DNA of 64,000 bases from an uncultured Gemmatimonadales bacterium. Its GTDB lineage: Bacteria > Gemmatimonadota > Gemmatimonadetes > Longimicrobiales > RSA9. Both the position numbers and the translations under genes were made by a program. The stretch lies in assembly GCA_963708135.1 (NCBI GenBank), contig OY970192.1, positions 992,001-1,056,000 on the forward strand. Reading direction: 5' to 3'. Below, piece by piece: positions 1 through 64,000 of this stretch. The stretch's first letter is position 1; each line of letters opens with the position of its first letter. The notes under the pieces are model-generated. The model made no database searches. It saw only the letters and a program-made list of their open reading frames with translations, and was not told where the DNA came from.

Positions 1-1086
1 GAGCGGCATTCCGAGGAGTTCCGGGTCGTCGCGCTCACGGCGCACCGGAGCGCGGACCGGCTCGACGAGCAGGTCCGGCAGTGGCGTCCGGCCCTGGCCG
101 TGCTCACGGACGAGGCCGGCGCCCCGGTGGGCGATGGTAACGATACCCGCTGGCGTACGGGCCGAGAGGCGCTGCTCGCCGCGGCGACCCATCCGGACGT
201 GGATGTCGTGCTGAACGCGGTGGTCGGCGCCGCCGGGCTCGAGGCCACCCTCGCCGCGCTCGCTGCCGGCAAGCGCCTGGCTCTGGCGAACAAGGAATCC
301 CTCGTGGCGGGCGGGCCGCTGGTACTCGACGCGCTTCGGCGGGGCGGCGGCGAGCTCGTGCCGGTGGACAGCGAGCACAGCGCGATCCTGCAGTGCCTGC
401 GTGGCGCGGCGGCGGGCGAGGCGAGACGCCTTATCCTGACGGCATCGGGCGGGCCGTTCCGGGGTATGACCGGCTCGGCCCTGGCGGCGGTCACGCCGGA
501 GGAGGCGCTGCGGCACCCGACGTGGGACATGGGCGCGAAGATCACCATCGACTCGGCCACGCTCGCCAACAAGGCGCTCGAGGTGATCGAGGCGCATTTC
601 CTCTTCGGCGTGCCTTACGAGCGCATCGAGGTGGTGGTCCACCCCCAGTCGATCATCCACTCCATGGTCGAGTTCTGCGACGGCTCGGTGCTGGCGCAGA
701 TGGGCTTCCCGACCATGGAGGTGCCGATCCTCTACGCGCTGAGCCACCCCCGGCGCGTGACGGACCGGGGCGTGAGGCGCTTCGATCCCGTGGCCGCCGG
801 TCGCCTCAGCTTCGAGGCGCTCGACGAGCGCGCGTTCCCCGCGTTCGGACTCGGGGTCGCGGCGGGGCGGGCGGGGGGCACCGCGCCCGCCGCCTTCAAC
901 GCGGCGAACGAGGTCGCAGTGGAGGCGTTCCTGGCCGGGAACTTGCCCTTCCCGGCCATTCCTGAGGTCATCGATGCCGCTCTGGCGGCCCACGCGCCGG
1001 CTCCGGCCAGCTCGCTGGAGGCCGTGCTGGACGCGGACCGGCGGGCGCGCGCCGCCGCGCGGAAACGGTTGGAACGGACATGCTGA
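1..1086 (+). CDS. dxr: 1-deoxy-D-xylulose-5-phosphate reductoisomerase (5' end outside window)
   Basis: Frame open from base 1; motifs LANKESLV, PVDSEHSAI, LTASGGPF, HPTWDMGAKITIDSAT, NAANEVAV. Confidence 0.97.
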   Translation, partial: ERHSEEFRVVALTAHRSADRLDEQVRQWRPALAVLTDEAGAPVGDGNDTRWRTGREALLAAATHPDVDVVLNAVVGAAGLEATLAALAAGKRLALANKESLVAGGPLVLDALRRGGGELVPVDSEHSAILQCLRGAAAGEARRLILTASGGPFRGMTGSALAAVTPEEALRHPTWDMGAKITIDSATLANKALEVIEAHFLFGVPYERIEVVVHPQSIIHSMVEFCDGSVLAQMGFPTMEVPILYALSHPRRVTDRGVRRFDPVAAGRLSFEALDERAFPAFGLGVAAGRAGGTAPAAFNAANEVAVEAFLAGNLPFPAIPEVIDAALAAHAPAPASSLEAVLDADRRARAAARKRLERTC

Positions 1087-2498
1087 TCACGATCCTCGCG
1101 ACCGCGGTCGTCCTCGGGGTGCTCATCTTCGTCCACGAGCTCGGGCACTTCGTCACGGCCAAGCTCGTGGACATCGAGGTGCCCCGCTTTTCCATCGGGT
1201 TCGGCCCCAAGGTCGTCGGCTTCCGCTGGGGTGAGACCGAGTACGTGCTTTCACTGCTCCCCCTCGGCGGCTACGTGAAGATGGCCGGGATGGAGGAGCT
1301 GGAGCCCCTGGAGGGCGGCGCGGCGAAGGGCGGGACGGCAGCGCCGGATGCGGAGGGGCCCGGCGCCGCGGCCCCGCCCGGTGCCGCCGGAGGCGCGACG
1401 CGCGAGCGCGGGCCGCGCGACTTCGAGTCGAAGCCGTTGTGGGCCCGCACACTGGTGATCTCCGCCGGCGTGATCATGAACGTGATCTTCGCGTTCTGCG
1501 TGTTCACGTTCAGCGCTCTGGTCTGGGGCGTCGAGCCGCCGCAGCCGCCGCTCATTGCGCACGTCGTCGCCTCCGAGCTGCCGGCCGGTACGGAGGCGCT
1601 CGCCCGGGTGCCGGCCGGGGCGCGCGTCGTCTCGATCGGGGACCGCCCGGTCCGGAGCTGGAGCAGCCTGCGGCAGGCGGTGGTCATGGCCAGAGAGGGG
1701 CTCGACACGGTCCTTTTCGCGGACGCGCCGCCCGTCGCCATCGACATGCCCGCGCGCGAGAAGCAGCGGCTCCAGCTCTTCAACGCCCTCGAGCCGGTGA
1801 TGGACTTCCCGCCCGTGGCCGGTGGTGTCGTGGCGGGCATGCCGGCGCACCGCGCCGGGATCCAGTCCGGCGACCGCATCGTCGAGGTGATGGGTAGACC
1901 GGTGCACATCTGGCAGGACCTCGTCAGCACGGTGCAGGGCCGGGCCGGTCAGCCCACGTCGCTCGTAGTCGAGCGAGGTGGGCGGCGCGTGCCGATCACC
2001 GTGACCCCGGAGCCGACGCCGGACACGCTGGGCAGCGGCGCCGTTCGTAGCATCGGCAGGATCGGGATCGAGCCCGTTCCACCAGCGCCGGTCCGCCCCG
2101 GTCTGGCCGGTGCGATCGTGCACGGGGCCCGGCAAACCTACCACTGGATCGCGCTTACGATCGGCTTCCTGCGCGACCTGATCACCGGCCGTCAGTCCGC
2201 GCGCAATCTGGGCGGACCGATCCTCATCGGGCAGATCAGCGGCCAGGTCGCGCGCCTCGGCCTGCAGGCGTTCCTCACGTTCATGGCCTACTTCTCGGTG
2301 AACCTGGCCGTGCTGAACCTGCTGCCGATCCCGGTGCTGGATGGCGGTCAGCTGATGTTCCTGGCCGTCGAGGGCGTACGCGGACGGGCACTGACGCTCG
2401 AGCAGAAAGCGCGGCTGATGCAGGTGGGGTTCGTTCTCGTGCTCGCCCTCATGGTCTGGGCGATCGCGAACGACGTGTTGCGCTTGTTCGGGGTCTGA
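1080..2498 (+). CDS. rseP: RIP metalloprotease RseP (PDZ)
   Basis: HELGH zinc motif, NLLPIPVLDGG, PDZ region, follows dxr. Confidence 0.96.
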   Translation: MLITILATAVVLGVLIFVHELGHFVTAKLVDIEVPRFSIGFGPKVVGFRWGETEYVLSLLPLGGYVKMAGMEELEPLEGGAAKGGTAAPDAEGPGAAAPPGAAGGATRERGPRDFESKPLWARTLVISAGVIMNVIFAFCVFTFSALVWGVEPPQPPLIAHVVASELPAGTEALARVPAGARVVSIGDRPVRSWSSLRQAVVMAREGLDTVLFADAPPVAIDMPAREKQRLQLFNALEPVMDFPPVAGGVVAGMPAHRAGIQSGDRIVEVMGRPVHIWQDLVSTVQGRAGQPTSLVVERGGRRVPITVTPEPTPDTLGSGAVRSIGRIGIEPVPPAPVRPGLAGAIVHGARQTYHWIALTIGFLRDLITGRQSARNLGGPILIGQISGQVARLGLQAFLTFMAYFSVNLAVLNLLPIPVLDGGQLMFLAVEGVRGRALTLEQKARLMQVGFVLVLALMVWAIANDVLRLFGV

Positions 2499-2540
2499 GC
2501 GCCTCGCCGCGGCGCTCCCGCGCCGGGCACGGCCCCGAGG

Positions 2541-3362
2541 TCAGAACAGGCTCAGCTGCGCGGGCGCGCGTGCCCGCCGCAGCGCGGAGACGTCCACCGG
2601 CTCCATGGGCCGCTCCTGCGGCGCCACCAGCAGCGGGCCGCGGTAGCCAATGCCGTCCAGCGCCGCGCCCACGATCTCCCGGGCCAGACCGCCGTCGTTG
2701 CAGTGCTCGCTCAGGTGGGCGAGGACCACGTGGTGCAGCTCGGCGTGGTGCAGCTCCACGGCCAGCTCCGCGGAGGCGCGGTTGGAGAGATGCCCGTGGC
2801 TGGACGCGATGCGCTGCTTGACCGACCACGGGTAGGGGCCGCTCCACAGCAGCGCCTCGTCGTGGTTGGCCTCGAGGACCAGTAGATGACAGCCGGAGAG
2901 CGCGGCCCGCACCGCGGCCGTGGGCCGGCCCAGGTCCGTGGCGATTCCCAGCCGGTCTCCACTGGCCAGCTCATGCACCGTCACCGCCACCGGATCCGCG
3001 GCATCGTGAGCGGTCAGGAACGGCCGTACCTCGAGGCCGCGCAGGCGGAGCGGCTCCGTGGACGCGTAGGCATGCACCCGCTCCTCTCCCCTGAGCAGTC
3101 GCGCGCACGCCTGGCGCGTGACCGGCGTCAGGTAGAGCGGAAGCTGGAAACGCCGCGCCAGCACGCCCATGCCGCGGGTATGGTCTCCGTGCTCGTGCGT
3201 GACGACAATGGCGGAGAGCGTGGCCGGATCCACTCCCACAACCCGCAGGCGACGCTCCAGGTCGCGGCCGCTGAAGCCGGCGTCCACGAGCACGCGAGTC
3301 TCGCCGGACTCCACCAGCGCCGCGTTGCCGTTGCTGCCGCTGCCCAGCACCGTCACTCTCAC
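2541..3362 (-). CDS. MBL-fold metallo-hydrolase (YycJ/WalJ-like)
   Basis: GTG start overlapping upstream stop; VLGSGSNGN, THEHGDH, HDAADP, LEANHD, HGHLSN, HLSEHCN. Confidence 0.9.
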   Translation of the reverse strand: MRVTVLGSGSNGNAALVESGETRVLVDAGFSGRDLERRLRVVGVDPATLSAIVVTHEHGDHTRGMGVLARRFQLPLYLTPVTRQACARLLRGEERVHAYASTEPLRLRGLEVRPFLTAHDAADPVAVTVHELASGDRLGIATDLGRPTAAVRAALSGCHLLVLEANHDEALLWSGPYPWSVKQRIASSHGHLSNRASAELAVELHHAELHHVVLAHLSEHCNDGGLAREIVGAALDGIGYRGPLLVAPQERPMEPVDVSALRRARAPAQLSLF

Positions 3363-4588
3363 ACGCCGGCCCTCCCCCGCTCGAAGGCCGCCGCGAGCAG
3401 AGCGCGCTGCCCATCGGACAGCACGACACCGCGACGCTCCATCACGACGGCCGCGGTCTCGAGGAACTTCTCCAGCCGGTACTCGGCCAGCGCGCCCCCC
3501 TCGCCCCACGAAAACGGCGGCACCACGCGCGGCGGCATGGCGCCGCCGAACAGGTTCGAGCCGGCGCCGATCACGGTGCCGGTGTTCAGAACCGTGCCGA
3601 TCCCGGTCTTCACGTGGTCCCCCAGAAGGCAGCCCATCTTGGTTTCGCCCGTGTCCGTCTCCCCGTCGGGGGTCCAGATGCGTACCGGCGCGTAGTTGTT
3701 CTTCAGGTCGCTGTTCGTCGTGAGCGCGCCCAGGTTCACCCAGCGGCCCAGGTAGGCGTGGCCGAGGAAGCCGGAGTGCGCCTTGTTGGTGTAGCCGTGG
3801 ATGACGCTCGTCTCCACCTCGCCGCGGACCTTGCACGCGGGTCCGATGCTCACGCACTCGAGCGCGCCGCCGAGGATCGTCGTGCCGCGGCCGATGTAGG
3901 CCGGCCCGGCCAGCCGGGTGAACGCCCGCACGCAGGCGCCATCATCCAGCCAGATTGGCCCCTCGTCGAGGTCCAGCACCACGTCCGGCTCCAGTAGCAC
4001 GTCCTGCCCGACGACCAGGCGCGATTCGCCGAGGACGGAGACGCCGGCGGCGCGCACCGGCTCCGTCGACGGAGCCGGGCAGAGCGCCGCCACATCGCGC
4101 GAGATCTGCTCCGTGTTGCCGGAGACCAGCTCCCACACATGACGCAGCATCCGCCCCTCTAGCGTGATCCGGCCAGGCGACGCATCCGCCGCGGATGCCG
4201 GGTCCCGGAAGAACGACGCCGGCGGCCGCGGGCTCCCGGCGGGCGCCCACCAGCCGCACGGCTGGCCCTCCAGCATCACGGTCGCGGGCGAGCCCGGCAG
4301 GACGGCGCGTGGCGCCCGCCAGTCGGGGATCGCGCGGGCGGACAGGAAGAGGATGTCGCCTTCGGGAAGCGCGGCGGGGTCCAGCACCTCTGGCGCGTCC
4401 GGCTCGTCGAATCCGGACAGCTCGGCGCTGCTGACGAAACCCGCGCACTGGCCGCCGAAGCGCCGCTCGGCCCGCTCCCATCCGCGCAGCGTGCCGAAGA
4501 GCAGGTCGCCAGCCGGACGGGTGAGGGTGAGCGGCAGCCATGCGCGGGCGACGTCGTCGTCGAAGAGCACGAGCGTCGGCTCAGCCAC
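3359..4588 (-). CDS. GlmU-like sugar nucleotidyltransferase/acyltransferase with hexapeptide repeats
   Basis: N-terminal PLTLTRP motif; C-terminal left-handed beta-helix (NKAHSGFLGHAYLGRWVNLGALTTNSDLKNNY, GDHVKTGIGT). Confidence 0.85.
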   Translation of the reverse strand: MAEPTLVLFDDDVARAWLPLTLTRPAGDLLFGTLRGWERAERRFGGQCAGFVSSAELSGFDEPDAPEVLDPAALPEGDILFLSARAIPDWRAPRAVLPGSPATVMLEGQPCGWWAPAGSPRPPASFFRDPASAADASPGRITLEGRMLRHVWELVSGNTEQISRDVAALCPAPSTEPVRAAGVSVLGESRLVVGQDVLLEPDVVLDLDEGPIWLDDGACVRAFTRLAGPAYIGRGTTILGGALECVSIGPACKVRGEVETSVIHGYTNKAHSGFLGHAYLGRWVNLGALTTNSDLKNNYAPVRIWTPDGETDTGETKMGCLLGDHVKTGIGTVLNTGTVIGAGSNLFGGAMPPRVVPPFSWGEGGALAEYRLEKFLETAAVVMERRGVVLSDGQRALLAAAFERGRAGV

Positions 4589-5669
4589 CGGATCCCTCCA
4601 CGTCCCTGAGCCGCTCGGGCAGGGCGGCGAGGAGCGCCTTGAGCTCCGCGACGCGCGCCCGCGGCGCTACCAGCGTCACGCCGTTCGCCCGCACCACGAC
4701 CAGGTCCTGCGCGCCGAACACGACCACGGCTCCATCCTCCGCCCATGCAATGCAGCCGTCCGAGTCCACGACCTCCGCTTCGCCGACCGCCACGTTGCCC
4801 CGCGAATCCGCCGCGCGCGTCCGCGCCACGGCGTCCCAGGCCCCCACATCGTCCCAGCGGAAGTCCGCGCGCGCAACGGCCACCCGGTCACTGCGCTCGA
4901 GAAGCGCCTCGTCGATCGAGAGCGCGGGCGCCCGCTCGAAGAACTCCCCGACCTGTCCCGCTTCCAGCAGCGCGAGGTGGGGCGCGAGCTCCGGCGTGTT
5001 GCGGAGCAGCTCGTCCAGCAACGTGGCCGCGCGCCAGACGAAGATGCCGCTGTTCCAGAGGTAGCCGCCCTCCTGCAGGTAGGCCGCGGCCGTCTCCCGG
5101 GCGGGCTTCTCGACGAAGCGCTCCACCTCGAACAGCCCCGGCTCGCCCTCCAGCGGGCTGCCCACGCGGATGTAGCCGTACCCCGTCTCCGCGCGCGTGG
5201 GCTCGATGCCGAGCGTGAAGAGTCGTCCCGTGCGCGCGGCCACGGCGGCCACCCGCGCGAGAAGGAGGCGGAAGGCCTCCGCCGGCTCGATCACGTGGTC
5301 CGCGTGCAGCGAGATGAGAACCGCCTCCGGATCCCGTCGCGCGATCTCCACCGCAGCCCACGCCAGGACGGGGGCCGTGCCGCGCGCCCGCGGCTCGAGC
5401 AGCAGGCCTTCGGCGCCGATCTCCGGCACCGCCGCGAGCGTTGCCTCCGCGAGGGCCGCACCGGTCAGGATGCGCAGCCGCTCGGGCGGCACGAGCGGAA
5501 GGATCCGCTCGACCGTCTCCGCCAGCAGCGCGCGCGTGCCGCCCAGCGGCAGGAGCTGCTTCGGCCGCGCGGGAGTCGATACCGGCCAGAAACGCGAGCC
5601 CACGCCTCCGGCGAGGATCACCGCCCAGAGGGGCGCATCAGTGCGCGAAGAGCTCGTCGATTCGGGCAA
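4581..5669 (-). CDS. manC: mannose-1-phosphate guanylyltransferase
   Basis: ILAGGVGSRFWP, PKQLL, GYGYI, FVEKP, WNSGIF, WDDVG; TTG start is uncertain. Confidence 0.92.
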   Translation of the reverse strand: MPESTSSSRTDAPLWAVILAGGVGSRFWPVSTPARPKQLLPLGGTRALLAETVERILPLVPPERLRILTGAALAEATLAAVPEIGAEGLLLEPRARGTAPVLAWAAVEIARRDPEAVLISLHADHVIEPAEAFRLLLARVAAVAARTGRLFTLGIEPTRAETGYGYIRVGSPLEGEPGLFEVERFVEKPARETAAAYLQEGGYLWNSGIFVWRAATLLDELLRNTPELAPHLALLEAGQVGEFFERAPALSIDEALLERSDRVAVARADFRWDDVGAWDAVARTRAADSRGNVAVGEAEVVDSDGCIAWAEDGAVVVFGAQDLVVVRANGVTLVAPRARVAELKALLAALPERLRDVEGSGG

Positions 5670-6030
5670 GCAGTTTCTTCGGGCTGAATGGCTTGGTGAG
5701 AAAGTCGGTGGCGCCCAGGCGCACGGCCCGCTCGCGGTCCGTCTCCTGGCCCTTTCCGGTCAGCATGATGACCGGCGTGCTCTGCCGGTGCGGCAACTGC
5801 CGCAGCTCTGCGAGCACATCCAGCCCGCTCACGTGCGGCATCATGATGTCGAGCAGGATCACGTCCACCGGCAGGTCGGAGCGCAGGCGAGTCAGGGCGG
5901 AGCGTCCATCCTGCGCGAGCTCGACGTCGTACGGCCCGTGCTCCAGCTTCATCTGGATGATCCGGCCGATGTAGGGTTCGTCGTCCACGACGAGGATGTG
6001 GCGTCGGCCGCCGGGGGTGGAGACGGGCAT
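5638..6030 (-). CDS. single-domain response regulator (receiver only)
   Basis: ILVVDDE, LLDIMMP, MLT, KPF; ATG at 6030. Confidence 0.92.
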   Translation of the reverse strand: MPVSTPGGRRHILVVDDEPYIGRIIQMKLEHGPYDVELAQDGRSALTRLRSDLPVDVILLDIMMPHVSGLDVLAELRQLPHRQSTPVIMLTGKGQETDRERAVRLGATDFLTKPFSPKKLLARIDELFAH

Positions 6031-6145
6031 TGCTCCGGGTCGCGGTGAGGTCGTTGAGGGCCAGCGGACACCCGCCGGCGCTTGCCAGATTCGTGCCCAC
6101 TCCGTCTGCGCGCGCGAGGCGCCAGGCTCCCCCACGTGCCGCGAG

Positions 6146-6174
6146 ACCTTATGTCTGGAGTCGCGAAATGTCAA
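6146..6174 (-). promoter_or_regulatory. sigma70-type promoter for the regulator-manC-glmU-like operon
   Basis: Minus strand TTGACA (6174-6169), 17-nt spacer, TAAGGT (6151-6146). Confidence 0.65.
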
Positions 6175-6195
6175 GCGGCAGAACGCGATACGGGC

Positions 6196-6224
6196 TTGAC
6201 AGTCGCCAGGTGTCCCGGTAATCT
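6196..6224 (+). promoter_or_regulatory. sigma70-type promoter for the lipoprotein-serS operon
   Basis: TTGACA (6196-6201), 17-nt spacer, TAATCT (6219-6224). Confidence 0.75.
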
Positions 6225-6259
6225 AAGCGATTCGAGAGACTCATCCCCTCTGCCGAGCC

Positions 6260-6829
6260 GTGAGCGTGCGCCCCTTCCCGCTTCTCTGCCTCGCCGCCGC
6301 CGCGCTCGTCAGCGCAGGCTGTGGCAACTCCCTCGGCCCGCAGGAATGGACGCCGACGCCCGACACCGTCACGCTGTTCTCCGTCTCGAGGACGGACTAC
6401 ACCGGCATGCCCTCGGGCCTCGACCTCGTGGTGGGGCAGATCGTCCCGATCGAGGCCGCCTCGGCGAACGGCTTCGATGTCGTGCTGGCGCAGCAGGGCG
6501 GCGGCTTCGTCTTTCTCCCCGCCGATGCCATCGCCGGCGTGACCTCCGGCGCCGGCGTGGCCCCCATTACCGGCACCGGCTTCGATGACCTGCAGGAAGC
6601 GCCCAGCGATACCGCGGTGTACGTGCACGCCGCGGCGGTGCCGCTCCAGGTCGGCGGCGTCTACGTCGTGCGCAGCCGACAGGCCTCCTGCGGCTACGTG
6701 AGCGGCCAGTGGTATGCCAAGGTGCAGCCGCTCGCGCTCGATGCCGAGCAGGGGACGGCCCAGGTGCGTTACGTCCGGAACCCGTTCTGCGGCGACCGCA
6801 ACCTCGTCCCTCCATCACAGAAGAAGTAG
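6260..6829 (+). CDS. hypothetical lipoprotein
   Basis: Hydrophobic signal peptide with lipobox SAGC; ends 6 nt before serS. Confidence 0.8.
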   Translation: MSVRPFPLLCLAAAALVSAGCGNSLGPQEWTPTPDTVTLFSVSRTDYTGMPSGLDLVVGQIVPIEAASANGFDVVLAQQGGGFVFLPADAIAGVTSGAGVAPITGTGFDDLQEAPSDTAVYVHAAAVPLQVGGVYVVRSRQASCGYVSGQWYAKVQPLALDAEQGTAQVRYVRNPFCGDRNLVPPSQKK

Positions 6830-6835
6830 CCAGAC

Positions 6836-8116
6836 ATGCTGGACCTGAAGCTGATCCGGGAGGAGCCGGACTTCGTCCGCGAGCGGCTCGGGGTGCGCGG
6901 CAAGCCGGACGCCGTGGCGCTCGTGGATCTGCTGCTCGAGCGCGATGAGGAGCGGCGTGCCGCCATCACGGAGGCGGAAGCGCTGCGGGCGCGCAAGAAC
7001 GTGGTGTCGCCCGAGGTCGGGAGGCTGAAGCAGGCGGGACGGCACGAGGAGGCCGAGCCGCTGATCCGCGAGATGCGCGAGCTGGGCGAGCGGATGGCCA
7101 CGGCCGAGACTCGGCGCGCGGCCGCGGAGGAGGCGGTCCGCGAGCTGCTGCTGGAGATCCCCAACCTGCCATCGGAGGACGTGCCCGCAGGCGGCGAGGC
7201 GGACGGGGTGGTGGTCCGCGAGTGGGGCGAGCCCACCGAGCTGGCCTTCTCGCCGCGACCCCACTGGGAGCTCGGCGACGCGCTCGGCATCCTCGACCTG
7301 CCGCGCGGGGCCAAGGTGGCGGGGAGCGGCTTCCCGCTCCTTGTGGGCATGGGCGCGCGCCTTGAGCGGGCGCTCATCCAGCTGATGCTGGACGTGCACG
7401 CGCGCGAGCACGGGTACACGGAGCTCTGCCCGCCTTTCGTGGTGAACGAGCAGGCGGCGCTCGGCACGGGCAACCTGCCGAAGTTCGGCGAGGACATGTA
7501 CGCCGTGCCCGAGGACGGGCTGTATCTCGTGCCCACCGCCGAGCTGCCCGTCACCAACCTGCACGGCGGCGAGATGCTGGACGGCGGCGCGCTGCCGATC
7601 CGGTACGTGGCGTACACGCCCTGCTTCCGCCGCGAGGCGGGCGCGCACGGCAAGGATACGCGCGGACTCCTGCGCGTGCATCAGTTCGACAAGGTGGAGC
7701 TGGTGCGCTTCGAGCGGCCGGAGAACGGCCCGAGCGCACACGAGGAGCTCACCGGCCACGCCGAGGCCATTCTGCAGCGGCTGGGACTGCGTTACCGCGT
7801 GGTGCTGCTTGCCGGCGGCGATCTCGGCTTCTCGAACGCCAAGACCTACGACCTCGAGGTCTGGGCGCCCGGCGTGGGGCGCTGGCTGGAAGTCTCCAGC
7901 TGCTCGCTCTATACGGACTTCCAGGCCCGCCGCGCCAACATCCGGTTCCGCCCCGCACCCGGCGAGAAGCCGGAGTTCGTCTACACGCTGAACGGCTCCG
8001 GCGTCGCGCTGGCGCGCACCTTCGCGGCGCTGCTGGAGAATGGTCAGCAGTCCGATGGGAGCATCCGAATCCCCGAGCCCCTCGCGGGGTATCTCGGCAC
8101 GGACCGGATCGGTTGA
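6836..8116 (+). CDS. serS: serine-tRNA ligase
   Basis: MLDLKLIR, LVPTAE, CFRREAG, RVHQFDKVE, LEVSSCS, LNGSG. Confidence 0.98.
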   Translation: MLDLKLIREEPDFVRERLGVRGKPDAVALVDLLLERDEERRAAITEAEALRARKNVVSPEVGRLKQAGRHEEAEPLIREMRELGERMATAETRRAAAEEAVRELLLEIPNLPSEDVPAGGEADGVVVREWGEPTELAFSPRPHWELGDALGILDLPRGAKVAGSGFPLLVGMGARLERALIQLMLDVHAREHGYTELCPPFVVNEQAALGTGNLPKFGEDMYAVPEDGLYLVPTAELPVTNLHGGEMLDGGALPIRYVAYTPCFRREAGAHGKDTRGLLRVHQFDKVELVRFERPENGPSAHEELTGHAEAILQRLGLRYRVVLLAGGDLGFSNAKTYDLEVWAPGVGRWLEVSSCSLYTDFQARRANIRFRPAPGEKPEFVYTLNGSGVALARTFAALLENGQQSDGSIRIPEPLAGYLGTDRIG

Positions 8117-8119
8117 GCG

Positions 8120-8147
8120 CCGGGCCGGCAGCGAGCTGCCGGCCCGG
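8120..8147 (+). terminator. GC-rich hairpin after serS
   Basis: CCGGGCCGGCAG-CGAG-CTGCCGGCCCGG perfect 12-bp stem; no U-tract. Confidence 0.5.
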
Positions 8148-8197
8148 TCCGCTCGGCCCCCGGCGCGGCCCTGCCCCCGGCTCGAGCCCCGAGGCCC

Positions 8198-9442
8198 ATG
8201 ACCTGGCGCCACTGGCCTGCGGTCCTGACGCTGCTCGCGATCCTGGTGTTCGGCTCCTACCTTCTCTACACCGAGCGGTTGGTGCGGGAGATCCGGGCGG
8301 AGTCGCAGATCCAGACGCAGATGTACGGCCTGGTGCAGCAGGGCCTCCTCTCGCTGGACGATGACGCCGAGCTCAAGGCGCTCATGCGCCTGCAGACGGA
8401 GTTCACCGCGCTGCGCGTGCCGATCGTCGCCGTGAACGTCCGCGGCGACCCGTACGCCGCGGTCAACCTGCCGTTCGCGGCGGACATGCATACGGCGGCG
8501 GGGAGGCGCCGGCTGCTCGAGTTCGCTGCCCGTCTGCAGCAGCAGAATCCACCCATCACCGTGCCGGGCGCCGGCACCGTGTACTTCGGCTCGCCGCCGC
8601 TCGTGGCCTGGCTCCGATGGGTGCCCTGGCTGCAGGCGGGCGGGGGGCTGCTGCTGCTGCTCGTGGCGGCGGCGGTGCTGCGCGCCAACGCCCGCGCGGA
8701 CCGGGAGCGGATGTGGGCGGCCATGGCGCGCGAGCTGGCGCATCAAATGGGCACGCCGCTCTCCTCCCTCGCCGGTTGGATAGAGGTGCTGGGCCTGCCC
8801 GATGAGGAGCGCCGCTCGTTCGCTTCGCCGGAGCGGCTGGCGGAGGTGATCGGCGCGGACGTGGAGCGACTGGAGCGGGTCTCGCGCCGCTTCGAGCTGA
8901 TCGGAAAGCCGCCGCGGCTCGAGGAGACATCGCTTCCAGCCGTGCTGCGGGAGCTGGAGAGCTATCTGCGGCCGCGGCTCCCCCAGCTGGGCGCGGGCGT
9001 GGACCTGCGGCTGCGGATCCGGCCCGGGATGCCGCACATCCAGGCGAACGCCGTTCTCCTCGCCTGGGCGCTGGAGAACCTGGTGAAAAACGCGCTGGAC
9101 GCGCTCGCCGGTCGCGGCGGCTCCATCCGCATCGCGGCCACCACCACGAGGGATGGGCGCTTTGTCCGGATCATGGTGGTCGATGACGGTCCCGGCATTC
9201 CCGCGGCCGTTCGCGAGCGGATCTTCGAGCCGGGAGTGAGCACGAAATCGAGCGGCTGGGGCGTGGGTCTGTCCCTGACCCGCCGCATCATCGAGGACCT
9301 GCACCACGGGCGGATCGTCGTCCGCCCCCGTCGTCGAGGCGGGACGGTGTTCGACATTCTGCTGCCCGCGGTGGAGGAGCGAAGGAGGAAGCGCTGGTTG
9401 CCGAACCGAGCAGGGAGGAGAGCGGCCCCCTCGCGGGCCTGA
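8198..9442 (+). CDS. membrane sensor histidine kinase
   Basis: Two TM segments; H-box ELAHQMGTP, N-box ENLVKNA, DDGPG, GWGVGL. Confidence 0.93.
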   Translation: MTWRHWPAVLTLLAILVFGSYLLYTERLVREIRAESQIQTQMYGLVQQGLLSLDDDAELKALMRLQTEFTALRVPIVAVNVRGDPYAAVNLPFAADMHTAAGRRRLLEFAARLQQQNPPITVPGAGTVYFGSPPLVAWLRWVPWLQAGGGLLLLLVAAAVLRANARADRERMWAAMARELAHQMGTPLSSLAGWIEVLGLPDEERRSFASPERLAEVIGADVERLERVSRRFELIGKPPRLEETSLPAVLRELESYLRPRLPQLGAGVDLRLRIRPGMPHIQANAVLLAWALENLVKNALDALAGRGGSIRIAATTTRDGRFVRIMVVDDGPGIPAAVRERIFEPGVSTKSSGWGVGLSLTRRIIEDLHHGRIVVRPRRRGGTVFDILLPAVEERRRKRWLPNRAGRRAAPSRA

Positions 9443-11706
9443 ATCCCGAGCAGCGCGCGGCGGTGGAGCACTTCGAGGGGCCGTTGCTGGTCCTCGCGGG
9501 CGCGGGCTCGGGAAAGACGCGCGTGCTCACCACGCGCATCGTGCACCTGATCGAGGAGCAGGGCGTCGACCCGGCGGCCATCCTTGCCGTCACGTTCACG
9601 AACAAGGCGGCGGGCGAGATGCGGGCGCGCATCCGGCGGATGCTGGGGCACGAGCCGAGCGGGCTGTGGATGGGCACGTTCCATTCTGTTGGCGCGCGGC
9701 TCCTGCGCCGGCATGCGCCGCGTCTCGGCTGGTCGGCCAGCTTCAGCATCTACGACGCCGACCAGGCGCTGCGCGAGACGAAGCGGGCCATGGAGCGGCT
9801 CAACCTGCCGCTCAAGCGCTGGCATCCCAAGGCGGTCCACGCCGCCATCTCGTCCGCCAAGAACGCTCTGGTCGATCCGGATGCCTACGCGGCCACGGCG
9901 GCCGACGCCTTCACGCGCGCCGTGGCGCAGGTCTATCCGGCGTACCAGGCGGCGCTGAAGGAGCAGAACGCGTTCGACTTCGACGACCTCCTGGTCCAGC
10001 CCGTGGATCTCTTCGAGCGGCACCCCGATGTGCGCGCCGCCTATCAGCGGCGGTTCGAGTTCGTGCTCGTGGACGAGTACCAGGACACAAACCGAGCGCA
10101 GTACCGCCTGCTGCAACTGCTCGCCGAGAGCCACGAGAACCTGATGGTGGTCGGCGACGACGACCAGTCGATTTACGGCTGGAGGGGCGCCGACATCCGC
10201 AACATCCTGGACTTCGAGAAGGATTTCCCCGACGCCGTGGTGGTCCGGCTCGAGCGCAACTACCGCTCGACCTCCACCATCCTGGACGCCGCGAACCGCG
10301 TCATCTCCGAGAACCTCCGGCGCAAGGGGAAGACCCTACGGACGGATGCCGGTGCGGGTGAGCGGATCACCCGCCTCGAGGCGCTGGACGAGCACGACGA
10401 GGCGGCCTGGATCGCCACGGAGATCGAAACCCGGATGGCGGAGTCGGCCGACCGTACGCCACGGGATTTCGTCGTCCTCTACCGGACCAACGCGCAGTCG
10501 CGGGCGCTGGAGGAGGCGCTGCGCCGGCGTGACGTCCCGTACCAGATCGTCGGCGGTACGCGCTTCTACGAGCGGCGCGAGATCATGGACCTGCTGGCCT
10601 ATCTGCGCCTCGTGTCCAACCCGCGCGACGCCGGGGCGTTCGACCGGATCGTGAACTACCCGAGGCGCGGCATAGGCGACACGAGCAGGGCCCGCCTCCT
10701 GACGTGGGCGGCGGAGGCCGGGCTCTCGCCGCTTGAGGCCGCTGTCCGCGCCGGCGATGTCGATGGCCTCACCACCGCCGCCGCGCGCGCGCTCGCCGGC
10801 TTTGGCGAGATGATCCAGCGCTTCCGCGCGCTCGCGCTGCATGTGGGCGCGGGCGAGCTGATCGAGCGGCTGGTCGAGGAGACCGGGGTGCTCACCGCGC
10901 TGCGCGAGGAGGGGCCGGAGGGCGAGGACCGGATCGAGAACGTACGCGAGCTGGTGGCCGGCGCGCACGAGTTCGACGCCGGGGCGGATGCCTTCGCCGA
11001 GGCCGAGCCGGAGGACCTGGCGGCCGATGCCACCCCGCTCGACCTCTTCCTCCAGAAGGTCTCGCTGCTCACGGACGTGGACCGCCACGACCCGGATGCC
11101 CAGGCGGTGACCCTCATGACCCTGCACAACGCGAAGGGACTCGAGTTCCCGTACGTCTTCATCGGCGGGCTCGAGGACGGCCTCTTCCCGCTCGCCCGCG
11201 CCTACGACGAGCCGGATGCCCTCGAGGAGGAGCGGCGCCTGTTCTACGTCGGGCTCACGCGCGCCCGGCGGAAGGTCTACCTGAGCTATGCGCGCACCCG
11301 CCGGCGCGCCGGTGAGGTCATGCAGGGGATCCCGTCGAGCTTCCTCGCGCCGATCCCGCCGGAGCTCGTCGAGGAGCGGCTGACACCGGGGCTGGCGAGC
11401 ACGCGTTTCCGGCACGAGCAGCGCTGGCGTGGGGCGGGTGCGGATCGCTTCGGCGGCGGCCTTTCCGGTGGACGGCGCGCGCGTGGCGACCGGGTCGCGG
11501 ACGAGGGCCTCGTCATCGACTACACCGATGCGCAGGAGGCGCCCCGCTTCATCAAGGGGGAGCGGGTGCGACACCCGACCTTCGGTCGCGGGGTCATCCG
11601 CGAGCTGAGCGGCCTCGGCCGCGACACCAAGGCGGTGATCGAGTTCGACGGCGTGGGCCGCAAGAAGGTGGTGCTCCGCTACGCCAACCTGCAGAAGGAG
11701 CTGTGA
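9394..11706 (+). CDS. pcrA: PcrA/UvrD ATP-dependent DNA helicase (probable CTG start)
   Basis: LNPEQRAAV, LAGAGSGKT, VDEYQD, VGDDDQSIY, NYRS, MTLHNAKGLEF, C-terminal tudor-like domain. Confidence 0.95.
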   Translation: MVAEPSREESGPLAGLNPEQRAAVEHFEGPLLVLAGAGSGKTRVLTTRIVHLIEEQGVDPAAILAVTFTNKAAGEMRARIRRMLGHEPSGLWMGTFHSVGARLLRRHAPRLGWSASFSIYDADQALRETKRAMERLNLPLKRWHPKAVHAAISSAKNALVDPDAYAATAADAFTRAVAQVYPAYQAALKEQNAFDFDDLLVQPVDLFERHPDVRAAYQRRFEFVLVDEYQDTNRAQYRLLQLLAESHENLMVVGDDDQSIYGWRGADIRNILDFEKDFPDAVVVRLERNYRSTSTILDAANRVISENLRRKGKTLRTDAGAGERITRLEALDEHDEAAWIATEIETRMAESADRTPRDFVVLYRTNAQSRALEEALRRRDVPYQIVGGTRFYERREIMDLLAYLRLVSNPRDAGAFDRIVNYPRRGIGDTSRARLLTWAAEAGLSPLEAAVRAGDVDGLTTAAARALAGFGEMIQRFRALALHVGAGELIERLVEETGVLTALREEGPEGEDRIENVRELVAGAHEFDAGADAFAEAEPEDLAADATPLDLFLQKVSLLTDVDRHDPDAQAVTLMTLHNAKGLEFPYVFIGGLEDGLFPLARAYDEPDALEEERRLFYVGLTRARRKVYLSYARTRRRAGEVMQGIPSSFLAPIPPELVEERLTPGLASTRFRHEQRWRGAGADRFGGGLSGGRRARGDRVADEGLVIDYTDAQEAPRFIKGERVRHPTFGRGVIRELSGLGRDTKAVIEFDGVGRKKVVLRYANLQKEL

Positions 11707-11799
11707 TCTGCGACCGGGGCGGCGGAGGGCGGACCGTTCCGCGCCCCCGCTTACCCCGAATCCTGGTTCCTGATTCCCCGGGCGGCCCGGGGGGAGGGG

Positions 11800-12180
11800 A
11801 TGGACATGGCCGTCTCGCGCGAGGACGTGCTGCACGTGGCCCGCCTGGCCCGGCTGCGGCTCGAGACCGGGGAGGTGGAGCGCTTCACGGTTCAGCTGAA
11901 CGCGATCCTCTCGCACGTCGAGGAGCTCGCCGCGGTGGATGGCGCGGGGGCGGAAGAGATCGCCTGCGCGGCCGAGGGGGGCGCTCCGTTACGCGACGAC
12001 GCCGCGCCCGCGGACCCGCTGGCGAGGCCGCCGGCTGCCCTCGCGCCGGAATGGATGGACGGCTTCTACACCGTGCCGCGCCTGGCCGCCCTCGACGTCT
12101 CCGGCCCGGAGGAGCCCGCCGGCGGGGCGCCGCCGGACGCGGGGTCGGGCCCGGCCGCTCCGAGCGGGAGCGAGGCATGA
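11800..12180 (+). CDS. gatC: Asp/Glu-tRNA amidotransferase subunit C
   Basis: VSREDVLHVARLARL...LRDD...FYTVP; upstream of gatA. Confidence 0.9.
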   Translation: MDMAVSREDVLHVARLARLRLETGEVERFTVQLNAILSHVEELAAVDGAGAEEIACAAEGGAPLRDDAAPADPLARPPAALAPEWMDGFYTVPRLAALDVSGPEEPAGGAPPDAGSGPAAPSGSEA

Positions 12181-13637
12181 CCGAGGGCCTGCACATGCGG
12201 CCGCTGGCCGAGCTCGCGCACGAGGTCCAGGAGGGGCGGGCGCGCGCCCTCGACCACGTCCGCGCGGCGGCCACGGCCATCGCGCGGTCGGAGAACGGGC
12301 CGGACGCCCTGAACGCCTTCATCAGCTTCGGGTTCGAGGCGGCCGAGGCCGCGGCGGAGGCCGCCGACCGCGCGCTCACCCGTGGCGCCGAGGCGGCGCC
12401 GCTCGCGGGCGTGCCGCTGGCCGTGAAGGACAACATCTGCACGCTGGACTTCCCCACCACGTGCGGCTCCCGGATCCTTTCCGAGTACCGGTCGCCGTAC
12501 GAGGCCACGGCGATTCGCCGTCTCAGGGCCGCGGGCGCGGTCGTCGTCGGGAAGACGAACATGGACGAGTTCGCCATGGGCTCCTCGACGGAGAACTCCG
12601 CGTTCGGCCCGACCCGCAATCCGCACGACCGGACGCGGGTTCCGGGCGGCTCGTCGGGGGGCTCCGCGGCCGCCGTCGCGGCCGGGCTCGTGCCGGCGGC
12701 GCTCGGCTCCGAGACCGGTGGCAGCGTGCGGCAGCCGGCCGCGTTCTGCGGCGTTGTCGGGATCAAGCCGAGCTACGGGCGGGTGAGCCGCTACGGGCTG
12801 GTGGCGTTCGCGTCCTCGCTGGACCAGATCGGAACGTTCGGGCGGAGCGTCGCGGATGCCGCGCTCCTGCTCGAGGTGATCGGCGGCCCGGATCCCCTCG
12901 ATTCGACCAGCGGGGCCCACCCCGTGCCGCCGCTCGTGCCGGAGCTCGAGCGCGGAGTCGAGGGCCTCGTCGTCGGTGTGCCGCGAGAGTACTTCCCCGA
13001 CGCGCTCGACCCCGGGATGGCACGCCTGTGCAGGGCGGCGCTCGCGAAGCTCGAGGCGGCCGGCGCCGATCTGCGCGACGTCTCGCTGCCGCACACCGCG
13101 CACGCGATCCCGACCTATTACGTGATCGCGCCCGCCGAGGCGTCGAGCAACCTGGCCCGCTACGACGGCGTGCGGTACGGGCTCCGGGCGCGGGGGGCGC
13201 GGTCCACCCTCGGCGTCTACGAGGACACGCGCTCCGCCGGGTTCGGCGCCGAGGTGAAGCGCCGGATCATGCTCGGCACCTACGCGCTTTCCGCCGGCTA
13301 CCACGAGCAGTATTACGGCAGCGCGCTGCGTGTGCGGGCGCGCATCGTCGAGGACTTCCGCGCGGTCTTCGCTTCGGGCGTGGACGTGCTCTTCACGCCG
13401 ACGACGCCATCGACCGCCTTCGGGATCGGCGAGAAGGTGGAGGACCCCTACGAGATGTACCTCTCCGACATCTTCACGGTGACCGCGAACCTGGCCGGGA
13501 TCCCCGGGATCTCGGTGCCTATCGGGGAGCTGGAGGGGCTCCCCGTAGGGGGGCAGATCCTGGCCGACCGCTGGCAGGAGGCGACGATGGTGCGCGCCGC
13601 CGCCGCCCTGGAGCGCGCGCTCGCGGGGGCCGCGTGA
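12177..13637 (+). CDS. gatA: Asp/Glu-tRNA amidotransferase subunit A
   Basis: Amidase signature KDN, GGSSGGS, SETGGSVRQPA, SNLARYDG; ATGA overlap with gatC. Confidence 0.97.
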   Translation: MTEGLHMRPLAELAHEVQEGRARALDHVRAAATAIARSENGPDALNAFISFGFEAAEAAAEAADRALTRGAEAAPLAGVPLAVKDNICTLDFPTTCGSRILSEYRSPYEATAIRRLRAAGAVVVGKTNMDEFAMGSSTENSAFGPTRNPHDRTRVPGGSSGGSAAAVAAGLVPAALGSETGGSVRQPAAFCGVVGIKPSYGRVSRYGLVAFASSLDQIGTFGRSVADAALLLEVIGGPDPLDSTSGAHPVPPLVPELERGVEGLVVGVPREYFPDALDPGMARLCRAALAKLEAAGADLRDVSLPHTAHAIPTYYVIAPAEASSNLARYDGVRYGLRARGARSTLGVYEDTRSAGFGAEVKRRIMLGTYALSAGYHEQYYGSALRVRARIVEDFRAVFASGVDVLFTPTTPSTAFGIGEKVEDPYEMYLSDIFTVTANLAGIPGISVPIGELEGLPVGGQILADRWQEATMVRAAAALERALAGAA

Positions 13638-15085
13638 GCACCGGCGGCTGGGAGCCCGTGATCGGGCTCGAGATCCACGTGCAGCTCCGCACCCGCTCGA
13701 AGATGTTCTGCGGCAACTCCGCGCAGTTCGGGGCGGAGCCGAACAGCCACGTATGCCCCGTCTGCCTGGGGCTTCCCGGGGCGCTGCCGGTGATCAACGG
13801 ACACGCGGTGGAGCTGGCGGTGCGGGCCGCGCTCGGGCTCGAGTGCACGGTGCACGGCACCAGCATTTTCGCGCGCAAGAACTACTTCTATCCGGACCTG
13901 CCGAAGGGGTACCAGATCACACAGTTCGAGCGTCCACTCGCCACGGGCGGCGGGCTGGACGTGCCGCTCGCCACGGGGCAGGGCACGGAGATGCGCCGGG
14001 TGCGCATCCGTCGCATTCACCTGGAGGAGGACGCCGGCAAGTCACTGCACGACCGCTTCGCCGGCAGGACCGCCGTCGACCTGAACCGTGCCGGCGTGCC
14101 GCTCGTCGAGGTGGTGACGGAGCCGGACCTGGCCACTCCCGCCCATGCGCGCGTCTTCCTGGGCCGGCTCAAGCAGCTCATCGAGTACCTCGAGGTCAGC
14201 GACTGCGACATGGAGAAGGGCAGCCTGCGCGTGGACGCGAACGTCTCCGTCCGGCCCGCCGGCTCGAGCGCGCTCGGCACGAAGACGGAGGTGAAGAACA
14301 TGAACTCGTTTGCCAACGTCGAGCGCGCGCTGGAGTTCGAGATCGGACGTCAGCGCACCGTGCTCGCCGGGGGCGGCTCCGTCACGCACGAGACCCTGTT
14401 GTGGGATGATGCCCGCGCCGAGGCGCGTCCGATGCGCTCCAAGGAGGAGAGTCACGACTACCGCTACTTCCCCGAGCCGGACTTGCCCCCGCTGGTGCTC
14501 GAGCCGGCGCAGGTCGAGGCCGTGGCGCGGTCGCTTCCCGAGCTTCCCGCCGCCCGGGAGCGTCGCTTCAGGGAGGCCTACGGCCTGCCGGCCTACGACG
14601 CGGAGGTGCTCACGGGCAGCCGCGCGCTCGCCGACTACTTCGAGGCCGTCGCGGCAGGGACCCGGGATGCGAAGGCCGCGAGCAACTGGGTCATGACCGA
14701 GGTCCTCGCCGCGGCGAAGCAGCGCCAGTGCGGGCCCGCGGAGCTCCCCCTGTTGCCACAGGACCTGGGGCGGCTCATCGAGCTGGTGGCGGACGGCACG
14801 CTTTCGAACACGCTCGCCCGGCAGGTGTTTGGACGCGCGCTCGCGACGGGACGTGCGCCGGCGGAGATCGTCGTGGCGGACGGCCTCGCCCAGGAACGCG
14901 ACAGCGCGCAGATCGAGGCCTGGGCCGACGAGGTCGTCGCGGCCCACCCGGCGGAGGTGAAGCGCTACCGGTCCGGTGAGGAGAAGCTGCTCGCCTTCTT
15001 CATGGGGAAGCTGATGAAGAGATCGCGGGGGAGGGCCGACCCGGTCCAGGCCAGCGAGCTCCTGCGCCGGCGCCTGGGCGCCTGA
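13634..15085 (+). CDS. gatB: Asp/Glu-tRNA amidotransferase subunit B
   Basis: GLEIHVQL, RKNYFYPDLPKGYQITQ, LEEDAGK, DYRYFPEPDL; GTGA overlap with gatA. Confidence 0.97.
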   Translation: MSTGGWEPVIGLEIHVQLRTRSKMFCGNSAQFGAEPNSHVCPVCLGLPGALPVINGHAVELAVRAALGLECTVHGTSIFARKNYFYPDLPKGYQITQFERPLATGGGLDVPLATGQGTEMRRVRIRRIHLEEDAGKSLHDRFAGRTAVDLNRAGVPLVEVVTEPDLATPAHARVFLGRLKQLIEYLEVSDCDMEKGSLRVDANVSVRPAGSSALGTKTEVKNMNSFANVERALEFEIGRQRTVLAGGGSVTHETLLWDDARAEARPMRSKEESHDYRYFPEPDLPPLVLEPAQVEAVARSLPELPAARERRFREAYGLPAYDAEVLTGSRALADYFEAVAAGTRDAKAASNWVMTEVLAAAKQRQCGPAELPLLPQDLGRLIELVADGTLSNTLARQVFGRALATGRAPAEIVVADGLAQERDSAQIEAWADEVVAAHPAEVKRYRSGEEKLLAFFMGKLMKRSRGRADPVQASELLRRRLGA

Positions 15086-15115
15086 GCGGGTGCGCTTCTT
15101 GCCCGCCTGAGCCGC

Positions 15116-15409
15116 ATGCTCCTGACCATCATCGAGTTCGCCTTCGTCACTCTCGGAGTGAAGTTCCTGCTCGGGCTGGGCGTGATCTACGCGCTCTTCC
15201 CCGCCGACCCGAGCTGCCCCGCGTGCGATGCGGAAACGCTGCCGCTCGTGGCGAGGCGTGGACTGCGCCGGCTGTACCGCGCCTGCCGACTCCGGCGTCG
15301 CTGGTGCCCCCGCTGTGGTCTCGTCACGCTGACCCGCGCCGCGGAGGACGCGCGCCGCCTCCGGGGTCAGCCGGTGCGGCCGTCCAGCAGCGTGCGCTCG
15401 TCCCAGTAG
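15116..15409 (+). CDS. small membrane-anchored protein with putative zinc ribbon
   Basis: N-terminal hydrophobic helix, CPAC and CPRC pairs; overlaps convergent gene by 43 nt. Confidence 0.55.
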   Translation: MLLTIIEFAFVTLGVKFLLGLGVIYALFPADPSCPACDAETLPLVARRGLRRLYRACRLRRRWCPRCGLVTLTRAAEDARRLRGQPVRPSSSVRSSQ

Positions 15410-16284
15410 CGCCGCGCCGGAGCCGGGAGCGGGAAGAAGTCGTTGGCGATTTCCTCCAGCAGGATGGGGTCGCGCCACGCTCCCTCCCGCAGCGCCAGGC
15501 GCCGGACCTTCTTGGCGAGCTGCAGGTTGAAGTCGCCCACGGGATCGAGTCCCGCGGGCAGCGAGTCCCGGCGCCGGTTCAGGTAGTCCAGAACGAAGTC
15601 GAAGGAGAGGGACACGTAGGCGGCGACGGTATCGTCGCTCAGATCCCAGCGCGAGTTCTGGACCACCCGGTCGAAGACCGCTTGCCAGCGCTCGTTGTCC
15701 TGGAAGCGGATCATTCCGCGGAACAGTCGGCGGTTGGTCTCGAAGGAGAAGATCGTCCCGCTGAGCACGCGATCGAACAGCATGTCGGCTTCCCCGTGGT
15801 CGTAGTCCATCACGATCTCGCGGGCCAGCCCGCTGAAGCGCTCGCCCAGGTGCATGTCCATCCGGTGCTCCCAGTACGAGTGGCCGAGCGCCTTCGTCGA
15901 GCTCGTCACCAGGAGTTGCCGCGGCACGAAGAAGTTGTGGGCGATGGTGTCCGCCGCCAGGTGGGTGAGGTAGCCGAGCGCCACCGCGTGCAGCCGGTCG
16001 TTGTCCGCCTCGTCGAGCAGCTCCTCCCCGACGTGCCAGAAATGGCAGTGCCGCCCCGCGGGGACGTACTTCTTGGCGAAGGAGATGTCCGCCGCGACGG
16101 AGCCGTACAGGAAGCTCTGCGGGTGCACCCGCAGCAGCACGGCGAGCGCATCGGGGATGAGGTGCAGCGCGTCGAGCAGGCTCTGCCCGAGGAAGATGTG
16201 CGTAGCCGGGCCGAACGCCCAGGCGGCGTCCGGCAGGACGAGCAGGAGAACGAGCGCGCCGACGGCTACCAGCAGTGTGCGCAC
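15367..16284 (-). CDS. zinc-dependent phospholipase C family protein
   Basis: Signal peptide, then FGPATH, GSVAAD, H-x-H, GYLTHLAADTIAH, HSYWE metal ligands. Confidence 0.8.
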   Translation of the reverse strand: MRTLLVAVGALVLLLVLPDAAWAFGPATHIFLGQSLLDALHLIPDALAVLLRVHPQSFLYGSVAADISFAKKYVPAGRHCHFWHVGEELLDEADNDRLHAVALGYLTHLAADTIAHNFFVPRQLLVTSSTKALGHSYWEHRMDMHLGERFSGLAREIVMDYDHGEADMLFDRVLSGTIFSFETNRRLFRGMIRFQDNERWQAVFDRVVQNSRWDLSDDTVAAYVSLSFDFVLDYLNRRRDSLPAGLDPVGDFNLQLAKKVRRLALREGAWRDPILLEEIANDFFPLPAPARRYWDERTLLDGRTG

Positions 16285-16306
16285 GGCCGCGGTCCCCCGC
16301 CCGCCT

Positions 16307-16681
16307 TCAGCTCCGAACCCGGCGCGATGCCTTCCTGAGCGCCTTCTGCGCGTTCGAGACCTGCGCCTCGATGGCGCTCGCCAGCTCGTCGCGGGCGGAC
16401 GAGAGGATCTCGCCGACCTCCTCGCGGAAGTCGTCCAGCGTGTCGCGGCCGGCGTCCGCCAGCTCGCCGCCGCGCTCCACCACCGCGTCCGCGCTCCCCC
16501 GCACGCCCTTCCACGCGCGCCGGGCCCGCTTGCCCGCCTTCTTGCGCAGCGGCTTCAGCTCCTTCACCAGCTTCTCCGCACGCCCCCCGGACTGCGGGCT
16601 CAGGAGCAGCGTCGCGCCGACGCCGAGAATGGCGCCGATCGCGAAGGCGGTCACGAACTCGAACGTGTCCCGATCATCCAT
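16307..16681 (-). CDS. YtxH-domain protein
   Basis: FAIGAILGVGATLLLSP followed by amphipathic helical region; SD GGAGG upstream. Confidence 0.8.
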   Translation of the reverse strand: MDDRDTFEFVTAFAIGAILGVGATLLLSPQSGGRAEKLVKELKPLRKKAGKRARRAWKGVRGSADAVVERGGELADAGRDTLDDFREEVGEILSSARDELASAIEAQVSNAQKALRKASRRVRS

Positions 16682-16719
16682 CTCGACCTCCGTTCCAGTG
16701 CACGGTGCGGCGCACCGCC

Positions 16720-17211
16720 TTAGCGGCGATGCTTTTTCAGCGCCCTGGCGGACGCGTGCACACCGCGGGCCGCGGCGGTCGCATCGAGCAGCAGGTCTTC
16801 CGTTTCCTCCTGCACGATGTCGAGAACGGCGCCCAGGCGGCGGATCCGTCCGTCGGCGGCATCGGCCACCGTGCGCAGGTCCCGCTCGAGCCGCTCCAGC
16901 GTGTCGAGCAGCGACTCCGCGCGCTTGCGTACCTGCCGGCTTACGTCCGTCGCATCATCGGCGATCCGCGAGGCGGCGCCCAGGATCGGCTCCACCCGTG
17001 GCGAGAGGCGCTCCGCCTGCCGCTCGAGACGCTCCATCGTCCGCCGTAGCGCGCGGAGCGCCAGCACGCCCGCCACGCCGAGCCCGATCACGACCAGCGC
17101 CACCAGGCTCGTCGCCACGGCCATGATGATCTGCGCCCACGCAATCCGATCCACCATCGCCGCCAGGTCGGAGGGCGCCTGCAGGAGCGCCAGCGTTGCG
17201 AAATCGGTCAC
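16720..17211 (-). CDS. DUF948/YtxG-like single-TM coiled-coil protein
   Basis: One TM helix then heptad coiled coil; adjacent to YtxH gene. Confidence 0.7.
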   Translation of the reverse strand: MTDFATLALLQAPSDLAAMVDRIAWAQIIMAVATSLVALVVIGLGVAGVLALRALRRTMERLERQAERLSPRVEPILGAASRIADDATDVSRQVRKRAESLLDTLERLERDLRTVADAADGRIRRLGAVLDIVQEETEDLLLDATAAARGVHASARALKKHRR

Positions 17212-17238
17212 GGTGCTCTCCTGTGGGTGCGTCCGCGC

Positions 17239-17729
17239 TCACCCGAAGAGGTCGATCCCCGCGGTGCGCGCCCCGAGCTTCGGCACCAGCCCCACGCGCC
17301 GGCGCGCGAAGCGCGCCCGCTCCACCGCATCCCGGAGCATTCCACCCGCGGGCTCCGACACCCGCTCGAGCACGGAGGAAAGGTCTCGCCTCTCGTCGAA
17401 ATGCGCAATCAGCACGGCGTCCAGCCCCTCGATCCCGCCGACGGCCTCGGCCAGCACGCGCACGGGCGCCGGCGCGGACCACCCGCCCGTCAGGGCGGCC
17501 ACCTGGCTCGCCCACAGGTCGCCCAGCGACGTTCCTCTTCGGACGCGCCGCCACTCGCGCGCTGCACGCGCTCCGGTCCGAGCACCGCCTCGCACCAGCC
17601 GGCCACGAGCGACGCCTCCGGCCCGCCGTCGTCCAGCAGGATGAGGCCGGCGGCGCCCGCATCGTCGAGCGCCTGGCGCAGCACGCCGCCGACGATCGCG
17701 GCGATCCGCCCCGCGCGGGGGTCGCTCAC
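17239..17729 (-). pseudogene. degenerate NAD synthetase (NadE)-like gene split over two frames
   Basis: N-part LILLDDGGPEASLVA (PP-loop-like) in one frame; C-part LGDLWASQV...VPKLGARTAGIDLFG in another; junction near 17525-17535. Confidence 0.6.
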
Positions 17730-18581
17730 GGGCCGCGTTCCTCGAGGAGCCGGTCGAGCTCGGAGCGCATCCAGGCCGGGTCCTCATCGCGAAGGTGAGA
17801 GTACGGCCGGCGGCTGCGAGCGAGCGCATCGCGGTCGAGCGGCGCGGCGATCGTCGCCTCCTCCGACTCCGGCGCGCGCGCGACAACCTCGCCCGACGGA
17901 GCGACGATGAGGGAGCCGCCGGCGAAGCTCACGCCACCCTCGACGCCCACCCGGTTGGCCAGCCCGACGTAGATGCCGTAGAGCTGTGCAGTCGTCCTGG
18001 CGATCCGCTCCCAGACCGGCACGGAGGCGAAGCGCCCGCCGCTCTCACCGCCCTCCCAGACGCTGCGTCCGGGCGCGGCGGCGAGCACGAGCAGCAGGTC
18101 AATGCCGCGCATGGCCAGCAGGTAGGTGAGCGCCGGGTGCCAGAAGTCCTCGCACACCAGCAGCCCGACGCGCCAGCCGTCGCCGGCCTCGTAGGCGTCG
18201 AGCCGCCGGCCGCGACCGAAGAAGCGCATTTCGTCGAACATAGCCGTAGGTCGGCAGGTAGATCTTGCGGTGCCGGTGGAGCACGCGACCGCCTCGCAGG
18301 TGCGCCGCCGCATTGTAGACGACGCGGTCCTCGCCCATCTCGGGGAAGCCGAGTACCACGTCGCCTCCCTCCGCGGCCGGGCCGGCGAAGGCGGCCTCGG
18401 CGCCGGCGCGCGCGGCGACGGCGAGCCGCGCGGCGTCGTCGCCGAGATCGTAGCCGGTGAGCGAGAGCTCGGGCGTGAGCAGCAGGTCCGCACCCGCCGC
18501 CGCGGCCGCCTCGGCGATGCGGCGGGCGTTCTCTTCGGGCGCTCGCAGGCGCGGTGCGAGCTGATGAATGGCAAGGCGCAT
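17726..18581 (-). pseudogene. nitrilase-family C-N hydrolase (NadE glutaminase-like), frameshifted
   Basis: TPELSLTGY, HRKIYLPTYG in one frame; MFDE..., VCEDFWH, NRVGVE, FAGGS in the next; one extra base at 18242. Confidence 0.85.
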
Positions 18582-19822
18582 CAGGCCCCCGCGGGAGCGG
18601 CGGCGGACGTGAGCTCGCCCGCGCGGCGGAGCACGTCGCGGGCGAGCAGTGGACCGATCAGCTGGCTCGCCGCGACGCCGAGGAGCACCGTGCTGAAGAG
18701 GATCTCGACCGTCCGGCTGGGGGCGGGGCCGAGGGCGCCGTAGGTGAGCGTGACGTTGATCGCCATGGCGATCGAGAGGCCGCCCTGCGGCAGGAGGCCG
18801 ACCCCGACGTCGGCCGGGCGGGGCGCCGCGGGCCGGACGATGCGGACGGCCAGGTAGGCGCCGGCCAGCTTGGCCACCGCGCGCAGCGCGACATAGCCCA
18901 GGGCGAGCGGGAGCACGAGCCAGGAAGGGAAGCGCAGCAGCGCACCGGCGAGGACCAGCAGGATCACGTAAAGCGGCTTTTCCCACGCCTGGAGACGAGC
19001 GTAAATGCGCCGCCGCAGCGGAGAGATGTTTGCCACCACCGCGCCCGCGAGCGCCGAAACGAGCAGCGGCGAGAGCCCCACGTAGAGGGCGGCCCCCGAG
19101 GAGAGCATGGCGATTCCGAGCAGGAACAGCACCAGCTCCTCTGGCGTCGGCTTCGGGCGCGTGACCCAGAGCAGGAAGATCCCGAACACAAGCCCCAGCG
19201 CGACGGCCACGGCGATCCACTCGATGGCGGAGAGCGCCGTGCCAATGTTCGCGCGCAGGGGGTGGTAGACCGAGAAGGTGAGCTGCAGCGCGAACAGGCC
19301 GACCAGCGCGTCCAGGCTGGCCACGAAGAAGAGGAGCTGGGTGAGCGGCCCGCGCACCCGGAACGCCTGCGACAGTACCGCCACGCCCGCAGGGGTCGAG
19401 ATCGCGGCCGTGGCCGCCGCCGCGAGGATCGCGAAGCGCAGCTCCTCGTCCAGCGGCCCGCCGCCCCGCAGGAGCAGCGCGGCCAGGGCGGCGAACAGGC
19501 CGAAGGCGAGCAGCGCCTGGAGCAGCGCGACCGCGAGAAAGCGCGGCGAGAAGCGGGCGATCTGGCGGCGGTCGAGTTGGAGTCCGAAGAGGAGACCGAT
19601 CCACCCGAGCCCGAGCGCCAGGAACGGGTTCAGCTGCGCCATCACGCCGCGGGTCAGCAGGTCGAGCCCGTAGCCGCCGAGCAGGAGGCCGAGAAGAAGG
19701 AAGTGCGTGCCGGTCGCGAAAAGGAGCCTCGGTCCGAGCTGCGCGGGGCTGGCGCTGAAGGAGAAGCGGGCACCCAGAAGCCCGAGCAGGATCAGGAGCA
19801 GCGCCCCGACGAGGGTGCTCAC
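18581..19822 (-). CDS. cation:proton antiporter family membrane protein
   Basis: About 12-13 TM helices; GLLFGLQLD, ASLD, LLPQGGLSIAMA. Confidence 0.8.
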   Translation of the reverse strand: MSTLVGALLLILLGLLGARFSFSASPAQLGPRLLFATGTHFLLLGLLLGGYGLDLLTRGVMAQLNPFLALGLGWIGLLFGLQLDRRQIARFSPRFLAVALLQALLAFGLFAALAALLLRGGGPLDEELRFAILAAAATAAISTPAGVAVLSQAFRVRGPLTQLLFFVASLDALVGLFALQLTFSVYHPLRANIGTALSAIEWIAVAVALGLVFGIFLLWVTRPKPTPEELVLFLLGIAMLSSGAALYVGLSPLLVSALAGAVVANISPLRRRIYARLQAWEKPLYVILLVLAGALLRFPSWLVLPLALGYVALRAVAKLAGAYLAVRIVRPAAPRPADVGVGLLPQGGLSIAMAINVTLTYGALGPAPSRTVEILFSTVLLGVAASQLIGPLLARDVLRRAGELTSAAAPAGA

Positions 19823-19829
19823 GCCGCCC

Positions 19830-20183
19830 TCAACTCTCCGGCTCGCCCAACTCCGGCGCCAGGCCGACCACCCGGTTGAGCGGGATCGTGAAGACGATCC
19901 CCGTCGCCGGGCTGTTCAGGTCGCCGCAGATCTCCTGGAGCAGCGCGATCGCGCCATCGACCTTCCCGTCCTCCCTGATGACGCTGAAGATCGTCTGGTT
20001 CTGCGGCCGCGAGCGGGAGAGCAGGGTCTGCAGTCCCGCGAAGATCGGGATGTCGTGGGAGAGGACGCGGCCCATCCCCTCGCTCTGGATCACGGTTGCC
20101 CCGGTGATGCCGAGCTCGAGGAAGCCCGAGAGGATCTCGTCGAGCTTCTCCTCCTGGTTGATCACGGCGACGAGTAGTTGCAT
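19830..20183 (-). CDS. PII-like signalling protein
   Basis: [25 protein letters not shown] size and pattern; no GlnB T-loop Tyr. Confidence 0.85.
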
Positions 20184-20327
20184 AGAGGCGCGGGCGACCA
20201 GGCTCGTTCTCGAGGACGCAGGTCGGCCGGAGCCGTCCTGCCGGGGACCAGGACCAAGGGCCAGCGCGCGGCGGGATCGTCCGACGGCCCGCCGCGGGGC
20301 GCACGGGCACTGCGTCGGCGGCCCTGC

Positions 20328-20357
20328 ATCTTAGGCCGGCGCCTCGCGGAGTGTCAA
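20328..20357 (-). promoter_or_regulatory. sigma70-type promoter of the PII-like operon
   Basis: Minus strand TTGACA (20357-20352), 18-nt spacer, TAAGAT (20333-20328). Confidence 0.65.
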
Positions 20358-20543
20358 GCGGCGCCGGGGCTGGAACATGTCTTGCTCTCCGACCGCTCGC
20401 GGCGGCACCAGGCGGGCCCGCACGCGGCGATCCCGGCTGCGGTCCTCGCCCGGCGGGCGTCGCCCCGGCTAACGACTTGCCAGGCGGCGGTTCCCGGCAG
20501 CGTGCTCCGCTCGCCCGCGCCCGATCAGCAGGAGACGGACCCG

Positions 20544-21833
20544 ATGCCGAAGTTCATCGTCGAGGGAGGCCGGCCGCTGCGCGGCACCATACGCCCGGCG
20601 GGCAACAAGAACGCCGCGCTTCCGATCCTGGCGGCCACGCTCCTGACGGACGAGCCCGTGCACCTGGAGAACGTCCCGGACATCCGGGACGTCCGCACCC
20701 TCGCCGATCTGCTCGGCACGGTCGGCGTGGACGTGGAATGGCACGGGGAGAACGCGCTCACCGTCCACGCCCGCGAGGTGAGCGCGTCCGCCATCGAGCC
20801 GGAGCTGGCGGCGCGCATCCGCGCGTCGATCCTGCTCGCCGGCCCGATGCTCGCGCGCGTCGGCCGCATGCTCCTGCCGCCCCCCGGCGGCGATGTGATC
20901 GGCCGGCGAAGGGTCGACACGCACTTCCTCGCGCTCGCCAAGCTCGGCGCCGTCCTCGAGACGAGCGACGGCTATCACCTCGAGACGAGCGGCCTCTCCG
21001 GGGCCGACATCTTCCTCGACGAGCCGAGCGTGACGGCCACGGAGAACGCGGTCATGGCGGCGGTGCTCGCAAAGGGCCATACTCGCCTGCGCAACTCGGC
21101 GGCGGAGCCCCACGTCCAGGACCTCTGCAACATGCTGAATGCCTTCGGCGCCCGGATCTCCGGGATCGGCACCGGTGTTCTCGAGATCGAGGGCGTGGAC
21201 CGGCTGCGCGGCGGCGAGTGGCGGATCGGCAGCGATCACATCGAGGTCGGCTCCTTCATCGGGCTCGCGGCGGTGACGCGCGGCGAGATCCTCATCCGCG
21301 ACGCGGCCCTCGCGCACCTGGACTCGACGCTGCTGGCGTTCGAACGGCTCGGGATCCGCTGCGAGCCGCGGGGTGAGGACCTCTTCGTCTCCGACACCCA
21401 GGAGCTGCGCGTTCGCACGGATCTCGGAGGCCACATCCCGAAGATCGACGACGGACCGTGGCCGGCGTTTCCCGCGGACCTCACCTCCATCGCGCTGGTG
21501 ACGGCCACGCAGTGCCGTGGCACGATCCTGGTCTTCGAGAAGATGTTCGAGTCGCGCATGTTCTTTGCCGACAAACTCATCGGCATGGGCGCCCGCGTCG
21601 TGCTGTGCGATCCCCACCGCGCCGTGGTGGTCGGGCCGTCGCGGCTGCACGCCGGCGTCGTGGAGACGCCCGACATCCGGGCCGGCATGGCGCTGCTCAT
21701 CGCCGCCCTCGGCGCGGAGGGCAGCAGCCACATCTACAACATCGCTCAGATCGAGCGTGGCTACGAGCGCATAGACGAACGGCTGCGCGCCCTCGGGGCG
21801 CGCATCGAGCGCTCCGACTCGCGCGAGTTCTAG
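20544..21833 (+). CDS. murA: UDP-N-acetylglucosamine 1-carboxyvinyltransferase (Asp at the Cys115 position)
   Basis: [47 protein letters not shown]. Confidence 0.97.
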
Positions 21834-21849
21834 TACCGCGCCACAGTGG

Positions 21850-22955
21850 TCATGATGCGTAAAGGCGGTGGAGCTTGGATCGCGCATCGGAGACAGTGAA
21901 ACGCCAGGTGGTGGGAGCTCGGACGGCGTTGCGGGGGGTCTCCCAGGCGAGGGTCTCGGCCCGCAGCCGGTTGACGTTGTCAAGGCGGCGGTGCAGGCAC
22001 TGGCGACCGAGGATCGAGATCTCGATTTCGGCCATGTTGAGCCAGCTCCCGTGCTTGGGCGTGTAATGGAACTCGAGCTTGCGCAGGATACGGCGCGCTT
22101 CGGCGGCCTCGAAGGTCTCGTACAGGGCTGCGCCCGTGTGGCTGCTCAGGTTGTCGAGCACGACGCGGATCTTGTCGGCGTCCGCGCAATGCACGTCGAC
22201 CAGTGCGCGCATCTGCTGGGCGAAGTCCGCATTCGTGCGACGGGCGGTGACGTCCACATGCCGCCAGCCTCGCAGCGGCTCCACGAGCAGGAAGAGGTTG
22301 GCGGTCCCGCGGCGCACGTACTCGTAGTCAACGCGTTGGCGCCGACCCGGAGCGGCCGGCACCGGCAGGCGGGTTTCCCCGATGAGCTGGTAGGGCACTT
22401 CATCGAAGCACACCACCGGGCGCCGGGGGTCGTAGGGCTCCTGGTAGAGGTCGAGCACGTCCTCCATGCGGCAGACGAAGTCCCAACTCACCGTCGGGAT
22501 GCACCACGCTTCCTTCTGCCAGGGCTTCAGGTCGTTTTTTTTAGAAGCCGTCGGACCGTCTCGTCCGTGATCGCGTCCACCACACGCAACTCGATCAGCT
22601 TGTCGGCCAGGAGCTGCATGGTCCAGCGCACGCGCCCCTCCGGAGGCGCGCTGCACGCCAGCGCGACCAGGAAGGCTTCCTGCTTGCCGTCCAGCAGCCG
22701 GGCTTTGCCCGGCCGAGGCCGATCGTTGAGCGCCCGCTCCAAACCGCCCTCGACGAAGCGCAGCCGCGTGCGCTCCACCGTGCACTTCCCCAGGTGCAGC
22801 GCGGCCGCAATCGCCTTGTCGGTCACGCCCTCGTCGGCCAGCAACAGGATGCGCGCGCGGTTCACCCGGCGCACCCGCGCCTTGCCGCCCTGGAGCAGGC
22901 GCTTGAGTTCGGCCCGCTCGTCGTCCGTGAGGTCCACGATATACTTCTTGGCCAT
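21850..22955 (-). CDS. IS630 transposase: orfA (HTH, 22527-22955) joined to orfB (DDE) by a -1 shift at A8
   Basis: orfA RARILLLADEG...RWT; orfB VCFDE, VLDN, YTPKHGSWLNMAE; A8 run at 22535-22542. Confidence 0.92.
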
Positions 22956-22992
22956 CTGCCCTCCTCGCTGGGGGTCCGACAAATGGGCCAAC

Positions 22993-23021
22993 AATATAGC
23001 ACGGAACTTTAGTCCTCACAA
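22993..23021 (-). promoter_or_regulatory. IS-internal transposase promoter
   Basis: Minus strand TTGTGA, 17-nt spacer, TATATT. Confidence 0.55.
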
Positions 23022-23094
23022 TCATGATGGCTGAGTACTAGTGGCGCCGGATCCCGTCCGCTAGCCACCGGGCATCCCCAACGGAGGAGACAGC

Positions 23095-23547
23095 ATGGAG
23101 GAACGCCAGAGCGCCCGGGAGGGCATCCGCGATGGGATCCGCGCCGGGATCGGGATCCTCGCCGCCTTCAAGGATGCCGTGGAGGAGACCCTGGGTGAGA
23201 TGAAGGAGCGCGGCGACATCTCGCCCGATCGCGCGCGCGAGGCGGTCCGCACCACGATGCAGCGGGCGCAGGAGGCGATGGACGAGGCTCGCGAGCGGCT
23301 CGATTTCGTGCCGCGTCGCGAGTTCGATGTGCTGCGCCAGGAGGTGGCGGAGCTGCGCCGCCGGCTCGAGGCCCACACCGGCGGCGCAGCGGAAACCGAG
23401 GCGACGGATGCAGCCGCGAGCGCGGCCCGAGCGCCGCACGCCCGTGCGCCCGACACGCCGCCCGCGAACGGTCCGGCCGCCGGGGCCGGCGAGGCGGCCG
23501 TGAGCACGCCTCCGAACATCCAGGTCGAGGAGGACACCACGGGGTGA
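23095..23547 (+). CDS. phasin-like coiled-coil protein
   Basis: GIGILAAFK...EMKERGDISPDRARE...FVPRREFDVLRQEVAELRRRL; SD GGAGG. Confidence 0.7.
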   Translation: MEERQSAREGIRDGIRAGIGILAAFKDAVEETLGEMKERGDISPDRAREAVRTTMQRAQEAMDEARERLDFVPRREFDVLRQEVAELRRRLEAHTGGAAETEATDAAASAARAPHARAPDTPPANGPAAGAGEAAVSTPPNIQVEEDTTG

Positions 23548-24305
23548 GCGCGCCCCGTGCCGTGAGCGAGGTGAGCTGTCCGGGTGAGCTGCCGCTGTAC
23601 GTGCACCCGGAATGGCACGAGCGCTTCCCCTGGCTGGTGCAGGGCACGACGGGGCGGGGAGAGGGGGCGGAACCGTTCGACCTGCGCATGTTCGGCGACA
23701 TCCCGTCGGGCCTGCTGCTGGAGCGCTGGGCCGCGCTCCAGCGCGCGCTCGGCTGTGCGCGCGCCGTTCACGCGCACCAGGTCCACGGCGCGCGCGTACT
23801 GGTTCACCAGGGCGGGCCGGCCGGGCTGCTCATCGCCGAGGGCTGCGACGGCCACGCCACGCAGACCGCCGGCGTGCTCCTCACCGTTTCCGTGGCCGAC
23901 TGCGTTCCCATCTTCCTGGTGGACCCCGAGCGGCGGGCGATCGCGGCGCTGCACGGCGGGTGGCGCGGCGTCGCGGCCGGCATTCTCGAGTCCGGCATCG
24001 AGGCGCTCGGGCGCCAGGCGGGTACGCCGCCGGCGGATCTGTACGCCCATTTCGGGCCGGCGATCTGCGGCGCCTGCTACGAGGTCGGGCCGGAGGTCTT
24101 TCGGGCGCTGGGGCTTGCTGCGCCGCGGGGCCTGGCGTCCGTGGATCTGCGCCGTGCGCTCGCGGAGCGCGCCGTCGCCGCCGGCCTCGAGGCGGAGCGG
24201 CTCACCATCTCCAGCTTCTGCACCCGCTGCGGCGACACCCCGTTCTTCTCGCACCGCGGAGGGTGCCCGGAGCGGCAGATGGGCGTTCTCGGCCTGCGGC
24301 CATGA
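23544..24305 (+). CDS. pgeF: PgeF/YfiH family (peptidoglycan editing factor / purine nucleoside phosphorylase)
   Basis: HQVHG, VADCVP, LHGGWRG, GPAICGACYEVG, FFSHR. Confidence 0.9.
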   Translation: MSAPRAVSEVSCPGELPLYVHPEWHERFPWLVQGTTGRGEGAEPFDLRMFGDIPSGLLLERWAALQRALGCARAVHAHQVHGARVLVHQGGPAGLLIAEGCDGHATQTAGVLLTVSVADCVPIFLVDPERRAIAALHGGWRGVAAGILESGIEALGRQAGTPPADLYAHFGPAICGACYEVGPEVFRALGLAAPRGLASVDLRRALAERAVAAGLEAERLTISSFCTRCGDTPFFSHRGGCPERQMGVLGLRP

Positions 24306-24520
24306 GCGGTGAGGCGCCACCGGGCCTGTGCGGCTCGTGCGTGCACGCGCGCGTGATCGAAACCCGGCGCGGCTCCCGGTTCTACCATTGCCGCCTCTCG
24401 CTGCACGATCCACACTACCCGCGTTATCCCAGACTGCCCGTGCTGCGGTGCGCGGGCTACCAGTTACCTGCGGGTGGCGGGGCAATGCCCCCGGCCGCCA
24501 GGGAGGATCCCCATGAGTGA
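24302..24520 (+). CDS. 72-aa four-cysteine miniprotein (not called as such in the ORF track)
   Basis: ATGA overlap with pgeF stop; GLCGSCVH...FYHC...YPRYPRLPVLRCAGY; overlaps next start. Confidence 0.75.
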   Translation: MSGEAPPGLCGSCVHARVIETRRGSRFYHCRLSLHDPHYPRYPRLPVLRCAGYQLPAGGGAMPPAAREDPHE

Positions 24521-24977
24521 GCCCTTCTACACCGCCCGCGCCAGCATCGCCAAGCTCGGCGGCACCCACAGGCGCGCCCGCCTGGAGTCCGGCGCCACGG
24601 TCGAGTTCGGCGTGCACGGTGCCGTCAAGCGCCACTTCGGGCTGGAGGACCAGCCCGACCTGCCGCTTCCCGTCGATTTCATCGTGGCTGCCACCGGCGC
24701 CTGAATGCTGGGGACCCTCAATGGCGCGCTGGAGGCGCGCGGGATCAGGCTCGAGCCGGATGCGATCGCGGCCGGGGTGGAGGGAACCAACGAGCTGCTC
24801 GAGGGGATCATCACGCTCACGCGGATCCACGTGCACTACACGCTGCGGATCCCGGCGGGCACGCGCGAGGCCACGGATCGGGCGCTCTCGCGTCACCAGG
24901 AGAAGTGCCCGACCGCGCACAGTCTACGCCGCGCCGTGGCCATCGACTGGAGCGCGGACGTGGTCGAGGCGGGCTGA
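24513..24977 (+). CDS. OsmC-like protein, probable selenoprotein (Sec at TGA 24702-24704)
   Basis: Two track ORFs in one frame separated only by TGA; ...FIVAATGA-U-MLGT...HQEKCPTAHSL matches OsmC two-Cys layout; SD GGAGG before ATG 24513. Confidence 0.85.
24699..24750 (+). promoter_or_regulatory. candidate bacterial SECIS element
   Basis: GCGCGC-TGGAG-GCGCGC (24724-24740) starting 19 nt after TGA; basal pairing GCCTGA (24699-24704) with TCAGGC (24745-24750). Confidence 0.65.
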
Positions 24978-25041
24978 GGCAGGCGAGCGCGCAGACGGTT
25001 GCCAGGCGGTCGTTTGCGGCGTACGCAACGGGTCCGGTGGG

Positions 25042-25070
25042 TTGCCTGCGGCCGACCGGAGTGTTATAAT
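25042..25070 (+). promoter_or_regulatory. sigma70 promoter of the rimP-nusA-infB operon
   Basis: TTGCCT, 17-nt spacer, TATAAT with extended TGn. Confidence 0.8.
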
Positions 25071-25102
25071 TTGCACTGTCGGCGTTGGACCGCCGGCCGA
25101 TG

Positions 25103-25130
25103 AAGTGGGGGACGGACCCCCACTTTTTTA
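25103..25130 (+). ncRNA. rimP leader (terminator-like attenuator hairpin)
   Basis: AAGTGGGGG-ACGGA-CCCCCACTT plus T-tract, between promoter and rimP start. Confidence 0.75.
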
Positions 25131-25143
25131 TTCGCCTGGAGCC

Positions 25144-25632
25144 ATGTCGCACGATTCGCTCGAACCGCGCATAGAGGCCCGCGTCGCGACGCTGGGCTTC
25201 GAGCTCGTGGAGCTCGAGCGGGCGGGCTCACGGACGAGACCCGTCCTGCGAATCCGGATCGACAGGCCGGACGCTGAGCCGGGCCACGGCATCACCCTGG
25301 AGGACTGCGCCGGCGTCAGTCGGGCGCTCGAATCCTTCCTCGAGGAGGATGAGGCGCTCGGCGCGAGATACGTGCTGGAGGTTTCCTCGCCGGGGCTCGA
25401 GCGGCCGCTCGTGCGCAAGCGCGACTTCGAACGCTTTGCCGGCCGGGAAGTGGCCCTCAAGGGCTACGCGCCGCTGGCGGGCCGGAGCCGCCGGCTCGAG
25501 GGCGAGCTGCTGGGATTGGAGGGAGAAGGCGAGGCGGCGCGGGTGCGCCTGCGCCTGGATGACGGAGAGACCGTGAGCGTGCCGAGGGGCGAGATCGCCC
25601 GCGCGCACCTCATCTTTCGGTGGGATCGCTAG
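25144..25632 (+). CDS. rimP: ribosome maturation factor RimP
   Basis: LRIRIDR, ITLEDC, YVLEVSSPGLERPL. Confidence 0.95.
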   Translation: MSHDSLEPRIEARVATLGFELVELERAGSRTRPVLRIRIDRPDAEPGHGITLEDCAGVSRALESFLEEDEALGARYVLEVSSPGLERPLVRKRDFERFAGREVALKGYAPLAGRSRRLEGELLGLEGEGEAARVRLRLDDGETVSVPRGEIARAHLIFRWDR

Positions 25633-25677
25633 GCCCGCTGCGGGGCAGGCCGCGATGAAACACGAGCAGGAAGGCCT

Positions 25678-27102
25678 ATGACGAACGCGACCCAGATCAT
25701 GGCGGCGTTCCGCGAGATGATCGCGAACAAGAACCTGTCCACGGCGGACCTCCACGATCTCATCAAGGACGGGATCATGGCGGCACTCGGGCGCCGCTAC
25801 GGCCCGAACGTGGCCGCCGAGATCGAGATCAGCGAGGACGGCGGCGAGATGCGCATCGTCGTCCTGAAGGAGGTCGTCGAGGAGGTCGAGGATTCCTCGC
25901 GCCAGATCTCGCTCGAGGAGGCCCGCTGGGACGACCCCGACTTCCAGCCGGGGGACGTGCTGGAGATCCCCGTCGATTTCGCGGACTTCGGCCGCAACGC
26001 CGTCATGGCCGCAAAGCAGCGGATCATCCAGCGCGTGCGCGAGGGCGAGCGCAACAAGATCCGCGACGAGTACGCGGACAGGGTCGGAGAGCTGCTCTCG
26101 GGCGAGGTGCAGCAGGTCGAGCGCGGCAAGATCGTCGTGATGCTGAACAAGACGCGCGACGCCGACGCCATCATCCCGTGGAAGGAGCAGAACCCGCGGG
26201 AGCGGTTCCGGCAGGGCGAGCCGATCCGAGCGGTGCTGAAGCGAGTGGAGGAGACGCCCAAGGGGCCGCGCCTGATCCTCTCGCGCGCCGCGCCGGAGTT
26301 CGTAGCGGCGCTCTTCAGGCTGGAGGTCCCCGAGATCTACCAGGGCATCGTGGACATCAAGGACATCGCGCGCGAGGTCGGCGGCCGCACGAAGCTCGCA
26401 GTCTCCTCGCGGGACGAGTCGATCGACCCCGTCGGCGCCTGCGTCGGCCTCAAGGGCTCGCGCGTGCAGGCGGTGGTCAGCGAGCTGGGTGGCGAGCGCA
26501 TCGACATCGTGCCGTGGCACCCGGATCCGGAGATCTATGCGCGGCGGGCGCTGTCTCCCGCCAAGGTCGCCAAGGTGATCAGCGACTCGGCGCGGCGTGT
26601 CATTACGGCCATCGTGGACGAGGACCAGCTCTCGCTCGCCATCGGCCGCAACGGACAGAACGTTCGCCTTGCCAGCCAGCTCATCGGCTGGCAGATCGAC
26701 CTCTACGGCAGCCGTGAGTGGCTCGAGCGCGGCGCGGATGCGGCGCTGTTCGGCGGCGGAGAGCCGGAATACGAGGTCGCGGACTTCCCCATCACCGAGC
26801 TGTCGATTGCGCCGGCCATACTGGCCGCGTTGCAGAACGCGGGGTATAATACCTTTCTGGATATCATCGACCTCGATCGCGACGACCTGCTGAAGGTGCC
26901 CGGCATCGAGGCCGAGCAGGCGGACGAGGTGCTCCGCGTGATCGACGAGCTCACGGTCGAGGAGGGCGAGTCCGAAGCGGCGCCGGCCGGCGCCGGGCCG
27001 AGCGAGGCGGAGCTGGCCGACGCACGACAGGTCGCGGCCGAGATTCTCGGCTTGAGCCTGCCGGGCGCAGCGGGGTCGAAGGAGGATGAGAGCGCCGGCT
27101 GA
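25678..27102 (+). CDS. nusA: transcription factor NusA
   Basis: FGRNAVMAAKQ, S1 and KH domains, GACVGLKGSRV, AIGRNGQNVRLA. Confidence 0.97.
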   Translation: MTNATQIMAAFREMIANKNLSTADLHDLIKDGIMAALGRRYGPNVAAEIEISEDGGEMRIVVLKEVVEEVEDSSRQISLEEARWDDPDFQPGDVLEIPVDFADFGRNAVMAAKQRIIQRVREGERNKIRDEYADRVGELLSGEVQQVERGKIVVMLNKTRDADAIIPWKEQNPRERFRQGEPIRAVLKRVEETPKGPRLILSRAAPEFVAALFRLEVPEIYQGIVDIKDIAREVGGRTKLAVSSRDESIDPVGACVGLKGSRVQAVVSELGGERIDIVPWHPDPEIYARRALSPAKVAKVISDSARRVITAIVDEDQLSLAIGRNGQNVRLASQLIGWQIDLYGSREWLERGADAALFGGGEPEYEVADFPITELSIAPAILAALQNAGYNTFLDIIDLDRDDLLKVPGIEAEQADEVLRVIDELTVEEGESEAAPAGAGPSEAELADARQVAAEILGLSLPGAAGSKEDESAG

Positions 27103-27436
27103 GGCGGCCCTCCGCCTGCTCGGACTGGCCGCGCGCGGCGGCCGGGTGCATCCCGGCACGGAACGCGTCCGGGAAGCGGTCCGGCGGGGCGGTGTCCAGC
27201 ACGTGCTGATCGCGGCGGACGCGTCCGCCAACGCCCGGGACAAGCTGCTTCCGCTGCTTGCGGCGAGGCATGTGCCTCACACGATCGCGTTCGATCGCGC
27301 GCGCCTCGGCGCCGCCGTCGGGCGCGCTCCACTGAGCGCCGTCGGCGTGGCCGACGCGGCGCTGGCGGCCAGAATCCAGGAATTGTTCGACGGAGTCGCT
27401 GGAGCGGAACGCCGCACCTGGGCGGGGGGGCGGTGA
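27086..27436 (+). CDS. L7Ae/YlxQ-family RNA-binding protein
   Basis: LLGLAARGG, LIAADAS, LGAAVGR; between nusA and infB. Confidence 0.85.
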   Translation: MRAPAEAALRLLGLAARGGRVHPGTERVREAVRRGGVQHVLIAADASANARDKLLPLLAARHVPHTIAFDRARLGAAVGRAPLSAVGVADAALAARIQELFDGVAGAERRTWAGGR

Positions 27437-27469
27437 ATCGTAGTTTTTTCAGAGGTGGTACGAAACGGT

Positions 27470-30202
27470 ATGCGCGTCTACGAGGCAGCGAAGGAATTCA
27501 ACATCACGGCGGAGCAGCTGATCCAGTTGCTGCGCGGGATGGGTGTGCAGGTCCGCACGGAGGCGTCCACGGTCGATGCTGCCGCGGTGGCCAAGATCCG
27601 CGCGCGCTTCGAGCGGGAGCGCCGGGTCGGCCACATGGACGCCGGCGAGGCGATCGAGGCCGTCATGGAGGACGCGCAGGAGACGCGTCGCCGCCGGCGT
27701 CGCCGCACGGCGCAGGAGGTGGCGGCCGCGCGCGCCGAGGCCGAGGCGACGGAGGTCGCGGAGACCGAGGCGGAGGTGGGCTCGACGGCCGATGTGGTGG
27801 CCGACGCGGCGGATGCGCTGGCGGCCCAGGCGGCGGAGTGGGCCGCGGACCGGGGTGCCGATCTGGTGACGAAGGGCGGCGAGGAGCCGACCGGGAAGAC
27901 GATCTTCGTCGAGAGCCCCGGGATGGAGGCAGAGCCGGAAGAGGAGGCGGAGGAGGAGGAAGAGGGGGTTGCCGCGGAGGCGGCGGAGGCCGGTCCGGTC
28001 GCCGAAGGGGTGGAGGTGGGGGCCGAGGAGGAGGAGGAGGTCGAAGGCGAGGAGCCGGAGGCGCCCACAGAGGCACAGCCGGCGGCGGCTGCGATCAAGC
28101 CGTCGGATCGGCCGCGGCTGCGGCGGGCGGCCGAGGTGCTCAGCCGGCAGCGGCCGGCGGCGCCCGCGCCGGCGGCGAGTGCGGCGCCGGGCGGGCAGGT
28201 GCGCATCCAGGCCGAGGGCTTCACGCCCGATGGACGGCGCAAGAAGGAGAAGGGCAAGAAGAAGAAGCGGCGCGTCGACCAGGAAGCGGTGCAGGAGAAC
28301 ATTGCGCGCACCATGGCGGAGATGAAATCCGGCGGCAAGAAGCGCCGGCACCGCCGTGAGGAGGCGCCGAGCCGCGTGGAGCGGGAGGCGGAGCGCCTGC
28401 GCAGCGAGGCGGAGGCCGCCCAGCAGGTCCGGGTGAACGAGTTCCTGACGCCGGCGGAGCTCGCGGAGCTGATCGACCGCAGCCCGACGGAGATCGTGGC
28501 GAGCGCCTTCAAGAATCTGGGGCTGATGGTCACGATCAACCAGCGGCTGGATTTCGACCAGATCGAGCTGCTGCTGGACGAGTTCGGGTTCCAGGCGGTC
28601 CGTGAGGAGGAGTACGGCGCGGAGGTCGAAGAAGACCTGGAGGTCGAGGAGACGGCGGAGGACCTGGTCCCGCGGCCGGCGGTGGTGACCGTGATGGGTC
28701 ACGTGGACCACGGCAAGACGTCGCTGCTCGACCACATCCGCAAGACGAACGTGATCGCGGGCGAGGCGGGCGGCATCACGCAGCACATCGGTGCCTACCA
28801 CGTCAAGCTGGCGGACGGCCGCTCGCTGTCCTTCCTGGACACGCCGGGGCACGCGGCGTTCACCGCGATGCGCGCCCGCGGCGCGGAAGTGACCGACATC
28901 GTGATCCTGGTGGTGGCGGCGGACGACTCGGTCATGCCGCAGACGATCGAGGCGATCAGCCACGCGAAGAACGCGGGCGTGCCGCTGGTGGTCGCGGTGA
29001 ACAAGACAGACCTGCCGGGCGCGAACCCGACGCGGGTCAAGCAGGAGCTGCTGAATCACGGTGTGGTGGTGGAGGAGTTTGGCGGCGAGGTGCTGAGCGC
29101 CGACGTGAGCGCGAAGAAGGGCACCGGGATTCAGGACCTGATCGACAAGATCCTGCTGCAGGCGGAGATGCTGGACCTCAGGGCGAATCCGCATCGGCAC
29201 GCGCAGGGCACGGTGATCGAGGCGCAGCTCGACGTCGGCAAGGGTCCCGTGGCGACGGTGCTCGTGACGAACGGCACGCTGCGCGTCGGCGACGCGTTCG
29301 TGTGCGGCCTCTACGACGGCCGCGTGCGCGCGCTGCTGGACGAGCGGGGCAACCACATCGAGGAGGTCGGCCCCGGCGAGCCGGCGCAGATCCTCGGCAT
29401 CTCGGGCGTGCCACAGGCGGGGGACGCGCTCGTGGCCATGGACGCGGACCGCGCCTCCGAGATCTCGCAGACGCGGCAGCGGCTGGACCGCGAGAAGCAG
29501 CTGCGGATCAAGAGCCGCGGCGTGAAGCTGACCGACATCAGCAAGCTGCTGGCGGAGGGCGAGACGGCGCAGCTGAACCTCGTCATCAAGGGCGATGTGG
29601 ATGGCTCGGTGCAGGCCCTGTCGGACGCGCTCGAGCAGCTGTCCACGGGCGAGGTGCAGGTGCAGGTGATCCACCGCGCGGTGGGCGCCATCAACGAGTC
29701 GGACGTGCTGCTCGCCACCACGGCCGGCGCGATCATCATCGGCTTCCACGTGCGTCCCGACACGAACGCCCGAAACGTGGCCGTCCGCGAGGGCGTCGAT
29801 ATCCGCCTCTACGATATCATCTACGAGGCGGTCGAGGACGTCCGCAACGCGCTCGAGGGGCTGCTCCAGCCGGGGGAGAAGGAGGTCCTCCTGGGCGTGG
29901 CCGAGGTGCGGCAGCTCTTCAAGGTGCCGCGGATCGGTACGGTGGCCGGCTGCTACGTGCAGGAGGGGATCATCGACCGACGGGCGCGCATCCGCGTGGT
30001 GCGCAATGCCGTGCAGGTCTACGAGGGCGAGCTGGCCAGCCTCAAGCGCTTCAAGGATGATGTCCGCGAGGTGCGCGAGGGTTTCGAGTGCGGCCTCAAC
30101 ATCGCCGGCTACAACGACCTCAAGATCGGCGACAGCATCGAGTGCTATCGCGTCGAGGAGTTCGCCCGCACGCTGGCCGGCGCCGCCGGCGAGGGGGCCT
30201 GA
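27470..30202 (+). CDS. infB: translation initiation factor IF-2
   Basis: [26 protein letters not shown]; long acidic N-terminal linker. Confidence 0.98.
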
Positions 30203-30233
30203 GGACGGCGAGGCCGGGGGCGCGGAGGGCGGG

Positions 30234-30515
30234 GTGGTGATCGGCACGATCGCATGGCAGCTCGAGATCCTGGGCTGCCAGTCCCTCAAGGAGAAGCGCT
30301 CGGTCGTCAAGAGCCTGAAGGACCGGCTGCACCAGCGCTTCAACGTCTCCGTAGCGGAGACGGCGCACCAGGATCTGTGGCAGCGGGCGGAGCTCGTCGC
30401 ATGCGTCGTGGCGGGCGAGCGACGTCACGCGGAGTCCGTCCTCGAGAGCGCGGACCGGCTCGTCGCGTCGGAGTACCGGGCCCGCGTGATCGACAGCAGG
30501 CGGGAGCTCTTCTGA
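30234..30515 (+). CDS. DUF503/YlxP family protein
   Basis: SLKEKRSVVKSLKDRL...FNVSVAE...QDLWQRA. Confidence 0.9.
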   Translation: MVIGTIAWQLEILGCQSLKEKRSVVKSLKDRLHQRFNVSVAETAHQDLWQRAELVACVVAGERRHAESVLESADRLVASEYRARVIDSRRELF

Positions 30516-30611
30516 GACGGCGGCCGTGAGCGATACACGGCCGCCGTCTTGCATCGGCGGCGAGCCGGCGCGCGGCGCCGGCCGGACGGAAAACCGGGAA
30601 GGGGAGCGGAG

Positions 30612-31016
30612 ATGCCGGGTCGCCGGATCGAGCGGTTGAACGAGCAGTTCCGGCGGGAGGTCATCGACATCCTGCGGGGCAGCGTGAAGGATCCGCGCGT
30701 GGGCACCGTGACCGTCACCGGCGCGCGCGTGGCGCCCGACCTCACGCTCGCCCGGATCTTCATCTCCGTGCCCGGCGACGACGCGGAGTTGCTGGCCGGT
30801 CTCGCGGCGGCCACTCCCTTCATCCGCGGCGAGCTCGGGCGACGGCTGAGGATCCGGCGCGTGCCCGAGCTTCGCTTCGAGGTTGACCGTTCGCTGGAGC
30901 AGGCCATGCGCATCGAGGAGCTCCTGCACGAAGCCCGCGGGCAGGGCGGCGGAGCGGAGGAGGAGGCGCCCGACGACGCGCCCGGGGACGCGGACGCGGA
31001 GCGCGATGAGCCCTAG
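30612..31016 (+). CDS. rbfA: ribosome-binding factor A
   Basis: VKDPRV, DLTLARIF, IRRVPELRFEVD. Confidence 0.93.
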   Translation: MPGRRIERLNEQFRREVIDILRGSVKDPRVGTVTVTGARVAPDLTLARIFISVPGDDAELLAGLAAATPFIRGELGRRLRIRRVPELRFEVDRSLEQAMRIEELLHEARGQGGGAEEEAPDDAPGDADAERDEP

Positions 31017-31893
31017 CCCCGCCGACGGCGTGCTCCCGGTGGACAAGCCGGTGGGTCCCACGTCTCACGACATCGTGGACGCGGCGCGGCGGGCCCTCGG
31101 GACCCGACGCGTCGGCCACACCGGAACGCTGGATCCGTTCGCCTCGGGACTGCTCCTCCTGTGCGTCGAGCGCGCCACCCGTCTGGCCGAATACCTCTCG
31201 GGGCTGCCGAAGACCTACATCGCGACGGTACGCCTCGGCACCACGACCGACACCGACGACCGCACCGGCGAGACCATGTCCACGTCCGAGGGGTGGCGCG
31301 AGCTGGATGGCCGGAGCGTCGAGCAGGCGCTCGCCGGCTTCGTGGGACCGCTCCGGCAGGTGCCGCCCGCCTACTCGGCCAAGAAGGTGGGCGGCGAGCG
31401 AATGTACCGGCGTGCCCGCCGCGGCGAGCGGGTCGAGCTCGCCCCCGTCGCCGTGCAGATCCACCGCATCGAGGTGCTCGGACTCGATCTCCCCGATGTG
31501 GAGTTCGAGGTGGAGTGCTCGAGCGGCACCTACGTCCGGGCGCTGGCCAGGGACCTGGGCGAGGCGCTCGGCACCGGCGCCCACCTGACCGCGCTGCGGC
31601 GGACGCGCATCGGACCGCATGACGTGGCCGGCGCAGTGCCTGCGGATGCCCTCGGCAGCGCCGTAACGGTCGGCCGCGCCTGGCTCTCGCCGGCGGTCGC
31701 TCTCGCCCACCTCCCCGCCGCCGAGGTGGATGCGGGGGCCGCCGCCGAGATCGTCCACGGAGCGGCCGTGGATGCGCCGGAAGGGACGCCCGCCAGCGGG
31801 ATCGTCGCCGTCACCCACGCGGGATCGCTCCTGGCCGTGGCCGAGGCCGCCGGCGGCCTGCTCCACCCGCGCAAGGTGTTCCCCCGTGCGTGA
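31006..31893 (+). CDS. truB: tRNA pseudouridine(55) synthase
   Basis: DKPVGPTSHD, GHTGTLDPFASG, PPAYSA, CSSGTYVR. Confidence 0.96.
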   Translation: MSPSPADGVLPVDKPVGPTSHDIVDAARRALGTRRVGHTGTLDPFASGLLLLCVERATRLAEYLSGLPKTYIATVRLGTTTDTDDRTGETMSTSEGWRELDGRSVEQALAGFVGPLRQVPPAYSAKKVGGERMYRRARRGERVELAPVAVQIHRIEVLGLDLPDVEFEVECSSGTYVRALARDLGEALGTGAHLTALRRTRIGPHDVAGAVPADALGSAVTVGRAWLSPAVALAHLPAAEVDAGAAAEIVHGAAVDAPEGTPASGIVAVTHAGSLLAVAEAAGGLLHPRKVFPRA

Positions 31894-32884
31894 TGCCGCC
31901 CTCGATCTCACCGTTCCGCCCGGGGTGCCCGACACCCCCGACGGCGCGGTGGTGACCGTCGGCACTTTCGACGGCATCCACCGCGGCCACTGGGCCGTGC
32001 TGCAGGAGACCCGCCGCTGGGCGCGCTCCGATGGGCGCCGCAGCGTGCTCGCGACCTTCCACCCGCACCCGCTCACCATCGTGCGCCCCTCCGCCGCGCC
32101 GGCGCTCCTCACGACGCCCGAGGAGAAGGAGGAGATCCTGGCGGAGTCGGGGCTGGACTACGCCGTCTTCCTGCCCTTCACGCCCGTTCTCATGCGCTAC
32201 CCGCCCGAGCGCTTCGTCGAGGAGGTGCTTATCGACCGGCTCCGCATGCGCCGCCTCGTCATCGGCTATGACCACGGCTTCGGGCGCGGCCGCAGCGGCG
32301 ACGTGGACACCCTGCGCGACATTGGGGAGCGCCTCGGCTTCGACGTCCACGTGGTGGACGCCGTTCACATGGGCGATGCGCCGATCTCCTCCACGCTCAT
32401 CCGGACCGCGCTCCAGAAGGGCGACGTGGTGGCCGCGGCCGCGGGACTCGGGCGCCCCTACTCCCTGCGCGCGCCCGTCGTCCGCGGGGACGGCCGCGGC
32501 CGCTCGCTCGGCTTCGCCACCGCCAACCTGCGACCGGGCGGAAACGACAAGCTGCTTCCGCGCGAGGGCATCTATGCCGTTCGCACCGTCCTCCCGGGCC
32601 GGCGCCGCCCCGACGGCCGCCCTCTCGACGGCGTGCTCCACCTCGGCCCCCGCCCCACCTTCCAGGGCGCTGCTCCGACCATCGAGCTCCATCTCTTCGA
32701 CTTCGACGACGACCTCTACGGCGAGGAGCTGCGCGTGGACTTCTGCGGCTGGATCCGCGGGATCCACCACTTCGGCAGCATCCCTGCGCTCATCGAGGCC
32801 GTGCGCGCGGACTGCGCCGCCGCGCGGTCGCTGCTGGGGTCGGGGACGGGAGCTTGCCGGAGCGGTGAGGGTCCGCTAGACTAA
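31886..32884 (+). CDS. ribF: bifunctional riboflavin kinase/FAD synthetase
   Basis: [31 protein letters not shown]. Confidence 0.95.
32854..32882 (+). promoter_or_regulatory. sigma70-type promoter for rpsO-pnp inside the ribF 3' end
   Basis: TTGCCG, 17-nt spacer, TAGACT. Confidence 0.6.
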
Positions 32885-32952
32885 AAGGCTTGACAGGTTC
32901 AGGAGCAGACTCGCTTCCCGACCAGCACTTGTCTCTCGAGGAGGCTGCCCGC

Positions 32953-33210
32953 ATGGGCGACAAGGACGAAGTCATCCGCAAGTACCAGCTGCACGAGACC
33001 GATCGTGGCAGCGCCCCCGTTCAGATCGCGCTCCTGACGGAGCGCATCAATCATCTCACCGACCACTTCCGAAGCCACCCGAAGGATCACCATGGGCGTC
33101 GCGGCCTGCTCATGATGGTGGGCCGGCGGCGTCGCCTGCTGGAGTATCTCCGGCGGACGGACCTGGAGCGCTATCGGGAGCTCATCGCGGACCTCGGCCT
33201 GCGCCATTAA
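32953..33210 (+). CDS. rpsO: 30S ribosomal protein S15
   Basis: [32 protein letters not shown]. Confidence 0.96.
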
Positions 33211-33218
33211 AGGACGGT

Positions 33219-35312
33219 ATGGTAATGCACAGAATCGAAAAGCAGTTCGCGGGCCGGAAGCTGGTCCTGGAGACGGGGCGGATGGCCAGACAGGCGGGTG
33301 GCTCCTGCCTGGTACAGTTCGGCGAGACGGTGGTGCTGTGCACGGCGACGGCGCAGGACCACCCGACGCACCTGCCGTTCTTTCCCCTGACGATCGAGTA
33401 TCGGGAGCGGACGTACGCGGCGGGGAAGATCCCGGGCGGCTTCATCAAGCGTGAGGGTCGGCCGAGCGACTCGGAGATTTTGTCGGCGCGGCTGACGGAC
33501 CGGCCGCTCCGGCCGCTGTTCCCGGACGGCTTCATGCACGAGACGCAGATCTTCTGCTACGTGCTGTCGGCGGACCAGGAGAACGACGCGGACGTGCTGG
33601 GGATCCTGGGCGCCTCGACGGCGCTGAACCTTTCGCAGGTCCCGTTCGAGAACCGGGTGGCCGCGGTGCGGATCGGTCGGATCCAGGGGCAGTGGGTGCT
33701 CAACCCGACGTTCCAGCAGCTGGAGTTCAGCGACGTCGACATCGTGGTGGCGGGGACGGCGAAGGCGATCACGATGGTGGAAGGCGGCTGCGTGGAGGTG
33801 CCGGAGGAGGACCTGGTGGAGGGGCTGGAGGTGGCGCACCGCGGCATCCAGGAGCTGATCGAGATCCAGGACGAGTTCATCGAGGGGCGCACGGTCCCGA
33901 AGATGGAGTGGTCGCCTGTGGAGGCGCCGCAGGACGTGGTGAAGCGGGTGACGAAGCTGGCTGAGAAGCGGGTGGCGGAGTCGCTGAACCTGAAGGACAA
34001 GTCGGAGCGGAAGCAGGCGCTGGCGGCGCTGCGGGAGGACGTCTGGGATCAGCTTGCGGAGGAGTTCCCGGAACAGGAGCGGGCAGTGGCGGACGTGGTC
34101 TCCGGAATCGAAAAGAAGGTCATGCGTCGCCAGATCCTGGAGAAGGGGGAGCGGGCGGACGGGCGCGGCTCGGACGAGATCCGGCCGATCACCTGCGAGG
34201 TGGGGGTGCTGCCGCGGACGCATGGCTCCGCGCTGTTCACGCGCGGCCAGACGCAGGCGCTGGCCACGGTGACGCTGGGGACGCAGTCGGACGAGCAGCG
34301 GATCGAGACGATCAACCATCCGCAGGAGACCTCGAAGTCGTTCATGCTGCACTACAACTTCCCGCCGTTCTCCACGGGAGAGGTGAAGCCGATGCGGGGG
34401 ACCTCGCGGCGCGAGATCGGCCACGGCTCGCTGGCCGAGCGGGCAGTGCAGCCGCTGCTGCCGATGTACGAGGACTTTCCCTACACGATCCGGGTGGTAT
34501 CGGACATCCTGGAGTCGAACGGTTCGTCGTCGATGGCGTCGGTGTGCGGTGCGTCGCTGTCGCTGATGGATGCGGGCGTGCCGATCAAGAGCTCGTGCGC
34601 CGGCGTGGCGATGGGGCTGATCAAGGAAGGCAGCAAGGTCGCGGTGCTGACCGACATCCTCGGGATGGAGGACGCGCTGGGCGACATGGACTTCAAGGTG
34701 GCGGGGACGCGACAGGGAGTGACCTCGATTCAGATGGACATCAAGATCGAGGGGCTGACGGTGGACATCATGCGCGAGGCGCTCGAGCGAGCGAACAAGG
34801 GGCGCATGCATATCCTCGGCATCATGGACGAGACGATCAGCACGGCGCGCTCGGATCTCTCGCAGTGGGCGCCGCGGATCATCACGATGCAGATCAACCC
34901 GGAGAAGATCGGCGAGGTCATCGGGCCGAAGGGGAAGACGATCCGGGCGATCCAGGAGGAGACTGGCGCCCAGATCAACATCGAGGACTCCGGGCTGGTG
35001 AAGATCGCGAGCGTGTCGGGCGAAGGCGGTGAGCGGGCGAGGGAGCGGATCGCGGCGATCGTGCAGGAGCCCGAGGTGGGACGGGTCTACGAGGGCGTCG
35101 TGAAGTCGACGACGTCGTTCGGGGCCTTCGTCGAGATCATCCCGGGCACGGAAGGGCTCTGCCACATCTCCGAGCTTCAGGAAGGTCGTACGGAGAAGAC
35201 GGAGGATGTGCTGAAGAAGGGGGATGTGACGAAGGTGAAGCTGCTCTCGATCGACGAGAAGGGGCGGCTGCGCCTGTCGCGCAAGGCCGCACTGCAAGAA
35301 GCCGAGTCGTGA
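33219..35312 (+). CDS. pnp: polyribonucleotide nucleotidyltransferase
   Basis: GKIPGGFIKREGRP, SRREIGHG, SNGSSSMAS, GDMDFKVAG, KH and S1 domains. Confidence 0.98.
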   Translation: MVMHRIEKQFAGRKLVLETGRMARQAGGSCLVQFGETVVLCTATAQDHPTHLPFFPLTIEYRERTYAAGKIPGGFIKREGRPSDSEILSARLTDRPLRPLFPDGFMHETQIFCYVLSADQENDADVLGILGASTALNLSQVPFENRVAAVRIGRIQGQWVLNPTFQQLEFSDVDIVVAGTAKAITMVEGGCVEVPEEDLVEGLEVAHRGIQELIEIQDEFIEGRTVPKMEWSPVEAPQDVVKRVTKLAEKRVAESLNLKDKSERKQALAALREDVWDQLAEEFPEQERAVADVVSGIEKKVMRRQILEKGERADGRGSDEIRPITCEVGVLPRTHGSALFTRGQTQALATVTLGTQSDEQRIETINHPQETSKSFMLHYNFPPFSTGEVKPMRGTSRREIGHGSLAERAVQPLLPMYEDFPYTIRVVSDILESNGSSSMASVCGASLSLMDAGVPIKSSCAGVAMGLIKEGSKVAVLTDILGMEDALGDMDFKVAGTRQGVTSIQMDIKIEGLTVDIMREALERANKGRMHILGIMDETISTARSDLSQWAPRIITMQINPEKIGEVIGPKGKTIRAIQEETGAQINIEDSGLVKIASVSGEGGERARERIAAIVQEPEVGRVYEGVVKSTTSFGAFVEIIPGTEGLCHISELQEGRTEKTEDVLKKGDVTKVKLLSIDEKGRLRLSRKAALQEAES

Positions 35313-36580
35313 CGGAGGACGGCCCCGCCGCCGCGGCGGGCGAGGCAGGGTTCCGCAGCGCGACGCTGCGGGACGGGCTCGTGGTGCTGACCGAGGAGAT
35401 GCCGGGCGTGCGCTCGGCATCTCTCGGCGTCTGGGTCCGGTTCGGCTCGGCGCACGAGCGACGCGAGGAGATGGGCGTGGCCCATCTCCTCGAGCACATG
35501 GTATTCAAGGGCACGAGCCGGCGCAGTGCACGCGATCTGGCGCTCGTGCTCGAGCGGCTGGGCGGGAGCCTGGATGCCTACACGACGCGCGAGCACACCA
35601 GCTTCCAGGCGCGGGTGCTCGATGAGAACCTGGATGTGGCGCTCGATGTCCTGGCCGACCTGGTGCTCTCTCCCCTGCTGCGGGAAGAGGACCTGGCGCT
35701 CGAGCGGGAGGTCGTGCTCGAGGAGATCGCGACGGTCGAGGACACCCCGGACGACATCGTCTTCGACCTGCACGCGGACGCCCTCTGGGGTGGGCACCCC
35801 TATGGCTTCAGCATCCTCGGTACGCGCGACACGGTGGCCGGCTTCCAGGCCGCCGATCTCGCCCGCGTTCACTCCGCCCGCTACCGCGCTCCCAACCTGG
35901 TGGTCGCCGCCGCCGGCAGCGTGCGCCACGACGATGTCGTGGCCCGAGTCGAGCGGCTGTTCGGGGCCGCCGGCCCGGCGGCCGAGGGACCGCCCGGCGT
36001 GCCCGGGCCTCCGAGCTCCGGACCCGCCGAGCTCCGCGTGGCGCGACCCACCGCCCAGACCCATATTGTCTTCGGCACGCAGACGTTCGGCCACGGCGAT
36101 CCGCGCCGCTACGCGCTGGTGCTGCTGTCCAACGTCTTCGGCGGCGGGATGAGCTCGCGGCTCTTCCAGCGGGTGCGGGAGGAACTGGGGCTGGCGTACG
36201 CGGTCTACTCGTACCAGTCGTTCTATCGGGACGCCGGCGTTGCGGGCGTGTACGTCGGCACGCGCCACGAATGGGCGGAGCACGCCGAGGACGTGGTACG
36301 CGAGGAAATGGGGCGGGCGGCGCGCGAAGGCCTCACGGCCGAGGAACTGGAGGACGTAAAGGGGCAGGTCAAGGGGCAGATGATGCTGGCACTGGAGTCC
36401 AGCAGCGCCCGCCTGCACCGCCTGGCGGGATGCGCCCTCTACGACGAGCCGTTTCTGGGACTGGACGAGATGGTGGCGCGCGTGGAGCGCGTGACGCTGG
36501 AGGACGTCGCGGCGGTCGCGGCGGAGATCCTGGATCCGGGCCGGCAGGTCGTTCTGCGGCTCGGACCACAGGAGACGTGA
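35309..36580 (+). CDS. M16 family zinc peptidase
   Basis: HLLEH inverzincin motif; GGGMSSRLFQRVRE. Confidence 0.93.
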   Translation: MTEDGPAAAAGEAGFRSATLRDGLVVLTEEMPGVRSASLGVWVRFGSAHERREEMGVAHLLEHMVFKGTSRRSARDLALVLERLGGSLDAYTTREHTSFQARVLDENLDVALDVLADLVLSPLLREEDLALEREVVLEEIATVEDTPDDIVFDLHADALWGGHPYGFSILGTRDTVAGFQAADLARVHSARYRAPNLVVAAAGSVRHDDVVARVERLFGAAGPAAEGPPGVPGPPSSGPAELRVARPTAQTHIVFGTQTFGHGDPRRYALVLLSNVFGGGMSSRLFQRVREELGLAYAVYSYQSFYRDAGVAGVYVGTRHEWAEHAEDVVREEMGRAAREGLTAEELEDVKGQVKGQMMLALESSSARLHRLAGCALYDEPFLGLDEMVARVERVTLEDVAAVAAEILDPGRQVVLRLGPQET

Positions 36581-36613
36581 TCGATCCTGAAACAACGGAC
36601 AAAGAGCGATACC

Positions 36614-37726
36614 ATGATCATCGGGGTTCCGAAGGAGATCAAGACCAACGAGAACCGGGTCGCGTTGGTCCCTGGCGGAGCGGAAACGCTGGTCCAGGCC
36701 GGGCACGAGGTGTTGGTCGAGAACGATGCGGGGTCGGGCAGCGGCTTCGAGGATGCCGCCTACGAGGCCGCGGGGGCCCGCATCGTCGGACACGCCGAGG
36801 ACGTCTGGAAGCAGGCGGAGATGATCCTCAAGGTGAAGGAGCCGATCGAGCCGGAGTGGCCGCGGATGAGGCGCGGCCAGGTGCTCTTCACGTACTTTCA
36901 CTTCGCCGCCTCGGAGCCGCTCACGAAGGCCGTTCTGAAGTCCGGCGCGGTCGCGATCGCCTACGAGACCGTGCAGCTGCCCACGGGCGAGCTCCCGCTG
37001 CTCACCCCGATGAGCGAGGTGGCCGGCCGCATGGCCGTGCAGGAGGGCGCCAAGTACCTGGAGAAGTTCTTCGGCGGGCGCGGCATCCTGCTCGGAGGCG
37101 TCCCGGGCGTGGAGCCCGCCACAGTGGTGGTCCTGGGCGGCGGCATCGTAGGCTCGAACGCGGCACGCATGGCCGCGGGGCTCGGCGCGCATGTCGTGAT
37201 CCTCGACCTCTCGCTGAACCGGCTCCGCTACCTGGCGGACGTCATGCCGGCCAACGTCACGATGCTGCACTCCAGCCGGCACCACATCGCCGAGCAGCTC
37301 GCCAAGGCCGATCTGCTCATCGGCGCGGTCCTGCTGCCGGGCGCCAAGGCCCCCAAGCTGGTGCGCCGCGAGGACCTCAAGCTCATGAAGCCGGGCTCGG
37401 TCATCACCGATGTGGCCGTGGATCAGGGCGGCTGCGTCGAGACCATCCATGCCACTACCCACGAGGATCCGATCTACGTGGTGGACGGCGTGATCCATTA
37501 CGGCGTGGCGAACATGCCCGGCGCGGTGCCGCGCACCTCCACGCTCGCGCTGACCAACGCGACGTTCCCCTACGCGCTCACGCTCGCCAACAAGGGCTGG
37601 CAGCGCGCCTGCCGCGAGGACCGCGCCCTCGCCCTCGGCGCCAACGTGGTCGACGGAAAGATCTGCTATCCCGGCGTGGCGGAGGCGTTCGGCCTCGATT
37701 TCACACCCGTCGAGGAAGTCCTCTGA
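36614..37726 (+). CDS. ald: alanine dehydrogenase
   Basis: [30 protein letters not shown]. Confidence 0.97.
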
Positions 37727-37781
37727 CGTCGCACGGCGCGCAGTGCACGGGCCGCGGCGGGCGGCCGGCCGCCACGGCCGA

Positions 37782-37813
37782 CCGCCCGCCCCCGCCCCCG
37801 CCCCCGCCCCCCC
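37782..37813. repeat. (GCCCCC)n tandem tract; G-quadruplex motif on minus strand
   Basis: ccgcccgcccccgcccccgcccccgccccccc in the ald-dut spacer. Confidence 0.7.
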
Positions 37814-37871
37814 TCCACTCCGTCCCGCCGGCCGCCAGGTCGCGGCCGGACGCAGGCACGGCGGCGTGCCG

Positions 37872-38321
37872 ATGAACACCGTGCGCGTCCCGATCCGGCG
37901 GCTGGAGAACTACCCCGCCGACTGGCCGCTGCCCGCGTACGCCACGCCCGGCTCGGCCGCCGTCGACCTGCGCAATGCCGGCCCCGACCTGGTGCTTCCC
38001 CCGCTCGGCAGGCACCTCGTGCCCACCGGTCTCGCGATCGCGCTGCCGGATGGCCTCGAGGCGCAGGTCCGGCCCCGCTCCGGCTTGGCGCTGAGGCAGG
38101 GGCTTACCCTGGTCAATACGCCGGGCACGATCGACAGCGATTACCGCGGCGAGATCCGGATCCCGCTCGTCAACCTCGACCCGGCGCCGCAGACCGTGGC
38201 GCACGGCGAGCGCATCGCGCAGCTGCTGGTGGCGGGGTACGTGCGCATCGAGTGGGAGGGGCGGGATGCGCTGCCACCGACGCTTCGCGGGGGTGGTGGC
38301 TTTGGCAGCACGGGCCGGTGA
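37872..38321 (+). CDS. dut: dUTP diphosphatase
   Basis: RPRSGLA, GTIDSDYRGE, RIAQL, RGGGGFGSTG. Confidence 0.96.
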   Translation: MNTVRVPIRRLENYPADWPLPAYATPGSAAVDLRNAGPDLVLPPLGRHLVPTGLAIALPDGLEAQVRPRSGLALRQGLTLVNTPGTIDSDYRGEIRIPLVNLDPAPQTVAHGERIAQLLVAGYVRIEWEGRDALPPTLRGGGGFGSTGR

Positions 38322-38398
38322 ACAGATGTTCTCGGGCGCGCGGATGAGGGGACCACAACCCGTCGAAAACGCGCGGACTTACAACGATCCCGGCTCCC

Positions 38399-38427
38399 TT
38401 GCCGGGGTTGTGTGGCACGGTTAGCTT
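38399..38427 (+). promoter_or_regulatory. sigma70-type promoter of the mre operon
   Basis: TTGCCG, 17-nt spacer, TAGCTT. Confidence 0.55.
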
Positions 38428-38523
38428 TGCGCTACTCAAGGTGCTGCGCGGCGGAGCGTCACCCGGCCGGCGCGAGCCCACCGCTCCGATCCTGGACCCC
38501 GATTCCGGCCTGGGAGCCGCTGG

Positions 38524-39570
38524 ATGGCCATGGCACTTCGTACGTTCCTGAATTCCGGGCGCCTGATCCCGATCAACGACATTGCGGTCGATCTGGGGAC
38601 GGCGAACACGCTGGTGTACGTGAAGGGCGAGGGCATCGTCCTGAACGAGCCGTCGGTGGTGGCGGTGGAGCGGGGGACGAACCGGATCAAGGGAATCGGG
38701 CTGGAGGCCAAACGGATGCTGGGCCGAACGCCCGAGGGGATCATGGCGGTGCGGCCGCTGAAGGATGGCGTGATCGCGGATGTCGACATCACCGAGATCA
38801 TGCTGCGGCACTTCTTGCGTGCGGTGGCGGCGAAGCGGTTCTTCAAGATGAAGCCGCGGGTGATCGTGGGGGTGCCGTCGGGGATCACGGAGCTGGAGCG
38901 GCGGGCGGTGCGCTCGAGTGCGAAGGAGGCGGGGGCCAAGGAAGTCTACATGGTGGCGGAGCCGATGGCCGCGGCGATTGGGGTGGGGCTGCCGGTAGAC
39001 ACGCCGACGGGGAACATGGTGATCGACATCGGGGGCGGAACCACGGAGATCGCAGTGATCGCGTTGAACGGGATCGTGTCCGACACCTCGATCCGGGTGG
39101 GTGGGGACGAGATCGACGCGGCGATCGTGACGTTCCTGAGGAAGAACTACAATCTGCTGATCGGCGAGCCGACGGCGGAGGCGATCAAGATCCAGATCGG
39201 CTCGGCGTTCAACAACGGCGACGAGCGCGAGATGGAGGTGAAGGGGCGAGACCTCGTGAGCGGGATCCCGAAGACGGTGCGGGTGCACTCACAGGAGATC
39301 CGGGAGTGCATCCAGGAGCCGATCCAGCAGATCGTGGACGCGGTGCGCCGGGCGCTGGAGATCACGCCGCCGGAGCTGGCCTCCGACATCGTGGACCGGG
39401 GCATCGTGATGACGGGGGGCGGCGCGCTGATCCGTGGTCTGGACCAGCTGCTCACGCACGAGACGAACCTGCCGATCCACGTGGATGAGGAGCCGCTCAC
39501 CTGCGTGGTACGGGGCGCGGGCCGGATCCTGGACGACTTCGAGCGCTTCCGGAACGTGCTCAACACGTAA
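38524..39570 (+). CDS. mreB: rod shape-determining protein MreB
   Basis: DLGTANT, DIGGGTTE, TGGGAL. Confidence 0.98.
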   Translation: MAMALRTFLNSGRLIPINDIAVDLGTANTLVYVKGEGIVLNEPSVVAVERGTNRIKGIGLEAKRMLGRTPEGIMAVRPLKDGVIADVDITEIMLRHFLRAVAAKRFFKMKPRVIVGVPSGITELERRAVRSSAKEAGAKEVYMVAEPMAAAIGVGLPVDTPTGNMVIDIGGGTTEIAVIALNGIVSDTSIRVGGDEIDAAIVTFLRKNYNLLIGEPTAEAIKIQIGSAFNNGDEREMEVKGRDLVSGIPKTVRVHSQEIRECIQEPIQQIVDAVRRALEITPPELASDIVDRGIVMTGGGALIRGLDQLLTHETNLPIHVDEEPLTCVVRGAGRILDDFERFRNVLNT

Positions 39571-40518
39571 GTGGCGGACTACTTCGACGGCAGCCGCAAG
39601 GGACGACGCCGCGACCTGGCGTTCGCCGGGGGTGTCCTGCTGGCCGCCTTCGTTCTGTACTTCCTGCCTCCCCGCTACCAGACTCCGATCCGGGACGTGG
39701 TGCGCGCGACGGCGCTGCGGCCGTTCATCGCCATGCAATCGGGCGTGGTGCACCACGAGCAGAGCGGGGTGGACGTGAACGTCCTGTCGGCGGAGCGGGA
39801 TTCGCTGGCGGCAGTGGTGGCGGCACAGGCGAGCCTGGCGGAGGAGAACCGGCGGCTGCGCGCGCTGCTCGCGCTGCGCCCGCGGGCGGGAGCGGCGTTC
39901 GTGCCCGCGGAGCTGCTCAGCCTGGGGGTGGGCGGGGCGGAGAGCACGTTCCTGCTGGATGTGGGCTCGGCCGATGGCGTGCAGGTGGGCAGCCCGGTGA
40001 TCGCGCCGGGCGGCCTCGTGGGGGTGGTGAAGGACGTGGGTCCGCACCTCTCGCAGGCCATCGACTGGACGAACCCGGACTTCCGGGCGAGCGCGATGAC
40101 GGCCGACGGCACATCGTACGGGATCGTGGAGCCACGGCAGGAGGGCTCCTTCCGGGAGGATGATCTGCTGGCGCTGACGGGAGCGCCGTTCCACAGCGAG
40201 ATCGCGGCCGGGACGCGTGTGGTCACGTCGGGGCGGGGTGGCATCTACCCGCGCGGCGTCCCGCTGGGCACGGTGGTCGGGATCGATGAGGCGGACACCG
40301 GCTGGCGGAAGAGCTACCTGCTGCGGCCGGCGGTGCGCCCGGAAGGCGTCACGCACGTGCTGGTCGGTCTGCCACGGGCTCGGGCCTATCGTGGCGACAT
40401 CTCCGACCTGTGGAGCGTGCAAGCGGCGCCGGACACCGTGGCGGCCCGGCTCGAGGGGCAGGATTCCCTGCACGGCACGGGCGCGCCGGCCAAGCCGACG
40501 TCGCAGGGGAGCCGCTGA
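39571..40518 (+). CDS. mreC: rod shape-determining protein MreC
   Basis: TM, coiled coil EENRRLR, VVTSGRGGIYPRG. Confidence 0.92.
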   Translation: MADYFDGSRKGRRRDLAFAGGVLLAAFVLYFLPPRYQTPIRDVVRATALRPFIAMQSGVVHHEQSGVDVNVLSAERDSLAAVVAAQASLAEENRRLRALLALRPRAGAAFVPAELLSLGVGGAESTFLLDVGSADGVQVGSPVIAPGGLVGVVKDVGPHLSQAIDWTNPDFRASAMTADGTSYGIVEPRQEGSFREDDLLALTGAPFHSEIAAGTRVVTSGRGGIYPRGVPLGTVVGIDEADTGWRKSYLLRPAVRPEGVTHVLVGLPRARAYRGDISDLWSVQAAPDTVAARLEGQDSLHGTGAPAKPTSQGSR

Positions 40519-41000
40519 TGGCGACGGGGGGCTGGAGCTACGCGGCGCTGATCGTGGTGCTGGTCGTGCTCCATTTTCTGCTGCATCTCGGATTCGGGCT
40601 GGGATCCTCCGCGCCGGATCTCTTGACGGTGGCGTTGCTGCTCGGGGCGAGGCGGCTGGGTGGTGGCGGCGCGGCGCTTCTGGGGTTCGTTCTTGGCCTC
40701 CTGCGTGATGCGCTCGCGATCGCGGCGTTCGGTGCCGACATGGTGGTGCTGACGGCGCTCGGGTACGTGGGGGCTCGCTCGCGCGAGCTGTTCGTGGGAG
40801 ACAGCCTGGTGTTCGGCGCGGCCTACCTGTTCCTGGGCAAGTGGGTGCACGATGCGGGGTTGTACCTTCTGGGCAGGACGATCGGCGGTGCCGGCGTCGC
40901 CGCCGGGCTGCTGGTCGAGGCGCCGATCGCGGCCGCGTACGCGGCCGCGGCGGGCATGCTCGCGCTGCTCGCCTACCGCTCGTTCACGGGAGAGCGCTGA
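40518..41000 (+). CDS. mreD: rod shape-determining protein MreD
   Basis: Hydrophobic; PDLL, GLLRD; position in operon. Confidence 0.88.
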   Translation: MATGGWSYAALIVVLVVLHFLLHLGFGLGSSAPDLLTVALLLGARRLGGGGAALLGFVLGLLRDALAIAAFGADMVVLTALGYVGARSRELFVGDSLVFGAAYLFLGKWVHDAGLYLLGRTIGGAGVAAGLLVEAPIAAAYAAAAGMLALLAYRSFTGER

Positions 41001-41045
41001 GGCGCGGCGGCGCGTGGGCTCCATCCCTTCCTCGGGTTGACGGTC

Positions 41046-42869
41046 ATGCAGGTCTTCCATCCGCACGTGCGACGACGGCGTGCGATCGGCGCCATGGCGG
41101 CGCTGTTCCTCGGTCTGGGCAGTCTGGGCGCGGCGTTCTTCCGCACGCAGATCGTCCAGAACGAGGCGTACTCCCAGCAGTCGGAGATGAACCGGCTGCG
41201 GCCGATGATGCTGCCCGCGCCGCGCGGCACGATCTACGACCGCAACGGTCGGATCATCGCCGACAACATGCCCGGCTACACCCTCTCGCTTCTGCCCGCA
41301 CCCACGGACTCGCTCGAACGCACGCTCGAGCGGCTCGCGCCGCTCGTCTCGCTGCCGCCGGACGGAGTGGCCGCGGCGCTGGCGCGGCACCGCCGGGCGC
41401 CGGCGTTCCCGGTGGTCGTGGCGACGGACCTGAGCTTCGACCAGGTATCCAGGCTCGAGGAGCGGCGGGACATGCTGCCCGGGATCTTCATCGACATGCG
41501 CCCGAAGCGGCGCTACACGGGCGGGCCCGCGATTGCGCACCTGGTCGGGTATACGGCCGAGATCAGCGAGCGGGAGCTGGGCGAGGCGGAGTTCGCCGGT
41601 TACACGCAGGGGCAGCAGGTCGGCAAGGCCGGCCTCGAGCGGGAGTATCAGCACCTGCTGGCAGGGAAGCCCGGCTTCCGGTACGTGAAGGTGGACGCGC
41701 GCGGGCACCTGGTCGGGCGGTTCAGGCCGCGCCCGCAGCAGCCCCCGGTCCCGGGCCAGGACCTGCACCTCTACCTCGATCTGCCGTTGCAGGAGTTCGT
41801 CGCGCACATCTTCCCGGACTCGATGCGGGGCGCGATCGTGGCCATGGAGCCGGGGACGGGGCACGTGCTCGCCATCTACTCCAAGCCGGCGTACGATCCC
41901 AACGATTTCATCGGCGGCGTGTCCACGAAGGTGTGGCGGGGCCTGCGCGACGATCCGGCCAAGCCGCTGCTTCAGCGGGCGAGCGCCGGGCTCTACCCGC
42001 CGGGCTCGACGTTCAAGCTGGCCACGGCGGCGATCGGGCTGGAGCTGGGCGTGATCGATGCGAAGGCGGTGATGCCGATCCCCTGTCGCGGCGGGATGCA
42101 GTTCGGCGACCGCTACTTCCGCTGCTGGGACCGCAAGGGGCACGGGTTCGTTACCCTTCCGGACGCGATCAAGCTCTCCTGTGATGTGTACTTCTACCAG
42201 CTCGGGCTGAAGATCGGGCTGGACCGCTTCACGGCGGAGGGGACGCGGCTCGGCTTCTCCGAGAAGACGGGCATCGATTTGCCCGTCGAGCGCGCGGGCA
42301 ACTTCCCGGACTCGCCGGATTGGTACAGGCGCCACTTCGGGTGGAAGCCGACATCCGCGGAGGTGCTCAGCCTCGCCATCGGGCAGGGCCCCAACGACCA
42401 GACGCCGCTGAAGATGGCGCAATTCTACGCGGCGCTCGCGGCGGACGGGCGGGTGCGCTCCCCGCGCATCGCGGCGGTAGGCGACAGCGGACAGGTCTGG
42501 GACCTGCACATCTCGAAGGAGAGCCTGGGCTGGCTCCGCGAGGGGCTGCGCCGGGTGGTGGCGAGCGGCGGCACGGCCGGCCTCTCGCGGCTCGAGCACT
42601 GGGACCTGCTGGGAAAGACGGGCACGGCGCAGAACTCGCACGGCGCGGACCACGCCTGGTTCGTGGGAATGGCCGGCCCCCGCGGCGGCGACCCCGAGGT
42701 CGTGGTGGCGGCGCTGGTGGAGGCCGGCGCCCACGGTTCGGAAGCGGCGCAGTACGCGGCCAAGGCGGCGGATTACTACTTGCGGGAGAAGTACCACATG
42801 CCGATCGACACGATCCAGACGCTGAAGGAGCATCTGCTGGCGGGGAAGCCCGCGCCCTGGGCGCAATGA
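41046..42869 (+). CDS. mrdA: penicillin-binding protein 2
   Basis: PRGTIYDRNG; STFK, SCD, KTG motifs. Confidence 0.95.
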   Translation: MQVFHPHVRRRRAIGAMAALFLGLGSLGAAFFRTQIVQNEAYSQQSEMNRLRPMMLPAPRGTIYDRNGRIIADNMPGYTLSLLPAPTDSLERTLERLAPLVSLPPDGVAAALARHRRAPAFPVVVATDLSFDQVSRLEERRDMLPGIFIDMRPKRRYTGGPAIAHLVGYTAEISERELGEAEFAGYTQGQQVGKAGLEREYQHLLAGKPGFRYVKVDARGHLVGRFRPRPQQPPVPGQDLHLYLDLPLQEFVAHIFPDSMRGAIVAMEPGTGHVLAIYSKPAYDPNDFIGGVSTKVWRGLRDDPAKPLLQRASAGLYPPGSTFKLATAAIGLELGVIDAKAVMPIPCRGGMQFGDRYFRCWDRKGHGFVTLPDAIKLSCDVYFYQLGLKIGLDRFTAEGTRLGFSEKTGIDLPVERAGNFPDSPDWYRRHFGWKPTSAEVLSLAIGQGPNDQTPLKMAQFYAALAADGRVRSPRIAAVGDSGQVWDLHISKESLGWLREGLRRVVASGGTAGLSRLEHWDLLGKTGTAQNSHGADHAWFVGMAGPRGGDPEVVVAALVEAGAHGSEAAQYAAKAADYYLREKYHMPIDTIQTLKEHLLAGKPAPWAQ

Positions 42870-44110
42870 CGGTGATCCGGCGCGCCCGGTCGCTGCTGGG
42901 CGACCCGGTTCTCGCCATCACGATCTTCGCGCTCACGGTCTTCGGGATCGCGATGATCTACTCCGCGGGGCAGCTCGACGTGCCGGACCCGCTCGTCCGG
43001 CGGCTCTGGAAGATGCAGATCCTGTGGTGGGGGATCTCGCTGGTGGCGCTCTTCGTCGTGATGCGGATCCAGGTGCGCTGGTTCGAGTGGGCGGCGGTGC
43101 CGGCGTACGTGCTGTCGATTCTCGCGCTCGTCGCTACGCTGGTCATCGGCATCGGGCTCGGCACCGCCAAGGGGACGAAGCAGTGGATCTCGCTCGGCCC
43201 CGTCGCCATCCAGCCGGCGCAGTTCGCGGACCTGGCGACCATCCTCATGCTCGGCCGCGTGATCGGCAGCTGGCGCGAGCCGCCGGGCTCACTCTTCGCG
43301 CTGTGGAGGCCGGTCGCGGTGGCCGCCGTGCCGCTCCTGCTGGTGCTGGCGCAGCCGGATCTCGGGACCGCGATGGTGTTCGGGGCGATCCTCGTGGCGA
43401 CGCTGTACTGGGGCGGCACGCCGCTGGGACTCATGTTCCTGCTGCTGTCCCCGCTGTTCGGGCTGTTCCTGGCGTTCCAGGGCTGGCTGTTCAGCGTCTA
43501 CATGGTGGCGCTGATCGCCTTCCTCTACTTCTACCGCACCTACCTGCTGGAGGGCGCGCTCATCGTGGGCGCCAACCTGGCGGCGGGGACGGTGGCGGTG
43601 CCGCTCTGGAATCACCTGAAGCCGTACCAGAAGAACCGCCTGCTGGTGTTCCTGGACCCGAGCATCGATCCGCGCGGCTCGGGCTATCACGTGATCCAGT
43701 CGCGTGTGGCGATCGGGAGCGGCGGACTGCTGGGCAAGGGCTTCACGATGGGGACGCAGAAACGGCTCGCGTTCCTGCCGGAGCAGCAGACGGACTTCAT
43801 CTTCAGCGTGATCGGCGAGGAGTTCGGCTTCATCGGGACGATGGCGGTGCTGATCGCCTTCGGGGTCGTGCTGTGGCGCCTGGCGCGCGTCTCCGAGCGG
43901 GTGGCCGACCCCTTTGCCGGGATCGTGGTGTTCGGTATCTTCGGGGCCTGGTTCGCACATGTCGTGGTGAACATCGGGATGACGGTCGGCGTGATGCCGA
44001 TCACCGGCATCCCGTTGCCGTTCCTCAGCTACGGCGGCTCTTTCCTGCTGGCCACCTACATTGGCCTGGGGCTGGCGGAGCGGGTGTCGGCGGAACAGGG
44101 GAAGATCTGA
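42866..44110 (+). CDS. rodA: rod shape-determining protein RodA
   Basis: QPDLGT, AIGSGG, PEQQTDFIF, PITGIPLPFLSYGGS. Confidence 0.95.
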   Translation: MTVIRRARSLLGDPVLAITIFALTVFGIAMIYSAGQLDVPDPLVRRLWKMQILWWGISLVALFVVMRIQVRWFEWAAVPAYVLSILALVATLVIGIGLGTAKGTKQWISLGPVAIQPAQFADLATILMLGRVIGSWREPPGSLFALWRPVAVAAVPLLLVLAQPDLGTAMVFGAILVATLYWGGTPLGLMFLLLSPLFGLFLAFQGWLFSVYMVALIAFLYFYRTYLLEGALIVGANLAAGTVAVPLWNHLKPYQKNRLLVFLDPSIDPRGSGYHVIQSRVAIGSGGLLGKGFTMGTQKRLAFLPEQQTDFIFSVIGEEFGFIGTMAVLIAFGVVLWRLARVSERVADPFAGIVVFGIFGAWFAHVVVNIGMTVGVMPITGIPLPFLSYGGSFLLATYIGLGLAERVSAEQGKI

Positions 44111-44114
44111 AGCG

Positions 44115-45089
44115 ATGACGTGGTTCCGGAAGCCCAAGCAGAAGCTGCGTGCCACGGACCGGCGGGACCTGCCAACGGACGTGTTCGACAAGTGTCCGGA
44201 TTGCGGGGAGATCGTGTACCGGGCGCGGCTGGAACAGAACCTGGGCGTGTGCCCGAGCTGCGGTCATCACTCCCGTATCGACGCGGAGCAGTACGTCGCG
44301 CTGCTGCTCGACGCCGACGGCATCGAGGAGCTGGATGCGGATCTGCGCAGCGGGGACCCGATCGGGTTCGTGGACCTGAAGCCGTACACGGAGCGCCTGA
44401 GCGCGGCGGAGCGGAACACGGGCCACGGTGACGCGATCCTCACGGCCGTGGGGGCGCTGGAGGAGATCCCCGTCTGCCTCGGCGTGATGGACTTTGCCTT
44501 CATCGGCGGCAGCATGGGGTCGGTGGTGGGCGAGAAGCTGGCGCGGGCGGGGCGGCGTGCGCTGGAGGACCGGCGGCCGCTGATCGTGGTCTCCGCGTCC
44601 GGCGGCGCCCGCATGATGGAGGGGATCCTCTCGCTCATGCAGATGGCCAAGACCTCCGCGGTGCTCGCGCAGCTGCACGAGGCCGGGCTGCCGTACGTTT
44701 CGGTGCTGACGAATCCGACGACCGGAGGCGTCACCGCCTCGTATGGAATGCTCGGGGATCTGAACCTGGCCGAGCCGGGGGCGCTCATCGGCTTCGCCGG
44801 CCCGCGCGTGATCGAGCAGACGATCAAGCAGGAGCTGCCGGCGGGGTTCCAGCGATCCGAGTTCCTGCTCGAGCACGGCATGCTCGACCGGATCGTGGAT
44901 CGGCGCGGGATGAAGCACGAGATCGGCTCGCTGCTGCGCCACATGCTGGGGCTGCCGGAGCGTCCGGCGGCGCAGTTCGAGAACGGCGCCGCCGCGCGTC
45001 CGGGGGAGGCAGCGGGCGTCCGTCCGCCGCCGCCGGGACGCGAGGATGGCCGGGCCGCGGGAGGCCGGAAGGGGCGCGCCTCGAGTTGA
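44115..45089 (+). CDS. accD: acetyl-CoA carboxylase carboxyltransferase beta subunit
   Basis: C4 zinc finger, GGSMGSVVGE, SGGARMMEG, FAGPRVIEQ. Confidence 0.96.
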   Translation: MTWFRKPKQKLRATDRRDLPTDVFDKCPDCGEIVYRARLEQNLGVCPSCGHHSRIDAEQYVALLLDADGIEELDADLRSGDPIGFVDLKPYTERLSAAERNTGHGDAILTAVGALEEIPVCLGVMDFAFIGGSMGSVVGEKLARAGRRALEDRRPLIVVSASGGARMMEGILSLMQMAKTSAVLAQLHEAGLPYVSVLTNPTTGGVTASYGMLGDLNLAEPGALIGFAGPRVIEQTIKQELPAGFQRSEFLLEHGMLDRIVDRRGMKHEIGSLLRHMLGLPERPAAQFENGAAARPGEAAGVRPPPPGREDGRAAGGRKGRASS

Positions 45090-46414
45090 GTCCCGCCACA
45101 TACCAGGATCTGATCCGCGAGCTGTTCCCCCGCCTCACCGGCGGGATCCGCTGGGGCCTCGAGCGGACGGAGCGGCTCCTCGCCAGCGTGGGGGATCCTC
45201 ACCGCGCCTTTCGCACCATCCACGTCGGCGGCACGAACGGGAAGGGCTCGGTTTCGGCCACGATCGCGGCGGTGCTGCGGCGCTGCGACGGGGGGCCGAT
45301 CGGCCTCTACACCTCGCCGCACCTGTGCACGTTCCGGGAAAGAATCCAGATCGAGGGGGAGCCGGTGTCCGAGGCCGCGCTGCTGTCTGCGGCGACCCGG
45401 CTGTGGCCTGCCGTCGAGGCGGAGCGGCCGTCGTTCTTCGAGGCGACGACGGCCCTCGCCTTCCTCGTGCTGGCGGAGGCCGGGGTGTCCGCCGCGGTGG
45501 TCGAGGTGGGGCTGGGCGGGCGGCTGGATGCGACGAACGTGATCGCGCCGGCGGTCGTGGCGCTGACCAACGTCGCCATGGACCACGCGCAGTACCTCGG
45601 CGAGACGCCGCTCGCGGTGGCGGGCGAGAAAGCGGGGATCATCAAGCCCGGCGTTCCCGTCGTCACCGCGGAGCCGCCCGGGCCGGTGCGCGCGCTGTTC
45701 CAGGCGCGGGCGGCACAGCTCGGCGCGCCCTTCGAGGCGGTGGAGCGGGAGTCGCTGAGGGAGGTGGTCGTGACGGAGCAAGGCACGCGGTTCCAGGTGG
45801 AGACCTCCGCCTGGGGGCCTCTTTCCCTCGCTACGCCGCTGGCGGGGGAACACCAGGCCATGAACGCCGCGCTCGCCGTGCGCGCGCTCGAGCGCCTGCC
45901 GGAGCCGCTGCGTCCCCGCCGGGACGCAGTACTGGCGGGCGTCCCCGACGTCTACTGGCCGGGCCGGCTCCAGGTCGAGATCATCGAGGGACGCCACTGG
46001 GTCTTCGACGTGGCCCACAACACCGCCGGCGTGCAGGCCCTGGTCTCGACGCTGGACGCGCTCGCGCCGCCGCGGCCGCTCGTGCTGGTCGTCGGCATCC
46101 TGGGCGACAAGGAGTGGGGCAGCATGCTGCCGCCGCTCTTCGCCGCCGCCGACCACGTGGTGCTGACGGATCCGCCCAGCGCCCCGGCGGAGCGGCGCTG
46201 GGATGCCGCGGCAGCGCTCGCCGCCGTGGCCGCGCCGGCGGCCGAGGTGGTGCCGGATTTCGCCTCCGCGCTCGCCCGGGCCCGCGGCCGCGCGGGCACG
46301 GGAAGCGTGCTGGTGACCGGCTCCTTCCATACCGTCGGAGACGCGCTGGCGCTGCTCGGCCGCGCGCCCTACGGCTCCGACCTGCCCTTGCTGCGCCCCG
46401 CGAGCGGCGCCTAG
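45086..46414 (+). CDS. folC: folylpolyglutamate/dihydrofolate synthase
   Basis: GTNGKGS, YTSPHL, EVGLGGRLDATN, DVAHN; TTG start overlapping accD stop. Confidence 0.95.
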   Translation: MSPATYQDLIRELFPRLTGGIRWGLERTERLLASVGDPHRAFRTIHVGGTNGKGSVSATIAAVLRRCDGGPIGLYTSPHLCTFRERIQIEGEPVSEAALLSAATRLWPAVEAERPSFFEATTALAFLVLAEAGVSAAVVEVGLGGRLDATNVIAPAVVALTNVAMDHAQYLGETPLAVAGEKAGIIKPGVPVVTAEPPGPVRALFQARAAQLGAPFEAVERESLREVVVTEQGTRFQVETSAWGPLSLATPLAGEHQAMNAALAVRALERLPEPLRPRRDAVLAGVPDVYWPGRLQVEIIEGRHWVFDVAHNTAGVQALVSTLDALAPPRPLVLVVGILGDKEWGSMLPPLFAAADHVVLTDPPSAPAERRWDAAAALAAVAAPAAEVVPDFASALARARGRAGTGSVLVTGSFHTVGDALALLGRAPYGSDLPLLRPASGA

Positions 46415-46425
46415 ATTCGCCGGCC

Positions 46426-47724
46426 ATGGCGGCAGTCCAGAGTCTCCCCGGTTTTCGCGACTTCTATCCCCGGGACTTCGCGGCGCGCGCGCGCATCATG
46501 GGCTCGTGGCGCGAGGCGGCCCGGCGCTTCGGCTTCGAGGAATACGACGGGCCGCCGCTGGAGCCGCTCGAGCTCTACGTCGAGAAGAGCGGCGAGGAGA
46601 TCGTGCGCCAGCTCTACAACTTCGAGGACAAGGGGGGGCGGCAGGTGTCGCTCCGGCCCGAGATGACGCCCTCGCTGGCGCGCATGGTGGCGGCGCGGGC
46701 GGGTGAGCTGCGCAAGCCGATCCGGTGGTCGTCCATGCCGCAGCTGTTCCGCTACGAGCGGACGCAGCGCGGGCGGCTGCGCGAGCACTTCCAGTGGAAC
46801 GTGGACATCATCGGCGAAGAGGATGTCTCGGCGGACGCCGAGGTGCTCGCCGTCGGGCTGACGGCGCTTCGCCTGCTCGGGCTCGGCGCCGAGGACGTGG
46901 TGGCGCGCGTGAGCGACCGGCGGCTCCTCGAGCTGCTGCTTCTCGACGCCAGCGTGCCCGCGGACCAGCTTCCCGCCGCGTACGCGGTGATCGACAAGCT
47001 CGGCCGCGAGAGCGACGCCGTGCTCCGGCGGCGCCTGGAGCAGGAGGCTGGGTTGGGCCCGGGGACGATCGAAGCGGTGTACGCCATCTTCGGCCACCGC
47101 GACTTCGACGCGCTCGCGGCCGCCTATGCCGGCGTGAACGATGTCGGCGTGGAGCTGGAGCGCCTGCGCCGCTACTTCGGCGCGCTGGAGGAGCTCGGGC
47201 TCGGGGATTTCGTGGTGTTCGACCCGACCATCGTGCGGGGTCTCGCCTATTACACGGGGATCGTCTTCGAGATCTTCGACCGGAAGGGCGAGCTGCGTGC
47301 GGTCTGCGGCGGTGGCCGCTACGACGACCTGCTCGAGGCCGTCGGCGGGGTGCCGCTCCCGGCGCTCGGGTTCGGCATGGGCGACGTCGTGCTGCGGGAG
47401 CTGCTCGAGGAGCGCGGCCTGCTGCCCGACCTGGAGCAGAACGTGGACTACTACCTCGTCGCGGTGGGCGAGGAGGAGCGGCCCGTGCTGCGGCGGATCG
47501 CACGCGCGCTCCGCGAGGCCGGGCATTCCGTGCTGTACGCGCTGCGCGGCGGCGGGGTACGATCGCAGTTCAAGGACGCGAACGCCCGCGGCGCCCGCCG
47601 CGTCATCGTGGTGGGGCCGGACGAGGTGGCGGCGGGCGCGGTGGTGGTGCGGGAGATGGGGAGTGGCGAGGAGCGGCGTGTGGGAATCGAGCGGCTTCTC
47701 GAGCGTGGGGATGCCGGGGAGTAG
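46426..47724 (+). CDS. hisS: histidine-tRNA ligase
   Basis: GFRDFYP, LRPEMT, RGLAYYTG, GGGRYD. Confidence 0.96.
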   Translation: MAAVQSLPGFRDFYPRDFAARARIMGSWREAARRFGFEEYDGPPLEPLELYVEKSGEEIVRQLYNFEDKGGRQVSLRPEMTPSLARMVAARAGELRKPIRWSSMPQLFRYERTQRGRLREHFQWNVDIIGEEDVSADAEVLAVGLTALRLLGLGAEDVVARVSDRRLLELLLLDASVPADQLPAAYAVIDKLGRESDAVLRRRLEQEAGLGPGTIEAVYAIFGHRDFDALAAAYAGVNDVGVELERLRRYFGALEELGLGDFVVFDPTIVRGLAYYTGIVFEIFDRKGELRAVCGGGRYDDLLEAVGGVPLPALGFGMGDVVLRELLEERGLLPDLEQNVDYYLVAVGEEERPVLRRIARALREAGHSVLYALRGGGVRSQFKDANARGARRVIVVGPDEVAAGAVVVREMGSGEERRVGIERLLERGDAGE

Positions 47725-47770
47725 AACGGTTCCTGGTACCTCGTTCAGGGTTTGGAAAGGTCAGCTACCA

Positions 47771-49273
47771 TTGGCGGACGATCAGGCATTGACGCCCAGG
47801 GCTGAGGACTTCAGCGCCTGGTACAACGAGGTGGTGCAGCGGGCCGAGCTGGCGGACTACTCGCCGGTGCGCGGCAGCATGGTGATCCGGCCGTACGGCT
47901 ACGGGATCTGGGAGAACATGCAGCGCACCCTGGACGGGATGTTCAAGGCGACGGGGCACCAGAACGCGTACTTCCCGCTGTTCATTCCGCAGAGCTTCAT
48001 CGCGCGCGAGGCGGCGCACATCGAGGGGTTCGCCAAGGAGATGGCGGTGGTGACGCACACCCGTCTGATAGCGGACGGGAAGGGTGGCCTGGTGCCGGAT
48101 CCGGCGTCGAAGCTGGAGGAGCCGCTGATCGTGCGGCCCACGTCGGAGACGATCATCTACGCCATGTTCGCGAAGTGGGTGCAGAGCTACCGGGACCTGC
48201 CGCTGCTGATCAACCAGTGGGCGAACGTGGTGCGCTGGGAGATGCGGACGCGGCTGTTCCTGCGCACGCTCGAGTTCCTGTGGCAGGAGGGGCACACGGC
48301 GCACGCAACGGAGGCGGAGGCGGAGGAGGAGGCGATCCGCATGCTCGGCGTATACCGGGACTTCATGGAAGGCTCCATGGCGATGCCGCCGATCACGGGG
48401 CGCAAGACGGAGTCGGAGAAGTTCCCGGGCGCGGTGCGTACCTACGCGTGCGAGGCGCTCATGCAGGACAACCGAGGGCTGCAGGCGGGCACGTCGCACA
48501 TGCTCGGGCAGAACTTCGCTCGACAGTTCGACCTGAAGTTCCAGACGGAGGCGGGTGGCGAGGACTACGCGTACAACACTTCCTGGGGCGTCTCGACGCG
48601 GCTGGTAGGCGCGCTGGTCATGACGCACGGGGATGACCTGGGGCTGGTGTTGCCGCCGGAGCTCGCGCCGATCCAGGTGGTGGTCGTGCCGATCTATCGG
48701 AAGGACGAGGAGCGTGCCCTCGTGCTGGAGAAGGCCGAGTACGTGGCGACCGCGCTCCGGGCGGAGCAGGTCCGGGTGCACGTGGACGCGCGGGATACCA
48801 TGAAGCCGGGCGCCAAGTACTTCGAATGGGAGCGGCGCGGCGTGCCGCTCCGGATCGAGATCGGGCCGCGCGACGTGGCGGCCGGCAAGCTCATGCTGGT
48901 GAGGCGCGTGGAGACGCCGGGGCTGGCGAGGAAGGAAGCGGTCGAGGAATCGGCCGCGCTGCGCGGCATCCCGAAGCTTCTGGTCGACCTCCAGGGCGCG
49001 CTGCTGGAGGCGGCGCGGCGGCGGCGCGAGGAGAATTCGCATCGGGGCGTGGCCGACTACGAGCGGTTCAGGGAGATCGTCGAGGGCGCGGGCGGCTTCG
49101 TGTACGCCGGCTGGTGCGGCGCGGCGGCGTGCGAGGCGCGGGTGAAGGAGGAGACGAAGGCGACGATCCGCTGCCTTCCCTCCGAGGAGTTCCGCACGCC
49201 CGAGGCTCCCACCCGCTGCCTGGTGTGCGGCGGCGCGGCCGTGGAGGAGGCGGTTTGGGCGAGAGCGTACTGA
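47771..49273 (+). CDS. proS: proline-tRNA ligase (archaeal/eukaryote-like type)
   Basis: RPTSET, NQWANVVRWE, FLWQEGHT, C-terminal ARAY; no INS editing domain; TTG start. Confidence 0.96.
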   Translation: MADDQALTPRAEDFSAWYNEVVQRAELADYSPVRGSMVIRPYGYGIWENMQRTLDGMFKATGHQNAYFPLFIPQSFIAREAAHIEGFAKEMAVVTHTRLIADGKGGLVPDPASKLEEPLIVRPTSETIIYAMFAKWVQSYRDLPLLINQWANVVRWEMRTRLFLRTLEFLWQEGHTAHATEAEAEEEAIRMLGVYRDFMEGSMAMPPITGRKTESEKFPGAVRTYACEALMQDNRGLQAGTSHMLGQNFARQFDLKFQTEAGGEDYAYNTSWGVSTRLVGALVMTHGDDLGLVLPPELAPIQVVVVPIYRKDEERALVLEKAEYVATALRAEQVRVHVDARDTMKPGAKYFEWERRGVPLRIEIGPRDVAAGKLMLVRRVETPGLARKEAVEESAALRGIPKLLVDLQGALLEAARRRREENSHRGVADYERFREIVEGAGGFVYAGWCGAAACEARVKEETKATIRCLPSEEFRTPEAPTRCLVCGGAAVEEAVWARAY

Positions 49274-50547
49274 TGGCGGCCCCATCCACGGACTTCCACT
49301 ACGAGGACGGGAAGCTCCGCTGCGAACGCGTCGGCATCGAGGAGCTGGTCGGGGCGCTGGGCACCCCGCTCTACGTCTACAGCCGCCGCGGCATCGTGGA
49401 GCGGCTCCACGAGTTCCGCTCAGCGTTCTCGCCGCTCGATCCGCTGATCGCGTACTCCGTCAAGGCGAACGGCAACCTGTCGCTCCTGCGCCTGCTGGGG
49501 CAGGAGGGCGCGGGGGCGGACATCGTGAGCGGCGGCGAGCTGTTCCGCGCACGCACCGCGGGGATCGCGCCGGAGCGCATCGTCTTCAGCGGGGTCGGCA
49601 AGACGGTGACGGAGCTCGCGGCCGCGCTCGAAGCGGGGATTTACGGCTTCAACGTGGAGAGCGAGGGGGAGCTTCGCGAACTGGCGAGCCTGGGGGAAAC
49701 AATGGGGGTGCGTGCGCCCGTCGCCCTGCGGGTGAACCCGGACATAGAGTCGCCGACGCCGCACGCCTATACGCGCACGGGCCACCGGGCCACCAAGTTC
49801 GGGATCCCGACGGAGGACGCGCTGCGGCTGTACCGGGCGGCGGCCCAGCTGCCGGGCATCCTGCTGCGCGGGATCGACGTGCACATCGGCAGCCAGATCG
49901 TGGAGGTCGATCCTTACCGCCGCGCGCTGGAGCACGTGCTGGCGCTGGTGGACGAGCTCCGGCGGGACGGGATCGAGCTGGAGTACGTCGACCTCGGCGG
50001 CGGCTTCGGCGTGCCGTACGAAGGGGAGACGGGCACGTCGGCGCGCGCGTTCGGGGAGGTCCTCGGTCCCCTCGTGGAGGAGAGCGGGCTGCGGCTCGTG
50101 CTGGAGCCCGGCCGCTACATCGTCGCGCCGGCAGGGGCGCTGCTCACGCGGGTGCTGTACCTGAAGGAGATGGGCGGCAAGACGTTCGTCATCACGGACG
50201 CGGGGATGAACGACCTGCTTCGCCCTAGCCACTACGCGAGCTACCACCGGGTTTCCCCGGTGGAGCTGCACCCGGCACGGGAGGAGGCCGTGGTGGACGT
50301 GGTGGGGCCGATCTGCGAGAGCGGCGATTTCCTGGCGCTGGACCGGCGCCTGGAGCGGCCCTGCGAGGGCGAGCTGCTGGCCGTGGGCACGACGGGCGCA
50401 TACGGGTTCTCCATGGCCTCGACTTACAACGCGCGGCTGCGGCCCGCCGAGGTGCTGGTGGACGGCGACAGCTATCGCGTGATCCGGCGCAGGGAGAGCT
50501 ACGAGGACCTGGTGCGGGGCGAGATCGAGGCGCTGGCCGGCCGCTGA
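49273..50547 (+). CDS. lysA: diaminopimelate decarboxylase
   Basis: [27 protein letters not shown]. Confidence 0.95.
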
Positions 50548-50572
50548 CACGCAACCCGAATCCCGGAACCCG

Positions 50573-52117
50573 ATGGACGCGAACCGAATCCTGATCCTCG
50601 ACTACGGCTCGCAGTTTACGCAGCTCATTGCGCGCCGCATCCGCGAGGAGCGCGTCTACTGCGAGATCCAACCGCCGACCGTGTCGCTCGACTGGGTCCG
50701 CGCCTGGGCGCCGCGTGGGGTGATCCTGTCGGGCGGGCCGTCATCGGTCTACGAGGCGGACGTGCCGACGGCGGACCCCGGGCTGTTGCGCCTGGGCGTG
50801 CCGATCCTCGGCATCTGCTACGGCATGCAGCTGGTGGCGCAGCTGGAGGGAGGCCGCGTGCTGCACGGGAAACGGGAGTACGGCCGCGCGGAGATCGAGG
50901 TGCTGGACGGCTGCCCCCTCTTCGACGGCTTCGAGGTGGGCGAGCGCGCGACCGTATGGGCGAGCCACGGCGACCATGTGGACGACCCGCCCCCCGGCTA
51001 CCGCACGGTGGCCTCGTCGGGAACCCTGCCGGTGGCGGCGTTTGAGAGCGAGGGCCGCGCGATCTACGGAGTGCAGTTCCACCCGGAGGTCGCGCACACG
51101 CCGCGGGGCGCGGAGATCATCTCCAACTTCGTCTTCCGGATCTGCGGCTGCGAGCCGACCTGGACGGCCGGGTCTTTCATCGACGAGGCCGTCGGGAGGA
51201 TCCGCGCCCGCATCGGGGACGCGCAGGTGGTGTGCGGGCTCTCCGGCGGCGTCGATTCCTCCGTGGCGGCCGCGCTGGTGCACCGCGCGGTGGGCGACCA
51301 GCTGACGAACATCTTCGTGGACACGGGGCTGCTCCGGAAAGGCGAGCGCGAGAGCGTCGAGCGGGCCTTCCGGCAGCACATGGGAATGCGCCTGATCGTG
51401 GTGGACGCCGCCAGCGAGTTCCTCCGGCGCCTGGAGGGCGTCGAGGACCCGGAGGAGAAGCGGCGCCGGATCGGCGAGGTGTTCATCCGCATCTTCGAGC
51501 GCACCGCGGAGCAGGTGGGCGGCGGTGCCAGGTTTCTCGTGCAGGGGACGCTGTACCCGGACGTGATCGAGTCCCAGTCGGTGCGCGGACCGTCGGCGAC
51601 GATCAAGACGCACCACAACGTCGGCGGGCTGCCCCCGGAGATGCGCTTCTCCCTGGTCGAGCCGCTGCGGGAGCTCTTCAAGGACGAGGTGCGGCAGGTG
51701 GGGCGGGAGCTCGGGCTGCCGGAGGAGCTCGTAGGGCGGCACCCTTTCCCGGGGCCGGGCCTGGCGATCCGCGTGCTGGGGGAGGTGCGCGAGGAGGGGC
51801 TGGCGGTGCTTCGGGAGGCCGACGCCATCTACCTGGAGGAGATCCGCGCCGCGGAGCTCTACGACGATATCTGGCAGGCCTTCGCCGTGCTGCTGCCGGT
51901 GCGCAGCGTAGGCGTCATGGGAGACGCCCGCACGTACGAGCACGTCGTGGCGCTGCGGGCGGTCACCAGCCGCGATGGCATGACCGCGGACTGGTACCCG
52001 TTCCCTCATGACGTGCTGGGACGCATCTCGTCCCGCATCATCAACGAAGTGGCCGGGGTGAACCGCGTCTGCTACGACGTCAGCTCGAAACCGCCGGCCA
52101 CCATCGAGTGGGAGTAG
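50573..52117 (+). CDS. guaA: GMP synthase (glutamine-hydrolysing)
   Basis: [37 protein letters not shown]. Confidence 0.98.
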
Positions 52118-52123
52118 CTGGGC

Positions 52124-52354
52124 TCAGGCGCTGCCGCCCTCCCGCTCCGCATCGATCTGCGCCACCCCCTCGGCCGTCAGGCGGCGCAGGTAGATCCCCG
52201 CATAGTTCTCATCGATCGCCGCCAGGCGGTTCTCCGGCGAGGCGGGATAGCGCATGTCGCAGCCGTCGCAGCGAATACAGCGGTCTTCACCCGTCCCGAC
52301 CAGCCGCCAGTTGCCGGTACATTCCTCGGATCTATGATCGAGCACGGCCATCAA
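52124..52354 (-). CDS. small hypothetical Cys-containing protein
   Basis: SD GGAGG upstream; four Cys including CIRCDGC; own sigma54-like promoter. Confidence 0.65.
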   Translation of the reverse strand: MMAVLDHRSEECTGNWRLVGTGEDRCIRCDGCDMRYPASPENRLAAIDENYAGIYLRRLTAEGVAQIDAEREGGSA

Positions 52355-52404
52355 AGTCCTCCCCTGGTTGCCGGGGCGGAACGCCCACGCCCCACTCCCA
52401 CGCG

Positions 52405-52420
52405 TGCAAGCTCCACGCCA
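52405..52420 (-). promoter_or_regulatory. sigma54 (-24/-12) promoter
   Basis: Minus strand TGGCGTGGAGCTTGCA: GG-N10-GC. Confidence 0.65.
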
Positions 52421-52455
52421 TCCGCGGCGATGTGGGGCGGGCCGGTGCGGATGAG

Positions 52456-52926
52456 TCAGGCGCCGGTCGTGGCGGAAGCCGTGCCGCTGCGTGCGGGGGG
52501 CGCCGCGCCGCCTTTCGGCGCCACCGGCCGTGGCGCGGAGGATGGTGGCTCCGGCGCCGCGGCGGGTGCGCCGGATGGCGCCTGCGGAGACGGGGGCCGC
52601 CCCCTGAGGCGGGCCTCGATGGAGTCCCAGACGAGGGACATGTACTCGATATCCCCGCCGTGGACCCGGGCGAATTCGGCGAGCTCCGCAGAACTCACCC
52701 CTTCCTCCCGCAGCACGCTGTCGCGCGCCCCGCGGAAGGCCGTGGAATCGCGCGCCGGCCCCTCCACCTGGCGCAGCGCGACGACCGCGTCGATGAATCG
52801 CTCGCGGGAGATGGCGCTCTCGGTGTGACCGCCGAGCCGGATCCGGCCGCAGCCCGGCACGGAGAGGGTGAGCAGCGCCGCCGCCAGCGCCGCCCCGATT
52901 CCTGACATTCGCGACATTGCCGACAT
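52456..52926 (-). CDS. hypothetical lipoprotein
   Basis: Signal peptide with lipobox VPGC; helical domain; Pro/Ala tail; three candidate ATGs 9 nt apart. Confidence 0.7.
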
Positions 52927-52932
52927 TCGCGG

Positions 52933-52962
52933 AGGGTAGGCCTTGCCCCGGCGTGGTGTCAA
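52933..52962 (-). promoter_or_regulatory. sigma70-type promoter, probably leaderless transcript
   Basis: Minus strand TTGACA, 18-nt spacer, TACCCT, 6 nt, ATG at 52926. Confidence 0.55.
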
Positions 52963-53013
52963 GCAGGGCTCCGCGACGGGAGGTGCGGCGGCTGCCGATA
53001 TGACAGGGGGCGA

Positions 53014-53028
53014 AGGCATACGGCTTGC
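53014..53028 (+). promoter_or_regulatory. sigma54 (-24/-12) promoter upstream of clpB
   Basis: AGGCATACGGCTTGC: GG-N10-GC. Confidence 0.6.
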
Positions 53029-53112
53029 CCCGGGTGGGGGCGGGGGTCGGGGTACGGGGAGCGCGGATTCGGGTCCGGGCAGGGTGAGCGGGCTCGCGAG
53101 CGGAAAGAGATC

Positions 53113-55743
53113 ATGCTGAACTCCGAGAGGCTGACGATCAGGGCGGCCGAGGCGATCCAGACGGCGGCCGGAGAGGCACGTCGGCGGGGCAACCCGTCGC
53201 TGGAGGATGTGCACGTCATGGAGGCGCTGCTGGATCAGGAGGAATCGGTGGTGGTGCCGATCCTCCAGAAGGTGGGGGTGAACATCGCCCGGCTGCGCGA
53301 GTCGCTGCGGGAGTCACTGGAACGGCTGCCGAAGCAGACGGGCGGGGCGCAGGCGCAGGTGAGCAGAGAGCTGAACCAGATCTTCGATCGAGCGGAAGAG
53401 GAGGCGCGGGAGCTGGGGGACGAGTACGTCTCGACCGAGCACCTGCTCCTGGCGCTTTCGGAGAAGAAGGGGTCGACGACGCGGGAGCTGCTGGCGGAAC
53501 AGGGGGTGAACCGTGCGGGGCTGCTGGCGGCGGTGGAGTCGGTGCGGGGTCCGCACCGGGTGACGGACCAGGAGCCGGAGCAGAAGTACCGTGCGCTGGA
53601 GCGGTTCACGAAGGACCTGACGGAGCTGGCGCGGCGGGGGAGGCTGGACCCGGTGATCGGGCGGGACGAGGAGATCCGGCGGGTAATCCAGGTACTCTCG
53701 CGGCGGACGAAGAACAACCCCGTGCTGATCGGGGAGCCGGGTGTGGGGAAGACGGCGATCGTGGAGGGGCTGGCGCAGCGGGTGGTGAGCGGGGACGTGC
53801 CGGAGATGCTGCGGGAGAAGCGGGTGGTGCAGCTGGACCTGGGCGCGCTGGTGGCTGGGGCGAAGTATCGGGGCGAGTTCGAGGAGCGGCTGAAGGCGGT
53901 GCTGAAGGAGCTGACGGAGGCGGAGGGCCGCTACATCGTCTTCATCGACGAGCTGCACACGCTGGTGGGGGCGGGGAAGGCGGAAGGGGCGATGGACGCG
54001 GGGAACATGCTGAAGCCGGCGCTGGCGCGTGGCGAGCTGCACGTGGTGGGCGCGACGACACTGGACGAGTACCGGCTGCACGTGGAGAAGGACGCGGCGC
54101 TGGAGCGGCGGTTCCAGCCGGTGTACGTGGGAGAGCCGAGCGTGGAGGACACGGTGGCGATCCTGAGGGGGCTGAAGGAGCGTTACGAGGTGCATCACGG
54201 CGTGCGGATCACGGACGGCGCGATCGTGGCGGCGGCGCGCCTCTCGGACCGCTACATCGGCGGCCGGTTCCTGCCGGACAAGGCGATCGACCTGATCGAT
54301 GAGGCGGGCTCCCGACTGCGCATCCAGATCGACAGCCTGCCGCAGGAGATCGACGAGGTCGAGCGGCGGATCATGCAGCTGGAGATCGAGCGCACGGCGC
54401 TGGCGGCGGAGACGGATCCGGAGGCGGTGGAGCGGCGGCGACGGATCGAGGCGGAGCTGGCGGAGCTGCGCGAGAAGAGCAGCGGGATGAAGGCGCGGTG
54501 GCAGGCGGAGAAGGAGCAGATCGGCCGGTTGCGGGAGCTGAAGCAGAGGATCGACGACCTCAAGGTGGAGGCGGAGCGGGCGCAGCGGACGGGCGACCTG
54601 GCGCGGGCGGCGGAGATCCAGTACGGCGAGGTTCCGCGGCTGGAGGCCGAGCTGTCGGCCGCAGAGCAGAAGCTGTCGGAGCAGCAGGCGGAGACGCGAT
54701 TCCTGAAGGAAGAGGTGACGGCGGAGGACGTGGCGGAGGTGGTGTCGAACTGGACGGGGATCCCGGTGTCACGGATGCTGGAAACGGAGCGGCAGCGGCT
54801 GACGCACCTGGACGAGGTGCTCGGGACGCGGGTGATCGGCCAGAGGGAGGCGGTGGACGCGGTGGCGAACGCCATCCGGCGGAGCCGTGCGGGGCTGCAG
54901 GATCCGAACCGCCCGATCGGCAGCTTCATCTTCCTGGGGCCGACGGGGGTGGGCAAGACGGAGACGGCGCGGGCGCTGGCGGAGTTCCTCTTCGACGACG
55001 AGGAGGCGATGGTGCGCATCGACATGTCGGAGTACATGGAGCGGCACGCCGTGGCGCGGCTGATCGGGGCGCCGCCGGGGTACGTCGGCTACGAGGAGGG
55101 CGGCCAGCTCACGGAGGCGGTGCGCCGGCGGCCCTATTCCGTGGTGCTGTTCGACGAGATCGAGAAGGCGCACGGCGACGTCTTCAACGTGCTGCTGCAG
55201 ATCCTGGACGATGGGCGCCTGACCGACTCGCAGGGGCGCACGGTGGACTTCCGGAACACCGTCATCATCATGACGTCGAACATCGGCAGCCCGCTGATCC
55301 TCGAGCACGCCGGCGCCGGGGACTGGGAGCGGGTCGAAACCCGCGTGCTGGACGAGCTCCGCCGGCACTTCCGGCCGGAGTTCCTGAACCGCGTGGACGA
55401 CATCATCGTCTTCCGGCCGCTCGGGGAGGCGGAGCTCGAGAAGATCGTCGGGCTCCAGCTCCGGCGCGTCGAGCAGCTCCTGGCGGAACGTCGGATCGGG
55501 CTGCGGATCACGCCGGCCGCGCGGCAGCTGATCGCGGAGGAGGGGTACGACCCGGCGTTCGGCGCGCGGCCGCTGAAGCGCGCCATCCAGCGGCTGGTGC
55601 AGAACCCGCTGGCGCTGCGGCTGCTGGAGGGCGAGTTCCAGGATGGCGACACGATCGTCGTGGACCGGCAGGATGGCGCGGCCGCACTGACGTTCCACAA
55701 GGGGCAGCCGGAAGCGGCGGACAGCCAGCCGGCCGTGGCTTGA
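53113..55743 (+). CDS. clpB: ATP-dependent chaperone ClpB
   Basis: Two AAA+ domains ([16 protein letters not shown]) and a long coiled-coil M-domain. Confidence 0.98.
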
Positions 55744-55771
55744 CAGAGCGAGGGCGGCGGTCCTACCATCC

Positions 55772-55813
55772 GCGCCGCGGTCCCGGCGCTCACGGGGCCG
55801 CGGCGCTTCTCTT
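55772..55813 (+). terminator. hairpin after clpB
   Basis: GCGCCGCGGTCCC...GGGGCCGCGGCGC followed by TTCTCTT. Confidence 0.55.
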
Positions 55814-55827
55814 CCGGAGTCCATTCC

Positions 55828-56295
55828 ATGATGCCTTCCGTGCGGACCGGGCTGAGAGCGCTGCCGACCTGTGGTCTGGCGGCGCTCCTCGCGTTCGGGT
55901 GCGTGAAGCGGACCGTCGAGCCGGTGTCGAGCGGTCCCGCGACGACGGGGATCGCCCCGCAGCTCGTCATCGAGCAATTCCTGCGCGCGGCGAACGCCAA
56001 TGACCTCCAGCAGATGGGCCGCCTCTTCGGCACAGCGGACGGCAGCGTGCTGCAGCGCGACCCGCGCAGCGAGGTCGAGAAACGAATGTTCGCCATCGCG
56101 TCGCTGCTGCGGCACCAGGACTACACGATCCAGGGCCAGTCGATCGTGCCCGGCCGCGACGACGAGATCCGGCTGGCCGTCCGCCTGAAGCGGGAGAAGG
56201 ACGAGGTGGTGGTGCCGTTCACGCTGGTGCGCACGCACGACGGCGGCTGGCTCATCACCGACATCGACCTGACGGCGGTGACGTCGAAACCGTGA
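55828..56295 (+). CDS. hypothetical lipoprotein (NTF2-like pattern)
   Basis: Lipobox AFGC; VIEQFLRAAN...GGWLITDID. Confidence 0.75.
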   Translation: MMPSVRTGLRALPTCGLAALLAFGCVKRTVEPVSSGPATTGIAPQLVIEQFLRAANANDLQQMGRLFGTADGSVLQRDPRSEVEKRMFAIASLLRHQDYTIQGQSIVPGRDDEIRLAVRLKREKDEVVVPFTLVRTHDGGWLITDIDLTAVTSKP

Positions 56296-56362
56296 AGGCC
56301 GCCCGGAACGGCCCTGGTGCGGTGGTGAGCGAGGGCGCCGGTTTCGAGCCCGAGCCGCCGGT

Positions 56363-56764
56363 TCAGCCTTCGACCAGCTCGACGAGGACGCCGGCCATGG
56401 AGGAGGGGTGGAGGAAGGCGACGCGGTGGCCGCGCGCGCCGGGGCGGGGCGCGCGATCAATGAGGCGGACACCGGCCTCCACGAGGCGGGCGAGAGCGGC
56501 GTCCAGGTCGGGGACGCGGTAAGCAATGTGGTGGAGCCCGGGGCCGCGACGCTCGAGGAAGCGGGCGACGGAGCCGTCGGCGGTGATCGGCTGGATCAGC
56601 TCGAGGCGGACCGGCCCCGCACCGAGGAAGGCGACATCGACGCCCTGGCTCTCGACGCGCTCGATGGCGGAACCGCCGGCGCCGGTCGTGTGTTGATAGA
56701 GGAGCGCGGCCTCCGCGATGGAGGGGACCGCGATCGCAATGTGGTCGAGGGGAAGCGCGTCCAT
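56363..56764 (-). CDS. mce: methylmalonyl-CoA epimerase (VOC family)
   Basis: LDHIAIAV, ELIQP, GPGLHHIAY, AFLHP, GVLVELVE. Confidence 0.9.
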   Translation of the reverse strand: MDALPLDHIAIAVPSIAEAALLYQHTTGAGGSAIERVESQGVDVAFLGAGPVRLELIQPITADGSVARFLERRGPGLHHIAYRVPDLDAALARLVEAGVRLIDRAPRPGARGHRVAFLHPSSMAGVLVELVEG

Positions 56765-56870
56765 TGTGCACCCTTCATCGGCCGGGTTCTTGCAACCCGG
56801 AGATTGGGAAGTTAACGAGCCGGCGCGGCGCTTCCAAGCTGCGGCCGTGAGGAAACAAAAGGAGATCGGG

Positions 56871-57206
56871 ATGGCTGAGAACGGCAAGGTCGTCGCCGTA
56901 ACCAATGCGACGTTCGAGAGCGAGATCGAGAAGACGGGCGGGCTGGCGCTCGTCGATTTCTGGGCCGTGTGGTGCGGCCCGTGCAAGATGGTGGCACCGG
57001 TGGTGGAGCAGCTCGCCAACGAGTACGAGGGAAAGCTGAAGGTTCGGAAGCTGGACGTGGACTCGAACCAGCAGACGGCGATGCGCTTCAACATCCGGTC
57101 GATTCCGAGCATCCTGTTCTTCAAGGACGGGAAGCACGTGGACACCGTGGTGGGCGCCGTGCCGAAGGCGTACCTCGACCGCAAGGTGCAGGAGCACCTC
57201 GGCTGA
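56871..57206 (+). CDS. trxA: thioredoxin
   Basis: WCGPC; SD AAGGAG. Confidence 0.97.
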   Translation: MAENGKVVAVTNATFESEIEKTGGLALVDFWAVWCGPCKMVAPVVEQLANEYEGKLKVRKLDVDSNQQTAMRFNIRSIPSILFFKDGKHVDTVVGAVPKAYLDRKVQEHLG

Positions 57207-57227
57207 GCGGAGCGCGGCGGCGCGGAT

Positions 57228-57287
57228 CCGGGCGCCGCACCGAGCGGCTCCGGCGGGGCGCCGGAGCCGCTCGGCCGCGGCGCCCGG
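57228..57287. repeat. long GC-rich inverted repeat
   Basis: 11-bp stem (57228-57238/57277-57287) plus 16-bp stem (57240-57255/57259-57274). Confidence 0.8.
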
Positions 57288-57326
57288 CCGCATCCGGGGC
57301 CGCCCCCCTCCCACTGGCGTAACTCC

Positions 57327-58184
57327 ATGTCCCAGCTTTATATTGTCAGTACTCCAATCGGGAACCTGTCCGACATCACGTACCGCGCCGTAGAGGTTCT
57401 CGGCGAGGTTGACCGCATCCTGGCGGAAGACACCCGCCGCACGTCCATCCTGCTGCGTCATTACGGCATCGCGACACCGCTGGTCTCAGCGCACGAGCAC
57501 AACGAGGCGGCGCGAGCGGCGCAGGTCGTAGCCTGGCTCGACGCCGGGGAGCGGCTGGCCCTGGTCTCGGACGCGGGCACTCCGCTGGTGTCGGATCCCG
57601 GCGCACGGATCGTGCAAGGCGCGGTGACCGCTGGGCATACGGTGGTCCCGGTGCCTGGCGCTTCGGCGCTCCTGGCCGCCCTGGCGGGATCGGGGCTGGA
57701 GACGGGGGCGTTCACGTTCCTCGGCTTTCCTCCGCGCGCCGGCGGAGGGCGACGGGGGCTGCTCGAGGCGGTGGCGGCACTCGATCATGTGGCGGTGCTG
57801 TACGAGGCGCCGGGGCGGGTGGCGCGGCTCCTGGCGGAGCTGGCCGGGGCGTGTGGCGGGGAGCGACGGGCGGTGGTGGCGCGCGAGCTGACGAAGGTCC
57901 ACGAGACATTCTGGCGGGGAACCCTCACCGAGGCGACCGCCTATTACGCGGGGGAGCGGGTGCGGGGCGAGGTGGTGGTGCTGGTGGCGGGGCGGGGGCA
58001 GGTGGAGCATGCGGCGGAGGCGGCGGAGGCGGAATCGGCGGCGCGCGGCCATGCGCGGCTCCGGCTGAGTGAAGGGAAGCGTCCGAGCGCGGTCGCGCGG
58101 GAGGTGGCGACGCGCTTTGCGCTTTCCAGGAATCGGGCGTACGAGATCGTCCTCTCGGAGCGGGAGGGCGGCGAAGGAGGTTGA
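57327..58184 (+). CDS. rsmI: 16S rRNA C1402 2'-O-methyltransferase
   Basis: STPIGNLSDIT, AEDTR, VSDAGTPLVSDPG, ARELTKVHE. Confidence 0.96.
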   Translation: MSQLYIVSTPIGNLSDITYRAVEVLGEVDRILAEDTRRTSILLRHYGIATPLVSAHEHNEAARAAQVVAWLDAGERLALVSDAGTPLVSDPGARIVQGAVTAGHTVVPVPGASALLAALAGSGLETGAFTFLGFPPRAGGGRRGLLEAVAALDHVAVLYEAPGRVARLLAELAGACGGERRAVVARELTKVHETFWRGTLTEATAYYAGERVRGEVVVLVAGRGQVEHAAEAAEAESAARGHARLRLSEGKRPSAVAREVATRFALSRNRAYEIVLSEREGGEGG

Positions 58185-58187
58185 GGT

Positions 58188-58895
58188 TTGAGGTCCCTGG
58201 CGCTGGCTCTGGTGCTGGTCGCGGCGGCCCCCGCCGCATCGGTGGTCCGCGGACTCGCGGCGGGCATGGCGCCGGTGGCGATCGCGGCGGCCCCGACGTT
58301 CACGATCGCGCAGCTGCAGTACGAGGGAGGCGGCGACTGGTACGCGAATCCGTCCGGCCTTCCGAACCTGCTCGGCGCGATCCGGGCGCGGGCGGGTCTG
58401 CCGGTGGCGGCGCGGCCGGTGCACGTGAAGCTGACCGACCCGGACCTCTGGTTGTATCCCTACCTGTACATGACCGGCCACGGGAACGTGCACTTCACGG
58501 ATGAGGAGGTGCAGATCCTGAGGAAGTATCTCTCGTCGGGCGGGTTCCTGCACGCGGACGACAACTACGGGATGGACGAGAGCTTCCGGCGCGAGATCCA
58601 GCGGGTGTTCCCCGACTCGAAGCTGGTGGAGCTTCCGCTCACCCACCCGATCTACCACGACTTCTACCAGTTCCCGCGGGGCCTGCCAAAGGTGCACAAG
58701 CACGACGGCAAGCCCGCGCAGGGATTCGGGATCTTCCATGACGGGCGGCTGGTGGTCTTCTACGACTACCAGTGCGACCTGGGCAACGGCTGGGAGAACG
58801 TCGGCACGTACGACGACCCGCCGGCGCTGCACGAAGCGGCGCTCCGGATGGGCGTGAACCTGTTCCTCTACGCGATGTCGCAGGTGACGCGATGA
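58188..58895 (+). CDS. DUF4159 family exported protein
   Basis: Signal peptide; YEGGGDWY, YMTGHG, GGFLHADDNYG, DLGNGWE. Confidence 0.88.
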   Translation: MRSLALALVLVAAAPAASVVRGLAAGMAPVAIAAAPTFTIAQLQYEGGGDWYANPSGLPNLLGAIRARAGLPVAARPVHVKLTDPDLWLYPYLYMTGHGNVHFTDEEVQILRKYLSSGGFLHADDNYGMDESFRREIQRVFPDSKLVELPLTHPIYHDFYQFPRGLPKVHKHDGKPAQGFGIFHDGRLVVFYDYQCDLGNGWENVGTYDDPPALHEAALRMGVNLFLYAMSQVTR

Positions 58896-61800
58896 GCCCG
58901 GGCACGAGTACTCTCTGGAACGCGGTCCGCACCGCCCGGCGGCGGGTGCGGCGCGATGGCGTGCTGGCCGCCGTCCTGCTGGTGGCGGCGCTGGCGCCGC
59001 TGGTGCTCGCGGTGGGCTGGGCGTTGGGTGGCCTGCCGGCGTGGGTGGCGCCGAGCCCGGCGCCGCTGCTGCTGGAGGTGCTCGCCGGCGCGGCCGCGGT
59101 GGGTGGAGCGGCGTGGGCGTTCCGCCACTGGATCCGGGCGTTCGACGATGCGGGCGCGGCGGCCGCCGCGGAATCCACGCTCGGACTGCCGCAGGGCGCG
59201 GTGCGGGGCGTGCTGGAGCTCAGCCGCGCGGTCCCGGAGGGGACGTCGGCGGCGCTCTACCAGCACGCGGAGGCGGACGTCGCGCGGCGCATGGCGGCCA
59301 CGTCGCCGGAGCTGCTGGTGGGAGAGGCGGGGGCGCGGGCGCGGCGGCGTCGCACGCGCAGCGTGCTGGCGTTCAGCGGCGCCGTGGCGCTGGCGGCGGC
59401 GCTCGGCTTCTCCTCGCCGACACGGTCGCGGGCGGGCTGGCAGCCGCTGCTTCATCCGGTGGCCAACCTGCGGCCGCCGCCGCTGCCGCCGATGGTGGTG
59501 CGCCCCGGCGACGCCCGGGTCGCGCGCGGCACGGCGCTCGACGTACGGATCGAGGCGCCGCGGCGGGACGCGGTGGTGCTGCACTGGCGCGCCGCGGGCA
59601 ATGTAGCGCGCGAGCGGAGGGTCGATCTGCGGAGCGGCGTCGGCGCGACGAAGCTCGCGAGCATCGAGGCACGACTCAGCTACTGGGTCACGAGCCCGGA
59701 CGGCACGGAGAGCGAGCACTACACGGTGACACCCGTGGATCCGCTGCTGCTGTCGGACCTGAAGGTGGACGTGGTCTACCCGTCGTACCTGGCGCGGACG
59801 CCGGAGCGGTTCGAGGGGGAGTTGCCTCCGCTCGAGATTCCGGCCGGCACCGAGCTGGTCGTGCGGGGACGCGCGACGCGGGATCTGTCGGCGGCCACGC
59901 TGGACGGGCCTCCGGGCGGGCAGAGGATCGGCTTCAGCGTGGCGGCGAGCGGGTTCGCGGGCCGGTGGCGGCCGCGGGCGAGCGGCACCTATCGCTGGCG
60001 GCTCGAGGACCGGGCCGGCGGCGGTGCCTCGGACGTGGCGGCGCCACTCGAGGTCACGGTCCTGCCGGACAGCGTGCCGCACGTGGAAGTGGTGGTGCCG
60101 GCGGCGGACACGACGCTGGGCGAGGACATGACGCAGGGGGTGGCGGCGAGCGCGTGGGACGACCACGGCCTGCGCTCCGCCACGCTGGTCAGCTGGCGCA
60201 GCAGCGCGCTCGGCGGGCAGGACGCGAAGGTAGAGCAGGCGCTGCCGCTGACGGGCGTGGAGGACCGGCTCGCGCTCCAGGCGCTGCTGGACGCGAGCGA
60301 CCGGCACCTGCTGCCGGGCGACACGCTGCGCTTCTTCATCCGGGTCGTGGACAACTCGCCGGCCCGACAGGTGGGGGTCTCGCGTACGGTGTCGCTGCGC
60401 CTGCCCGGCATGGACGAGATCCGGCAGCAGGCGGACGAGGCGGCGCAGTCGATGGTGCGCGACGCGACCTCGCTCGCGGAGTCCGCGAAGGCGGTGCAGG
60501 AGGCGACGCGGGACCTGGCGCGGCAGTCGGCGTCGAGCAACACGCGCAGCAGCGGTCACGACGGCAGCCCGGGCCGGCCGCAGAGTGGGGGCGGCCCCGG
60601 CTCGCTGGACTACGACCGCGCGCAGAAGGCCAACCAGGTGCTGGACCAGCAGCAGGCAATGGTAGACCAGGTCGAGAAGCTGCAGAAGCGGACGGAGGAG
60701 CTCCGGAACGCGATGGAGGCGGCGGGGCTCCAGGATCCGGAACTCCAGAAGCGGCTGGACGAGCTGGAGAAGCTGTATCAGCAGATCCTCACGCCCGAGC
60801 TGCGCCAGAAGCTGCAGGCGCTGCAGCAGGCGCTGCAGCAGATGGACGCGCAGAAGGTGCAGCAGGCGCTCGAGCAGCTGGCGCAGGACCAGAAGCAGTT
60901 CCAGGACAAGCTGGAGCAGAGTCTGGCGCTGCTGCGGCGGGCGGCGGCCGAGCAGCAGATGAACTCGCTGGCGCAGCAGGCGCGGGAGCTGTCGCGCCAG
61001 CAAGAGGCGCTGGCGCAGCAGCTGAAGAGCGGTGATCCGAGACCGGACTCCTCTCCCGAGCCGTCCGCCGAGAAGCCGGAGCAGCAGCCGGATTCGGCCC
61101 GCGCGCAGGAAGGGCCGAAGCCTCCCGTCGGGCTCAAGCTGCCGATCCCGGGCCGGCAGAAGACCGAGGGCGGGGCGGCGCGCAAGCAGGGCGACGAGGG
61201 TGGGGATCAGAAGAGCGGGGCTCAGAAGAACGGCCAGGGCAGGAACGCCCGGGGCGAGTCGAAGTCGCAGGGGAAGCAGGAGGCGCAGGGGGAGCGGAAG
61301 GACGCGGCGTCAGCCGGGAAGCGGCAGGGCGATCTGGCGGCGCGAGCCGACTCGCTGCGGCAGGCGATCGAGCAGCTCGAGCAGCAGCTCTCGCAGCAGG
61401 GCGAGCAGGAGGCCGCGAAGCGGACGGACGATGCGGGCAGGCAGACGGGCTCGGCGCAGCAGGCCATGGCGCAGGCCGCGCGCGAGGCGGGGCAGCGGCC
61501 GGACCAGGCGGCCAGGTCGGGGGAGGAGGGGGCGCAGCAGCTCTCCCAGGCGGCGGAGACGCTGGACCAGACGCGGCAGGCAATGTCGGACTCGTGGAAG
61601 CAGGAGGTCCAGCAGGCGGTGCAGCAGGCCACCAACGAAGCGGTCTCGCTGGCGCAGCGGCAGGCGACGCTGGCGAAGCGGATGAAGGAGCAGCAGCAGA
61701 AGGGCGACTCGTCGCAGGACGGGCAGGGCGAGGAGCATCGTCGGACGGAGTCGGCGCAGCTGCCGAAGCCGCCGCAGCTCGGGCAGCAGCAGGGCCAGGG

Positions 61801-62890
61801 GGGCGGAAAGCAGGGCGGCAAGCCGCAGCAGAACCAATCCGGAGGCAAGCAGGGCGGGCAGGTGCAGAGCGCGCAGGAGGGCGGGCAGTCCGGCGGTGGG
61901 CACTCCGGGAGCCAGGGCCAGCAGCCGAACGGCGGCGGCCAGGGTGGAGGGGGCGGGAGTGCGGGCGGGCAGTCGAGCGCGCCGCAGAGCCCGGCCGAGA
62001 TGCGCTCGGAGCAGGAGGCGCTGAAGCAGGGCCTGGAGACGCTGGGGCGGAACCTCTCGGAGGCGGGGCAGCGCTCGGCGATGATGAACCGCGAGGTCGG
62101 AGCGGCGCTTGGGCGGGCCATGCTGAACATGCAGCAGACGCTGCAGGGCATGGAGCAGAAGGCACCGGGCGGTCAGCAGCTGCCGGTCGAGCAGGCGCAG
62201 CAGACGGTGGACGCGCTGAACCGGCTCGCGCTGGCGCTGGCCACGAACAACCAGCAGATCGCGCAGTCGCAGTCGGGCACGGGGATGCAGCAGGCGCTCG
62301 AGCAGCTCTCGGAGCTGGCGAAGCAGCAGGGCGGGCTGAACGGGCAGACGAGCTCGCTCATGCCGCTCAACCTCGGGCGCCAGACGATGTCGCAGCAGCT
62401 GCAGCAGCTGGCGCAGCAGCAGCGCGCGATTGCCAAGAAGCTGGGTGGGATGCAGAACATGGGCGGGCAGGAGGACCTGCTCGGCCGGGTTGACAAGATG
62501 GCGCACGACGCCGACCAGCTGGCGCAGGACCTCAGTGGCGGGCGGCTGACGCCGGAGATCCTGCAGCGGCAGGAGAAGCTGTTCCACCGGCTGCTCGACG
62601 CGGGCCGCACGCTCGAGCGCGACGAGGTGAGCAACAAGCGGGTGGCCGAGCGGCCGGGCGACGTGGGCGCGTCGGCCGGCAAGGCGCTCGATCCGGCGCT
62701 CCTGCGGGGCGGGCTGCGCTACCCGCTGCCGTCGGCGGCGGAGCTGCAGGCGCTTCCGCCCGCCTACCGGCGGCTGATCCTGGAGTACTTCGACCGGCTC
62801 AACCGCGCGTCGGCGCCGGACTCCACGCCGGCGGGCGGGCAGGCCGCGCCGGAGCCGCCCGCCGCCGCGTCGCCGAAGGAGCGTCCGTGA
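58892..62890 (+). CDS. DUF4175-like large membrane-anchored coiled-coil protein
   Basis: Three N-terminal TMs, beta-rich repeats, long Gln-rich coiled coils, C-terminal LPPAYRRLILEYF. Confidence 0.8.
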   Translation: MSPGTSTLWNAVRTARRRVRRDGVLAAVLLVAALAPLVLAVGWALGGLPAWVAPSPAPLLLEVLAGAAAVGGAAWAFRHWIRAFDDAGAAAAAESTLGLPQGAVRGVLELSRAVPEGTSAALYQHAEADVARRMAATSPELLVGEAGARARRRRTRSVLAFSGAVALAAALGFSSPTRSRAGWQPLLHPVANLRPPPLPPMVVRPGDARVARGTALDVRIEAPRRDAVVLHWRAAGNVARERRVDLRSGVGATKLASIEARLSYWVTSPDGTESEHYTVTPVDPLLLSDLKVDVVYPSYLARTPERFEGELPPLEIPAGTELVVRGRATRDLSAATLDGPPGGQRIGFSVAASGFAGRWRPRASGTYRWRLEDRAGGGASDVAAPLEVTVLPDSVPHVEVVVPAADTTLGEDMTQGVAASAWDDHGLRSATLVSWRSSALGGQDAKVEQALPLTGVEDRLALQALLDASDRHLLPGDTLRFFIRVVDNSPARQVGVSRTVSLRLPGMDEIRQQADEAAQSMVRDATSLAESAKAVQEATRDLARQSASSNTRSSGHDGSPGRPQSGGGPGSLDYDRAQKANQVLDQQQAMVDQVEKLQKRTEELRNAMEAAGLQDPELQKRLDELEKLYQQILTPELRQKLQALQQALQQMDAQKVQQALEQLAQDQKQFQDKLEQSLALLRRAAAEQQMNSLAQQARELSRQQEALAQQLKSGDPRPDSSPEPSAEKPEQQPDSARAQEGPKPPVGLKLPIPGRQKTEGGAARKQGDEGGDQKSGAQKNGQGRNARGESKSQGKQEAQGERKDAASAGKRQGDLAARADSLRQAIEQLEQQLSQQGEQEAAKRTDDAGRQTGSAQQAMAQAAREAGQRPDQAARSGEEGAQQLSQAAETLDQTRQAMSDSWKQEVQQAVQQATNEAVSLAQRQATLAKRMKEQQQKGDSSQDGQGEEHRRTESAQLPKPPQLGQQQGQGGGKQGGKPQQNQSGGKQGGQVQSAQEGGQSGGGHSGSQGQQPNGGGQGGGGGSAGGQSSAPQSPAEMRSEQEALKQGLETLGRNLSEAGQRSAMMNREVGAALGRAMLNMQQTLQGMEQKAPGGQQLPVEQAQQTVDALNRLALALATNNQQIAQSQSGTGMQQALEQLSELAKQQGGLNGQTSSLMPLNLGRQTMSQQLQQLAQQQRAIAKKLGGMQNMGGQEDLLGRVDKMAHDADQLAQDLSGGRLTPEILQRQEKLFHRLLDAGRTLERDEVSNKRVAERPGDVGASAGKALDPALLRGGLRYPLPSAAELQALPPAYRRLILEYFDRLNRASAPDSTPAGGQAAPEPPAAASPKERP

Positions 62891-64000
62891 GGCTGGCGGT
62901 CGCGCCGCGCTCGGCCGGGCTAGCCCTGCTGCTGACGCTGGCCGCGGGGGCAGGGGCATCCTCGGCCGCACAGCAGGGAGGCACCGAGTTGACGCGGGCG
63001 ATGCAGGAGATCCAGCTGCTCCGGCAGGAAGAGCAGCTGGAGTCGAGCGGCCAGTTCGCGGCGGCGGAGCAGGTGCTCCGGCAGATCCTCGACCGGAACC
63101 CCGGCTCGCTCAGCGCTCTGATCGCGCTCGACCGGCTGCTGCGGATCCAGCGTCGTTCAGAGGACGTGATCCCGGCCATCCGCGCGATGCTGGCCATCGA
63201 CCGGACGTCGCCGATCGCGAACCAGATGCTGGTCCGGACGTACTCGTTCCTGAACAAGCCGGACTCCGTGCAGGTGGCGGGGGACGCCTGGATCGAGGCC
63301 ACGCCGGGGCTGGAGACGCCCTACCGCGAGGTGGCGCGGGTGTGGGAGCAGCGCGGAGAGTACGCGCGGGCCGCCCAGGTGCTGGAGCGCGGGCGCAAGC
63401 GGCTGAAGCGGCCGGACGCGCTCGCACTGGAGCTCGGCGATGCCTACGCGCTGCAGGGCGATGATGCGCGCGCGGCGCACGAGTGGCAGGCGGCGGTCGG
63501 GGAGGATGGGCGCGGCTTCATGCTCGTGCAGCGGCGGATCGCGGGCCTTCCCGATGGCGGCGCGAACGTCCTGCCGGGGCTCATCGACCTGCTCATGAAG
63601 AAGCCGACGTCGCCGGCGCGGCAGCGGGCGGCGGCGAGCCTGGCGATGGATGCGGGGCTCGAGCCGCGGGCCACGGCGATCGCGCGGGAGGTGGCCGGCA
63701 CACTCGATCAGCGCGCACGCGGCGGCTTCCTCATCGAAGTCGCGCGTAAGGCGGACGGCGCGGGGCTCCAGCGGCTGGCCTACTGGGCCTATGGCCAGCT
63801 GGCGCAGGCGGGCGGCCCGCCGGAGCGGCTGCTGGCGATCCGGAGCCGGGTCGCGGAGCTGGCGCTCGCGCTGGGCGACACCGCGCGGGCGGCGCAGAGC
63901 TATCAGGCGCTGGAGAAGGAATCGGCGGCCGGCTCGCCGCAGCGCCGGCAGGCGATGGCGCTACGCATCGAGCTCGCGGCACACGCCGGCAAGGCGGATG
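62887..64000 (+). CDS. exported TPR-like repeat protein (3' end outside window; absent from ORF track)
   Basis: GTGA overlap with upstream stop; signal peptide; helical repeats (GQFAAAEQVLRQILDRNP, GEYARAAQVLERG). Confidence 0.8.
   Translation, partial: MRLAVAPRSAGLALLLTLAAGAGASSAAQQGGTELTRAMQEIQLLRQEEQLESSGQFAAAEQVLRQILDRNPGSLSALIALDRLLRIQRRSEDVIPAIRAMLAIDRTSPIANQMLVRTYSFLNKPDSVQVAGDAWIEATPGLETPYREVARVWEQRGEYARAAQVLERGRKRLKRPDALALELGDAYALQGDDARAAHEWQAAVGEDGRGFMLVQRRIAGLPDGGANVLPGLIDLLMKKPTSPARQRAAASLAMDAGLEPRATAIAREVAGTLDQRARGGFLIEVARKADGAGLQRLAYWAYGQLAQAGGPPERLLAIRSRVAELALALGDTARAAQSYQALEKESAAGSPQRRQAMALRIELAAHAGKAD

Follow-up and report, generated by a model that had tools for sequence, protein, structure and literature searches.

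A gene of OsmC/Ohr fold interrupted by an in-frame TGA in a Gemmatimonadota genome is probably a mis-split selenoprotein gene

Does the TGA at 24702-24704 end a gene, or is it a codon inside one? The window, by which we mean the whole stretch of 64,000 nucleotides that was analysed, contains two ORFs, 24474..24704 (76 aa, counted from a GTG) and 24705..24977 (90 aa), which lie in the same frame and have this TGA as their sole interruption. Translated with TGA as U, the locus yields a single product of 154 aa that contains ...AATGAUMLGTL... and ...HQEKCPTAHSL. With a probability of about 0.93, we conclude that 24513-24977 is an intact gene of OsmC/Ohr fold in which UGA is read as selenocysteine by means of a downstream SECIS hairpin, and that its product is, by analogy, a thiol (selenol) peroxidase.

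The whole gene (24513..24977, + strand) comprises 154 codons, with selenocysteine as codon 64, and ends at a true stop, TGA 24975-24977 on the same strand. We took ATG 24513 as the start, and not GTG 24474, because an N-terminus of the MSEPFY type is common to 30 orthologues. Read from the sequence, a Shine-Dalgarno motif, GGAGG, lies at 24502..24506 (+), 6 nt 5' of this ATG. The in-frame TGA for U64 (24702..24704, +) coincides with the first catalytic Cys of the family, the peroxidatic one, while the TGC codon of Cys132, the second, resolving catalytic Cys, is found within a CPTA motif at 24906..24908 (+). An earlier sequence-only reading of the window had described the same layout of two ORFs in one frame split only by TGA 24702-24704, with the same Shine-Dalgarno motif before ATG 24513 and a joined product of 154 aa, and both the sequence and the ORF list bear it out. 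All of its coordinates were correct, including those of a hairpin and of a GCCTGA/TCAGGC complementarity that we return to below.

The read-through product was compared with known families by profile and by structure. The Pfam OsmC model (PF02566) matched residues 50-146 with 48.2 bits against a gathering cut-off of 27.5, so that the match crosses the TGA. An AlphaFold2 model built from 18 sequences reached a mean pLDDT of 95.3 and placed U64 inside helix 53-75, and a Foldseek search of the PDB returned Ohr/OsmC crystal structures as its best matches (E about 3e-9, TM up to 0.78-0.86). A score above the Pfam threshold, the OsmC fold and two redox residues, one on the central helix and one in a C-P motif, together place the protein in the OsmC/Ohr superfamily. 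In this superfamily the first catalytic Cys is peroxidatic and the second resolving. If the TGA encodes the catalytic residue, it should align with a conserved Cys, as the sequence-only reading had proposed to check, and it does: in an alignment with 17 full-length homologues from databases, the residue opposite the TGA is Cys in 16/17 and Trp in 1/17 (P0014). A profile of the homologue alignment also retrieves Thermus thermophilus OsmC (1ukk), in which U64 corresponds to the Cys of AGCF, the first catalytic Cys, and C132 to the Cys of GCPV, so that both redox residues of the family are matched. C132, P133, T134 and A135 are invariant in the alignment with the 17 homologues, and the Cys-form homologues are single proteins of 152-157 aa.

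These features bear directly on the possibility that the locus holds two small genes, with translation stopping at TGA 24702-24704 and restarting at ATG 24705 to produce a 63-aa peptide and a 90-aa OsmC fragment. An ATG does follow the TGA directly in the host genome, gene callers do deliver the 90-aa piece (P0009, and hundreds of entries of 89-101 aa), and selenocysteine insertion at UGA is always accompanied by some competing termination (PMC4513850). However, ATG 24705 lacks a purine-rich Shine-Dalgarno sequence upstream, and in 17/30 orthologues the codon after the TGA is CTG, CTA or CTC, which is not a start. The 90-aa piece would be missing the first catalytic residue along with half of the fold, the Pfam match runs across the proposed boundary, and the Cys forms are not divided at this point. 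Two separate genes are, on this evidence, a very improbable account of the locus. Codon-position entropy across the 30 orthologues is 0.71/0.59/1.28 upstream of the TGA and 0.68/0.64/1.23 downstream, indicating that the segment 5' of the TGA is translated and that both halves are under equal purifying selection.

The in-frame TGA is widely conserved. An orthologue was found in 30 genomes of 60 relatives at 43-68% identity, and exactly one in-frame TGA occurs at the same column in 30/30 loci, made up of 29 orthologues at 51-68% identity and the window's own copy. In a sample of the phylum comprising 401 genomes, 113 had a match at E <= 1e-10, and the in-frame TGA was present in 150/150 among the matches listed, which take in a second, paralogous clade described below. 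Scanning a single genome from each species with an alignment of Cys forms returned 75 loci, labelled Gemmatimonadota, Longimicrobiales, Ca. Eisenbacteria and Acidobacteriota, with TGA in 74/75 and TGC in 1/75, and a metagenome scan with a Cys form returned 19 loci, with TGA in 17/19 and TGC in 2/19. The codon in relatives is thus TGA and not TGC or TGT, which settles in favour of recoding a comparison that the sequence-only reading had suggested, with the limit that relatives share ancestry and the counts of TGA, like those of the hairpin, are not counts of independent events. Four unpublished genomes (G015, G016, G019 and G038) are included in the tallies of orthologues, selA and the neighbouring 72-aa ORF among the relatives. 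When two of them, G016 (locus L030) and G019 (locus L033), are dropped, the TGA and a fully paired hairpin (6/6) are still present in 28/28 orthologues, and each type of covariation in the set containing these two genomes also occurs in other loci.

Two further observations were made in these searches. First, C-terminal-only matches with no stop inside were seen in two relatives (G009:C33:38878-39141 and G014:C7:1339476-1339682, starting from about residue 67 or 84). Second, a paralogous clade of OsmC-like proteins, at 34-47% identity, likewise has one in-frame TGA, located in the equivalent column (GGU-L-x-GT), with L128:191-646, L129:157-621 and L130:213-692 as examples. Many relatives have this second Sec paralogue; a query with the window protein did not find it in the host genome.

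A bacterial selenocysteine codon should be followed by a SECIS element, and a hairpin is present 3' of this TGA. The putative SECIS upper stem-loop spans 24724..24740 (+), with a stem of GCGCGC/GCGCGC (24724-24729/24735-24740) and an apical loop UGGAG (24730-24734), in which U-G 24730/24734 may form a seventh pair. The stem begins 19 nt 3' of the TGA. Across 30 orthologues, which align without gaps, the six stem pairs are standard in 180/180 cells. Covariation is seen at 3/6 pairs, where GC is replaced by AU in 12 sequences (with one GU intermediate), CG by GU in 2 and GC by CG in 1. The covariation score was reached by 0/500 column shuffles, registers slid along the alignment were only 3-74% paired, and RNAalifold predicted the same stem together with the closing U-G pair. 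The covariation joins synonymous and non-synonymous sites, since the third base of Ala72 (G/A) tracks the second base of Ala/Val75 (C/U), and in codons 71-77 third-position entropy is lowered to 0.21-0.97, compared to about 1.25 for the gene.

A pattern search recognised 117 TGA loci among 123 loci, and 105 of these were distinct genes, of which 102/105 have 6/6 pairs and the other three 5/6. When synonymous codons were resampled according to the genes' own usage, leaving the peptides unchanged, the expected number with 6/6 pairs was 8.0 on average and 18 at maximum. The loop is UGGAG in 82 of the distinct genes, UGGAA in 13 and another sequence in 10, and it starts with UGG in 102/105; the full motif GCGCRC UGGAG GYGCGC occurs in 76/105, so that stem and loop are almost invariant across phyla. 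The spacing between UGA and stem is likewise invariant, with zero gaps needed in any locus. Conservation of the hairpin, another check put forward by the sequence-only reading, therefore holds in pairing (180/180), in covariation and in excess over the constraint imposed by the protein (102/105 compared to 8.0).

The Cys-form loci (n=3) have 6/6, 4/6 and 1/6 pairs, and UCGAG replaces UGGAG in two of them; this fits a relaxed constraint after loss of selenocysteine. Two TGC forms, L052 from genome contigs and L134 from a metagenome, keep the GALEVR peptide and have the loop UCGAG, with the stem of L134 at 4/6. This remnant of the hairpin looks like a SECIS fossil left after replacement of Sec by Cys.

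Not every measure of structure was informative. The folding energy of the segment 24696-24755 was -24.1 kcal/mol, with a z of -0.16, and 87/200 dinucleotide shuffles folded as well. Single-sequence folding says little here because the DNA is GC-rich, and we therefore relied on covariation and the synonymous-codon control. An Rfam scan of the whole window returned zero families at gathering score, with no bacterial SECIS match. A possible lower helix (24699..24750, +), formed by GCCTGA 24699-24704 and TCAGGC 24745-24750, would enclose the upper stem-loop and include the UGA, and it appears in both the MFE and the centroid fold of the host sequence. As a family-wide feature it was rejected, with 65% of cells paired across the 30 orthologues. 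Of the SECIS proposed in the sequence-only reading, then, the upper hairpin stands, being conserved with compensatory changes, while the lower helix is real in this sequence but is not a conserved feature.

We then asked whether the host could decode UGA as selenocysteine. The host genome is a single contig of 5.45 Mb that is 97.65% complete, and it contains selA (573 bits), selB (319 bits), selD (382 bits) and tRNA-Sec (69.7 bits; called by ARAGORN as tRNA-SeC, anticodon tca). The selB product is encoded by a 694-aa ORF with GTP_EFTU, SelB beta-barrel, SelB-wing_2 and SelB-wing_3 domains, the last two being the SECIS-binding winged-helix domains. All four genes score above their cut-offs in the same genome; the search for sel genes that the sequence-only reading had recommended thus recovered selA, selB, selD and selC, the gene of tRNA-Sec, from a nearly complete single contig. 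The selA gene lies about 13.6 kb beyond the end of the window. The selD gene (G000:C1:4174852-4175766, - strand, L010) is itself a selenoprotein gene, with an in-frame TGA at HGAGUACK and two GC-rich hairpins 3' of it. Across genomes, a selA match is present in 31/31 that have the TGA form, host included, one of these matches being a contig-end fragment below the cut-off. The TGA form occurs in 0/15 genomes that have no selA match, namely all 12 genomes of family f3 and three f1 genomes that are incomplete; as these genomes are kin, the nesting is a count and not a statistic.

The same data weigh against the idea that UGA is read here as an ordinary amino acid, either Cys or Trp by a near-cognate tRNA, or through reassignment of the codon. 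The one database homologue with Trp at the TGA column (P0014) would fit such decoding, but TGA is also the codon at which translation normally stops in the Sec-OsmC gene itself, in the ORF upstream and in many orthologues. The genome encodes the complete Sec machinery, the TGA form is nested within the selA-positive genomes, and a covarying hairpin at fixed distance is needed by SelB and not by plain read-through. We give this explanation as little credence as that of two genes. Least credible of all is a pseudogene, recent nonsense mutation or sequencing error, since a lone in-frame stop may resemble a nonsense mutation in one genome but not when it recurs at the same column in 30/30, 74/75 and 17/19 loci, down to about 50% protein identity, with equal purifying selection on both halves. 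All three explanations are contradicted by the data, and even taken together they keep only a small share of the probability. The recoded selenoprotein inferred by the sequence-only reading is supported by the alignment, the hairpin, the sel genes and the conservation of the TGA, and, judged from sequence, the apparent stop is almost certainly decoded as selenocysteine at the catalytic site.

On the reading as a selenoprotein gene, UGA 24702-24704 would not act as a stop. SelB·GTP·Sec-tRNA(Sec), tethered to the mRNA hairpin at 24724-24740, would insert selenocysteine at codon 64. By analogy, Sec64, which occupies the site of the OsmC/Ohr peroxidatic Cys on the long central helix, would attack the hydroperoxide; Cys132 of the CPTA motif would resolve the oxidised Sec64 to form a selenenylsulfide, and a cellular reductant would recycle it. 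We infer the actual incorporation of selenium, the hydroperoxide reductase activity, the substrate and the reductant.

Two closely spaced ORFs precede the gene. The first (23544-24305) encodes a PgeF/YfiH-like Cu-oxidase_4 protein, and the second (24302-24520, +) is a 72-aa ORF with four Cys that shares an ATGA with the end of the pgeF-like gene and overlaps the start of the Sec-OsmC gene by 8 nt. Downstream are rimP (25150-25632), nusA (25678-27102) and infB, encoding an IF-2-like GTPase (G000:C1:1020682-1021305, corresponding to about 28682-29305 of the window). In 32 aligned homologues of the 72-aa ORF the four Cys are invariant (CxxC...C...C), together with GS, YP and LPV motifs. It matched no Pfam or NCBIfam family, its AlphaFold2 model had a pLDDT of 67 with no fold match in the PDB, and in the ESM Atlas it falls into clusters labelled merely 'hypothetical protein'. 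It represents a family of small, uncharacterised proteins that possibly bind zinc. The ORF lies directly 5' of the Sec-OsmC gene in 21/29 of the relatives' loci and in 20/75 public loci, and is present in 54/61 relatives, including genomes without Sec-OsmC, sometimes far from the Sec-OsmC gene. We do not claim it as a dedicated partner of the selenoprotein, because it occurs without Sec-OsmC and is not always adjacent to it.

How has such a gene been annotated so far? The closest database entries fall into two sorts: full-length Cys forms, which are rare, and numerous C-terminal fragments of 89-101 aa, some of them named 'OsmC family protein [Longimicrobiales bacterium]'. The sequence-only reading had expected standard pipelines to split the gene, and databases do store it as C-terminal pieces of about 90 aa under the name 'OsmC family protein'. 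NCBIfam has a model for an 'OsmC-related (seleno)protein', NF041052, but residues 49-145 of the window protein match it only weakly, with 21.5 bits where 95 are required. The NCBI entries carry only the general name because the clade fails this model. Within the host genome no locus passes NF041052, the best scoring 46.3 bits. The Sec paralogues of relatives were also considered as members of the NF041052 family and rejected, with zero matches at E <= 0.01. The OsmC subfamily model TIGR03562 gave 17.3 bits against a cut-off of 85.8. The locus is thus very probably a real selenoprotein gene that annotation has split in two; it belongs to a known kind, but to a subfamily missed by curated models.

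A wider reading seems to us slightly better than an even bet: that the gene belongs to a distinct, uncurated subfamily of OsmC/Ohr proteins that is almost obligately selenium-dependent, occurs in Gemmatimonadota, Ca. Eisenbacteria and genomes labelled Acidobacteriota, includes a second Sec paralogous clade, and has a SECIS whose sequence and 19-nt spacing are near-frozen across phyla. In the loci sampled, there are roughly 30 Sec forms for every Cys form. If this reading is true, the protein would be among the commonest unannotated selenoproteins of soil bacteria, and would provide a natural case of a peroxidase family with Sec, and not Cys, as the default. With hundreds of 89-101-aa fragments deposited as 'OsmC family protein', too few selenoproteins are counted in Gemmatimonadota and neighbouring soil phyla, a shortfall that NF041052 does not make good. 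The finding leaves knowledge of recoding itself unchanged. A peroxidase family with Sec as the rule, Cys as the rare exception and a near-invariant SECIS offers a convenient natural system for studying what an OsmC/Ohr active site gains from Sec and how strictly the sequence of a SECIS is constrained by SelB.

The locus can be compared with known systems at three levels. First, it shares its fold with the two-Cys OsmC/Ohr reductases (Escherichia coli OsmC, 1nye/1qwi; T. thermophilus OsmC, 1ukk; Ohr, 1n2f and 6eb4), and the catalytic positions align, but Sec takes the place of the first Cys and no more than 11-22% of the sequence is identical. Near the N-terminus, the Sec-OsmC clade has conserved GVHG and PLPVD motifs of its own.

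Second, the hairpin resembles bacterial SECIS elements of the E. coli fdhF type in its stem of 6-7 bp, its small apical loop bearing G, and its location within the ORF 3' of the UGA. The SECIS of selD in the same genome is unlike it in sequence and spacing. Published bacterial SECIS models allow a loop G at 27-28 nt. PMC4605307 describes a bacterial SECIS as a stem of 6-8 bp whose loop carries a conserved G at a distance of ~20 nt from the UGA; the stem found here fits this description, whereas the loop Gs lie further away, 27-28 nt after the UGA.

Third, OsmC-like selenoproteins have been known since 2005, when the Sargasso Sea selenoproteome yielded 3 sequences of COG1765 with the motif UxxT (Zhang, Fomenko & Gladyshev 2005, PMC1088965); the existence of Sec-containing OsmC-like proteins in bacteria, which the sequence-only reading had stated, is thus well established. 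This 'OsmC-like protein' family of selenoproteins, from the Sargasso Sea and GOS surveys, is listed in reviews PMC9312934 and PMC13188914, in which Gemmatimonadota has 0 occurrences. A search of the open-access literature found no paper on the present Sec-OsmC clade. As far as the published description extends, the protein is like that family in having the OsmC fold (PF02566), in carrying Sec where a redox Cys would stand, and in the SECIS hairpin with G in its apical loop after the UGA. Compared by motif, it differs from the published UxxT in having U-M/L-L-G-T, that is UxxxT, with Thr at +4.
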